Below, in pieces: positions 1 through 64,000 of a stretch of DNA of 64,000 bases. The stretch is from the NCBI GenBank assembly GCA_964570465.1, contig CAZMYG010000001.1, forward strand, positions 4,174 through 68,173, given 5' to 3'. Made by a program: the position numbers and the translations under genes. A model generated the notes under the pieces. It searched no databases. It was not told the origin of the DNA and saw nothing but the letters and a program-made list of their open reading frames with translations. This stretch comes from an uncultured Planctomycetales bacterium (lineage in GTDB: Bacteria; Planctomycetota; UBA1135; CAZMYG01). Each line of letters opens with the position of its first letter. Within the stretch, counting starts at the first letter, position 1.

Positions 1-199
1 TCGAGAACCCAAGCCTGGCGAAGTGGCCGTTCCCTGCGCTCGTTCCGTTGTCCAGGCCGGCTACGTAAGTTGGAGTGCCGGCAGACGAAGTGTCTGTTAT
101 TCTCCAAGGAGGGGCTGTCGTAGGAGAAGGAGCGGACGTGCTGATCGTCCCTCCAGCGTAGATAAAGTGTTCCGTCCATGTGTACTTGGCAGCCATCAT
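1..199 (-). CDS. hypothetical virion-module protein, N-terminal part (gene runs off window start)
   Basis: Not in ORF track (truncated). Reverse-strand ATGATG at 199-194 preceded by TAGGAGGCC; frame MMAAKYTWTEHFIYAGG... stays open to base 1. Confidence 0.5.
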   Translation of the reverse strand, partial: MMAAKYTWTEHFIYAGGTISTSAPSPTTAPPWRITDTSSAGTPTYVAGLDNGTSAGNGHFARLGFS

Positions 200-205
200 G
201 GCCTC

Positions 206-1129
206 CTACTGAAGTTGCGTTGTGTTGCAGGATCGTCCGATGATCCGCCAATGGCAGCCTCCGTTTTCGTGGAACAGGTACACGAACAACTCAGCCGGAT
301 TACCGTTGTCAGCCTCTATATTGACGTTGCTGTGCGCCCAATCAAAAAAGAACTCGTCGTTCACAAGCTCGCTACATTCAAACAAGTCTCCGGTTATCAC
401 CCCGCCTTCAAGGCCGACAAAGAACATGTCGTCTCCATTAACCGTCTCTCCGGCAGGGATCGTCTTGTATGTTCGTACTAGCTGCAAGGCGTTTTGACCA
501 AAAGGTATTGGGGTCCATGCGTTAAGGGTTGTGCTGAATTGACACCACACTTTCTGGCCAGGCAAAGCGATCGAGCCGTAATAGTCCTTGATCGTGTATG
601 AAGTCCCCGTGTCAAGATTACTCAGCAGTGATGCAGATACTGTCCATTCGTATCCATAGCAGCTATTTGCTAGCTGAGGGAGCATGTAATTCGAGCTGTC
701 GTTAAGCGGCAAGTACAAAATCTTGCTGGAGCTGCTGCTTGCCCGACGCTCGACGTAAACCCTTCCTGATGTCTGTCCGCCGATGATCTTGAAGCCTGTA
801 TTGCCGCTTCCCAAAAGATACGAGTTGGCCTGTGTTCCCCAGTCTTCGTCGTAGGCTGGAGTGCTTCCCGTGTCGTACAACGCCCACATCGGAGCATCGA
901 ACGTGCAAATGCCCTGAGCGCCAACCGGAACGGGAAGATGGCTATTGACAGCCGCTCCCTGCAAACTTGCGCTCGTCGGTCGCTTCCCGCTGATGATCGG
1001 ATAGGTGTTGCTGCCGATCGCGCCAAGGCTCATGCCGGTGACTTCGATCAAGCCAAAAGCTGGAACTTCTGACGCTCCAGCGTTATAGAACGGTCGCCAG
1101 CGCTGGGCTTTAAAGTCGTTAGGTAGCAT
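206..1129 (-). CDS. hypothetical tail-region protein
   Basis: 307-aa track ORF, co-oriented and abutting neighbours; its TAG stop sits inside the TAGGAGGCCATG start context of the next gene; no motif recognised. Confidence 0.6.
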   Translation of the reverse strand: MLPNDFKAQRWRPFYNAGASEVPAFGLIEVTGMSLGAIGSNTYPIISGKRPTSASLQGAAVNSHLPVPVGAQGICTFDAPMWALYDTGSTPAYDEDWGTQANSYLLGSGNTGFKIIGGQTSGRVYVERRASSSSSKILYLPLNDSSNYMLPQLANSCYGYEWTVSASLLSNLDTGTSYTIKDYYGSIALPGQKVWCQFSTTLNAWTPIPFGQNALQLVRTYKTIPAGETVNGDDMFFVGLEGGVITGDLFECSELVNDEFFFDWAHSNVNIEADNGNPAELFVYLFHENGGCHWRIIGRSCNTTQLQ

Positions 1130-2681
1130 GGATTCCTCCGAGAGTCGGCCAGTGCTGGTTCCAGCGTGTGATCCTGGTCATCGTTCCCTTACCAGGAAGA
1201 CCGGCCGTCCATGTAATCTGAGCGATCGTTCCGTCGAGCTTCTGGTTGAGCCAGCCTCCGTACCATCCATCCTGAGCTGGCTGTGGTTTACAAGACTCCT
1301 CGATCGCGTTCAGGTGGGCGTTGAGAGCGTTGTCCATCTGTCCGAGGTTCGTATCAAGACCGCTCGGTACAATCGAGCTGGTATAACGCTGGGCAATTCT
1401 TGGAACTAAATCGCGACGATCGACCCCATAGGTGCCTTTGCCATTGCCGTTGATTGAGCGAGTGAACTGGTATCGGTTAGGCGTGCTGAGCAAGTTCGGC
1501 CTGACCGTGTAGGTCGTCGTCAAATACAGCAGTGGGTTGGCGTGAGTGTAATCGCTTGCAAGAGAGAAGACTGGTTCGTCGAAGATCACGTAGCCGCGAT
1601 CGCTGTCGATAGTGAACTTTCCGTGGTATCTGGTCCCAAGAATCGTGTTGGCGTAATTGTCACATCCAGTCCAAAAGATGCCTTCAACGTAGGCTGGGCA
1701 GGCCCTCTGGACCGAGTTCATGTCGTAACCAAAGTCGTTGAGCGTATCGCCAAATGTTAGCTGCTCCATGCTGGTGATCGGATCGGTCATCCCTGGAACA
1801 CCCAGGCTCCCAGGTGCCTGCGTCCATATCTCAAACAACCTCCAGACATGCTCCAGGGCGTAGCTGCTTCCGTACTGGATATTGAAGTCTCGATCGGTAA
1901 ATAAGCCTCCTACATTGTAGAAGGCATAAGGCGTTTCGTACTCCCAGCCATTGGTCGGATAGTAGCTAGCTCGTCCCAGAGTTACCTGGTCGCCACTGAA
2001 CTCGGTGGTAATCGCGCGAAGCAGGAACTTCGACTGAACGATCGCTTCATCCGTGCGGACCTGGATGTTCTTTGGGAGAGCGGCTGACTGGACTGGATAG
2101 AAATCAGAAAGCCTGACAGCGTGCGGAGGAAGATTGCCTCCAACTCCGATCTTGCGAATGCTGAACTTGTCGTTGATCTCAGGGACTACGACACATCCGC
2201 AGATACCGCACAGCTCTTCGAGAGCGTCTACAACCTTGCAGCCATCCCACTCTACGAATGGATAGACGTTCGACGGCAGGTCGTTGGTGTCTACGCCAGA
2301 CTCGCCGAGCAGGCCGAAGAGCATGTCAGCGATCTGCTTTGGCGTTCGCTGTGTGTCAGATCGAATCGTTCCGTTAGCTAGCTGAAGGTTGGCCCGATAG
2401 GTGACGATCACATGCTGCCATTGCCAGCGACGATCGAGAATCCGCAGATTCACCCTCCGGCCACGCTCGATCCTCAGGTCCGAGTGATCTACAGCGCAGC
2501 CAGTGAACTCCCGCTTGAAGTCTCCGTAAGTGAGCTTCAGGGTTCCAGGACTTCCAGAGTACGTAGGTTCTGGAATGGCTTCTGCATAACAAGCGGACGG
2601 TTGCACACCACGGCTGAGCGTAAAGTTCAGCGAAAGGATTCGTAGTCCCTCATGGGTCGCGATCGCTTGTGGGTCAGGCAC
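1119..2681 (-). CDS. hypothetical tail/baseplate-region protein
   Basis: 520-aa track ORF, 11-nt overlap with downstream gene, distal part of morphogenesis arm; no motif recognised. Confidence 0.65.
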   Translation of the reverse strand: MPDPQAIATHEGLRILSLNFTLSRGVQPSACYAEAIPEPTYSGSPGTLKLTYGDFKREFTGCAVDHSDLRIERGRRVNLRILDRRWQWQHVIVTYRANLQLANGTIRSDTQRTPKQIADMLFGLLGESGVDTNDLPSNVYPFVEWDGCKVVDALEELCGICGCVVVPEINDKFSIRKIGVGGNLPPHAVRLSDFYPVQSAALPKNIQVRTDEAIVQSKFLLRAITTEFSGDQVTLGRASYYPTNGWEYETPYAFYNVGGLFTDRDFNIQYGSSYALEHVWRLFEIWTQAPGSLGVPGMTDPITSMEQLTFGDTLNDFGYDMNSVQRACPAYVEGIFWTGCDNYANTILGTRYHGKFTIDSDRGYVIFDEPVFSLASDYTHANPLLYLTTTYTVRPNLLSTPNRYQFTRSINGNGKGTYGVDRRDLVPRIAQRYTSSIVPSGLDTNLGQMDNALNAHLNAIEESCKPQPAQDGWYGGWLNQKLDGTIAQITWTAGLPGKGTMTRITRWNQHWPTLGGIHAT

Positions 2682-2682
2682 C

Positions 2683-4011
2683 TTAGATAGCGCTCTTCGT
2701 CAAGGTCATGTGCTTGCCTTTGCGAATCTCGACGTCTTCGAGTCCGCACTGGTACAAGTCGATCCCGTTCGTTTCAGTGATCGTTCCGTAATCGTCGAGG
2801 TATCTGGCTCCTTCATGAAGCTCGCAGTTGGTGATCGTCATTGATCGAGCGTCACGAGTCCGGTCGAACGTGCCTCCGGTTACCCTGAGCGTTGTGATCG
2901 TGCCAGTCCCGCAGTAGTAGCAAGTTCCAGCATTGATCGTGATGCTTGGGTGAGCGTTTCCAAGAATAGTCAGTGTTCCGCCATTTAAAGTGATCGTGCC
3001 GCCAGTTGTCGCGCTTTCTAGCGTCACGTCGCCGCCGTCGATGATGATCGTTGGATTGTTGAACGTGACAGCAGGGCCGCACACCAGCCTCACATCTGAC
3101 TCCTGGCTATTAACGTAGCTGACTCGCAAGGTGGCGATGTTAGCTGTATCTCCGATGAAGTAACCAATCCCAACGTCGCCTTTACGGATGTCGTAAGAGT
3201 TCGAGGTATTAGTGCCCTTCATCAGCAAAGGCGGAACCGCCGTATCTTCCGATCTCTGTCCGGTGTTGTGGACAGTGACAGTTGCTTGTCCAGTGTTGAA
3301 GTCAAGCTTGATCCTAGAGCTTCCGTTTCCTTCCCCTTGACCAATCGTAACGACGTTGGTGACGCCGTCCGCAGTCGCACCAATCTTGAGATACTTGTCT
3401 CGGTACTCGTTGTAGGTATAGCTGGGGTCGTCCGCGTTGGTATTGAGGAGGCCAATCTTGCCAGTAAAGCTTTGAAAGATTTTGGTGCTGGCGAAGCTCA
3501 AAGAGTTTTGGTCGAGAGCGTAACGCAATTCCCCAGAGTTGTTGGAAAAGACAACATCGTCGGAATCGACCGGAACTGAGCCTGTTGACCAATTGGCGGT
3601 TCCTGTGAAGTGGTATGGTCCAGAAGCGGCCGTAGTCGTGGAAGTGGAAAGAGTTCCAGTTCCGGCAGTGTTTTCGCTCGCAGCGACCGTGAACGGCTTG
3701 CCCTTGGTGACGCCTGTAAGTACAACGGTCGAGCTGGAAGCCACCGCTGTGAACTCACGGAACTCAGCTACGTTAGGGCCACGCTCATTGGCGCTGTAGC
3801 CAGTTCCAAGACTGGAAGACGACGAGCTTAAGACGGCGGCAAGCTCGGTTGCTACCTGAGTTGTGGTAGCAGTGGTTCCGACCGTCATGGTGATCGCCCG
3901 GCCGTTGATTGTAACCGTGGCGGTGTCGTTCGCAGCCCACGTATTCGCCACCGTGAGCGTTTCGACTTGCGCAATGGCAAGGGCATTGTTGGTTCTCTGA
4001 GGAGTAGCCAC
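2683..4011 (-). CDS. fibre/spike-like protein with beta-helix-like repeats
   Basis: 442 aa, Thr/Ser/Gly/Asn-rich, repeated short strand-turn segments (e.g. VTFNNPTIIIDGGDVTLESATTGGTITLNGGTLTILGN). Confidence 0.55.
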   Translation of the reverse strand: MATPQRTNNALAIAQVETLTVANTWAANDTATVTINGRAITMTVGTTATTTQVATELAAVLSSSSSSLGTGYSANERGPNVAEFREFTAVASSSTVVLTGVTKGKPFTVAASENTAGTGTLSTSTTTAASGPYHFTGTANWSTGSVPVDSDDVVFSNNSGELRYALDQNSLSFASTKIFQSFTGKIGLLNTNADDPSYTYNEYRDKYLKIGATADGVTNVVTIGQGEGNGSSRIKLDFNTGQATVTVHNTGQRSEDTAVPPLLMKGTNTSNSYDIRKGDVGIGYFIGDTANIATLRVSYVNSQESDVRLVCGPAVTFNNPTIIIDGGDVTLESATTGGTITLNGGTLTILGNAHPSITINAGTCYYCGTGTITTLRVTGGTFDRTRDARSMTITNCELHEGARYLDDYGTITETNGIDLYQCGLEDVEIRKGKHMTLTKSAI

Positions 4012-4014
4012 GGT

Positions 4015-4746
4015 TTACCTTATGTTCGGGAAGATGACTTGTGGCGTCGGACAGAAAAACGTGTAGCTCCATTGAACGCCCCAATGGGTGTATCTCAGGT
4101 TCGCTCCAGCAGCAGTAGGACCAATACGTGTGATCTCTCGAAGACGATGTTCTTCCCAGTTAGGCAAGAGCGGATCGGCATAGAGAGGGTAAGCCGTTAG
4201 ACCTAACGCAACTCCTGTCTGCCTAACGACTTGGATGGTGTGCTGCTTTTCAATATATCGTTCTGGCAGTCCCGTGACAGGTTCAAAATAGCGGTAGCTA
4301 GGGCCGCCACTTCCCTGGGTCTCTATCGTCTCATTCCAGACCATTGGACTTGATTCGTTGACCGGATACTCGGCCTCAACGACGATCCGGTAATTCATTC
4401 CAGTCGAATAATCGGCTGGGCTGTCTAGCGGGTAATCACGAACCTTGACCTTTGTGCCTCCAAGCGAATCAGCGCTAGTCAAATAAATGTGGCTCCTAGT
4501 TCCATCGTCGTGGTATAGCCCGATGTCGAAGTTGTTCTGGCCGTAAGCGTTTTTGAGCGTCTCCAAAGCAGACGTGATCTGAGCCTGTGTCGGAGCAGAG
4601 TTCGGGATAATCTCACCCCGTAAGTGCATCCGCTTCAGCATGGTGCGCCAAATACCACGCTTGTCATAAACAGGCTCGACGGTATATCGCTCTACATAGG
4701 CACGATTTGTGTTGTCGTGCGTCAGGTTGGTCTGGATTACGTTCAC
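4015..4746 (-). CDS. hypothetical virion-module protein
   Basis: 243-aa track ORF, packed in minus-strand operon. Confidence 0.6.
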   Translation of the reverse strand: MNVIQTNLTHDNTNRAYVERYTVEPVYDKRGIWRTMLKRMHLRGEIIPNSAPTQAQITSALETLKNAYGQNNFDIGLYHDDGTRSHIYLTSADSLGGTKVKVRDYPLDSPADYSTGMNYRIVVEAEYPVNESSPMVWNETIETQGSGGPSYRYFEPVTGLPERYIEKQHTIQVVRQTGVALGLTAYPLYADPLLPNWEEHRLREITRIGPTAAGANLRYTHWGVQWSYTFFCPTPQVIFPNIR

Positions 4747-4755
4747 GTCAACCTC

Positions 4756-5370
4756 CTAGAAGGTTCTCGGCACAGAGCCAGGGATCGTCCACTGCTGCGC
4801 CCACCGCTCTAGGTCCAAGAGTCGAGCGTTCTGGTCGTCGATGATCTTGGCGTACAAGGCGATCATGTTCGTCTGTGATCGCATCGCCCTGGTCATCCCT
4901 TCCCAAAGCCTGACCCACTCGTCATTAAGTTCAGTTGTAGTTGTGTTCCACTCTTTAGCCGTGGAAAGTTCAAGCATCTCGCCGCTTTCGGCGGCTTCAT
5001 GTGCGGCCTTCTTAGCCGCTCTCATCTTCTTTTTGCGCTCCCTCCCTGGGTTGCGAACGCGCGGGACTGGTGGGAGGCTAGGAGGGGCCGGCATCTTCTC
5101 TACTGGGAAAGAAGGCTCGGCATCTTCATAATGGAGCGTCTCTGGAGGGTCTAGCTTGTACTTCGGTACATCGGTTTCTGGCGGAACTGCCTCTGGAGGA
5201 ACGAACGCCGGGGCCACGGGAGAGTGCCCCCACTCCCGTGGCTCACCGGCGTTCTGGTCCTTGCCGGTAGCGAGCGGCGAAGGAGGATTTTCGACTGGAG
5301 GCAGCTCAGGCTGCGGTGGCAAGAAATCGTCTGCCGCCTCTTGAAAGTCGAGTTCTTCGTCTTGATCCAT
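4756..5370 (-). CDS. hypothetical Pro-rich protein
   Basis: 204-aa track ORF; acidic N-terminus, Pro-rich middle, basic patch RERKKKMRAAKKAA. Confidence 0.55.
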   Translation of the reverse strand: MDQDEELDFQEAADDFLPPQPELPPVENPPSPLATGKDQNAGEPREWGHSPVAPAFVPPEAVPPETDVPKYKLDPPETLHYEDAEPSFPVEKMPAPPSLPPVPRVRNPGRERKKKMRAAKKAAHEAAESGEMLELSTAKEWNTTTTELNDEWVRLWEGMTRAMRSQTNMIALYAKIIDDQNARLLDLERWAQQWTIPGSVPRTF

Positions 5371-5373
5371 GAC

Positions 5374-6288
5374 TTAGCTTGAGACGTTCGAGGCGGCGAT
5401 TTCTTTCGTTGTGGAAACTCCCCTGGCTACGTAGTTGACCGGCAGAAGAATCTCACCCTTGTGCTGGATCGACGGGCCGATGATCGGGGCCTGTAACACA
5501 CCAAAGGTGAACGTGGTGCTGAGGCTCCCGTTTGTAAATACAAGCGTGCCTGTGGTTCCAGCAGCAGACTGGGCGTACAAGTCTTCGTTGGTTGAGAAAT
5601 ACGGGACGACTTCCTGATAAGTAACCGTCCGGTCTTGTTCGAGCAGGGCGATCGGCGTGCAGCTTCCGTTTCGCCAGATCACTTCGATGTGGTTGTCGAT
5701 TGATAGGCTGAACGCTCTAACCCTTCTGGCCACGGCGATCTGCGTGCTGGTTGTGTCGCACAGGGTGTACGGGGCGTTTCCAGCAGCGGTCCCAAGAGTG
5801 AGGGTTGGGTAGCTTGTATCGACAACGGCAGTCAGGCCAACGATGTCGAGCTGCATCTGAATGACTTCCGCAGCCTCACCCTCTTGGTGGGTGTTTCCGC
5901 TGATCGTCATTCTGTCGATCTTGCAGTCTGTGTACTCGATCGTCTGTCCCGAGTAATACTGGACTAGCAGCCCGAACGCTGGCACAGTATCTGCAACAGC
6001 AATGGCATTGACCGTTTTGGTTCCACCTAATGTCCGCTCCAGAATGCGGTCTAAGTCCAACGGGGACACCGGCATGGTTATCGACCCGCGAATCAGGGAA
6101 GGCCCAGTGCGAGTCACCTCGCTTGCGTGGGTTCTTGTTCCCTGAATCGTATTCGGGTCGATGATCGTGCCGTTTCGGCGAACCGTACAGCTCCAGAAAC
6201 GATAAGGCTCGCTACTAGAGTCGAACGTGTGAGGGCTGGCACCAGGCTCCATGCAGAGTTTTGCGAGCGATCCTGCGCTTGCACTCAT
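5374..6288 (-). CDS. hypothetical virion-module protein
   Basis: 304-aa track ORF in operon, no motif recognised. Confidence 0.6.
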   Translation of the reverse strand: MSASAGSLAKLCMEPGASPHTFDSSSEPYRFWSCTVRRNGTIIDPNTIQGTRTHASEVTRTGPSLIRGSITMPVSPLDLDRILERTLGGTKTVNAIAVADTVPAFGLLVQYYSGQTIEYTDCKIDRMTISGNTHQEGEAAEVIQMQLDIVGLTAVVDTSYPTLTLGTAAGNAPYTLCDTTSTQIAVARRVRAFSLSIDNHIEVIWRNGSCTPIALLEQDRTVTYQEVVPYFSTNEDLYAQSAAGTTGTLVFTNGSLSTTFTFGVLQAPIIGPSIQHKGEILLPVNYVARGVSTTKEIAASNVSS

Positions 6289-6292
6289 GCCA

Positions 6293-6730
6293 TTAACTCC
6301 TTACCAATTCACGGGACCAGCACCTGATGATGAACGTGGAAAAGTCGTAGTCGTCAGCGTACTTACGATCGTCGAAGTTGCGGTCGGCCTCGCACCAACA
6401 CACGTATACTTCTGTAACGCCAGACAGCCTCTTGCCGCTAAAGGCGTTTCGTATGGACTGAGTCCATAGGTTCAGCTTTTCGAGGTTCTCGGTGTAGCCT
6501 TGAGCGCTTGCTAGGGCCATCGTCACGAGAATCCCGTATCCGTTGTCGTCGTCCGCATTGGTGCCCTGGCCGCTTCGCACCGGCTCTGGGCTGAGCGTAA
6601 TACCGTGGAAGACCTGGCGATCGTCCACGCTATGCTTGCGAACGGTTACGGTTGGACTTCCTGAGAGAGAAAGTCCATCAATAGTTGTCTTGACGGCCGA
6701 TAAGCACTGGCTGAAAACTGAGTCGGGCAC
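6293..6730 (-). CDS. hypothetical virion-module protein
   Basis: 145-aa track ORF in operon. Confidence 0.6.
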   Translation of the reverse strand: MPDSVFSQCLSAVKTTIDGLSLSGSPTVTVRKHSVDDRQVFHGITLSPEPVRSGQGTNADDDNGYGILVTMALASAQGYTENLEKLNLWTQSIRNAFSGKRLSGVTEVYVCWCEADRNFDDRKYADDYDFSTFIIRCWSRELVRS

Positions 6731-6733
6731 GGC

Positions 6734-7930
6734 TTATTCCTCCGTGTCCGTGCTGACCGAAATCCGAGCCACTTCCGGGTAATCTCCACCCGCACCGCCA
6801 AAGGCGTAGAACTGCTCTCTAGTCCGGTAGTCTGCTGCGGCAGCTTCTCGAATCGCTCTAAATGCTGACTGTTCACGTTCGGTTACGTCTTTCTGACTCA
6901 TCCGAGCATAGCGAGCGTACTCAGACTCAGCGAGTCGCAGCAGCCCGTGGAGCATTGCAGTATGCTCAATGTCCAACGGGTCGCTAATGGTGTACAAAAC
7001 GGCACTGAGATTTGCTGAGCTAGCAGCAGAGTCGATCGTCAGGCTCGTCGTACTCGATCGTGCGGTAATGACACGCTGAGATACGTAAGGGTTATCGACA
7101 CCAGCAATATCCCCATGAATTGGGGTTGGTGCGCTTGTGCCGTCTCCACTGAACCTGATGATCGAACCGACATGCCCGGCCGCAAAAGCGGTGCCTGATC
7201 CTGTAACCGTTGTCGCGTTAGCAGTAACCGAAACCGTACCTCCTGTCACCTTGTAATAAACCAACGGTCTAGCCGATCGCTCATAAAGCATCGTGTAAGA
7301 ATCGTCGGTGTTTGGAATCTCTGAAAAGACGATCGCCAAGCCGCCGTAGTATTCGTTGTCCTGGCGGATCGTAAACGTAAGTGGGTCAGAAATGTCGTCT
7401 GTGAGCGCCGAGAAATCAAACTGATCCTCCGACGTGCAGTACATCACGAACTGCTGGTCGTCGTCTCTCGTTAGCGAGACATGCTTTCTGAAATCAACTG
7501 GGAGCGGATAGCTCCTTCTGTAGAGGGTGTAACTAGTACCGCTGGCGACGTCCGCGCCAGGATTGCTGTTTGGGGAGAGCGTGATGATCGAGCTGCTCTC
7601 TCTAGTAGCGACCTGATAATGGACATCGCTGATTTTGATGGTTCCAAAGTCAGCCCAAGTAGGCCAGGTTCCTGTCGTGAGCGTCACCATGCGCTCACTT
7701 GCCCCACCAGTGTGATCGTAAGCAATCGTGCCTGTGGTGTAGGTAGCTACGGTCGCAAACTTGTAAGTCGCATCGTAGGTGGCCCATCTGTGGAGCGTAG
7801 GCAAACGACGATAGGCTTCTTGGACAGCTCGCTTAGCAAGCCTAAGCGTTCGCCCAGAAGCCAGAGCGTCGAAAGAATCCAAGACTGCCTCGACGGCGTC
7901 TTGATACGTCCACAGTAGGGTTTCAGCCAA
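6734..7930 (-). CDS. hypothetical virion-module protein
   Basis: 398-aa track ORF in operon. Confidence 0.65.
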   Translation of the reverse strand: MAETLLWTYQDAVEAVLDSFDALASGRTLRLAKRAVQEAYRRLPTLHRWATYDATYKFATVATYTTGTIAYDHTGGASERMVTLTTGTWPTWADFGTIKISDVHYQVATRESSSIITLSPNSNPGADVASGTSYTLYRRSYPLPVDFRKHVSLTRDDDQQFVMYCTSEDQFDFSALTDDISDPLTFTIRQDNEYYGGLAIVFSEIPNTDDSYTMLYERSARPLVYYKVTGGTVSVTANATTVTGSGTAFAAGHVGSIIRFSGDGTSAPTPIHGDIAGVDNPYVSQRVITARSSTTSLTIDSAASSANLSAVLYTISDPLDIEHTAMLHGLLRLAESEYARYARMSQKDVTEREQSAFRAIREAAAADYRTREQFYAFGGAGGDYPEVARISVSTDTEE

Positions 7931-7932
7931 GG

Positions 7933-8268
7933 CTAGATTTCCACGTAAGTCAGAAATCCGGTCAGTGCAAGAGTTGCAGCGTTATCAATATTGAACTTCT
8001 CTCCGGCCACCGTTTCAAACCAGCCGTCTGGGTTGTATGGGAGCGTAAGAGTCAGCAGCTCAGCAGAGAACGTGTATCTTCCCTTAGCGGTGGAGGCGCT
8101 GTTGAAAACCAACGCTCCGGCACCGCTAGCGTGAATCACTCCAGCGATAACGCGAATACTCTTGCCAGTCACAGCGGCAATCTGGTCGATGCTCGCCGAC
8201 GAACTGTTGACGTCGGTTCGCTTCGGTGTCTTTGAAGACAGATTGGCGAAGCCAGTTGTACTTGCCAT
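7933..8268 (-). CDS. hypothetical virion-module protein
   Basis: 111-aa track ORF in operon. Confidence 0.55.
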   Translation of the reverse strand: MASTTGFANLSSKTPKRTDVNSSSASIDQIAAVTGKSIRVIAGVIHASGAGALVFNSASTAKGRYTFSAELLTLTLPYNPDGWFETVAGEKFNIDNAATLALTGFLTYVEI

Positions 8269-8280
8269 GAATCAGTCTCC

Positions 8281-8853
8281 TTAGACAGACGCCGAGAAAG
8301 GAGTCGCTTCGATGCCGCTCGCTGCTGAGTATCCTTGCACGTAGTAATGGCCAGACACGGCGTCCGTGATCTCGAAGTATTCACCCTGCGCCGCCAAGCC
8401 GGTCGTCGATCGGTTCAGTGTGATCGTGTCGTCGTTATCAGCAGCCCACCAGATGTTTGGCGCAGTCGCTTCCGAGGCGTCTTGAATGACATATCCACGG
8501 AACTCGTCGGTCGTGTTGCCAACCTTGATGATGTGCGAGTTGCTGGTCGCCGTGACGGTCACCAGAAAACGATATCGCGCTCCGCCGCCAGTGCTGGTCG
8601 GCAAGGTAATTACGCTGCCTGCGGCGGTATCCAGCAAAATCGTCTTGCCAGAGTGGGTGGCTTCCGTCATTGTCAACGTACCGCCGCCAGCGACTTGTCG
8701 CGCCGACACGTCGCAATGACTGTTCAGCTCTTCGACAGTTGCATTCAAGCCTTTGACTCCCTGAATGCAGTCTCGGATTTCATCGAAGATTCCAAACGAT
8801 GCTCCCAGCGCAGATCGCAACGCGTTAGCCGCCCCTTGACTCAAAGTCGCCAT
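8281..8853 (-). CDS. hypothetical virion-module protein
   Basis: 190-aa track ORF in operon. Confidence 0.6.
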   Translation of the reverse strand: MATLSQGAANALRSALGASFGIFDEIRDCIQGVKGLNATVEELNSHCDVSARQVAGGGTLTMTEATHSGKTILLDTAAGSVITLPTSTGGGARYRFLVTVTATSNSHIIKVGNTTDEFRGYVIQDASEATAPNIWWAADNDDTITLNRSTTGLAAQGEYFEITDAVSGHYYVQGYSAASGIEATPFSASV

Positions 8854-8867
8854 GTGTCGCCCCTTCC

Positions 8868-9467
8868 TTAGTTCTTGGTAACGGGAAGTTCCCTAGAGGG
8901 CTTGCCGTGCCGTTCCACGACAAGATCGCGTAGCTCCCTGGTGGAAAGCTTTCGTTTGTCTGGCTCTCGCTTCAGGATCGCGTTAGCGTTATCCCGAATC
9001 AAATCTTCAGCCAGCGGTTTAGACATCGGCGGAGATTCCGGCTGTCTTGGAATGGCGGTGATTCCATTCGTGACGCCGACGCCTCCGGCCCGCACGTCGT
9101 AGCCCCGATCGTTCAGGACCTTCTTGATGTGCGCTCGACCGCCGCTCTGGGGAACAAAGGCTTGAGGGTCGCCTTGGAAGCGAGCCAGCCCTGGCTCATA
9201 TACGTCGCGGACGTTCGGGCGGTATCCATTCCGCTCGGCGATTTTGGTCAGGTTCGCTGCCTGCTCTGATCCAAGCTGGTCATCCAATGTACCACGCCCA
9301 GAACAGTATGTATTGTCGCTGATACAACCCGGAGGTTGCTGCATCACTATCATAGCAGAAAAGCCGTGCGGTTCACCGGCTTCTCGCATGGTCACATACT
9401 CTTTGAGCCATTGTGGGTTCGCTACGATCGCTGGCTCACGAGAGAGTTCTGGATAAACGTCGATCAC
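8868..9467 (-). CDS. hypothetical virion-module protein
   Basis: 199-aa track ORF, 4-nt overlap with upstream portal-like gene. Confidence 0.6.
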   Translation of the reverse strand: MIDVYPELSREPAIVANPQWLKEYVTMREAGEPHGFSAMIVMQQPPGCISDNTYCSGRGTLDDQLGSEQAANLTKIAERNGYRPNVRDVYEPGLARFQGDPQAFVPQSGGRAHIKKVLNDRGYDVRAGGVGVTNGITAIPRQPESPPMSKPLAEDLIRDNANAILKREPDKRKLSTRELRDLVVERHGKPSRELPVTKN

Positions 9468-11770
9468 TTCTTGCCTCCTGCCTTGGGCTTAGGCTTTGGC
9501 TTTGCCTTGGCCATCGCCTTAGCGGCGTTGACCTTTTCCTTGCCGATCGCCTTTGTCTGCTCGATCTTGGCTTCACCTTCTACTTGGCTCTGCTGGACCT
9601 TTTGAGCGCCCATCAAAGCCTGTGTTTTCATATTAAGCTGATGCTCCTGAGACTGCTGAGTCATCTTCTGAGCGTGCTGCTGCTCAGTCATCTGGAGCTT
9701 CATCTGGCCCTCTTGGGCCTTCATCTCTAGCTCTTTCTCCTTCTGGGCGATCTCGATCTGAGCCATCTCGGCTTCGATCTCCATCTCCTGCTGTTTGAGC
9801 TGCATGTCCATCTGTTTGAGCTGCATCTCGCCTTCGAGCTTCTGCTGCTCCATCTGCATCTCCATTTCCATCTTCTGCTGCTCAGGGTCAGGCCCTTGAG
9901 GCTGACTGAGCTTGATGGTGGAGAGGTCCATCTCGATCGCTTCGCCGTACTTCTGTAGCAGCTCGTTGAGGACTTCAACGTCGCCGGTAGCGGTAGCGTA
10001 GTCGCCGATCACTTTCATGAACGGGCTTTGCAAGAAGCTGTTCATGTTCTCGACGTCGCGATCTTTATTTGGGCGACGGATGCTTGATGCAGCGACCGTG
10101 TATTGCATCTGCCGAACGACCGTGTCAACGTCGCTCGACATGACCTTTTGCTCCCACATCTGACGACCGACTTGGCCGACAAGCGGCTCCACATCGTCGC
10201 CGTTCACGTACCAACGCGCTAAGAAAGCCTCGACGGCGGCGAGCCTGCTCTGCCACTCGACAACCTTCTTCTGCATGTACTCAGGTCGGACGCCGGCCGC
10301 TTGAGCCTTGTTACGGCTTTCTTCGGCCGTTCTGTTTTGAGTGCCGCCCTCATTTCCGGCGTACATCACTTCGTACAAGCCGGAGCATTTGTCAAAGATC
10401 ACAGAGACCGCTTCGATGATCCTCCACACGTCCAGCCTGACCTCTGGCTGCTGGAGGAACGTAATCATCTTCGTGATATCTTGTTGCAACTCGGGGACGC
10501 CGATGATGCAAAGATCGTCTCCGCTCTCTAAGTGCTGACGCATCTGAGCCATCGCCGACTCAGCCACCGCAATGAAGTCACGGCTGCTGGACCAGATACG
10601 ATTACACAGATGCCCCATCATCGTGTTCAAGAACTTCAACGGACCCATCGCCGGAGCGAGCGGCGGGATCGGCCAAGCCGACTCAGGGTCAGGGAAGAAG
10701 TCCAGGCAGATCACCGGCCACGAATCGCCAACGTCCTTCCAATAAGGAGCCGGCCACTCAAATCGCTTCTTGACGGCTTCCGACTTAGCCCCTTCTTTCA
10801 GAAACTCAACTGGGCAGTTGAGAGGCCACGGTACATTCTTGGCGATCGCTAGATAGGCGTAGTCTCCAACAACTTCCTCGAAGCGATCCTTGAGCTTCGT
10901 CTCCATCCCAGACAGGCGAACGCCAACGCCAGTTTTGGAGTAAATCTCGTAATACTCGATCAGGTCGTTCGTTTGGTTTGCAGATCGCTTACTAGATGAT
11001 CCGGCGTCAGTGGCTCGTTCGCTGACGCTCCACTTGCTCTCTAGGGTTTGCTTGCCTTTGAGAGAGCCGGGCTTCAAGCCAAACTCACGCTCGACTTCCC
11101 AGATCGTCTTGACGCGACGACGAGCGATCCACTTCGCCTCGTTGAGGTTGTTGAAGTCTGGGTCGATCAGCAGGTTTTCCGGCCAGTCTCGCTCGGCACC
11201 AGTGAGGTTTTGCTTGCTGGCGGGAGGGTTGTATTTACTGACCCACAAGCATCCACGACCTTTGATGAGAGCATCAATGACCGCCATCTCGCTCTCAAAG
11301 CCAAGACCAGACTCGATCGCCGTGTAGTTGAGCCATCCCATCAAGAGAGAGGCCACAGCCTTATCGCTCTGGTATCGAGCGGCGTTCTCTTGTTGGGCCT
11401 GCTGCATCATGAACTGGGCCTGAGGATCGTTCGGATCGCCGAACATATCAGGCGGAAGCTCCATCATCCGACGACAGATCACTTGGCGGTGCGGAACGTC
11501 CCACATCAAGCTGGGGCCGAAGATGGCCACCATCTCGAACGCCTTATTGATCGTCATTCGGAACTTGGACTGCATCGGCCCACGGAAAATCCGCTTGCCG
11601 GCGCGCGTTTCCCAGATAGCGCGGGCGCTCTTGGCGTAGAAGTCCATGCACTCGGTAGCCATATCTAGCCACTCGGAGCGGGACTTCTCAGCCGATTCGA
11701 TCTTCCCAAGCCAGCCATTCACTAGCGGGCGGAGGAAGTCAGCGGAGATTTCTGTTGGCGTCTGGTCCAT
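9464..11770 (-). CDS. portal-like protein with long repetitive coiled-coil C-terminus
   Basis: 768-aa ORF just downstream of the terminase genes (synteny and size argument only); last ~170 aa are Q/E/M/K repeats ending in a Lys-rich tail. Confidence 0.55.
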   Translation of the reverse strand: MDQTPTEISADFLRPLVNGWLGKIESAEKSRSEWLDMATECMDFYAKSARAIWETRAGKRIFRGPMQSKFRMTINKAFEMVAIFGPSLMWDVPHRQVICRRMMELPPDMFGDPNDPQAQFMMQQAQQENAARYQSDKAVASLLMGWLNYTAIESGLGFESEMAVIDALIKGRGCLWVSKYNPPASKQNLTGAERDWPENLLIDPDFNNLNEAKWIARRRVKTIWEVEREFGLKPGSLKGKQTLESKWSVSERATDAGSSSKRSANQTNDLIEYYEIYSKTGVGVRLSGMETKLKDRFEEVVGDYAYLAIAKNVPWPLNCPVEFLKEGAKSEAVKKRFEWPAPYWKDVGDSWPVICLDFFPDPESAWPIPPLAPAMGPLKFLNTMMGHLCNRIWSSSRDFIAVAESAMAQMRQHLESGDDLCIIGVPELQQDITKMITFLQQPEVRLDVWRIIEAVSVIFDKCSGLYEVMYAGNEGGTQNRTAEESRNKAQAAGVRPEYMQKKVVEWQSRLAAVEAFLARWYVNGDDVEPLVGQVGRQMWEQKVMSSDVDTVVRQMQYTVAASSIRRPNKDRDVENMNSFLQSPFMKVIGDYATATGDVEVLNELLQKYGEAIEMDLSTIKLSQPQGPDPEQQKMEMEMQMEQQKLEGEMQLKQMDMQLKQQEMEIEAEMAQIEIAQKEKELEMKAQEGQMKLQMTEQQHAQKMTQQSQEHQLNMKTQALMGAQKVQQSQVEGEAKIEQTKAIGKEKVNAAKAMAKAKPKPKPKAGGKK

Positions 11771-11777
11771 CGACTAC

Positions 11778-12200
11778 CTAAACAGGTTGCATTGCCGCTT
11801 CTCGTTCCTTGCGCTCAGCGATCCGTCGCTTAGCTTCGGCTTCCTCAACGATCCGGTTCTTCTCTTTCTTCTCCAGGAAATTGCGGTGAGCGTCGTACTG
11901 GTCGGCAGGAGCGATCCCGCGCAGCCAGTCCCAGCCGCCAGATTCCCTGGTCGTCATGTTTTCTTCTTTGTGTTGATCGTCGGTCATGTGGCGAACGCCG
12001 CTGACGATCTCTGCCTTATGGAAAACACGATCGCGAACGATCTTCAGCTTCACCCGGCCAGGCTCTTCGACAGCTAGAACATCAGCTCCGTAGGGGATCG
12101 TGTTGGAGTCAGCCCGGTCGTACCACCAAACACGTTCGCCAACCACGGGCGTCGGCATCAACTTCACTCCGTACAAGGTTCCGTTCACTTCTTTAGCCAT
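11778..12200 (-). CDS. hypothetical protein
   Basis: 140-aa track ORF between terminase and portal-like gene, start abuts terL stop. Confidence 0.6.
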   Translation of the reverse strand: MAKEVNGTLYGVKLMPTPVVGERVWWYDRADSNTIPYGADVLAVEEPGRVKLKIVRDRVFHKAEIVSGVRHMTDDQHKEENMTTRESGGWDWLRGIAPADQYDAHRNFLEKKEKNRIVEEAEAKRRIAERKEREAAMQPV

Positions 12201-13894
12201 TACTGTCCGGCTCCAAAATTGAAATAACCACTGCTTCCTGGCTGCTTGCGATCGAATAGCTTGTCAATCGCTTTCATTAGAAGCTGGCTGGTTGTAGCGA
12301 CAGCTCCAGGCTCAGGTCTAACCCAACGAGGATTAAACGCCGCCAGGTATTCCAAGCAGTCGATCGCGTCGTGAGGGCTTTTTGCCGGCTCGTCCTCAAT
12401 GAACTGATCGCCTGTGATTCGTTTTCGGTAAGTCTTGAACTCACGCTGTAGACATGGAGTCTTGCTGAGGATCACTCGCAGCTTTGCTCCACCTTCTTCT
12501 CCCCTCTGCATCCAGGTGCGGAGAACCTCTCGGCGGGCAGTGACGTTATCGCTTCCCCAGATGAAGTTGGGTCCGGTTCTCCTGCATCGCAGGCCAGCCT
12601 TCTCAAACGCCCCCGCATACTGCTGTCTGTAAGTCTGAACGCCGCCCATTGGCGTCTGGCGTCCAGCGTGCATGTCGATGATGAACGCCTCGAACCTTCG
12701 ATGTCCGTGCTTCGCTTTTACTGCTCTTGCCGTGTCAGCGCAGCTAGCTTTATGGATGTAGATTTCATCTTCGATCACCACCACGTCTCCCCAATCCCGA
12801 TCGGTCTCGCCTCTTGGAGGAGGAACGGCGGCGACGATCACTGCGGTGGTTTGGTGGCCAGGGTCCAAGACAAGATACCTTGTCCAGTCAGGAGGAAGCT
12901 CTCCAGTGGTCTCCCACATCTTGTTGATCGGGCAGTTGTCGTCAGCGTTCGGCACTCCCTGGATAGCCGCCGACCAGTCATACATCAGCATCAGGTCGAA
13001 GGTGAACTCGCCAAGGTCGCGAGCGCGTGTCTCTTCGTAGGACCAGCCCTCGATACGCTTCCGCTTCTCTTCCGCGTCGATCCAGGGATTGTCTCGGAAT
13101 GTCAGCACGAACTCCTGGACGTCAGGGTTCGGTCTGGTAATCTGCTGAGCGGCTCGATCGCTCATGTCAACCAGGGCGGCATTCTTAGAGTGCGGGAAGG
13201 CCGACCACTGAATACGACCCTTACGGTCAGAGATACGAGCTTGCCATTCCTTAATGTGCCAGCTTTGAGCAACGTCTTCGTCGATCCAGATGTAGTCAAC
13301 GGCATCACCTTGCTTAGCTTCACCAGTGCTGGCGAAGAAGCAAATCTTGTTGCCGTTCTTCATGTAAAGAGATTCAAGAACCTTCTGACCATAGGCGATG
13401 TAGTTAATCTTCTCGATCTCTTTAGCTGGAATCAGAGGCTCGGCAGGCTTCGTTTCCTTGAAGCGAGCGGCGTCCTCTGGGTCCCAAGGCCGATAGCTAC
13501 GCCACAAGCCAGTCTTCTTGTCGCGGATCACCTGGAAGAGGCCAGGCTCAAGAAGCACCCTGTGGAGCGTCTGGCCGATATGACGCTGATCGTAGCCGAT
13601 CACCCACAAGAGCATCGGCATCCCGGCTCGCTGTGGGTGGCGGTAAGGCTTGATTAGACGGCCATCACCGCAGTCGATCGCCAACCCACGGGCCATCGCG
13701 GCGAACTGACAAGCGGCGCTCGTGGTTTTTCCCGATCGGTTTCCGCCACGCAAGATAACTTCAGAAGCCTTAGACTCATGAAAAGGAATCTGGCTAGGCA
13801 AAGGTCGATAGCAGCGCAGAGCGTCCCTATCGAGACGGTTCTTCGTATCGAGTAGCTCGTCTAGCCTATATTGCTCTTCACTCGACAGGCTCAT
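12200..13894 (-). CDS. terL: terminase large subunit
   Basis: 564 aa; Walker A-like GGNRSGKTT, Walker B-like YIWIDED, typical size and position. Confidence 0.85.
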   Translation of the reverse strand: MSLSSEEQYRLDELLDTKNRLDRDALRCYRPLPSQIPFHESKASEVILRGGNRSGKTTSAACQFAAMARGLAIDCGDGRLIKPYRHPQRAGMPMLLWVIGYDQRHIGQTLHRVLLEPGLFQVIRDKKTGLWRSYRPWDPEDAARFKETKPAEPLIPAKEIEKINYIAYGQKVLESLYMKNGNKICFFASTGEAKQGDAVDYIWIDEDVAQSWHIKEWQARISDRKGRIQWSAFPHSKNAALVDMSDRAAQQITRPNPDVQEFVLTFRDNPWIDAEEKRKRIEGWSYEETRARDLGEFTFDLMLMYDWSAAIQGVPNADDNCPINKMWETTGELPPDWTRYLVLDPGHQTTAVIVAAVPPPRGETDRDWGDVVVIEDEIYIHKASCADTARAVKAKHGHRRFEAFIIDMHAGRQTPMGGVQTYRQQYAGAFEKAGLRCRRTGPNFIWGSDNVTARREVLRTWMQRGEEGGAKLRVILSKTPCLQREFKTYRKRITGDQFIEDEPAKSPHDAIDCLEYLAAFNPRWVRPEPGAVATTSQLLMKAIDKLFDRKQPGSSGYFNFGAGQ

Positions 13895-14558
13895 TTAGGT
13901 CCATCTCTTTGTTGAGCGCTGCTTCTAGCTGCTCGCCGGTCATCTCCGTAGCGTCCGGCCTGTTCTCGATCACTTCTTGCGTGTAAACCTCAGGAGAGAT
14001 CATCTTCTTGAGGTACTCCTGGATTTCAGCTTCAAGCTCCTCTTCGGTAAGACGATCGACTTTTCGCCTCTCCGTTTCTATCTTCTGCACTTCGCCGGTC
14101 ATTTTGGCGATTGAGGTGTACTGGTCTAGAACTGTCTTGCTTCCTGGGTCTGTGTTTTCTTTGATCGTGATCTGAGCGAACCAGCGATCACAGAATCCTT
14201 CGATTCCTTTGTATCTCCGAATCATCCCGCGAAGCAGATCGGCTAGAGCCGGAAGGTCTTCGCGAGACACCGACTTGCCTCGGCTGACGAGCGCATTCAT
14301 TTGGGAGTTTAGTTCTTGCTCCCGCTTCTTCTGCACCTTGCGCGATCTCTGCTCAGCTCGGCAGCTTACGCAAATGAACCTCCTCTTCCCGTCTTTGCCT
14401 TCGATCAGGACCTTGTCTCTAGGGGCCGCGATTCCACAGGCACCACACTCAAAGTGAGTCGCTTCGTCTTTGGTAAGCACTTTAGGTTTCGGAAACGGTG
14501 TGATGTTCGGGTACGACCGTCCTTTGACGCCTATCCTAATCCCCCCTTGATCGTCCAT
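13878..14558 (-). CDS. candidate small terminase subunit / DNA-binding protein
   Basis: 226 aa, overlaps terL start by 17 nt; Cys pairs (CGAC...CVSC), basic and coiled-coil regions; call by position only. Confidence 0.4.
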   Translation of the reverse strand: MDDQGGIRIGVKGRSYPNITPFPKPKVLTKDEATHFECGACGIAAPRDKVLIEGKDGKRRFICVSCRAEQRSRKVQKKREQELNSQMNALVSRGKSVSREDLPALADLLRGMIRRYKGIEGFCDRWFAQITIKENTDPGSKTVLDQYTSIAKMTGEVQKIETERRKVDRLTEEELEAEIQEYLKKMISPEVYTQEVIENRPDATEMTGEQLEAALNKEMDLNEPVE

Positions 14559-16030
14559 ATTCCATCTCCGTTGTCAGTAGCTCCTTCTGGCATCGCTGTG
14601 CGGAATCCACACAGGAGTCCGGTTCCAGATACGTGCCTCGAAACTAGCTTCAGAATCTCTGGCGATTCGGTACCAGAGACGACCACGATGTCAGCTCCTT
14701 GCGGCTCAAGCTCGTTGAGAGACGTGATGGGGTCTTCGACAAGCTTGATGGAGCCGATCTCGCTGGTGTTCGTTGTCGCCCACTCAGGAAACTCGTTGGC
14801 GAAACTGAATACCTGCCCGCCGTAGCTTCCGCTGAATCCCTGAGTTACAGCTACCGCCGTCTCAGCCGCTCGGCTATTCACGTCGATCACTCGCAATGGG
14901 CGTCGTCGCTTCATGGCCAAGCTCTTGGTGACATGGGCTAGCTTGTAAAGCGAGTCCTTGATCTCCTCATCTGGCGCGCCGTTGCCAACCCACACCTTGC
15001 TACCGTTGAGGATGACCGTCCCGAACTCAGTAGGAACGATCGGTTTTTCCGCTTCAACCTGCGGCGTAGCCGCCGTCGTTGTATTCGCCAATTTGGCTTG
15101 GACAGCCATTGCCTGATTGGGCGTCATTCTCGGCCGGAAGTGAGGGAAGTTCTGGGCCAAATAGTTGAACCTCTTCTCTGGGTCCAGGCCCCAAGCGATA
15201 CTTGCCTCCAGTCCCTTCCCAACTCGATGAGAGCTTGGTATTTCCGGTTTGCCGACACACTTCGGTTTGTGGTGTCCCGCCCAGCAATCCCAGTTGCAGA
15301 AGACGACTTCTTCTCCCAGCAGGAGATTGGCGGCGATTGATATGTCTCGGGTGGCGGTCACGTCTTCCGTTGAGCATTTGGTGGCCTGCCACTCATCGAA
15401 TTCGTAGTAGAAGTATGGCTTTGGATTGCCGTCTGGGTTTACGAGATTGAAAGCTGAGATGGTGGACATCATCAGCCCTGTTGGTAGCGCTCCTGCTGGA
15501 TGAATCCCTGCTAGCTGAGAAGCTTCACCACGAGAGTAGGCGACCAGCTTGTAGCCACAGTCGTGGTCTCCAGTGGACTCTGAGTTCTCCCACCGGAAGA
15601 CATAGACGTTCTCCATGCCTCCTTCGGTTGGATGTGGAGGAGGTCCGCAGTATGGAGCGGCGATCACAGTCGGCAGGCCGATCTTGTATCGCTCGTAGAC
15701 GAAATCAAATGACGAATCCCAGAACCGCTTAGCGCCGCTATCGGCGTAGATATCAGGTTCGTTGTCGGAGTCCACCATAACCAAGACTTGGAAATTGTTG
15801 TCTCGGGCCATTTTGACGGCCCGGTTCCGCGTCATGGTGATTGGGGTATCAGACAGGGTAAAGCACTTGATCTCTCCGACCCTTGGATCGTTAAGAGCCG
15901 TCTGGAGTGTCCTTGCCCACCACTGGCCGATGGCTGGTAGCTGCATGGCTACTCCACCGTTACCGCCGTAGGCAAAGAAGACTACGAGGACATTAAGGCG
16001 CAGCGGTGGCTGCGCTTGAGGCTGTGACAT
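14531..16030 (-). CDS. glycosyltransferase-like (GT-A-like) two-domain protein
   Basis: 499 aa; N-terminal NVLVVFFAYGGNG strand-loop, DxD-like VMVDSDNEP, unassigned C-terminal ~150 aa domain. Confidence 0.5.
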   Translation of the reverse strand: MSQPQAQPPLRLNVLVVFFAYGGNGGVAMQLPAIGQWWARTLQTALNDPRVGEIKCFTLSDTPITMTRNRAVKMARDNNFQVLVMVDSDNEPDIYADSGAKRFWDSSFDFVYERYKIGLPTVIAAPYCGPPPHPTEGGMENVYVFRWENSESTGDHDCGYKLVAYSRGEASQLAGIHPAGALPTGLMMSTISAFNLVNPDGNPKPYFYYEFDEWQATKCSTEDVTATRDISIAANLLLGEEVVFCNWDCWAGHHKPKCVGKPEIPSSHRVGKGLEASIAWGLDPEKRFNYLAQNFPHFRPRMTPNQAMAVQAKLANTTTAATPQVEAEKPIVPTEFGTVILNGSKVWVGNGAPDEEIKDSLYKLAHVTKSLAMKRRRPLRVIDVNSRAAETAVAVTQGFSGSYGGQVFSFANEFPEWATTNTSEIGSIKLVEDPITSLNELEPQGADIVVVSGTESPEILKLVSRHVSGTGLLCGFRTAMPEGATDNGDGIWTIKGGLG

Positions 16031-16072
16031 GGGGGCACATGTCCTATGGGGTGATGTGTCGCTACAAGACGC

Positions 16073-16702
16073 TTAGCGGAAGCGGCAGTCCACGAGGACA
16101 GCGCTGTTGGTCTGAGCGGTCGTCATGGCGCTCATCGCCACTCCAACGACGTTCAGCGCGGCGCTAACCGCGTTCGTCAAGTTGGACGTAGCGGCGAAGG
16201 TCTGGACCCGGCCAGCCGTAGTGGCTTGGCTGGTAGCAGCGGTAAGAGCCGCCAGACGATCACCGTCCGCGATGACGTTGAGAGCGCCACCGGCCAAGTC
16301 GGTCCGCATAAGGCACGGGCCTTCGACGATCAACCAAAACAGGTCGCCGTTCGGAACGCCGGTCGTGGCCGAGATATGATCGTCCACCACGCCGTCGCCA
16401 CGCGCCCAGTCGAGGCGGGTGTAGCCGTCAACTCGACGGTTACGGTAACCAGACTGGAAAGTGACGATACGACCTGGAGTCAGCGTGACGCCAGAGACGT
16501 TCCGCACGAGAACGGCGTGAGTGTCTTGATTGTCACGCTTGGTCTGCATACCAGCCGTGGTAGCAGGCGCTCGGTTCTCGAAGATAGTCGTGATACCTTC
16601 TAGACCGACGCTCGTTCCGTAGTCAGCGGTGTTGATCGTCTGGTCGCCGTAGAAAGTCTTTCCGCGACCGACAATTCCACCGGCTTCATGATGCGCAGCC
16701 AT
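16073..16702 (-). CDS. hypothetical head-region protein
   Basis: 209-aa track ORF downstream of capsid candidate and HNH gene. Confidence 0.55.
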   Translation of the reverse strand: MAAHHEAGGIVGRGKTFYGDQTINTADYGTSVGLEGITTIFENRAPATTAGMQTKRDNQDTHAVLVRNVSGVTLTPGRIVTFQSGYRNRRVDGYTRLDWARGDGVVDDHISATTGVPNGDLFWLIVEGPCLMRTDLAGGALNVIADGDRLAALTAATSQATTAGRVQTFAATSNLTNAVSAALNVVGVAMSAMTTAQTNSAVLVDCRFR

Positions 16703-16721
16703 TGAAATTTCCCTTGGTTAG

Positions 16722-17264
16722 TTAGATGTCTTTGTTACCTATCGGCCCGCGTAGAATCATCGCCGCCCACTGAACCATCTCAGCGTCGGACATGCTGGCT
16801 TTCATGTAATTAACAGCTCGACAAACAAGCCGAACGTTATCTGGTACGTAGCCGATCGAGTTGTCGATCCTGTCAATCGTCACGTTCGTCATGACGCCAT
16901 ACCCTTCTCCTTGGATATGAGTCATCGGAACCTGAGTCACGGCACATCTGCCGCCCTGCTTTTCCCACAAAAGCTCCAGGAACTCGTGAGTAATACACGA
17001 GACCTGTCGCATCTCTTGACGACGCTTAGTTAGTCGTCTGTTGACAGTCTTGTGACCGATCCACAGGTTTCTAAGTGCGCGACTAAGGTTGTTCGTGACG
17101 GAGCCGTTTACTCGCTTCAGGTCGCACTTCTTGCAGTAGGCACGAAGCCCGCCCTTTCCTAGCTTCTCTGGGTAGTAATCGTCGAGCTTCTTCCAATGCG
17201 AACAACGGTGGCAGTATTTCAGCCCCTGAACGATCGGCAATGTTGAAGCTCGTCCTCTACCCAT
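16722..17264 (-). CDS. HNH endonuclease
   Basis: 180 aa; Cys pairs CHRCSHW...CKKC and IDRIDNSIGYVPDNVRLVCRAVN HNH-type core. Confidence 0.7.
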   Translation of the reverse strand: MGRGRASTLPIVQGLKYCHRCSHWKKLDDYYPEKLGKGGLRAYCKKCDLKRVNGSVTNNLSRALRNLWIGHKTVNRRLTKRRQEMRQVSCITHEFLELLWEKQGGRCAVTQVPMTHIQGEGYGVMTNVTIDRIDNSIGYVPDNVRLVCRAVNYMKASMSDAEMVQWAAMILRGPIGNKDI

Positions 17265-17281
17265 ATCAGGGAAAATCCTAA

Positions 17282-18385
17282 TCAGGCGTAGTTTTTCACC
17301 TTACCAAAGAACTTGGTGTTGAACTTCGCGTTCCCGTAGAAGCCGCAGGCCCACAGCCAGCTCAGGCGCTCGATGGCCCAGTCTGGACCCTTCGTCCAGA
17401 ACAGCTCTGGCTTCTGCGAGCAGATGTACATTTGGCTGGCGTTGAGGAAGTAGCCCACGTTCACCGGGCAGTCGTAGTCCGGCATGACAGCCATGCCGTC
17501 TTGGTTGATCGCCATTCCGAAGCCGAGGTCGTTAGCTCCCTTGTGCGGGACGACCACGCGGCGGAGGTTCTCCAGAGAGTTCTTGTATCCCTGGAAGAGG
17601 TTGGAAGCGCAGACGAACAAGTCAACCTGCGACTCCTTGCCTCCGGTCATCGTGAGCCAGGTTTGGCCTTGGCTGAGAACGCGGTGGCAGTTGTCTTCCC
17701 AAGTCGTAGCGCCGGTTCCCCAGCTTGTGCTGGACCAGTTGACGAGCTTGGGCGAGAGGCAGTCGTACTTCACGTCTCCAGAGCCATCCGGCCAGTCGGT
17801 GGCCAAGTTGGCGTTGGGAGAGGTGCTGAGCGAGTTGGACCAAGCACCGCCGAAGGTGCCAACGTCCGTAGCCTTACCAGCGTAGTCGTTGTCTGGCTTG
17901 GCGATACGGTCAGCAGCCACCGTAGTGCCGCTACCCATGAACGACTCAAGGCCGTGGATGCAGTTCTCACGACCGGCTTCGTTGCCGTCCTTGTACAGCT
18001 CGCCGCCGAAACGGTTGCTGATACCAGACATCAACTGCTTGCCGATCTCGTTGTAGCGGTTGATGAGCTGGGTGTTGCCCTTGTTCTTTTCCTTCTCCAG
18101 GTCCGTCATGAGATCGGTACCGACATAGGCCCGGTAGTCGATCGTCAGACGACGCCAGAGATCGGAACGATCAAAGGCAAGGTTTCCGCCGTCCGCATAC
18201 GGCGAGAAGTTGTTCTCATCGAACTGGAATTGCCAGTTCAGCTCGTAGCCGCCCTTGTTGTATTCAAACCGCCCCTTCTGCTTCATCAGCATCAGGATGT
18301 AGCGGTTGCGGATCGTCAGGTCTTCATAACCCTTGACGAACTCCGGCGCATTAGCCTGGATTACGCCAACCCATTCGTTAGCCAT
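17282..18385 (-). CDS. candidate major capsid protein
   Basis: 367 aa, immediately downstream of scaffold-like gene; size, position and composition only, no search run. Confidence 0.5.
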   Translation of the reverse strand: MANEWVGVIQANAPEFVKGYEDLTIRNRYILMLMKQKGRFEYNKGGYELNWQFQFDENNFSPYADGGNLAFDRSDLWRRLTIDYRAYVGTDLMTDLEKEKNKGNTQLINRYNEIGKQLMSGISNRFGGELYKDGNEAGRENCIHGLESFMGSGTTVAADRIAKPDNDYAGKATDVGTFGGAWSNSLSTSPNANLATDWPDGSGDVKYDCLSPKLVNWSSTSWGTGATTWEDNCHRVLSQGQTWLTMTGGKESQVDLFVCASNLFQGYKNSLENLRRVVVPHKGANDLGFGMAINQDGMAVMPDYDCPVNVGYFLNASQMYICSQKPELFWTKGPDWAIERLSWLWACGFYGNAKFNTKFFGKVKNYA

Positions 18386-18413
18386 GTTTGTGCCCCTTGT
18401 GAGTGGTCAACCG

Positions 18414-19520
18414 TTATTCAAAAACGTCTTGGTAGATACCGGCTGCCCTAGCCTTGGTGACAAAGAAGTTGTCTAAGTCGCCACTGCTCATGCCGTTGAT
18501 CGGCTCGTTTACCGATGGATTGCTGGCGGCGTATCCGCTAGACGACGGGTTCATCCCCGCCAAGAACGCCTCGTTCTTTTCGTTCCTCACTTGCTCAGCC
18601 GTCTTCACTGGAGCTGTGGGCGCTTCCGCCTTCTTCTCAGCCGGTTTGGCAAGCATATCGGCCTGTTGAGCGGCCCACTTCTGCATTTGCAGCTCGTTGG
18701 TCGCGCCCATTTGAACGGCCGTGTGAATCGCGGTCATATACGCCCGGCCCCAGTCAGACGTGGCGAACTCGCCCGTCTTTGGGTCCATGAGAAGGTTGCC
18801 CTTGTCGTCCGAGGCGTAGTATTTCTTGGAAATCTCGTCGTGAAAGGCTTCCTGCTCCGCCCTTTGACGATCACTGGCCAGCTCTTGCCTGATCTCTTCT
18901 CGGAGCTGGGCGATGAGCGGCTCTTTAATCCGCTCGTAGGTAAACTTGACCGGATTCTTCGAGAACTGCTCGTTGAGCTGCTCTCGCTCGTACAGGTATT
19001 TGTTGACTTGCGCTACGATGTGCGACGGAACCCCGTCGTGCCTGGCCCGCGCTAGACCCGTTTCCGGGTCGATAATGCACAGATTGGCGAGTTGTGGGTC
19101 CAGCTCAGGCCACGCGAACGGATCACCTCCCTCCGGGGCTTTAGCCGGCTGAGATGCTGGCTGGGTTGGCTCACCGCTAGCTTGTCCTCCCTTGATCCAG
19201 TCGGAGAACTGCTGCGGATTCTGTCTGAACTGCCGACCGAGGCTTGCATACTGCTGCAATTCAGTGAACGCAGCATCGACCTGCTCGTCGGTGGCGTCTT
19301 CAGGTAGCGAGAACTTGAGCGCTCGCGCCATATCGACGCGGCTCATTGCAGGAGTCTCGTCCTTAGCAGGCTGAGAGGCTCCGCTAGCCGGCGACTGCGC
19401 ATTAGAAGTGTCAGCCGGCGAGCCTCCATGCTCGCCAACCGACTGCATCCCTGCTTCCGCTTGATCTAAGGCTGCCGCCTGGTCCGGTGGGACCAGCATC
19501 GGCTCTTGTTCCGCTGCCAT
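18414..19520 (-). CDS. candidate scaffolding protein
   Basis: 368 aa, first gene of the arm; Ala/Gln/Glu-rich, predicted helical, acidic. Confidence 0.4.
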   Translation of the reverse strand: MAAEQEPMLVPPDQAAALDQAEAGMQSVGEHGGSPADTSNAQSPASGASQPAKDETPAMSRVDMARALKFSLPEDATDEQVDAAFTELQQYASLGRQFRQNPQQFSDWIKGGQASGEPTQPASQPAKAPEGGDPFAWPELDPQLANLCIIDPETGLARARHDGVPSHIVAQVNKYLYEREQLNEQFSKNPVKFTYERIKEPLIAQLREEIRQELASDRQRAEQEAFHDEISKKYYASDDKGNLLMDPKTGEFATSDWGRAYMTAIHTAVQMGATNELQMQKWAAQQADMLAKPAEKKAEAPTAPVKTAEQVRNEKNEAFLAGMNPSSSGYAASNPSVNEPINGMSSGDLDNFFVTKARAAGIYQDVFE

Positions 19521-19646
19521 CCGTGTTCATCCATGAGTCGCGGACAATCGCTATTGATGATTAGAAGTCCATAAACTCAGGTATTGCAAGAGTTTCGGAG
19601 TCGCGAGATACTAAAAGAGTCCGCAAAAAGCCAATAGGAGTCAAAA
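19521..19646. promoter_or_regulatory. divergent control region between morphogenesis and early arms
   Basis: 126-bp gap between divergent genes; GAGTCGCG at 19535 and 19598, GAGTCCGC at 19617, GAGTCA at 19638; TTGCAA...TACTAA promoter-like hexamers. Confidence 0.35.
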
Positions 19647-19877
19647 GTGACAGCCCTAATGGCCATCGACCCGTCCGTGGAGCTACCTCTTGCCTTCTCA
19701 GAGCTAGGAAGGGCGGTCAACTACAAAGTTGGCCGCAATACAGTCCGAGAATGGGCTGAAGAGGGTCGTGTATCTACTAGCGGCAATCGCGTTTATCTTG
19801 AGTGGATCATGATGCCGTGGGGCAGAGCCACTACAGTAGAGGCGTATTATCGCTTTCTAGACCGCCTCAACGAATAA
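19647..19877 (+). CDS. small helix-turn-helix-like DNA-binding protein
   Basis: 76 aa, GTG start, AGGAG 8 nt upstream; segment LGRAVNYKVGRNTVREWAEEGRV resembles an HTH. Confidence 0.45.
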   Translation: MTALMAIDPSVELPLAFSELGRAVNYKVGRNTVREWAEEGRVSTSGNRVYLEWIMMPWGRATTVEAYYRFLDRLNE

Positions 19878-19889
19878 GGCCCCACGCTC

Positions 19890-20570
19890 ATGGCGAAGTT
19901 GACATTCTCGCTCTACGACGAGACGGTAGACGTTCATTGCCCGGACACCGCCTTCTCGTCAACGATCGTCTACGAAGTCTTAGACTCCAAGGCGTACCCT
20001 GTCTTCACGTTCATGCACGATATCAACACGATCGTTGATATTGGCGCGCACGTAGGAGCCTTCGCCGCCAGATTCGCGATCACCTTCCCGCACGCGACGA
20101 TCCACTCTTACGAGCCAAATCCAGCTCTGAGAACGTATCGAGAGGCAAACCGGCTGCCGAACGTCGTCTTGTACAACGACGCCATCTCAGATCGCGCTGG
20201 AGGCCGTCTTTTGACTCTCTTTGAAGACGATTCCGTGTTCTCGTCGTTCGGAACCACCCTCCGGCGCAAGATCGACAAGCAGATCATCGTCCCCACGATC
20301 GACGCCTTGACGCTCCCAAAAAAGATCGACATCTTGAAGCTCGATACCGAGGGCCACGAATTGCCGATCTTGAAGCGATTAGGCCCTCGATTGCTAGAAA
20401 TCCCGTACATCTACGTGGAATTCCACACGAAAGAGGACCGCTGTGAGTTGGACCGGATGCTCTTGAAGACTCATGACCTCCACTGGGGGAGCATCATCCA
20501 CTCGAACTGCGGCGAGGTCTTCTACTTGAAACACGGGGCAGGCCCGATGGACTGCTCAGTCGGCTATTAG
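19890..20570 (+). CDS. FkbM-family methyltransferase
   Basis: 226 aa; DIGAHVGAF SAM-binding loop and LKLDTEGHE motif. Confidence 0.8.
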   Translation: MAKLTFSLYDETVDVHCPDTAFSSTIVYEVLDSKAYPVFTFMHDINTIVDIGAHVGAFAARFAITFPHATIHSYEPNPALRTYREANRLPNVVLYNDAISDRAGGRLLTLFEDDSVFSSFGTTLRRKIDKQIIVPTIDALTLPKKIDILKLDTEGHELPILKRLGPRLLEIPYIYVEFHTKEDRCELDRMLLKTHDLHWGSIIHSNCGEVFYLKHGAGPMDCSVGY

Positions 20571-20586
20571 GCCATGAAAGGCACAA

Positions 20587-20832
20587 ATGACCAAGCGACA
20601 GTTCTACTTGAGCGTGTTGATCGTAGCCGCTTTAGGGCTAGTAGTCGGCCCATCGGGCTACTTCATGTACCAGGCTTCGCTGAGAAACCAACAGCGACAA
20701 GTCGAAGTCGAGCGCGAACGTCACCAAAAGAGCGTCGAACTCGAAAGAGAGCGGACCGCCCGTAGCAAGAACCGCTGGGAAACCGCTGACAAGATGCTTC
20801 AGCGGGTGCCTTTCGTTCGGAAGGACGATTGA
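20587..20832 (+). CDS. small membrane protein
   Basis: 81 aa, N-terminal hydrophobic helix FYLSVLIVAALGLVVGP then basic coiled region. Confidence 0.5.
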   Translation: MTKRQFYLSVLIVAALGLVVGPSGYFMYQASLRNQQRQVEVERERHQKSVELERERTARSKNRWETADKMLQRVPFVRKDD

Positions 20833-20835
20833 AAA

Positions 20836-21279
20836 ATGAAAGTCGCGATCGAATACGTTGAGCGTAACGAAACCCTAAAGGAAATGGGATTCACAAGTTA
20901 CAACGCCTACTTGGAAAGCGATCTGTGGCGCGAAATCAAGCGGAAGATGCTCTCCAAGACGATCGCCGTAAGGTGCCGCATCTGCCTAAGGCGTAACGCC
21001 AAGACTCTCCACCACTCTTCATACGAGCGATCGGTGCTTTTAGGCGAGAACCTGACGCCTTTGGTGCCAATCTGTCACGGATGTCACAAGGCGATCGAGT
21101 TTGATGGTGATCGTAAGGTCGAGCATCTGAAGCAAGTGAACGATCGGATGATCGCCAGGGCAAGGAGACTTCACAAGTCATTCAGACCAACCACCAACAC
21201 CAGCCCCAAAAAGGGCGGTAGACGAAGGAAAAAGGCCAGAAACAGGCTTGCCCCCGTTGGATGGAAGGGACGATCGTAG
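20836..21279 (+). CDS. zinc-finger / HNH-like protein
   Basis: 147 aa; CRICLRR...LHHSSY...CHGCHKAIE, basic tail. Confidence 0.5.
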   Translation: MKVAIEYVERNETLKEMGFTSYNAYLESDLWREIKRKMLSKTIAVRCRICLRRNAKTLHHSSYERSVLLGENLTPLVPICHGCHKAIEFDGDRKVEHLKQVNDRMIARARRLHKSFRPTTNTSPKKGGRRRKKARNRLAPVGWKGRS

Positions 21280-21604
21280 TCGTCGTTGCAGTTGAGCCTC
21301 GATCTTGCCATAATGGAACCACCGGATTGGTCGATGGAAACGATGCCGTAACGGAAATCCCCCATCTTCCCGTCTTATAGGGACTCCGAGTAGGAAGAGT
21401 CCAACGGACCGTGCCAGCCGCCGATCATGCGACCGACTCAGGAACGCAAATGGCTGGAAGCTCAAATCAGACACCTGAAACCCGAGGAGGTTAAGAGCCT
21501 TAATGGATTCCAAGGGAGGTGCAACTGAGGCGGAGGGCTAACTGCACCGCCCGGCGAGGGAACCCTGGTTACGATCAGGGTCGTTATGAGAGCCGAAATC
21601 TCAT

Positions 21605-21620
21605 GGGTGGGGTGGGGGGG
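21605..21620 (+). other. G-quadruplex-type motif
   Basis: GGGTGGGGTGGGGGGG in noncoding DNA, directly after three consecutive hairpins. Confidence 0.4.
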
Positions 21621-21732
21621 CTTTGCGCGCTCAGCGTCTTAAACGCCGCTTCGATCAAACCCGCTTATTCAGGGCAGCTAACCACTTCCGGTTAGCGCCT
21701 CTTCTTCTTTCGCTCCGCTCAAGAAAGCTCTT

Positions 21733-21957
21733 ATGGGCGTCCCATATTTTGATTATTACCACGCAGTCCGATCAGAAGACGGAACGGTTCTTGGGTCAAT
21801 CCTCTTCGTTAGCCACTCACACACATACTCGGCACATATCTACGGCGACGAATCTGGCGGCAGGGTCGTAGAAGCCCGAAAGGAATTCAAAACCAAAAAG
21901 GCCGCGCATAAATGGCTAGAAAGAAACCTCCAAAACGACAACGATGGAAGACCATAA
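21733..21957 (+). CDS. small protein ending NDNDGRP
   Basis: 74-aa track ORF isolated in a large noncoding region; shares the C-terminal DGRP tail of the family. Confidence 0.45.
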   Translation: MGVPYFDYYHAVRSEDGTVLGSILFVSHSHTYSAHIYGDESGGRVVEARKEFKTKKAAHKWLERNLQNDNDGRP

Positions 21958-22206
21958 ACCACCCAATAGAAGGGGCCGAATGTTTTTGAGTAAAAAATCC
22001 CGAGGGGGAAGGTTACTATCATTGCCCGACCGTTGGGGCCTGCCCGCCGTCCCCTTTTTACCCCCCTGCCGCCAGACGCAAGCCGTTGCCCCGCCAGTAC
22101 TTACGTCACCGGATTGCACTAGCAAATACCCCCTCTAGCCCAGTCAGACGCCCGATTCCACACGCATCTGTCCTCACATTGACTACACATCTGGCGTGGT
22201 GTGTGT

Positions 22207-22231
22207 GGGTGTGGGGTGGGCGTGTGTGGGG
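22207..22231 (+). other. G-quadruplex-type motif
   Basis: GGG-tgt-GGGG-t-GGG-cgtgtgt-GGGG: four G-runs with loops of 3, 1 and 7 nt, upstream of TATAAA. Confidence 0.45.
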
Positions 22232-22243
22232 CGTGGTATAAAC

Positions 22244-22256
22244 CCCGCGCGCGAAG
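22244..22256 (+). promoter_or_regulatory. CCCGCGCGCGAAG box, copy 1
   Basis: 13-mer identical to 22405-22417; preceded by TATAAA at 22237. Confidence 0.4.
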
Positions 22257-22404
22257 CGAGTTCCGTGCCGAACTGGGCGCTCGTTCAGGTGGTGGACACT
22301 TAGGCGGCTGGAATCGACGCTAAAGCGTTTTGCGGCAAGGGTTTAAGCTCGCTTTTCAGGCAGTTTGCCATAGGCGGCGAAAAATTTTTTTGGCCTTTGT
22401 CACA

Positions 22405-22440
22405 CCCGCGCGCGAAGGCTTGCCCCGGAAAATTTTTTTG
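22405..22440 (+). promoter_or_regulatory. CCCGCGCGCGAAG box copy 2 plus A4T7 palindromic tract
   Basis: CCCGCGCGCGAAGGCTTGCCCCGGAAAATTTTTTTG; similar layout at 26711-26737; another A5T7 tract at 22380-22391. Confidence 0.4.
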
Positions 22441-22529
22441 CGATGATTGCCCGGTTCGCCGATCGCGTTTTCGGCCCCCCCAAGTGTCGGCGGGCGGCGG
22501 TGGGCGTCGTAGTGTGGAGTGTGAGTACC

Positions 22530-23075
22530 ATGTCAGTTCAAGTGTTGTCCCGTATCGAGGCGTTGGCGGCGGTCGAGAACAAGCCCACTGTGGAGGCGTG
22601 CTTCAAGTCCATCGACCACCTGCACGCCACCGGCCAGTTGGGTGACGAGCCTAAGTCCAGCACGCTGGCCAACGAACTGAAGCAAGTCATGGCTCTGTCG
22701 TTCGTCAGCAAGGCGGCGGAGTCGGCCCCGAAGCGAAGCGGTGGTGGCAAGGCCAAGGCTGGCCCCAAGCACCTGCTGAAGTGCAACATCCCGGCAGGGG
22801 CCGAGGCGTTGATGCAGACTGCGGACTGGAAGGACTTCAGCACCGGCAGTGTCGGCTGGCACGCCAACGGCAAGGTGCTGGACTCGTTCGGTCGCACCGT
22901 GCAGGTGAATATCCTCATGACGGTGGTGGACTCCAAAGAGGCCAAGGCGGCGGGCGTCCCCACCACGTTGGCCCAAGCCCGTGAGAAGGGGCTTGTATCC
23001 ATCGACCAAGCCATCAAGGCGGGATACAGCGAGGACGAACTGCAAGAGGCGGGATACACCCTGACGGGCGAGTAG
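22530..23075 (+). CDS. hypothetical protein (high GC3)
   Basis: Track ORF 22443..23075; ATG at 22530 has GGAG 10 nt upstream and removes an Arg/Cys-rich leader; start uncertain. Confidence 0.55.
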   Translation: MSVQVLSRIEALAAVENKPTVEACFKSIDHLHATGQLGDEPKSSTLANELKQVMALSFVSKAAESAPKRSGGGKAKAGPKHLLKCNIPAGAEALMQTADWKDFSTGSVGWHANGKVLDSFGRTVQVNILMTVVDSKEAKAAGVPTTLAQAREKGLVSIDQAIKAGYSEDELQEAGYTLTGE

Positions 23076-23297
23076 CACGCCGCTACTGACTACCGAACAA
23101 CCTATACCCCGCTAGTGGCAATGGTGCTGCTAGTGGGGTTTTTGCGTTAGGTGGGTCAGACGCGGCGTCTTGGTCCAATACACGCATCGGAACGCAAGCC
23201 GGGATAAACCACGCATGAAACGCCAGACCCCGCCAAAACGCGAAGCTAGGGCCGTTCCCGGGGTTGTTTGGCCGATCAGTGGGCGGCGCGAAACGGC

Positions 23298-23325
23298 CGG
23301 AAGCTAGCCCCGGAAGCTAGCCCCG
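23298..23325. repeat. tandem duplication GGAAGCTAGCCCC x2
   Basis: ggaagctagccccggaagctagccccgg read directly in intergenic DNA. Confidence 0.6.
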
Positions 23326-23375
23326 GATGGTAGATATACCAGGGTGGTAGTGGAGCTATACGCCCAGTATGGCGT

Positions 23376-23774
23376 GTGGCGTGGCGATGCAGGGCGGGAG
23401 TTCGCGTGTGCGATCACAACCCGCCAGCCGGCAACTTGCATGATAGATCCGACAACAACCCACTGATGAGACTGGTGGCGATCAGTCGAAACACGCAAGT
23501 GTATGGGACGCAATGGTTTGTATCTCACCGTCACGCCAGCACGGCTAAGCTGGCAAGTGTTCTCTGCAAGGAACATGGTATGGTGTTCGTTAGTGAGTCT
23601 GAGGTGCGTAATGCACGGGTTGACGTGATCGTGGTGGACGGTGATCGTGAGAACGATCTGGATGCTGCGATCCACTACATGCTGGCCAACACGCATGTCG
23701 ATCGTCGGGACAAGCTGACCAAGCGTCAGCGTCGGCGTCTTGCTGCTCGTCACCGCCGCAAGATCAGGAGCTAG
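23376..23774 (+). CDS. hypothetical protein with basic C-terminus
   Basis: 132-aa track ORF; in-frame ATG at 23466 (MRLVAISR...) is a plausible alternative start; no clear SD for either. Confidence 0.4.
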   Translation: MAWRCRAGVRVCDHNPPAGNLHDRSDNNPLMRLVAISRNTQVYGTQWFVSHRHASTAKLASVLCKEHGMVFVSESEVRNARVDVIVVDGDRENDLDAAIHYMLANTHVDRRDKLTKRQRRRLAARHRRKIRS

Positions 23775-23881
23775 CGTACTCCCACCTGCTGGCCCGGCAG
23801 GCTAAACAACGGGCAATCCTACTCGTTGGCTACGGTGGTGGTTGTAGGGTAAGACGCTCGACGGAGCGACAGCCGGTAGCC

Positions 23882-23933
23882 ATAACGTGTTACGTAACGG
23901 GTGACGTTACCGTGACGTAACGCATAACGTAAC
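23882..23933. promoter_or_regulatory. array of five ACGT(A/T)AC sites
   Basis: ACGT cores at 23885, 23892, 23904, 23915, 23927 (spacing 7, 12, 11, 12); includes 10-bp palindrome GTTACGTAAC. Confidence 0.5.
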
Positions 23934-24082
23934 GCGCAACACGCCAGCCTGGTTGGGTGGTGCTATATGCACCCGCTCATCCCGGATGGCTGATGCTGCG
24001 CACTGGTGTATGTACAGCCTGGGTGATACTACGCTGGCGTATCGCTCATCACATAACAACCCGCCAGCATGGGAGTTCTGTC

Positions 24083-25009
24083 ATGGCTAATAAGCGATGG
24101 CTGATGCGGGACAAAGTTACCGGCCGCTACCGTGGCTGGAGGGGTGGAAGCGACCACTGGGTTGATGATGCTGCCGACGCATACATCTACTCAGACCTGT
24201 GCAAGGAAAAGCACAATCCAGCTAGCCCTCAATCGGAGTGGGTCGCCTACGAGGACGCGGTCAAGCCTGCCTATCGCGGGCAGACTGACGCGAAGATGGA
24301 GCTTGGCGATCATCTCATCGTGGAGACTCCTGATGGATGGAAGTTGATCGTCGAGACGGACAAAGAGTCCAGGACATGCACCGTCAAGGAGAAGGGTCCA
24401 CTCGGCAACGAGAGAACGATCAGCCATTGGTACGTTCCAAAGGAGCCTGAGAAGGCCAAGGCCACGCTGGAAGAGCAAATCAATGCCATCGGTGAACAGC
24501 TCGCCCAGACGATCACGACGTATGGTTCGCGTCTCGACGTTGTCGATCGTCACCACAAGGAAATCTACGAGGCCATCCACAACCTCGAAGATGCTGTTGG
24601 CAAGTTCAAGAATCTGGGTGCCAGCAGCTTAGTGGAAGGCCACGAGCGTCTGGCGTCTCAGATACTCGGCTTGACCAACAAAGTCGAGCAGTTGGAGACC
24701 AACGACAGCACGCATCGAGCGTCGGCGTCCAAGTTATGCAAGGAGATGGCGACCATTAGCTTCGTTGATGGCGTGGTTGACAAGCTTTCAGATCAACTGG
24801 TTGAGGTGAAGCACAATGCTGACGTGCTAAAAGGACGCATCGACGTTTCCATCGACCTTCGCGATCAGATGTTCAGGGGGATGCAGGATCGGATGACTCG
24901 AATGCAATCCGATTACGAGTCAAAGATTCGCGTGGTTGCTGATATGGTGAACGAGCTTCGTGGTCGCAAGCCCGCCAAGCGTCCAGCCAAGAAGGGAGCC
25001 AAGCGATGA
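24083..25009 (+). CDS. coiled-coil protein
   Basis: Track ORF 23957..25009; ATG at 24083 has GGGAG 7 nt upstream; long heptad-like C-terminal half, Lys/Arg tail. Confidence 0.6.
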   Translation: MANKRWLMRDKVTGRYRGWRGGSDHWVDDAADAYIYSDLCKEKHNPASPQSEWVAYEDAVKPAYRGQTDAKMELGDHLIVETPDGWKLIVETDKESRTCTVKEKGPLGNERTISHWYVPKEPEKAKATLEEQINAIGEQLAQTITTYGSRLDVVDRHHKEIYEAIHNLEDAVGKFKNLGASSLVEGHERLASQILGLTNKVEQLETNDSTHRASASKLCKEMATISFVDGVVDKLSDQLVEVKHNADVLKGRIDVSIDLRDQMFRGMQDRMTRMQSDYESKIRVVADMVNELRGRKPAKRPAKKGAKR

Positions 25010-25197
25010 CGCTCTTGTACGTCGTCAACTTGCTCAACTCGATCACGATCCTCCTCCTCGGATTGATTGCGATGAGCCTACAGAAGCAGATCAAGCTTCA
25101 GAGCAAGCGAGCTGATATTCACAGCGAATGGCTGCGTGCTGTGTCGAGCGCGCAGGTGAAGAGCATCCTCGGAACCAACTTTAACGACAAGGAGTAG
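25006..25197 (+). CDS. small membrane protein
   Basis: 63 aa, ATGA overlap with upstream gene, one TM helix VVNLLNSITILLLGLIAM. Confidence 0.5.
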   Translation: MTLLYVVNLLNSITILLLGLIAMSLQKQIKLQSKRADIHSEWLRAVSSAQVKSILGTNFNDKE

Positions 25198-25202
25198 CTG
25201 TC

Positions 25203-25439
25203 ATGCCTGCTGTTAAGCGTAAGAGTCGAGTTCGATACGCGGCGCGATGGAGCGTGCTGTGGGCCTACGATCAAGGGTTCTTGAAGTCTGGGCCGTGCGA
25301 GACTAAGAAGGAGGCGATGGCTCTGGCTCGCAAGGAGCGTAACCGCGACAAGTGGCGGCAGACGCTCAAGGCTTACGTGCTGGGTGGAGCCAAGCACGAC
25401 ATGCGGCTCATCCACGATGACGACTGGGAGGCGGCGTGA
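25203..25439 (+). CDS. hypothetical small basic protein
   Basis: 78-aa track ORF, AGGAG upstream. Confidence 0.55.
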   Translation: MPAVKRKSRVRYAARWSVLWAYDQGFLKSGPCETKKEAMALARKERNRDKWRQTLKAYVLGGAKHDMRLIHDDDWEAA

Positions 25440-25534
25440 ATCCCTGGCTCGACGCATGGCTCACTGGCGTAGTCATGGGCCTAATCATCCAAGCCGCGTG
25501 CTGGATCGCCTATCACGCCATCAAGCGTAAGTAA
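25436..25534 (+). CDS. possible 32-aa membrane peptide
   Basis: Below track cutoff; GTG overlapping upstream TGA (GTGA); VNPWLDAWLTGVVMGLIIQAACWIAYHAIKRK is one TM helix. Confidence 0.3.
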   Translation: MNPWLDAWLTGVVMGLIIQAACWIAYHAIKRK

Positions 25535-25658
25535 ACCGGACGCCCACTGATACCGTGGGCAGCCCCATATCTCACAGCGTCCATAGTCGCTGGGGTGGAA
25601 ACAGAGAGCTGGTGACTCTCTGGCTGATCGTGAGATACATGGAGGACTGTCATATAGG

Positions 25659-26579
25659 ATGAGTGACCGCGACGTTGATCTCACGTTGGGACAACACAGA
25701 ATTCTAACGTGGAGTACGACGCAACTGGCTGGCTATGTTGTCAGACAGCCATGTTCAAAGTGTCAAGGAGATCACGAAGCGAAGGACTGCTTCCCAGACA
25801 TGCTGGCGTATCTCATGGCTAAGCTGCGCAAACGGAAGCGTGGTGCGCCAAAGGTGAAACGCCAACCTGCTCCGCCAGTACCGAAGCCGGTGCCGGTGAC
25901 TTGCAGGGAGTGGTACAGCGAACTGTACCCGCTTATTCGTTGGCGCATCAAGCAACGACTAAGGACGGCTCCTGAATACCGCCGTGAAGACATCATGTCC
26001 AATGCGTTGGCTGAGTCTTGGGTGGTGTTTCAGAAGTTCTTCAACAAGGTCGGCAAGCCTTACGTCTACAAAGACGAGATTAAGGAGACGACCGTTGAGG
26101 ACGTGGCTCGTATCGCAGCCAATGCGTCTGTCAGGCGTGCGCTGATGGGCCGTGAGTTCGCATCAACACGTCAAGGCGGATATGTTGACGCTCTCGACCC
26201 AAAGATTAAGCGTGAGGACGTTGACCTTGGATTCTATCCGGCTCCCATCGAGGCTGTGACCCCGCCGTGGGACACGCAAGACATGAGCGGATTGAGTTTC
26301 TTGGTTAGTCGCTTGCCCGATCGTTTGCGAGACATCGCTTTTCTGATCGGCGCGAACGACAATATGTGCGCGATCGTGCGTGCGGCAATCGGCCCGCGTG
26401 CGAAGGCGCGTAGTGGGTCGCTTCAAAACGCCGAAATGGCGGCTTATCTGAAATGCAGTTTGCGAACGGTCGAAAGGCTGATCGGCGACCTGCGGATTTA
26501 CTGGAAAGAGCGAGACGCCACAAAACGAGCCTTGCGAGAGGCTGTCGCTGAGTGGATCGAAGATTACGCCGGTAGCTAG
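25659..26579 (+). CDS. sigma-factor-like transcription regulator
   Basis: 306 aa; region-2-like REDIMSNALAESWVVFQKF and C-terminal region-4-like HTH NAEMAAYLKCSLRTVERLIGDLR. Confidence 0.45.
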   Translation: MSDRDVDLTLGQHRILTWSTTQLAGYVVRQPCSKCQGDHEAKDCFPDMLAYLMAKLRKRKRGAPKVKRQPAPPVPKPVPVTCREWYSELYPLIRWRIKQRLRTAPEYRREDIMSNALAESWVVFQKFFNKVGKPYVYKDEIKETTVEDVARIAANASVRRALMGREFASTRQGGYVDALDPKIKREDVDLGFYPAPIEAVTPPWDTQDMSGLSFLVSRLPDRLRDIAFLIGANDNMCAIVRAAIGPRAKARSGSLQNAEMAAYLKCSLRTVERLIGDLRIYWKERDATKRALREAVAEWIEDYAGS

Positions 26580-26613
26580 GGTGTAATCGCTCTAACTGTG
26601 ATCGTGACCGAAT

Positions 26614-26651
26614 GGCGGTGGCTTGCATGACGTAGGCCACCGCTATTTTTT
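26614..26651 (+). terminator. Rho-independent terminator
   Basis: GCGGTGGC (26615-22) pairs with GCCACCGC (26636-43), followed by TATTTTTT. Confidence 0.7.
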
Positions 26652-26710
26652 CGGCCACTAGCACGATTACCACGTCCTGTCAGCAGGTAGCTGAACATGG
26701 GGGATACTCT

Positions 26711-26785
26711 GCGCGCATAAGCCGGAAAAAATTTTTGGCGGGGCGCGGCGCGGCGCGGCGGTTTCGCGGCGGCCGAAATTTTCGC
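26711..26785 (+). promoter_or_regulatory. GCGCGC-AAG box, A6T5 tract, (GGCGC)n and AAATTTT palindrome
   Basis: GCGCGCATAAGCCGGAAAAAATTTTTGG, then GGCGC x3-4, then CCGAAATTTTCG; resembles 22405-22440. Confidence 0.4.
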
Positions 26786-26855
26786 TGTAACTACAGCGAG
26801 GCGGAGAACGGCAGTTTTGTAAATACACCACCGATCCAAGGAGGCACCGTTAAAA

Positions 26856-26891
26856 ATGATTGAAATGATTGAAATGATTGAAGTGAACTGA
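26856..26891 (+). promoter_or_regulatory. upstream mini-ORF MIEMIEMIEVN built from (ATGATTGAA)x3
   Basis: AAGGAGG at 26838-44; 11-codon ORF; its TGA ends 1 nt before the ATG of the next gene. Confidence 0.35.
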
Positions 26892-26892
26892 A

Positions 26893-27288
26893 ATGAAAGC
26901 TCTCAGGTTCCGCGAAACGCGATATCCCTTCGGTCGCGAATCGCTCATGTCCTTACGAATGGACTGCAAGCAGCGTCCTTGGTATCGGGCTGAGTATTGG
27001 CGAGACAGGGTGGACGAGTACACGAAAGCCAGGTGGCTCGTCTTCCGCTGGGATGTTGACGGTGATAACCCGTCTGGTCACTGGCTACTTATTGGCACAT
27101 GTGTCTCTTGGAATCAAGCCAGGCGCATGATCCGTGAGAACTGCAAGAAGGACGATCTGGTCCTTTGTGATCGCCTGAAGATCGAGATAGACCGAATCGA
27201 ACGAGGTCTTACCCCGACTCATTACACGTTCAAGTCGTTCGAGTTGCCTGCTCACGCCAACGAAGGCGAAGAGAAGGCTAGTCTTTAA
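26893..27288 (+). CDS. hypothetical protein
   Basis: 131-aa track ORF, first long ORF of the MoxR operon. Confidence 0.55.
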   Translation: MKALRFRETRYPFGRESLMSLRMDCKQRPWYRAEYWRDRVDEYTKARWLVFRWDVDGDNPSGHWLLIGTCVSWNQARRMIRENCKKDDLVLCDRLKIEIDRIERGLTPTHYTFKSFELPAHANEGEEKASL

Positions 27289-27311
27289 CCCTCTGCTAAG
27301 GAGAACCGCTA

Positions 27312-43196: not shown

Positions 43197-44249
43197 ATGG
43201 CCCGCAAACGCACAAGGCGTCAGCGACCTGTCGCTGCCACAGCACTGAAGAAGCAATCTGAGGAACGCTACGAACCCATCGGGCCTGTCGTTCCCGAGGA
43301 CAATGGCGTTGGAGACATCCAGCCCAGAACGTCTCTCACGTTCTCGGAGTACAAGGCATTCGCAGACAAGTTCTGCGACTTCATGGGATGGGCCAACCCT
43401 GTCCACATTGGTCGCGGAATCCTGGCGGTGGCGGCGACGGTCATTCCAGACAACGCCCTGGAGATCATCGAGAACCACCACATCGAGAACAACCGAAACA
43501 AGAAGGATCGAAGGGTCTCGATCTACGCCAGCGACATGAAGCACGATCGTTGGCCGCAGACGCATCAGGGCTTGGCCTTCTCCTACAACTTGGACAAGGG
43601 CAAGTGGGAGATGTACGACGGCCATAATCGCTGTCAGGCGGCTCTCACGGCGGAGGTTGACTTCAAGACCTTGATCTTCTTCATGCCGCCAAGCTTCTCC
43701 GAGGAAGCGAAGCCAAAGACCGACACCGGGGCGTCTCGCAACATTCGTGACGCGGCGGCGATCATGGGCATGAACGTATCGACTCGTTGGCCTGTGATCG
43801 TTCGTGGAATCGCTTTCGGCGGAACGAACTTCAACAAGACCGTGAGCAACGACGCGATCTTCGACGCTTACGAGATCATCAAGGATTCCGTTGATTTCAC
43901 GCTCAAGGCGTTTAACAAGTCGCTCGCCGGCTTGTCAACGAAGGGCGTGATGGCGGCTGTCGGCAGAGCGTACTACCACGTCGATCACGAGAAGCTCGAA
44001 CAGTTCGTGAAGATCGTGTTCTCCGGGTTGGCCACCGATCCTAGCCATGTCTCTGCCGTGAAGCTGGCTCGCTGGCTCGTCAGGGACCAGCGTGGCGGCG
44101 GAATTGGCCAATACGAGACGTATTGCATGGCTGCGAGCGCCATTCAAGCGTTCGTTCGCGGCGAAGAGATTCAGCGTCTCTCCCCTGTTCGCGTTGACCC
44201 GTTCGCTCTTCCTGAAGAGATTGAATGGCGAATCGCGTCGATCTCGTAG
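43197..44249 (+). CDS. ParB N-terminal-domain-like (ParB/Srx nuclease-like) protein
   Basis: Track ORF 43152..44249; ATG at 43197 after GGAGA; MYDGHNRCQAA resembles the ParB DGxHR motif. Confidence 0.5.
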   Translation: MARKRTRRQRPVAATALKKQSEERYEPIGPVVPEDNGVGDIQPRTSLTFSEYKAFADKFCDFMGWANPVHIGRGILAVAATVIPDNALEIIENHHIENNRNKKDRRVSIYASDMKHDRWPQTHQGLAFSYNLDKGKWEMYDGHNRCQAALTAEVDFKTLIFFMPPSFSEEAKPKTDTGASRNIRDAAAIMGMNVSTRWPVIVRGIAFGGTNFNKTVSNDAIFDAYEIIKDSVDFTLKAFNKSLAGLSTKGVMAAVGRAYYHVDHEKLEQFVKIVFSGLATDPSHVSAVKLARWLVRDQRGGGIGQYETYCMAASAIQAFVRGEEIQRLSPVRVDPFALPEEIEWRIASIS

Positions 44250-44800
44250 CAGGACTGGCTACGATGGCAGGGAGTGGCTCGGCAGGCATCGCTACGATGG
44301 CGGGGCAGGGAGCGGCGATGCAGGCTCGATTAGGCTGCGATGGCCCGGCGCGGCTTTCCATCGCAGGCATCTCTACGTTGGCTTGGTAGCCTTGGTAGGC
44401 TCGGCAGGCAGGTCGCGGCCCGGATAGTCACGGCATCGCAGGGCGTGTACCGGCAGGCCCGTCGTGGGTGCGTTCGCTTGGAACGTCAACGCACGGCAGG
44501 CATGGACCGACACGGCTCGTCATGCTAGCGGGGGCATCGCAGGGCTAGGCAGGCCCGTACAGGCTGTGTCGGCAAGGCAAGGCAAGTCGAGGCAGGAATG
44601 ACTAGGCGGGTCCTGGAGAGGTATGTCGTGGCGAGGCAGGCGAGGCGCGTCACGCTAAGGAACGCAAGGTCGGTCACTGCAAGGCAGGCACGTCGCGGAA
44701 GGCACGGATAGGGCGGACTTCGCGTGGCAGGCAAGGCATGGCTAGGCCAGTAGTGGCAGCGCACTACAAGGCAGGCATTAGGAGCGTTTCGGCATGGATG
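44250..44800 (+). repeat. GGCAGG-rich strand-specific repeat block 2 (largest)
   Basis: About 12 GGCAGG, runs such as GGCAAGGCAAGGCAAG, repeated CTACGATGGC(A/G)GGG units; starts at the ParB-like stop codon. Confidence 0.75.
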
Positions 44801-44833
44801 CCATTTTCTTCACCTTTAGATTGAAGGTAGATC

Positions 44834-45607
44834 ATGGCTAAGTCAGTTGTGTTGGAAGGCTTTGAGGAAGAACCACAGAGCAACGGCGTCACCAAGAAGC
44901 CGCGTGGTCGTCCGCGAAAGGAGGTGACCGAAGCCTTCAAGGCGGTCGAGCAGGAGGCCGTCAAGGCCAAGGCGAAGAAGGAGGTCTTCACGGAAGAGAA
45001 GATCAAGATCGAGCCTTTGGTTCTCAAGGAGCTTCACTTGAGGATTCGAGGAAGAACGCCTTACATGCAGGCCAAGTTCAGCAAGAAGGCCCGCACGATC
45101 CTCGAAGAGCGTCACAAGGCCGGCTCGACTTCGCGGACGAAGAAGAACCGGACGGCCCGCGATTTCGACGACGACGGCGAAGGCGCTCGCTACAAGATGC
45201 CTGACAACAGCAGCGGCATCCCTTGTTCAGCCTTCCGAAACGCGATGATCTCAGCGTGTCGGTTGGTTGGCTTCAAAATGACTCTCGCAAAACTCTCGAT
45301 CTTCGTTCGCGCCGATGGGCTGGACGTGGAAGACGGAACGCCGCTTGTGAAGCTGAACGGCGACTACGAGATCACGGTGAAGCCGGTTCGTAACGCCACC
45401 GGCGTCGTCGATCTTCGTGCGCGTCCACAGTGGAAAGAGTGGAGCGCGCTTGTTCGTGTGACGTATGACTCGAAGCAGTTCGATGCTCAGGACGTCTACA
45501 ACTTGATGCACCGCGTTGGTCTTCAAGTAGGAGTCGGTGAAGGCCGACACGACTCCAAATCCTCGGCGGGCATCGGCCTTGGCGAATTCGACGTGGAGCT
45601 TGCATAG
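44834..45607 (+). CDS. hypothetical protein
   Basis: 257-aa track ORF; AT-hook-like KKPRGRPRK near the N-terminus. Confidence 0.6.
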   Translation: MAKSVVLEGFEEEPQSNGVTKKPRGRPRKEVTEAFKAVEQEAVKAKAKKEVFTEEKIKIEPLVLKELHLRIRGRTPYMQAKFSKKARTILEERHKAGSTSRTKKNRTARDFDDDGEGARYKMPDNSSGIPCSAFRNAMISACRLVGFKMTLAKLSIFVRADGLDVEDGTPLVKLNGDYEITVKPVRNATGVVDLRARPQWKEWSALVRVTYDSKQFDAQDVYNLMHRVGLQVGVGEGRHDSKSSAGIGLGEFDVELA

Positions 45608-45608
45608 C

Positions 45609-46076
45609 ATGGCTAAGGATGACAAAAACGATCTGGTCCTTGCTTGCCTTACGGCGATCAGGGACAACGATCCAGCTCGTCAGGTGCAGGCGGAGGCGGT
45701 TGTAGAAGCTGCCAGCGACGTCAGGCATCCGATGCACTCGATGTTTGAGTGGGACGACACGATCGCCGCTCATAAATACAGGATCGACCAAGCTCGTCAC
45801 ATCATCGCTCGGTGCCGAGTCCTCAATCCTGAGGATTCTGGCCCGAAGGTGATTCCCGCTTTCGTGAGCTTGGATGAGGATCGTAAGTTCGAGCGTGGCG
45901 GGTATCGTGACACGCTCGAAGTGAAGGCCGATCCTGTCCTTCGTGAGCAGCTTCTGAAGACCGCCTTGAAGGAGCTGGAGAGCTACAAGAGGCGGCACGC
46001 CATGCTGATTGAGATCGTCGGTCCTATTGATCGCCTCATCAAGCGAGTCAAGAAGGAAAACGGGATCAAGACGTAG
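45609..46076 (+). CDS. hypothetical protein
   Basis: Track ORF 45537..46076; ATG at 45609 directly follows upstream TAG; MFEWDDTIAAHKYRIDQARHII segment. Confidence 0.55.
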   Translation: MAKDDKNDLVLACLTAIRDNDPARQVQAEAVVEAASDVRHPMHSMFEWDDTIAAHKYRIDQARHIIARCRVLNPEDSGPKVIPAFVSLDEDRKFERGGYRDTLEVKADPVLREQLLKTALKELESYKRRHAMLIEIVGPIDRLIKRVKKENGIKT

Positions 46077-46530
46077 CAGGAGCGTCGTGGAGAGCAAAGT
46101 CGGTGCATGGCAGGGCATCGCAGGCGTGGTTGGATTGGCCAGGAAGGACGTCATCGCCAGGCGGCACAAGGCAGGCGGGGTATGGGTGGCACGTCAAGGC
46201 CCGCAAGGTCACGGCAGGGCTGGGCAGGCCGGTTGCGTCGTGTCTTGGATCGTCCCGGAAGGGTGAGGCAGGTAAGGCACGTCGCGTCAAGGCCCGAAAG
46301 GCCAGTCTTCGCAATGCAGGCAAGGACCGTCACGTCATGGCCCGGACCTGCGGGCAGTGGCAAGGCAGGCAAGTCGGGTCGGGGCTTGTCGCGGCATGGT
46401 ACGCCACGTTCGGCACGGCAGGCGAGGCGCGGCAAGGGCAGGCATGTACGGGCAGGGCAGGCGTGGCACGGCAAGGTAGACATGTAGGGGCAAGGCATGG
46501 CAGGCAGGTCATGACTGGGTAGGATTGCAA
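46077..46530 (+). repeat. GGCAGG-rich strand-specific repeat block 3
   Basis: About 11 GGCAGG/GGGCAGG plus GGCAAGG, GGCACG(TC), GTCACG words; three overlapping frames open at once. Confidence 0.75.
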
Positions 46531-46606
46531 TCGAGCGGCTCGTCAACTATACGGTCGGCCCTGAGATAGCATCAACGGGCCGATCGTTTTTAATACAAAG
46601 TGAGTT

Positions 46607-46906
46607 ATGCGCAAGCTATTAACAATAAGTTTGCCGCCTGATCTGCACGCTCGGATCAAGGCTAAAAAAGGAACTAATGTTTCACTCGTCTGTCAGAAGG
46701 CGATCGAGAAGCATCTTGAGTATCTGGAAGGTATTGATACTGGGAGGCTTCCGTCTGTACGTACACTCGTTACGCAGATTCATAACGCTGTATGCGTCAA
46801 GCGTGCTGACAAAGCTGACAAAGCTGACAAACCAGTAGAAGAGTCCAAGCCTCCTAAGAAGAAGAAAGCTAGCAAGAATGGCAAGTCAACAAATGGAAAG
46901 GCTTGA
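46607..46906 (+). CDS. ribbon-helix-helix (CopG/Arc-like) DNA-binding protein
   Basis: 99 aa; LTISLPPDLHARIKA N-terminal strand-helix signature; (GCTGACAAA)x3 encodes ADKADKADK; Lys-rich tail. Confidence 0.55.
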   Translation: MRKLLTISLPPDLHARIKAKKGTNVSLVCQKAIEKHLEYLEGIDTGRLPSVRTLVTQIHNAVCVKRADKADKADKPVEESKPPKKKKASKNGKSTNGKA

Positions 46907-47162
46907 CGACGGAACCAGGCCATGCTGCCTTTGCGGGAGGCCGCTTGAAAGCGCTCATGACTCTGGAGATTGGGAGTTCATGCAGCCGTGGGAAGGAGGC
47001 GAGATCACAATGATTTTCGCCTACGGTTCTCGGGAGTTTGACGAGGCTCCTGGCATGACCAAGTTTCGCGGCTTGATCTGCGATGGCTGCGCGAAGACGA
47101 TCGTAGATAAAGGGTGGCTTGATAAGACACGATACGGATTTCACGGGGAGCCTTGGGAATGA
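46878..47162 (+). CDS. hypothetical Cys-containing protein
   Basis: 94-aa track ORF; CCLCG...CDGC. Confidence 0.5.
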   Translation: MASQQMERLDDGTRPCCLCGRPLESAHDSGDWEFMQPWEGGEITMIFAYGSREFDEAPGMTKFRGLICDGCAKTIVDKGWLDKTRYGFHGEPWE

Positions 47163-47689
47163 CGCCAGAGGAACACGCCGAATGGCTGATGAGAAATCCA
47201 GATCGTGCTTACGAGCTAATCCAGCGCGGCCGAGAGAAGATTAAAATGCTGCGACAGATTCGCGACCAGCAAGCCGCCGAAATCTCGCGGCTGCGGGAGG
47301 AAGCTAAGGCTGTCAACGATCACAACGATTACCTGCTTGCGATTAGCGACAAGACACTCGCCGAGAACGCCCGACTCGCAAAACTCAACGCCGACCTGTC
47401 GGCCGGCGACGTGAAGGAGGTTTGCGAGTTGCGGGAAGAGTTGGAGCGGAAGGAGGAAGAAATCACGCGGCTGACCGCCAATCGAAACAGCGACATGCGG
47501 AAGGTTATCAAATGCGGTGAACTTAACACCCGCCTTCGCACCGCCATCGTCGAGGCTAGGCGGCAGGTAGAAGTTTGCCAGAACGTGCGGCACGATTACG
47601 GCGGCACTGAGGAAATGTATCTTGCCCTCGTCAAGCTCGCCGCCACACTGGACGCCGCTTTGGGAGAGGAGCGAGCGTCGGGAGGTTGA
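47153..47689 (+). CDS. coiled-coil protein
   Basis: 178-aa track ORF. Confidence 0.55.
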   Translation: MGMTPEEHAEWLMRNPDRAYELIQRGREKIKMLRQIRDQQAAEISRLREEAKAVNDHNDYLLAISDKTLAENARLAKLNADLSAGDVKEVCELREELERKEEEITRLTANRNSDMRKVIKCGELNTRLRTAIVEARRQVEVCQNVRHDYGGTEEMYLALVKLAATLDAALGEERASGG

Positions 47690-47721
47690 AATCCCTTGTC
47701 TGATGAGATAGAGGTTTCGCT

Positions 47722-47958
47722 ATGCCAAAGAATCTCAACAAGGTTCATTTCAACGATCGGATAGGACTTGCAATCAGCCACCACAGAAGGCGAGTTGGAA
47801 TCTCCGTAAAGTCCCTGGCTGATTGCTTGGGCGTGTCGAGACAGACGGTTCACGCATGGGAAAGGGGTGAACACGCTCCAGAGACTCACCGCCTACCAGA
47901 CATAGCTAAGGCGCTGAAGATGTCGTTTGCGGAGCTGGTTCGTGGCTTTGACCATTGA
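47722..47958 (+). CDS. XRE-family helix-turn-helix regulator (Cro/CI-type)
   Basis: 78 aa; VKSLADCLGVSRQTVHAWERGEHAP. Confidence 0.75.
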   Translation: MPKNLNKVHFNDRIGLAISHHRRRVGISVKSLADCLGVSRQTVHAWERGEHAPETHRLPDIAKALKMSFAELVRGFDH

Positions 47959-48027
47959 CAAGGAAGTCAACAGGTGTAAGGTATGGGATTACATTTAGGC
48001 CACAGCCCAATCGAGGAAGATCATCCC

Positions 48028-48855
48028 ATGATGCCTTGGTTCATGGTCAGAAGCAATCTCTACGACGACCCAGACGTGATCGCCCTTTCGGCCAAGACGG
48101 GACTGGACGAATATTCAGTTGTTGGAAGGCTCGTAAAGTTCTGGTCATGGCTGGACAAGCATACAGAGGATGGTCGAATTCCGTTTTGTGACAGTGTCAC
48201 AAGTTTGTCACGCCTCGATTCGATGTTTGAAGCGCAGGGCTTCGCTCAGGCAATGATCGACATTGGGTGGCTTGATGTCTCTGACGGGTGGGTCACTATC
48301 CCCCATTTTGATAGGTGGAATGGGGCGACCGCTAAAAAGCGAGCAAAAGACGCAATTCGGCAGAGAGAGCATCGCTCATTGCCGAAGGAAAAGCGTGACA
48401 GTGTCACAAAAACGTCACAAAAAAAGTGTGACAAAAGTGTGACCCTAGAGAAAGAGAAAGAGAAAGAGAAAGAGAAATACAAAGAAGAAGAAACCCCCTA
48501 TATTCCCCCTTTCGAGCTTTCGGCAGACGATCAGCAGAAGTCGAAGAAGCAGAGGGAGAAGCGACCCACCCATGAGCATGGGTCTGTTCAAATCCCAGAG
48601 GGACTCATGACGCCTGGGTTCCAGAGCGCTTGGGGCCGTTGGATCGAGTACCGATCGGCGATCAACCACCCTTACAAGGTACGCCACTCTGAAGAGGGGC
48701 AGCTCTTGTGGTGTCTCAAGAAAGGCCCTGATCGCGCGACCGCCTGCATCGAGGAGTCGATTCGCCAGGGATGGCAGGGAGTGTTCGACCCAGACGATAA
48801 GCGCGCTACGAACGCGCCAAAACCTTTCAAGCACGCCGCCCGGAGCTTCGACTGA
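48028..48855 (+). CDS. replisome-organizer-like replication protein
   Basis: Track ORF 47983..48855; ATG at 48028; MMPWFMVRSNLYDDPDVIALSAKTGLDEYSVVGRLVKFWSW resembles phage replisome organizer / DUF1376 N-termini; carries internal iteron-like repeats. Confidence 0.5.
   Translation: MMPWFMVRSNLYDDPDVIALSAKTGLDEYSVVGRLVKFWSWLDKHTEDGRIPFCDSVTSLSRLDSMFEAQGFAQAMIDIGWLDVSDGWVTIPHFDRWNGATAKKRAKDAIRQREHRSLPKEKRDSVTKTSQKKCDKSVTLEKEKEKEKEKYKEEETPYIPPFELSADDQQKSKKQREKRPTHEHGSVQIPEGLMTPGFQSAWGRWIEYRSAINHPYKVRHSEEGQLLWCLKKGPDRATACIEESIRQGWQGVFDPDDKRATNAPKPFKHAARSFD
48188..48479. repeat. iteron-like GTGACA/TGTCAC cluster plus (GAGAAA)x5
   Basis: 13-bp palindrome GTGACAGTGTCAC at 48188 and 48395; half sites at 48207, 48413, 48426, 48437; purine tract 48450-48479. 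Confidence 0.6.
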
Positions 48856-48856
48856 A

Positions 48857-49666
48857 ATGACTTACGCCGAGTTTTGGGAATGGTGGAACGATTACTCGAT
48901 CGCTTTTCCCTACGTCGATTCAAAACTCGGTTCGATCGAAGAAAAGGGAAACGAAGGCGGCAAGCAAACCCTTCGCGGTTGGTCGAAAGCGCTCGCTGAC
49001 GTGGCGCTCGCCGATGCGAAGCGCGTAACCGAAATGATGGTGCGCGGAGACATCGAGCCGGTCGATCAATTCAAGCTCGGCGAAACGGCAGCGATCGTCC
49101 GTCGTCACGCGAAAGAGCTGGCCTATCGAAAGAATTCCCCGGCAGAGGGGGAAAAGTCGTGGAAGCTTCCTGCGCAAGCAGGAGGCGTTATTAGCCACCT
49201 TCGCCTCAAGCCGGCCCTTGAGACCTATCTGAGGATGAAAGCTCACGGAGCGAGCGCCCAGGAGGTCACAGAGGCATTGCAGAGGATGATCCCTCCCGAT
49301 CCACCGGATAGACAGAGACGGTACCGCTGCCTACTGTGCAAAGATTCAGGCTTGGCTTGGGTCTGGTCCGTCAAGTCGATGATCGCCGTCGTTCAAAAAA
49401 CGATCGACGATCGGGCTAACCGTAGCTGGTGTTCGATCCCTTGCGAGTGCCCTCTCGGAGAGCCGTTTCTGGCACCTTACAAAGACGGCCGAAGACCCTA
49501 CTGGTCAAGACGATTCAATCCATCTCTCGACTGCCCATGCGAAGACGTGGACAGTATCGCCGCGATCAACGATCTGGAAGAGTTCGTGAAGCACCGCTTA
49601 GAAGGGCCAGCACGCTATGTCGAGTTCGACGAATGGAACCGATTGTCCCAGGATAGCCCTGACTGA
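48857..49666 (+). CDS. hypothetical Cys-rich protein (replication module)
   Basis: 269-aa track ORF starting 1 nt after upstream stop; YRCLLCKDSG...CSIPCECPLGE. Confidence 0.6.
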   Translation: MTYAEFWEWWNDYSIAFPYVDSKLGSIEEKGNEGGKQTLRGWSKALADVALADAKRVTEMMVRGDIEPVDQFKLGETAAIVRRHAKELAYRKNSPAEGEKSWKLPAQAGGVISHLRLKPALETYLRMKAHGASAQEVTEALQRMIPPDPPDRQRRYRCLLCKDSGLAWVWSVKSMIAVVQKTIDDRANRSWCSIPCECPLGEPFLAPYKDGRRPYWSRRFNPSLDCPCEDVDSIAAINDLEEFVKHRLEGPARYVEFDEWNRLSQDSPD

Positions 49667-49682
49667 GCAGAAGCTCCTGTCG

Positions 49683-49880
49683 ATGAAGCGCAAGGCTGAA
49701 TCAGAAATTCAAAGATGGGATGAGTGGCGACAGCGTTATCTTGATTGGCCTGTTTCAAAATACATAAACAGGGACAAGGAAGCCTTCATCGAAGACTGTG
49801 ACGCTGGAATCTACGCTCACAAAACAGCGATTGAACTAATCGACTACTTCTTAGCTGAGTACACAGATGGAAGACCATGA
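49683..49880 (+). CDS. small protein ending YTDGRP
   Basis: Track ORF 49617..49880; ATG at 49683 avoids a 50-nt overlap; start uncertain. Confidence 0.45.
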   Translation: MKRKAESEIQRWDEWRQRYLDWPVSKYINRDKEAFIEDCDAGIYAHKTAIELIDYFLAEYTDGRP

Positions 49881-50106
49881 ATTTAATATCGTCGAAAGCA
49901 GCAACAAGCAGGAAGTTCTCGATCTTGCTAACGAGCTTTGTGAAGAAGTCTTAGACGAGACGTTGTGGGAATACCCAATTGTCGGAGCGAACAGGATTGT
50001 CCCGATTGCTGACTGTGAGCGCATCAGGAGGGCCATGATAAGCATGGCGGCAATGCTTAAGCACTATGCAAAACGAGACGCAGGAGTAAACAGTGAGCGG
50101 CCCTAA
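49867..50106 (+). CDS. small protein ending NSERP
   Basis: 79-aa track ORF. Confidence 0.5.
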   Translation: MEDHEFNIVESSNKQEVLDLANELCEEVLDETLWEYPIVGANRIVPIADCERIRRAMISMAAMLKHYAKRDAGVNSERP

Positions 50107-50455
50107 GGAACTTTGGATCACGATCTCTCTCGACATCGTCAACTGCCGCATCACTCTGATCTCATGTGGAGAAACGAGAAAGGAGTGCGACGATCGCTTC
50201 AAGTCTATCAACGTAGAAGAACTTGAAGGCGAAGACAAAATCAAAGTAGAAGAGGCGATCGACAGTCCTTACATCAAGACGTTCAAGACGATGTCATTCG
50301 ATGAAGGATGCGATCCGCGACAGGACGCAATTGACTTCAGAGACAACGTCGGTGAATGGTTAGTGTCGTGCGGTGTCGCAAGAAGTGACGCCATTGAGAT
50401 CATCAAAGGAATTGGAACTGGAATCAGAAAGATAGTTGAAGAAAAGGAGGACTGA
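50093..50455 (+). CDS. hypothetical protein
   Basis: 120-aa track ORF, GTG start. Confidence 0.5.
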   Translation: MSGPKELWITISLDIVNCRITLISCGETRKECDDRFKSINVEELEGEDKIKVEEAIDSPYIKTFKTMSFDEGCDPRQDAIDFRDNVGEWLVSCGVARSDAIEIIKGIGTGIRKIVEEKED

Positions 50456-50456
50456 A

Positions 50457-51041
50457 ATGGACGGCCATAGACTGGGGAAGCTGATTGATCCTGACGGATA
50501 CGCTGAGCGTGATGCGACACACATCGCGATCGCTCCATTAGTTGCAGGAGAGAGGCTGCCGCGCGGATGCTACATCAAGCTGGCATGGGGAACCAACGAC
50601 TTAGCGATTGCCGCGCCCAATAAGAAAGAGGCGATCGGAATCGCAGACCCGTTCTTGGATGACGAAGACCCCGTGGCAAGATGGGGAGAGATTCCGCGAG
50701 GCGCTCGCTTCTGGGCGTTCCTGTGGCCAGGCTCGATCATCGGGCTACGGCATCACTGGGAGCATCCTGCATTTATGGAGCCATCAGTCAAGGCTAACGA
50801 GCATGAGGCATGGCTCAGGCAGTTTGCTGAACGCTGGCGGTTCAACTACGACCAACTCATTGAGAACGCAACTAACCCGTCAAGCGACTGGCGATACGTT
50901 ACGGCGAACGGCGTTGATTGCCACAGCGCAAGCGACCTGGGTGAAGATCACGACCTGTTCTGGAAGCATATCGAGGGCCTGACTGGCATGAAGAAGGACG
51001 AGCTTGACATTGAGAACATGGGCTGGTCTTGCTCTTGCTAG
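50457..51041 (+). CDS. hypothetical protein
   Basis: Track ORF 50436..51041; ATG at 50457 has AAGGAGG 7 nt upstream. Confidence 0.6.
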   Translation: MDGHRLGKLIDPDGYAERDATHIAIAPLVAGERLPRGCYIKLAWGTNDLAIAAPNKKEAIGIADPFLDDEDPVARWGEIPRGARFWAFLWPGSIIGLRHHWEHPAFMEPSVKANEHEAWLRQFAERWRFNYDQLIENATNPSSDWRYVTANGVDCHSASDLGEDHDLFWKHIEGLTGMKKDELDIENMGWSCSC

Positions 51042-51050
51042 GAGAATCTA

Positions 51051-51419
51051 ATGTGGCCATTCAAACGTTCGTCTGAACAGCTAGAAGATGCGATCAGAGA
51101 AGTGGATCGTCTAGTAGAGTCGCACGATCAGTACGTCGAGCGAGTTTTTCCAAATCACTTATATCGAGTAGAGGAGCCATGCATGTCGATCGACTTCGAC
51201 ATCGACGAGATTCAGTCCGACGAGATCAAAGCCATGAACGCTATCGAGGCGTGCTTCAACGAGCTTGACAAGCACGAGGTTCTAAGAATCCTTCGCTGGG
51301 TCGTTGATAAGTACGTGGCCGACGAAGACGTTCAGCCGCTCTCGTCGTCGTTGGTCGCAAGAAACATTCACAAGCGATCGACAACGACAACTGTTCCGAT
51401 GACGGAGACTAGGCCGTAA
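51051..51419 (+). CDS. hypothetical protein ending TETRP
   Basis: 122-aa track ORF, TAATG junction. Confidence 0.55.
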   Translation: MWPFKRSSEQLEDAIREVDRLVESHDQYVERVFPNHLYRVEEPCMSIDFDIDEIQSDEIKAMNAIEACFNELDKHEVLRILRWVVDKYVADEDVQPLSSSLVARNIHKRSTTTTVPMTETRP

Positions 51420-51694
51420 TGTCTCATTGGAACTACCGAGTTATCGAATACGATGAAAAGTTCATCGGAGTGACCTGTGGAATCCACGAGGTCTACTACG
51501 AAGACGACGGCTCAATTTACACCTGGAGCGCTCGTGCTTGTGGAATACAAGGCGATAGCCTAGAGGAGCTGTCGATGGAAGCTGATAGGATGATGCAGGC
51601 AATTACTCTCCCTGTTCTGAAGCTCAGCGAACTCGAAGACATGGAAGTCAAGCATGAACAACAAGATGAAAGAATGGACGGCGCAGGAAGATAA
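51419..51694 (+). CDS. hypothetical protein
   Basis: 91-aa track ORF. Confidence 0.55.
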   Translation: MSHWNYRVIEYDEKFIGVTCGIHEVYYEDDGSIYTWSARACGIQGDSLEELSMEADRMMQAITLPVLKLSELEDMEVKHEQQDERMDGAGR

Positions 51695-52019
51695 CTTCAT
51701 CGCGCACAAGTTCAGGCGTCTTGATGACTTCGACATAGCCGAAGCCCTCGGCAGGTACGAACATGAAGTCCGCTTCCGGCGTCTCGCTCTTGGATACGAT
51801 CGCAATAAGTTCTGCCGTGGCCCTTGTGCAGACAGGATGCCCGACGATCCAACTCCAGAAGAGATCGTAGCGAAATGCGCTCAAATTAAGTCGAAGTGGA
51901 CAAACGAAGAGCGACAGCGCCGAAGCAACGAAGGGCCGAGGCAAGAGTACGAAGTCATGCGATATCAGTCAAAGTGTCACCAAGGCACGCCGAGAATATT
52001 CACAAGAGAAGACACATGA
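51654..52019 (+). CDS. Myb/SANT-like HTH protein
   Basis: 121 aa; EWTAQEDNFIAHKF Trp-x-EED signature. Confidence 0.45.
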   Translation: MNNKMKEWTAQEDNFIAHKFRRLDDFDIAEALGRYEHEVRFRRLALGYDRNKFCRGPCADRMPDDPTPEEIVAKCAQIKSKWTNEERQRRSNEGPRQEYEVMRYQSKCHQGTPRIFTREDT

Positions 52020-52348
52020 CAACCGAAGAGGGGAAGGCTCTGTCTCCTGGAGATGTAGTGCAGATCATGCCCGAATACGATCCTGGAGACGGATCACGCG
52101 CTGGCTGGGTTGGAGCCTTCCTGTTGGTACACGAAGTCAAGTCCTGGGGAATCCAAGGCAGCGTTCATCATGTCGTAAGTCATGAAAAAAGCGGAACTGC
52201 TTTCGTCAGGATCAACTTTGAACACATCGAGTTCATAGGTGAGGCTCACGCTGTCCCGGCCGACCTGAAAACTTCAGTGGACAGCAAACGACGAATTGGA
52301 GAACTGTCAGATGGCGACTACGACGAAGAAGCCGAAACCCAAGGGTAA
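52016..52348 (+). CDS. hypothetical protein
   Basis: Track ORF 51896..52348; ATG at 52016 overlaps upstream TGA (ATGA). Confidence 0.5.
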   Translation: MTTEEGKALSPGDVVQIMPEYDPGDGSRAGWVGAFLLVHEVKSWGIQGSVHHVVSHEKSGTAFVRINFEHIEFIGEAHAVPADLKTSVDSKRRIGELSDGDYDEEAETQG

Positions 52349-52601
52349 GCCGATCAACTGGTGTAAGCGCGCCGCTGAGTTGTCGAAGAAAGTTGATAAC
52401 GACAAGGACTTGGCGAACGACAAGTCTACGATCCTCAATCACGTCAAGCGCATCGGCGAGACACTCCAGTCTTGGGACAAGGAGGGTCGCGAAGAACTCG
52501 TCAAGTGGCTGGAAGAAGAGTTCGACATCAAGGTCTCGTCTTTCGACTACGACTCTTCTCCAGAGGAGAACGACGACGACGACGACGACGACGATTGCTA
52601 G
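52311..52601 (+). CDS. basic-N/acidic-C small protein with poly-Asp tail (paralog A)
   Basis: ATG at 52311 after GGAGAA; MATTTKKPKPKGKPINWC...; (GAC)x8 encodes D8 before terminal Cys. Confidence 0.55.
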   Translation: MATTTKKPKPKGKPINWCKRAAELSKKVDNDKDLANDKSTILNHVKRIGETLQSWDKEGREELVKWLEEEFDIKVSSFDYDSSPEENDDDDDDDDC

Positions 52602-52673
52602 CAAATAAAGATCGCAAACCTGTCCTTGCGGTCTTATTTAACTCTCAGGACAGAAGAATTGGAGACAATCACA

Positions 52674-52934
52674 ATGGCGACTACGAATAAGGCCGCTCCT
52701 AAGCAGCCGAAGCCGAAGAAGATCAACTTGTGCGAGCGTGCGAGACAACTGGAGCAGGACCTCGAAGGAGATTCTTTCTCGATGGAGCAGTTCATTCTCG
52801 ACAACATTCTCGACCCAATCAAGCAATTAGGGTCGTCGCTCCAAGAGAGCGAACTCGACGTTGATGATCGTCGTGAGAAGGTCATCCAGTGGATCGAGAA
52901 GAACTTCAACGTCACGATCAATTCGTTCCGTTAG
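52674..52934 (+). CDS. basic-N/acidic small protein (paralog B)
   Basis: ATG at 52674 after GGAGAC; MATTNKAAPKQPKPKKINLC... parallels paralog A. Confidence 0.55.
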   Translation: MATTNKAAPKQPKPKKINLCERARQLEQDLEGDSFSMEQFILDNILDPIKQLGSSLQESELDVDDRREKVIQWIEKNFNVTINSFR

Positions 52935-52953
52935 TTGACAGCCTGGGTGTAAC

Positions 52954-53334
52954 ATGCTCGTCTTAGTGACTGGCGGCAGGAAGTACCGCGATAAAGACAA
53001 GGTCTTCAAGGTCCTCGATCGCGTACACGCCTGCCGCCAGATCACTACGATCATCCACGGTGACGCCAAAGGTGCCGATCGTTTTGCTGGCGAATGGGCA
53101 GAATCTAAAGGCGTGATCGTGCGCAAGTTTCCAGCGGACTGGAGAACGCATGGACGTTACGCTGGCGCAGTGCGCAATCAAGAGATGGTCAATATCAAGC
53201 CCCACCTGGTAGTAGCCTTTCCTGGTGGCAGCGGAACAGCTAACTGCATTAGCAAAGCCAAGAAGAAAGGCTTGAAGATTCTCATTATCAAAGGCGCAGA
53301 AGAATCAAATACTGGAGTGAACAACGATGTCTAA
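52954..53334 (+). CDS. DUF2493 / SLOG-family (LOG-like) protein
   Basis: 126 aa; VTGGR...HGDAKGADR...RNQEM...FPGGSGT pattern. Confidence 0.7.
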   Translation: MLVLVTGGRKYRDKDKVFKVLDRVHACRQITTIIHGDAKGADRFAGEWAESKGVIVRKFPADWRTHGRYAGAVRNQEMVNIKPHLVVAFPGGSGTANCISKAKKKGLKILIIKGAEESNTGVNNDV

Positions 53335-53983
53335 GCAAGACCGTTCTGGTTGGGTGATGAAGAAGGTGGCAGGAGACGGCGGTGAAGAAGTGACCGTCTA
53401 CGGTCCTCTTAGCGGCTTCGGAAAGTTCTCCAAGTTCATGAGGGGCATGAAGCTCGACGTGATGAAGAAGGTCTTCAAGCACAAGCTGTTTGAGGGCATG
53501 TTCAAAGAGATCGAGGAGAAGCTTAAGGGTGACGACGGCCCGGAGAGTTGCCCATGCGAGCGGTGCGTTGCGAACTTGGTTCCAATAACTTTCGGCGACG
53601 TCGTTCAAGTGGCCCACGCCTCTGGTGAATTCCGTGGACTCATCGGAACGGCTATTGGCTACGAAGAAGGCGGCGAAGTGAGAGTCGTCTTCGTGTCAAA
53701 ATCAATCAGCGCCGAAGAAGTGCCAGAAGAGATGCGCGGCTTCTACAGCTCGTCATCTAACGACGCGGCCCAGGCTATCTGCATCGCCGGCATTCCGGTC
53801 GAATGTCTTGTGCGAATTGGCAGGGCGGGAATCGTTCACAGGTCTTATCACCAACTCGTCGATGCCGTGGGCGGCAAGATTTTCGACGATCGTGGTAGTG
53901 CATCTGACCCTTGGGGAGCGCCAGACGACAAGCTGCGCGATCCGACCTGCGTATCGGAAAGCGAAGGTGATTCATGTGCGTGA
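53327..53983 (+). CDS. hypothetical protein
   Basis: 218-aa track ORF. Confidence 0.6.
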   Translation: MSKQDRSGWVMKKVAGDGGEEVTVYGPLSGFGKFSKFMRGMKLDVMKKVFKHKLFEGMFKEIEEKLKGDDGPESCPCERCVANLVPITFGDVVQVAHASGEFRGLIGTAIGYEEGGEVRVVFVSKSISAEEVPEEMRGFYSSSSNDAAQAICIAGIPVECLVRIGRAGIVHRSYHQLVDAVGGKIFDDRGSASDPWGAPDDKLRDPTCVSESEGDSCA

Positions 53984-54234
53984 TCGCCAGAGTTGATGGC
54001 GTCTGGTGCGAGAACGTCCGTGAGTTCAAAGAGGCGATGGGCTGCATCGTGCCTTGCGACCTTTACGAGTTTCCTCCTGAAGACGAAGACTGCCTTTGTG
54101 GCGTTGACATCGAGAAGACGATAGAGCTGGTTGGAGCTGTAGGCCATCGAGACGACGCTACCGACTGGCATATCAAAACCAAGGAGAATCGACGTGCAGT
54201 CGATCATGAACAAGAACTACCTCCCGCCTCATGA
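53974..54234 (+). CDS. small Cys-containing protein (paralog of 38560 product)
   Basis: 86 aa; CLCGVDIEKTIE versus CLCFVDIEKSIE; both start MC.I. Confidence 0.5.
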   Translation: MCVIARVDGVWCENVREFKEAMGCIVPCDLYEFPPEDEDCLCGVDIEKTIELVGAVGHRDDATDWHIKTKENRRAVDHEQELPPAS

Positions 54235-54559
54235 CGAAGCTGAGAAGCCGACCAAGGAACAGCACGGCTTAGTAGTCGAGCTTACTGGCCAAAGGAAGTG
54301 CGGATGTCCAAAGAACGATCCTTCAGGTGTCGTATTCATCTGGACGTGGTACTTCTTAATGTCTTACGTACTGCATTGGTTCTGGTTGAAATACTCGACA
54401 AAACCTTGGCTGGAAAAGCACGGCAATGGAGGAAGAGAGGACGCAGTTCTCTTTATTGACTGGCTTCTTGCACCGATCTCTTTGCCTATCCACATAGTCT
54501 TTTGGTTGTTGTTCAAGCTTGGTGACCTAATATCTTCTGCCGGCAAGTTAATGTTCTAG
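54194..54559 (+). CDS. membrane protein
   Basis: 121 aa, GTG start; two or more hydrophobic helices. Confidence 0.5.
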   Translation: MQSIMNKNYLPPHDEAEKPTKEQHGLVVELTGQRKCGCPKNDPSGVVFIWTWYFLMSYVLHWFWLKYSTKPWLEKHGNGGREDAVLFIDWLLAPISLPIHIVFWLLFKLGDLISSAGKLMF

Positions 54560-54572
54560 CACGAAGGGATTC

Positions 54573-55022
54573 GTGATGTACATCGCCTTTCATGTTCCCT
54601 CGTCTCCGGTGGCTCAGCCTCGCCAGCGTCATGCTGTCAGGACGTTCGGAGACAAAGCTGTGGCGGTCAACTACACGCCAACCAAGAGTCCAGTCAATGA
54701 GTTCAAGGCGCTCATTAAGCTGGCCTTCAGGGAAGCGTACAAAGGACCGCCTCTGTCTGGGGCCGTGAACATGAAGGTCACGTTGGTCTTCCCCAGGCCG
54801 CAAAATAAAGTCTGGAAGACGCGGGAGATGCCTCGATACCCGCATACCAAGAAGCCGGATATCGACAACTGCCTCAAGTCGATTCTGGATGCGATCCGTG
54901 ACATCGCGATGGCGGATGATGGCCAGGTCTACAGCATCGAAGCTCACAAGTATATCGCCTCCGGCGACGAGCAGCCAAGCGTGTACATTGAACTCTGGAA
55001 TGATGATGATGAACGACCATGA
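54573..55022 (+). CDS. RusA-family Holliday junction resolvase (ends DDDERP)
   Basis: 149 aa; KPDIDNCLKSILDAI...DDGQV. Confidence 0.8.
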   Translation: MMYIAFHVPSSPVAQPRQRHAVRTFGDKAVAVNYTPTKSPVNEFKALIKLAFREAYKGPPLSGAVNMKVTLVFPRPQNKVWKTREMPRYPHTKKPDIDNCLKSILDAIRDIAMADDGQVYSIEAHKYIASGDEQPSVYIELWNDDDERP

Positions 55023-55288
55023 CGAAGCCTGCTTCTTGGTGCTTTGTTCCTGAAGAAACAAACGACAGCCAAGTCGTTATTCGTGACGCCAATCCTCCGG
55101 CAGACGATCAGACAACGCTCGCTGAAGACATTCGATCGGCGATCGGAGTCCTTGTCAATTTTGGAGAGCTTGACGACCCAAACAGGAAGCTCTTCTTCTA
55201 CGATCACCTTGGAAACAAGGTCCAGGTCGTTGTAGTAGATGTTGATGGCATGAAGGGTATTCTATACACGAGGGTCTCACATGGGTGA
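55019..55288 (+). CDS. hypothetical protein
   Basis: 89-aa track ORF, ATGA coupling. Confidence 0.55.
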   Translation: MTKPASWCFVPEETNDSQVVIRDANPPADDQTTLAEDIRSAIGVLVNFGELDDPNRKLFFYDHLGNKVQVVVVDVDGMKGILYTRVSHG

Positions 55289-55700
55289 CGGATACGAAGC
55301 TAGTTTCCGTGGTAAATGCAAGCAACTTGAAGGAAAGGTCGCAGGGCTACAAAAAAACATCGTCAACCAAGGCATGCAGCTACAACAAGCCGAGCATGAC
55401 GTAGAGATGTTCATGCAAGCGGCAAAGGTAGCTGAAGAGAAGGCTGCGAAGATGACCGGATCAGCAGACGACTGCCATTCCCGTAGCGCGATGGCCTACT
55501 TCAATCTGGGGCTGGCTGCTGGCGGTATCTCGAAGATCAAGGACATGCTGTATACTCACGATCTGCCAGAGGTCGAAGCGTACTGCAAAGAGCTGATAAC
55601 CCAGATACTGTCGTTCATGTATGAACCCAAGCGAATACCAGAAGCTGGCGGCGCGGACGGAAGCGGAGACAAGCCAGGTCCCTCTGCGGATGCTGGCTAA
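55281..55700 (+). CDS. hypothetical protein
   Basis: 139-aa track ORF. Confidence 0.5.
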   Translation: MGDGYEASFRGKCKQLEGKVAGLQKNIVNQGMQLQQAEHDVEMFMQAAKVAEEKAAKMTGSADDCHSRSAMAYFNLGLAAGGISKIKDMLYTHDLPEVEAYCKELITQILSFMYEPKRIPEAGGADGSGDKPGPSADAG

Positions 55701-55992
55701 CGCTCCGATGCTTCACGGAACGATCGGCGTCATGACTGAGGCTGGAGAGCTTCTAGACTGCGTTAAGAAGCATCTCTATTACGGCAAGCCTCTAGACGAC
55801 ACGAACGCCAAGGAAGAGATCGGCGATATCTTGTGGTACTTGGCGCAAATCTGTAACGCCAAGTCGTGGAGCATGGAAGAAATCATGCAGGCCAATATCG
55901 ACAAGCTCAGGGCTAGATACCCAGAAAAATTCACCGAAGACAACGCCATCAACCGCGACCTAGACGCTGAGCGCCAAGCCCTAGAAGCTTGA
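55621..55992 (+). CDS. MazG-like nucleotide pyrophosphohydrolase
   Basis: 123 aa; EAGELLD...EEIGDILWYL motifs; 80-nt overlap with upstream ORF makes one start uncertain. Confidence 0.7.
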   Translation: MNPSEYQKLAARTEAETSQVPLRMLANAPMLHGTIGVMTEAGELLDCVKKHLYYGKPLDDTNAKEEIGDILWYLAQICNAKSWSMEEIMQANIDKLRARYPEKFTEDNAINRDLDAERQALEA

Positions 55993-56063
55993 CTTTGAAC
56001 CCCTGTCCACTTAGGATGGCGCAAGGTCCACGGATGTGCCCATCTTGCGTAAAGGGGCTGCGC

Positions 56064-57335
56064 ATGAGGCGCTTGCTTTCGGTTCTGCTTGTCTTGATCT
56101 GCGCTCACGCTAGCGCTCAAGATGTTCCAATCGCCAAACAGCGAGCGACCGTCAACACGGTTCGCATGAGCTGTCCCGCTGGCGACGGCTCTCGCAATGT
56201 AGGCAGCGCAGCTTACCTTGGCGAGAAGCTGGTTCTCGGCTGCTACCACGTTGTTCGTGGCGGCGACCACTCAAACGTCACGATCGAGTTCCCGAACTAC
56301 ACCAACCCGTCTGGCCCGCCGATCGAGACGATCATGGGCAAGGTGGTGGCTGTAGATACAGCTTGGGATCAGTCGCTTGTCGAGCTTGCTAGCTTGCCAG
56401 CTCACGGCCAGGCTGGGATAAAGCTAGCCTCCGTCAACCCTAAACCTGGCGACGTGATTACCTTCGCCGGATACAGCCAAGGCGGATCACTGAAGTTCCA
56501 GGTCGGACAGTTCGGCACCTACTTCAGCAACAGGAGCGGCGGCGAAGGACGCTGGTTCGAGGCTTCTATTGGCGTCAACGAAGGCTACTCAGGAGGACCA
56601 GCTATCAGCTCTGATGGCACTCTCTACGGCAACCTCCATTCAGCCACACCAACAACCACGCTCGCTGTCACAACCTACCAGACAGTCGAGTTTCTCGGCC
56701 CATTCAGGAGACGAATCCAATCTTGGGGCCAATATCAAGACTGCCCGAACGGCCTATGCCCCAACTATGGCGGCAACCAAGGCGGCGTCAGTCCTCTTCC
56801 TCAACGCCCGATCGGCGAAGACCCTGCCCCAGTCATCCCTCAACCGCCCACAACTACGCCACCAGTCACGCCACCTGCGACCGAGCCTACGCGCCCGCCC
56901 GCGCAAAACGACGATTGCAAGGAGCGTACAGATAAGTTACAAAAAGACTTAGATCGGCTTATGGAGAAGCTGGACAAGCTGGCGGAAGGGATTAACAAGC
57001 CGCCCTCTGGACCTCCTGCTCCTGAGCAGAAGTCTTGTGAGTGTAAGCCCACGAAGGGCTGCGAATGCAAGAACGATCCACAGCCGACCGGCTCTCGGCG
57101 CGTCGTAGTGATCGGCGACCCAAAAGGTGGCTACTACAGCACGCTCAAAAGCATGGTCGATACGACCGGAACATTTTACGACGGGATAGGACTTTACCCG
57201 CCGCCGCCAGACAAGGATGCAGGCACGTTGCCAGCATTGTACCTCTTCTCAAATGGGGTGCCCGTCCTGACGTACCGTGGCACGTCGGACGTTTACATGA
57301 TGCTGTCACGGATCAGGGATGGTGAGTTTCAATGA
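56064..57335 (+). CDS. secreted trypsin-like serine protease with Pro-rich linker and C-terminal domain
   Basis: ATG at 56064; signal-peptide-like MRRLLSVLLVLICAHASA; LGCYHVV (His) and EGYSGGPA (Ser) contexts; PPTTTPPVTPPATEPTRPP linker. Confidence 0.6.
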   Translation: MRRLLSVLLVLICAHASAQDVPIAKQRATVNTVRMSCPAGDGSRNVGSAAYLGEKLVLGCYHVVRGGDHSNVTIEFPNYTNPSGPPIETIMGKVVAVDTAWDQSLVELASLPAHGQAGIKLASVNPKPGDVITFAGYSQGGSLKFQVGQFGTYFSNRSGGEGRWFEASIGVNEGYSGGPAISSDGTLYGNLHSATPTTTLAVTTYQTVEFLGPFRRRIQSWGQYQDCPNGLCPNYGGNQGGVSPLPQRPIGEDPAPVIPQPPTTTPPVTPPATEPTRPPAQNDDCKERTDKLQKDLDRLMEKLDKLAEGINKPPSGPPAPEQKSCECKPTKGCECKNDPQPTGSRRVVVIGDPKGGYYSTLKSMVDTTGTFYDGIGLYPPPPDKDAGTLPALYLFSNGVPVLTYRGTSDVYMMLSRIRDGEFQ

Positions 57336-57559
57336 ATGAAGCGACCGTAGGGAATGCGATGCTGGCGCTCATTACCGGCTTCGCGAAGTGGTCGAGTGAG
57401 ATGAACCAAGGCGTGTTCACTCACTTGTCCCAGGGATTGGGTGTCATCAACTCGAACCTTATTCACCAGCACGGTGGAGTTGGAGACGATCCTGGTTTGA
57501 TCGCCGCTCTCCAGACCGCGTCTGGTTCGCCCAAGCAAGGTCACGTTGGCGGTCCCTAA
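57332..57559 (+). CDS. hypothetical small protein
   Basis: 75-aa track ORF, ATGA coupling. Confidence 0.5.
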   Translation: MNEATVGNAMLALITGFAKWSSEMNQGVFTHLSQGLGVINSNLIHQHGGVGDDPGLIAALQTASGSPKQGHVGGP

Positions 57560-57573
57560 TTAGCGATTAGCCA

Positions 57574-57789
57574 ATGACCTTAGAACAAGCACAGGCAGCT
57601 CTTGGCCTGATTAAGCAAGCGTCTGAGGAAGGGTCGGAACGGCTCAAGGTCAATATGACCAATTACCTCGACGCCAGCGATCGGGTGCTTGCCCAGGCTG
57701 CGCAACTGCGAGCGCTTCAAGAACCAGACGGTGCTGAGGCGCTCGCAGCGCAGCTTCTGGAGGCCGCGAAGGGAGCGGACCCTACATGA
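57574..57789 (+). CDS. hypothetical small protein
   Basis: 71-aa track ORF. Confidence 0.5.
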   Translation: MTLEQAQAALGLIKQASEEGSERLKVNMTNYLDASDRVLAQAAQLRALQEPDGAEALAAQLLEAAKGADPT

Positions 57790-58427
57790 AGGCTCAAGTA
57801 ATCAGCGCTGTACTTGACCACCTCAAAGTCAATACAGCGCGGCTTCGAGAGCGTACCAAGACGCTCCAATGGTGGAGGGACTACGCCAAGTCTTCCGCCA
57901 ACAAGAACGGTCTATCAATGCCCGACCAAGAGCTTGACTACGGCGACACAAGAGAAGCTCTTCTAGGAGTTCTTATCAGTGAGCTTGCAAACCAGGCGTC
58001 TAGCCAGAGCGCTACTGTGGTCCAAAGTGGCGGCAAATCTACCGGAGGGACAGAAGGAAGCGTTCCTCCAAGCACTCGGCCAGCAGAACCAAGCCAAGTC
58101 GGACAACAAGGCGGTGGCTCTGGGCAAGGCTCTACAGGACAAAGTACATCAATTACGATCGGCGCTAACGGAAGCGTCCCCCCAACAAATCCAGCAACTC
58201 CCAGACGCTGCGAAGATCGCCCTGCTCGACCTTTTTGGCGCACCGCGATCCCCTATATCCTCAGTGGGATCGGCTTCGTCGGAGGGGGCGGAACTCTTGG
58301 CTACGCAGTCTCCCAATACTTCCAATCAGACGACGTAAGGGAAGGGGAGCTTCTTCCTTACATTCAAGAGAACGGCTGGCACCTGCCTCCCAAAGCTCCC
58401 ACGAAAGAGAAGGATGAAGATGGCTGA
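57786..58427 (+). CDS. hypothetical protein with C-terminal TM helix
   Basis: 213 aa; Gly/Ser/Gln-rich middle; IPYILSGIGFVGGGGTLGYAV. Confidence 0.55.
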   Translation: MKAQVISAVLDHLKVNTARLRERTKTLQWWRDYAKSSANKNGLSMPDQELDYGDTREALLGVLISELANQASSQSATVVQSGGKSTGGTEGSVPPSTRPAEPSQVGQQGGGSGQGSTGQSTSITIGANGSVPPTNPATPRRCEDRPARPFWRTAIPYILSGIGFVGGGGTLGYAVSQYFQSDDVREGELLPYIQENGWHLPPKAPTKEKDEDG

Positions 58428-58755
58428 GTACGAGCTAATGATGGACCAGCAGAAGGTTGCTAAGGCGATCGTCGATCTTGCTAGAGAGCAGGCTCCAGGT
58501 CTATTCACGGCAGAGAACTCACGCTTCAAGATTGTCGTCAGCAAGGCTGGAGCTTTCACAGTCAAATCAGACAACAGCGGAGCTGGATTCGCTGTCACAG
58601 TCGAAGTTGAAAATAAGCCAAACCTAAGTGAGCAAGTGATGCTCATGTCTATCGAGCAATCCAAGGCGATCTACGAGAACCGCATGGAAGACTCGAAGAG
58701 GTTGGCGGATCAGATGATTGAGATCGTTAAGCAAGGGGTTAACTCCCTGACGTAA
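58414..58755 (+). CDS. hypothetical protein
   Basis: 113-aa track ORF. Confidence 0.55.
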   Translation: MKMAEYELMMDQQKVAKAIVDLAREQAPGLFTAENSRFKIVVSKAGAFTVKSDNSGAGFAVTVEVENKPNLSEQVMLMSIEQSKAIYENRMEDSKRLADQMIEIVKQGVNSLT

Positions 58756-58763
58756 GGATCGCT

Positions 58764-60416
58764 ATGGACGGCATCTATCGGATCAAGACGGCGTTTCTAT
58801 CTGGTGGTCCACTTGTTAGCTGCTGGAACGTCAACGGAGGCTGGAACCTCAACCAGCAGGTCCAGTGGATCAAGGAAGGCGTTCCGTATGCGCCAACGAT
58901 CTTCTGCCCCACGATCGCTCAGAGAGCTAACAAAGACAGAACCTGGGACGAGTGGTATCCAAAGTACGCTGACGCCCTCAAGTTCATTAACGATAACGAA
59001 CTACCAGTCACGCTCCGGTGGCACAATTGGGGAGCCGATCACTACCTTGTCGAGCCGCGAAAGCCTTTTGATGAGTCAGCTCTTGTCTTTAGGGTTGACG
59101 CTGACGGCAACTTGAACGACGGAAAGCTCCTCTGCCCACTGGCACCAATCCTGCCCTGGAGACTAGAAGGCGAAGCGATCGCTACTTCCTACTGGATCGC
59201 TCGACTGGCTGAAGTCTTGCCGAATGTGCCACGGCTATACTGGCTGGAAAACAACGAGTCTGCTCTTGCTGAGCTAGGCTTCTATACCGAGCCTCTTACG
59301 ACTAAAGATCAGTGGGGTCACAGGCACAGAGCGTGGAAATCCAACCTTCAGCTACTCTCTGTGCGCATGGCTGAATGGGCCATGACTCATGACGCCAACG
59401 ACTGCGAAGCTGCTATCAAAGATGGCTTCGTGAAGCAGCGACAGGCCATGACAAACGCCATGAAAGCAAATGCCCCGGCTGTATGGTCAGGGAAGATTTA
59501 CACGGGCGGATACGGTGGCCTCGGGACGATCGGCGAAGCTGGCTTAAACAACCAGAAGTACAGCTATAAGCGGCCTCAAGAGAACTGGGCGTCTTACCCT
59601 TACGCTCCAGAAGCTTACCAGTTCGACGAAGCTAGCGAGCGATGCTATGACGACGGCTCTGGAAGCCCTTGGAACTGGCACGACTGGGTCCGTGGGCCGC
59701 ACGTCTTACAACAAAACCTTGGGCTTCTAAACCGTCGCCTTGAAGCGAACAATCCTCTCTGGCACAACGATCAGAGCTTCTGGATCAGTCCCACCCGCTG
59801 CATTAAAGCTCACCCTGACCACGGTGGATACGTCCTTCCGAAACGCGTCAAAGGCTTCGCCAGGGCGTGTCTGTGGGCTGATCGTCCAAGACACTCGGCG
59901 AAAGTCTTTCGCTGGTTTGCTGACTCTCAGGAAGAACTGACAAACAAGTGGTTCGCCAATGAATCAGCGCCTCCTGAACTGCAAGCATACACCTACGCTG
60001 ACTACTTTCAGCCTGTGATTGACGCGGTCAAAGAGGTTTGGGATAACCACCTGCTGGCGGAATTCTGGCGATATGGCGAGCCGATCTTAAATACCGACCC
60101 AGCTCTTTGTGATTGGGAGCTGCCACCAGACGTATTCGACGATCGTAGCAGGACGCTCTACACAGACGCTGATCCGCCTCGATACACCAAGGATTCGAGG
60201 GGCAAAACGATCGACACATGGCGAGCGTCTGATGGAAAGGTCGAGCTAAAGGTATTCGCCCAGGGCTGGCGCATGGGTTCGATGTACCTTATCTATGCCT
60301 GGTCTCCTCGACAGACGCGCACGAAAGTCACGGTAAATGTACCTGGATACGGAGGCGTCCTCTTCGACACTGTCGATCAAGATGGTGATTTCCGAATCGT
60401 CGGAGCCATCGACTGA
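58764..60416 (+). CDS. hypothetical large protein (possible glycoside-hydrolase-like)
   Basis: 550 aa, Trp/Tyr-rich; YWLENNES loosely recalls the clan GH-A NE(P) motif; weak. Confidence 0.55.
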   Translation: MDGIYRIKTAFLSGGPLVSCWNVNGGWNLNQQVQWIKEGVPYAPTIFCPTIAQRANKDRTWDEWYPKYADALKFINDNELPVTLRWHNWGADHYLVEPRKPFDESALVFRVDADGNLNDGKLLCPLAPILPWRLEGEAIATSYWIARLAEVLPNVPRLYWLENNESALAELGFYTEPLTTKDQWGHRHRAWKSNLQLLSVRMAEWAMTHDANDCEAAIKDGFVKQRQAMTNAMKANAPAVWSGKIYTGGYGGLGTIGEAGLNNQKYSYKRPQENWASYPYAPEAYQFDEASERCYDDGSGSPWNWHDWVRGPHVLQQNLGLLNRRLEANNPLWHNDQSFWISPTRCIKAHPDHGGYVLPKRVKGFARACLWADRPRHSAKVFRWFADSQEELTNKWFANESAPPELQAYTYADYFQPVIDAVKEVWDNHLLAEFWRYGEPILNTDPALCDWELPPDVFDDRSRTLYTDADPPRYTKDSRGKTIDTWRASDGKVELKVFAQGWRMGSMYLIYAWSPRQTRTKVTVNVPGYGGVLFDTVDQDGDFRIVGAID

Positions 60417-60776
60417 ATGTTTAAGCTTGCATCCATACTGGTTGTGCTTCTACAGCCTTTCACGCCAGTCAGTGAAGATAGATTTGACTTGATTGAAGTC
60501 AATCACTTCTATGACGAGAGTGGAAAGCCAGTCTTCGATCAAGCTATCTTCTGGGAGTGGATAGGCGATCGTTACGTCGTTCAAGCCTGGAGGATGATTA
60601 AGCGCAAGTCGCAAGTCGCTGTCAGAGAGGATGGCGGCTGGAGCATGACCTGGGGCGAGAACGGAATCAGGAAGGTCAAGGCTAGGGACTTCAGAGAAAC
60701 ATGGACACAGTACGATCCTGAGTTAGCCGATCGTGACGTGTGGCCTAAGGAAATGAGGAGCGAGCTGAGTGAGTAA
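60417..60776 (+). CDS. hypothetical protein with N-terminal signal/TM segment
   Basis: 119-aa track ORF starting 1 nt after upstream stop. Confidence 0.55.
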   Translation: MFKLASILVVLLQPFTPVSEDRFDLIEVNHFYDESGKPVFDQAIFWEWIGDRYVVQAWRMIKRKSQVAVREDGGWSMTWGENGIRKVKARDFRETWTQYDPELADRDVWPKEMRSELSE

Positions 60777-61008
60777 CCATCCTGACATGTGGCTGTTCAT
60801 TGGATGCCTTATGGGAGTCGGTGGCACATCGCTAGGATTTGGATTTACAGTCTATTTCTTCACAAACAAAATCGAAGGGCTTGAACAGCAACTGAGATTC
60901 GTCAGAGAAGACAAAGAAAACGCGCTAAAAAGCAGGGATCATTACGAATCACTTTACGAAGCGTCGAAGAGTCAACTAGCTGACATTGCCAAGAGGGCCA
61001 CGGAATGA
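60769..61008 (+). CDS. small TM plus coiled-coil protein (lysis-type candidate)
   Basis: 79 aa; TM WLFIGCLMGVGGTSLGFGFTVYFF then charged helix. Confidence 0.5.
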   Translation: MSNHPDMWLFIGCLMGVGGTSLGFGFTVYFFTNKIEGLEQQLRFVREDKENALKSRDHYESLYEASKSQLADIAKRATE

Positions 61009-61161
61009 GTAAAAAGGTTGAGACCATCCTATGGCTTTCCCTGCTACCGATCGGGTTTGGCTTCATGTACTGGAAAGCATGGACAGCCTCCAAACGCTAT
61101 AATGAGCTGACCGGATCGGATACAACGGTATGGGACATGATGTTCCTTGACGTGAGGCTGT

Positions 61162-61542
61162 ATGCAGAACCCAAGGATGAGCCTGCTTCTGACGATCGCC
61201 TTTCTGTGCCTGCTCCCGGCGAGCCTGTTAGCGGACGAGTTGTCGGAATGTCGTCGCTTAGCTCCAAAGTACGGAGCGAAGACAGAAGTTCTATTGCCAG
61301 ACAACTCCCGCTGCGATCTTGTGACAGAGGAGTATGCGATCGAGGTAGACTGGGCTTCGGTAAAGTGGAAAGAGGCCCCTGCCCAAGCGGTCCTGTACTC
61401 AATCTGGACCGGCAAGAAGCCTGCTGTCCTCCTGCTTGTGAAGGACTACGAGAAGGAGAAAGTCGATCTACTGAGATGCCGCCTGGTTTGTGAGCGTCTT
61501 GGAATCAAGATGTACGTCGAGAAAGCGGAAGGGAGTCCGTAG
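61162..61542 (+). CDS. hypothetical exported protein
   Basis: 126 aa; signal-like MSLLLTIAFLCLLPASLLA; DLVTEEYAIEVDW...K resembles a D-E-K nuclease-fold motif (weak). Confidence 0.5.
   Translation: MQNPRMSLLLTIAFLCLLPASLLADELSECRRLAPKYGAKTEVLLPDNSRCDLVTEEYAIEVDWASVKWKEAPAQAVLYSIWTGKKPAVLLLVKDYEKEKVDLLRCRLVCERLGIKMYVEKAEGSP

Positions 61543-64000: not shown

What the first reader, a model, noticed from the sequence alone, without database searches (positions are those of the whole stretch)
46077..46530. GGCAGG repeat block 3: about 450 bp with three frames open at once, upstream of an RHH regulator
I count about 11 GGCAGG/GGGCAGG plus GGCAAGG, GGCACGTC and GTCACG words. The track shows overlapping ORFs of 139, 126 and 131 aa (two + frames and one - frame) with repetitive ARQG/GKAR or CLPC peptides. 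That pattern fits stop-poor repetitive DNA rather than coding sequence. The block ends about 75 bp before the ribbon-helix-helix gene (46607), which is another candidate binding partner.
Basis: seen in the sequence. Interest (0 to 1): 0.55.

Follow-up and report, generated by a model that had tools for sequence, protein, structure and literature searches.

The report
Phage VIPR guide-RNA repeat array
The GGCAGG-rich block is not a gene or a protein-binding DNA site but most likely an array of five-base-repeat guide RNAs (vrRNAs) belonging to a phage-borne VIPR system, a CRISPR-like RNA-guided silencing system first described in 2026 preprints.

Summary
Window 46077-46530 holds 12 GGCAGG, all on the + strand. 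It is G-rich and T-poor and has no codon periodicity, but a strong ~4.85-nt periodicity. The base unit is the pentamer YNNGG (GGY conserved, NN variable). GGCAGGY marks places where a 4-nt unit (CAGG) replaces a pentamer, every ~43-53 nt.

The two genes just upstream are a Vipr-type RAMP protein (44834-45607) and an accessory gene (45609-46076). A profile of the protein's family hits only the SUSP1 Vipr protein in the PDB (E 1.4e-6). Its model matches Cas7/Csm3.

In 43 of 50 related loci from many bacterial phyla, and in Cy-LDV1 and mycobacteriophage Donkeykong, same-strand pentamer arrays with the same CAGG step flank the homologous gene pair. Most often they lie just downstream of the accessory gene, as here.

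Blocks 1 (40920-41141), 2 (44250-44790) and 3 are therefore candidate vrRNA arrays of the "staggered" kind.

The proposed RHH/ParB partners are not supported.

Caveats:
- The arrays are unusually degenerate (54% perfect units, against 83% in relatives).
- No targets were found.
- Expression is untested.

This is a new member of a recently described kind.

The parts
46077..46530 (+). Block 3 (the finding): candidate vrRNA array just downstream of vap. It has about 83 YNNGG-type units, 9 GGCAGGY 4-nt-step junctions plus one degenerate TGCAGGC at 46315, and about 6 full-length segments of 43-53 nt (9-11 units) with some short ones.
   Evidence: The position matches the commonest array position in relatives.
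44250..44790 (+). Block 2: candidate vrRNA array just upstream of vipr, with about 106 units and 13 GGCAGG.
   Evidence: Period 4.8 gives z 27. Short-read assemblies break here.
40920..41141 (+). Block 1: a third, remote candidate vrRNA array with 5 GGCAGG. It runs up to the start codon of the exonuclease gene, 3.7 kb upstream of vipr.
   Evidence: Period 4.8 gives z 17.
44834..45607 (+). vipr candidate: a 257-aa RAMP (Cas7-like) protein of PHROG 4652. G-loop VGVGEGR (residues 232-238); thumb-region Arg197.
   Evidence: The family profile hits only the SUSP1 Vipr chain in the PDB, E 1.4e-6. hhalign against SUSP2 Vipr gives probability 96%. The AF2 model has pLDDT 80. Foldseek gives 58 PDB hits at E<=1e-3; all 50 listed are Csm3, Cas7 or Cmr-type chains. 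Family size is 4600.
45609..46076 (+). vap candidate: a 155-aa accessory protein of PHROG 15946 with an invariant H..FEWDD..A motif. Its function is unknown; the fold is weakly winged-helix-like with a long C-terminal helix.
   Evidence: The gene call is. A homolog follows vipr in 44 of 50 related loci. The AF2 model has pLDDT 93.8. The best Foldseek PDB match is E 0.3, to forkhead/winged-helix domains. It shows no BLASTP similarity to the SUSP2 accessory gene.
46551..46591 (+). Terminator-like hairpin (46551-46587) followed by UUUUU, between the array and the next ORF. It is a possible 3' end of the vipr-vap-array transcript.
   Evidence: The RNA fold gives -25.7 kcal/mol, z -2.0. The consensus terminator scan did not pick it up because the loop is long.

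Best explanation
Block 3 is the downstream guide-RNA (vrRNA) array of a phage-encoded VIPR (Viral Interference Programmable Repeat) system. Blocks 1 and 2 are further arrays of the same system. vipr is 44834-45607 and the accessory gene vap is 45609-46076.

Shown here:
- The block is non-coding.
- It is built of same-strand 5-nt units with conserved G-G/T-Y and uninformative NN.
- The adjacent protein has a RAMP fold and is a remote homolog of the solved SUSP1 Vipr.
- The combination of arrays, vipr and vap, with arrays in these same positions, recurs in distant phages and prophages.

Inferred from the 2026 preprints on SUSP1 and P. fulva VIPR:
- The + strand is transcribed with the operon.
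- Vipr protomers polymerise on the RNA, one per pentamer. They sequester each GGY and present the NN dinucleotides.
- The NN dinucleotides pair with double-stranded DNA targets of the form xNNxNN (one target base skipped per unit).
- Binding silences transcription, probably of competing phages or prophages.

Inferred from the legend of the preprint's fig. S18 and my parse: GGCAGGY is the junction of a 'staggered' array. There the last unit of one vrRNA (GGCAG) overlaps the first unit of the next (GGYNN) by one G. Block 3 would then give about 6 vrRNAs of 9-11 units and no separate hairpin tail.
For: 1. Repeat anatomy.
- Autocorrelation peaks at 5, 10, 14, 19, 24 ... 43, 48 and 53 nt, and the spectral peak is at 4.85 nt.
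- A profile anchored only on GGCAGG shows information at the G positions every 5 nt and about 0 bits at the NN positions.
- A dynamic-programming parse splits all three blocks into CAGG followed by runs of YNNGG units.

2. Protein.
- A profile of 30 family members hits one PDB sequence only, 'SUSP1 Vipr protein' 36pp_D, E 1.4e-6.
- hhalign against SUSP2 Vipr gives probability 96%, E 3.9e-9.
- The aligned residues include the published RNA-contact residues: R138->R197, D177->E236 and R179->R238, all invariant in the family (residues from 10.64898/2026.04.26.720927).
- The AF2 model matches Cas7/Csm3/Cmr4 backbones (58 hits at E<=1e-3, best 7.6e-6).

3. Comparative.
- Cy-LDV1 (55% identical protein) has arrays between the two genes and after the second gene.
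- Mycobacteriophage Donkeykong has a 354-nt array, 95% perfect YNNGG, directly upstream of the pair.
- 43 of 50 genome loci have period-5 arrays. All are on the vipr strand, and none on the opposite strand shows the 5-nt register.
- vap follows vipr in 44 of 50 loci, and 'just downstream of vap' is the commonest array position.

4. Junction. The 4-nt units are CAGG in 247 of 314 cases in relatives, 7 of 7 in Donkeykong, 11 of 11 in Cy-LDV1 and 30 of 44 in the window. Junction spacings in relatives pile up at 5n-1 (39, 44, 49, 54, 59).

5. Context. The window is a phage: portal, large terminase and major head protein, and exonuclease and replication initiator.

6. Literature. 10.64898/2026.04.26.720920 defines VIPR as Vipr plus vap plus GGY/NN pentamer vrRNAs in long intergenic regions flanking vipr. 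It is mostly viral or proviral, and includes 'staggered arrays with overlapping vrRNAs'.
Against: - The arrays are unusually degenerate. Only 54% of 5-nt units (58% in block 3) are perfect YNNGG, against 83% in relatives, and the second G is T in 22% of units.
- The preprint's search criterion (at least 4 consecutive perfect YNNGG) is not met in any block; the maximum is 3. Only relaxed forms pass: YNNGK x6 at 46370-46399 and NNNGG x6 at 46447-46476.
- In SUSP1, GGY substitutions abolish silencing (preprint fig. S12 legend).
- The Trp that stacks on G2 in SUSP1 is Gly in this family.
- No conserved 3' tail or structure was found; the block 3 fold gives z -0.32.
- No target was found. The best self or local match is 14 of 18 NN positions, the same as shuffled guides, and two exact scans of viral contigs with window guides returned nothing.
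- There is no expression or processing data.
- Sequence similarity to SUSP1 Vipr is confined to the C-terminal ~50 residues.
- The VIPR type cannot be assigned, because the preprint's supplementary tables are not available.
Confidence: 0.85

Rival explanations
1. Relic array: the blocks derive from VIPR vrRNA arrays but are decaying and no longer yield functional guides in this phage.
For: The window has 54% perfect units, against 83% in relatives and 95% in Donkeykong. There are extra 4-nt slips, with spacing 43/48/53 rather than 44/49/54. G2 is T in 22% of units. Only about 11 nine-unit stretches stay in register. No targets were found.
Against: vipr keeps all 44 invariant columns of its family, and vap is intact. 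About 1.2 kb of array is retained in three places, still with strong periodicity (z 7-27) and 30 intact GGCAGG. [quoted passage not shown] The sequence is identical in three independent sequencing runs.
Confidence: 0.1
2. The block is a DNA-level array of protein-binding sites (centromere- or iteron-like, as in the 43-bp sopC repeats of F plasmid). It would be bound by the upstream 365-aa 'ParB-like' protein or the downstream RHH-like protein.
For: GGCAGG spacing of 43-53 bp. Block 2 directly follows the 365-aa ORF, and block 3 precedes the small RHH-like ORF.
Against: The real unit is 5 nt, strictly one-stranded, with variable NN. There are no inverted repeats or a conserved 43-bp unit. Arrays in 43 related loci and two phages travel with vipr and vap, not with ParB or RHH genes. 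The 365-aa ORF has no homologs. Neither ORF has a Pfam ParB or RHH hit.
Confidence: 0.03
3. The block is a G-rich structural or regulatory element independent of Vipr. Examples are an R-loop or G-quadruplex former on the non-template strand, or an RNA sponge for a host RNA-binding protein.
For: Strong GC skew, with G 42% against C 24%, and many GG runs spaced 2-3 nt apart.
Against: This does not explain the conserved Y after GG, the variable NN, the conserved CAGG step, or the tight linkage to a RAMP gene. The RNA has no excess structure (z -0.32).
Confidence: 0.02
4. One of the overlapping ORFs (139, 126 or 131 aa) encodes a repetitive protein.
For: The ORFs are open. A gene caller called the 139-aa ORF. 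The equivalent array in Donkeykong is annotated as gene 48.
Against: There is no period-3 signal (z -0.2, against 13-30 for neighbouring genes). A 4.85-nt period with frame-breaking 4-nt steps cannot preserve a reading frame. There are no PHROG hits. All frames are open simply because T is 14%.
Confidence: 0.01

Closest known systems
VIPR systems with 'staggered' vrRNA arrays (bioRxiv 10.64898/2026.04.26.720920, fig. S18 legend)
   Same: [quoted passage not shown] Here GGCAG|GGYNN share one G, giving the GGCAGGY word. Both are phage-borne, have vipr plus one accessory gene, and carry arrays in the intergenic regions flanking them.
   Different: The figure and supplementary tables were not available, so identity of type, junction sequence and accessory gene could not be checked. 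The window's arrays are more degenerate than those of its relatives, and it has a third array 3.7 kb away, beyond three unrelated genes.
Type II VIPR of Escherichia phage SUSP1/SUSP2 and the Pseudomonas fulva prophage (experimentally characterised; cryo-EM in 10.64898/2026.04.26.720927)
   Same: Both have a RAMP-fold Vipr with a G-loop and thumb arginine, GGY/NN pentamer guide repeats of about 9-16 units on the gene strand both upstream and downstream of the genes, and a small accessory gene directly after vipr.
   Different: SUSP2 vrRNAs are separate units of about 100 nt made of GGTNN repeats, each followed by a hairpin/pseudoknot tail and AT-rich spacers. The window uses GGC, has no tails and has abutting units. 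Protein similarity is remote: only the C-terminal ~50 residues align, and the G-loop is GEGR rather than GDWR. The accessory proteins show no sequence similarity.
Class 1 CRISPR crRNA-Cas7 backbone filaments (Csm3, Cmr4, type VII Cas7)
   Same: The predicted fold of the 257-aa protein matches these RAMPs. Both follow the logic of one protomer per fixed number of guide nucleotides, with a thumb that flips bases.
   Different: There is no repeat-spacer array, no cas1/cas2, no Cas6, no large subunit and no second RRM. The period is 5 nt with 2 informative bases, rather than 6 nt with 5.
TRAP binding sites in Bacillus trp leader RNA (from my own knowledge; considered as an analogy before the VIPR papers were found)
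   Same: Both have short conserved triplets repeated at about 5-nt spacing on a single-stranded RNA, read by an oligomeric protein with one subunit per repeat.
   Different: TRAP binds 11 (G/U)AG triplets on a closed ring for attenuation. It has no relation in protein fold, and its spacer bases do not encode a programmable target.
sopC/parS-type centromere repeats (F plasmid, 12 x 43 bp; from my own knowledge)
   Same: Spacing of about 43-bp repeats next to a gene with a ParB-like motif.
   Different: There is no conserved 43-bp unit, no inverted-repeat core and no ParA/ParB pair. The repeat is strand-specific, and the comparative linkage is to vipr.

Membership tests
VIPR system | The Vipr protein is a minimal RAMP with an RRM core, a glycine-rich loop and a thumb. 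| tested here: met
   The AF2 model (pLDDT 80) gives 58 Foldseek PDB hits at E<=1e-3; all 50 listed are Cas7-type RAMPs. The family has an invariant G-x-G-E-G-R loop (G233, G235, E236, G237, R238) and a long beta-hairpin at 178-200 with invariant R195 and R197.
VIPR system | The protein is homologous to an experimentally defined Vipr. | tested here: met
   The profile of alignment A1 has the SUSP1 Vipr chain 36pp_D as its only PDB hit, E 1.4e-6. hhalign against SUSP2 Vipr gives probability 96%, E 3.9e-9. The alignment covers only the C-terminal ~50-57 residues. A single-sequence search is not significant (E 0.92).
VIPR system | The RNA-contact residues of SUSP1 Vipr (H17, R138, D177, W178, R179) are conserved. 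| tested here: inconclusive
   R138->R197, D177->E236 and R179->R238 are all invariant in the family. W178->G237 is not conserved. H17->Q79 rests only on a non-significant N-terminal alignment.
VIPR system | The vrRNA consists of tandem YNNGG pentamers, with conserved GGY alternating with hypervariable NN, in tracts of about 9-16 units. | tested here: met
   The anchor-based profile shows G peaks every 5 nt and NN at about 0 bits. In parsed units of the three blocks combined, Y1 is C 81% plus T 10%, G4 is 85%, G5 is 73% plus T 22%, and all 16 NN dinucleotides are used; block 3 alone uses 14. Segments between slip junctions are 43-53 nt, or 9-11 units.
VIPR system | The preprint's detection threshold is met: at least 4 consecutive perfect YNNGG units. 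| tested here: not met
   The maximum is 3 in any block. This is a search heuristic, not a definition. The preprint reports internal degeneracy and NNNGG/YNNNG variants. Relaxed runs are met: YNNGK x6 at 46370 and NNNGG x6 at 46447. Relatives meet the strict threshold easily.
VIPR system | Arrays lie in long intergenic regions flanking vipr, on the coding strand. | tested here: met
   Block 2 ends 44 nt before vipr, and block 3 starts at the vap stop codon. All GGCAGG are on the + strand. The same holds in 43 of 50 related loci, and none of those loci has an opposite-strand array in 5-nt register.
VIPR system | An adjacent accessory gene (vap) has a predicted DNA-interacting function. | tested here: inconclusive
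   The adjacent gene is conserved in 44 of 50 loci. The DNA-binding fold is only hinted at: the best PDB match is E 0.3 to forkhead/winged-helix domains, with target TM about 0.55. There is no Pfam hit and no similarity to the SUSP2 accessory protein.
VIPR system | Each vrRNA carries a conserved structured 3' tail (type II feature). | tested here: not met
   There is no non-repeat segment between units. Block 3 has no excess folding (z -0.32). This is expected if the array is of the tail-less 'staggered' kind. It argues against type II, not against VIPR.
VIPR system | The vrRNAs are expressed, processed and bound by Vipr. | not testable with these tools
   This needs small-RNA sequencing and RNP pull-down.
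VIPR system | Natural DNA targets obey the 1-nt skip rule (xNN), typically in competing mobile elements, with no self-targets. | tested here: inconclusive
   There is no self-target or target in held loci above shuffled controls (best 14 of 18), which agrees with the reported absence of self-targeting. Exact scans of viral contigs with two window guides and two Donkeykong guides gave 0 hits.
VIPR system | The genomic context is viral or proviral. | tested here: met
   Portal, large terminase and major head protein, and exonuclease VIII-like and replication initiator.
CRISPR array | Near-identical direct repeats of about 23-50 nt alternate with unique spacers, and cas genes are nearby. | tested here: not met
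   The repeat finder gives only 60-80% identical, overlapping families. The unit is 5 nt. Rfam finds only tRNAs.
ParB/parS or SopB/sopC centromere | A ParB-family protein is present together with repeated palindromic binding sites. | tested here: not met
   The 365-aa ORF has no Pfam ParB hit. The unit has no inverted-repeat core. The comparative linkage is to vipr instead.

The most novel reading that the evidence does not exclude
The degeneracy is functional rather than decay. This Vipr clade has Gly in its G-loop where SUSP1 has the Trp that stacks on G2. It would read a relaxed G-K-Y code and tolerate 4-nt steps. The clade-wide CAGG step would be the ruler that sets filament length and the processing sites in tail-less arrays. 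The third array, sitting directly in front of the exonuclease/recombination genes, would show that vrRNA arrays double as intercistronic spacers that couple guide production to early-operon transcription. If so, this widespread clade (including the tractable cluster F mycobacteriophages) would extend the published VIPR code and supply a processing rule.
Probability: 0.15. Interest if true: 0.6.

Novelty: new member of a known kind. Interest (0 to 1): 0.5.

Why it matters
VIPR was described only in April-June 2026 as an RNA-guided DNA-silencing system proposed to predate CRISPR. This window adds an uncultivated phage carrying three arrays, about 1.2 kb in total with 30 GGCAGG words of which about 23 are GGCAGGY step junctions.

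The work also shows four broader points:
- The same tail-less, CAGG-punctuated architecture recurs with a conserved vipr and FEWDD-type accessory gene pair in at least 43 loci from many bacterial phyla.
- The same gene pair occurs in 27 Mycobacterium and 5 Gordonia phage records; in the one examined, Donkeykong, it is preceded by such an array.
- These arrays are routinely mis-called as protein genes, for example Donkeykong gene 48 and the 139-aa ORF here.
- The arrays break short-read assemblies.

Practically, a 4.8-5-nt periodicity with GG peaks, next to a PHROG 4652 gene, is a simple annotation rule. M. smegmatis phages would offer an experimental system for this VIPR clade.

Tried and rejected
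- **Centromere or iteron reading.** The 43-bp spacing and the ParB-like neighbour suggested it. I rejected it because the unit is 5 nt, strand-specific and linked to vipr.
- **TRAP-like RNA site, CsrA-type sponge, Chi-site cluster, R-loop/G4 element.** I considered these from memory before the literature hit. None explains the conserved Y, the variable NN, the CAGG step and the RAMP linkage.
- **Coding.** Rejected by spectral analysis and the lack of family hits.
- **Known RNA family.** Rfam finds only tRNAs in the window.
- **Homologs of the 365-aa ORF.** None were found in viral contigs or in the 5.8-billion-protein search.
- **DNA similarity of 40100-48000 to phage records.** Only the tRNA-Gly matched.
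- **ACGTC/CACGTC words.** They are enriched, but not at a fixed offset from junctions, and are absent from relatives' arrays. They are degenerate GTC units, not a separate motif.
- **Target search.** Local approximate search gave nothing above controls. Four exact gapped-pattern scans of viral contigs gave 0 hits.
- **Supplementary tables of the preprint.** They are not held, so the VIPR type could not be assigned.

Full report
**1. The observation.**
Window 46077-46530 contains 12 GGCAGG, all on the + strand. The whole window has 67 on both strands, against 35.7 +/- 5.8 in dinucleotide shuffles. Thirty of them sit in three intergenic blocks (40920-41141, 44250-44790, 46077-46530), always on the + strand. 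The three overlapping ORFs of 139, 126 and 131 aa exist. The block is 41.9% G and 13.9% T, which is enough to keep several frames open.

**2. Coding or not.**
Fourier power at period 3 is at shuffle level in all three blocks (z between -0.2 and 0.1). For the neighbouring genes z is 13-30. The blocks instead peak near 4.8-4.85 nt, with z from 7 to 27. The three ORFs, and the annotated 'gene 48' that covers the equivalent array in a mycobacteriophage, match no PHROG family. The block is not coding.

**3. Anatomy.**
- Autocorrelation peaks at 5, 10, 14, 19, 24 ... 43, 48 and 53 nt.
- A profile anchored only on GGCAGG shows high information at G positions every five bases, a weaker C after them, and essentially no information at the two positions in between.
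- A dynamic-programming parse splits every block into a 4-nt unit CAGG followed by runs of YNNGG units.
- GGCAGGY is therefore the place where a 4-nt step interrupts the 5-nt register. GGCAGGG is merely an in-phase unit with NN = AG.
- Block 3 has 9 such step junctions, plus a degenerate TGCAGGC at 46315. Their spacings are 53, 44, 49, 48, 53, 20, 19, 43 and 4 nt, which gives about six segments of 9-11 units.
- The RNA has no excess secondary structure (z -0.32).
- A hairpin with a U5 tract follows at 46551-46591.

**4. Surroundings.**
- The window is a phage. It has a portal, large terminase and major head protein on the - strand.
- The + strand carries an exonuclease VIII-like PD-(D/E)XK gene (41142-41978), PHROG 3657, and a replication initiator (47983-48855).
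- Block 2 precedes a 257-aa ORF (44834-45607, PHROG 4652).
- That ORF is followed at once by a 155-aa ORF (45609-46076, PHROG 15946; gene call).
- Block 3 starts at the stop codon of the 155-aa ORF.

**5. Comparative evidence.**
- The two genes are an adjacent pair in 'Cyanophage Cy-LDV1', 27 Mycobacterium phage records and 5 Gordonia phage records.
- Cy-LDV1 (55% identical protein) has the same G-rich pentamer arrays between the two genes and after the second one. Both arrays run up to the next ribosome-binding site.
- Mycobacteriophage Donkeykong has a 354-nt array, 95% perfect YNNGG, directly upstream of the pair. It is annotated there as gene 48.
- A degenerate-pattern scan of one genome per species found 50 loci from Proteobacteria, Planctomycetota, Verrucomicrobiota, Cyanobacteria, Acidobacteriota and others.
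- Of these, 43 carry period-5 arrays. All are on the strand of the gene, and none on the opposite strand shows the 5-nt register.
- The second gene follows the first in 44 of 50 loci.
- The arrays sit upstream of the first gene, between the two, or 20-300 nt after the second. The last position is the commonest and is the position of block 3.
- The 4-nt step is CAGG in 247 of 314 cases in these loci, 7 of 7 in Donkeykong and 11 of 11 in Cy-LDV1. Junction spacings cluster at 5n-1.

**6. Identification.**
- A single-sequence search of the 257-aa protein against PDB sequences gave a weak hit to 'SUSP1 Vipr protein' (E 0.92).
- That hit led to two 2026 preprints.
- With a 30-sequence family profile, the same chain is the only PDB hit, at E 1.4e-6.
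- hhalign against the SUSP2 ortholog gives probability 96%.
- The AlphaFold model (pLDDT 80) matches Cas7-type RAMPs exclusively among the 50 listed hits (58 hits at E<=1e-3).
- The aligned region contains the published RNA-contact residues. R138, D177 and R179 correspond to the invariant R197, E236 and R238. W178 corresponds to an invariant Gly (residues from 10.64898/2026.04.26.720927).

**7. What the preprints say.**
The source is 10.64898/2026.04.26.720920.
- VIPR systems consist of a minimal RAMP (Vipr), an accessory gene (vap) and vrRNAs.
- The vrRNAs are made of 9-16 YNNGG repeats and lie in long intergenic regions flanking vipr. The systems occur mostly in phages and prophages.
- One Vipr protomer binds each repeat, hides GGY and presents NN.
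- The NN dinucleotides pair with double-stranded DNA while skipping every third target base.
- Binding silences transcription, and natural targets are competing phages, satellites and prophages.
- Seven types are described, including 'staggered arrays with overlapping vrRNAs' whose units overlap by 1 nt.
- Read as GGCAG overlapping GGYNN by one G, the CAGG step seen here fits that description. I could read only the legend, not the figure, so this step is an inference.

**8. Mechanism proposed for block 3.**
- The block is transcribed on the + strand with vipr and vap. This is inferred from the shared strand, the absence of a gap after vap, and the terminator-like hairpin after the block.
- The transcript is coated by the 257-aa protein, one protomer per pentamer.
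- It is divided at the GGCAG|G steps into roughly six guides of 9-11 units.
- The guides direct silencing of xNN-patterned DNA in a competitor element.

The anatomy, the protein family and the comparative linkage are shown here. Expression, processing, binding and targets are inferred.

**9. Differences and caveats.**
- Compared with SUSP2, the window uses GGC rather than GGT, has no hairpin tails or AT-rich spacers, and has an accessory protein with no detectable similarity.
- The accessory protein's model is confident (pLDDT 93.8). It matches only forkhead/winged-helix domains, at non-significant E values.
- The window's arrays are clearly more degenerate than those of relatives. Perfect units are 54%, against 83%. 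T replaces the second G in 22% of units. Most segments carry an extra 4-nt slip.
- The preprint's search threshold of four perfect units in a row is not reached, although relaxed forms reach six.
- The sequence is identical in three sequencing runs, so the degeneracy is not an assembly artefact.
- Whether the degeneracy reflects decay or a relaxed code is open.
- No self-target exceeds shuffled controls, as the preprint also reports for its systems. Four exact gapped scans of viral contigs found nothing. The tools cannot run the approximate search that the authors used.

**10. Verdict.**
The block is real and non-coding. With about 85% confidence it is a vrRNA array of a VIPR system. This is a new member of a very recently described kind, not a new kind.

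The noteworthy extras are:
- three arrays, including one remote array in front of the recombination genes;
- the clade-wide CAGG junction;
- the unusual degeneracy;
- the presence of this clade's gene pair in many actinobacteriophage records, and in Donkeykong an array annotated as a gene.

Noticed in passing
L003 2456-2842 (Mycobacterium phage Donkeykong NC_051648.1, record 36870-37256, gene 48): The annotated 'hypothetical protein' gene 48 is entirely a clean (GGCNN)n array, 95% perfect YNNGG with 7 CAGG steps. It lies upstream of gp49 (Vipr homolog), gp50 (accessory homolog) and excisionase, so it is probably a mis-annotated vrRNA array. 27 Mycobacterium and 5 Gordonia phage records carry the gene pair. 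The preprint's main text never mentions mycobacteria.
   Followed up: partly
window 46103-46522 (= L004 1288-1707): An automatic gene caller called the 139-aa ORF across block 3 as a gene in a public assembly. Arrays of this kind appear to be a recurrent source of false protein predictions.
   Followed up: partly
window 44275-44403 (ends of Logan contigs L001, L005, L006): Three independent short-read assemblies of the same phage end or start inside block 2, so the pentamer array breaks assemblies. All overlapping contigs are 100% identical to the window.
   Followed up: yes
window 26734-26758 and 26854-26896: The only run of at least 4 perfect YNNGG units in the window is a simple (GGCGC)x5 tract flanked by A/T runs. 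About 100 nt downstream, (AAATGATTG)x4.7 runs up to a start codon. Both lie in the 26580-26892 intergenic gap, far from vipr. Their meaning is unknown.
   Followed up: no
window 48184-48446, inside ORF 47983-48855: The lambda O-like replication initiator gene contains GTGACA-type inverted and direct repeats and an (AGAGAA)n tract. These are probably origin iterons lying within the initiator gene, as in lambdoid phages.
   Followed up: no
window 40572-40642, 35403-35476, 38486-38557, 34529-34598: tRNA-Gly(UCC) and tRNA-Met are found, plus two weaker Rfam tRNA matches. ORF 40586-40936 overlaps the tRNA-Gly and block 1 and is probably not a gene.
   Followed up: partly
Its only match is PHROG 5931 (E 1.9e-15). 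It sits between block 1 and block 2 together with the exonuclease and a PHROG 3657 protein.
   Followed up: partly
window 40920-41141, 44250-44790, 46077-46530: ACGTC and CACGTC words are about 6-fold enriched in the blocks (10, against 1.6 expected). They are absent from the arrays of Donkeykong and Cy-LDV1. They arise from GGC->GTC units and have no fixed offset from junctions.
   Followed up: yes
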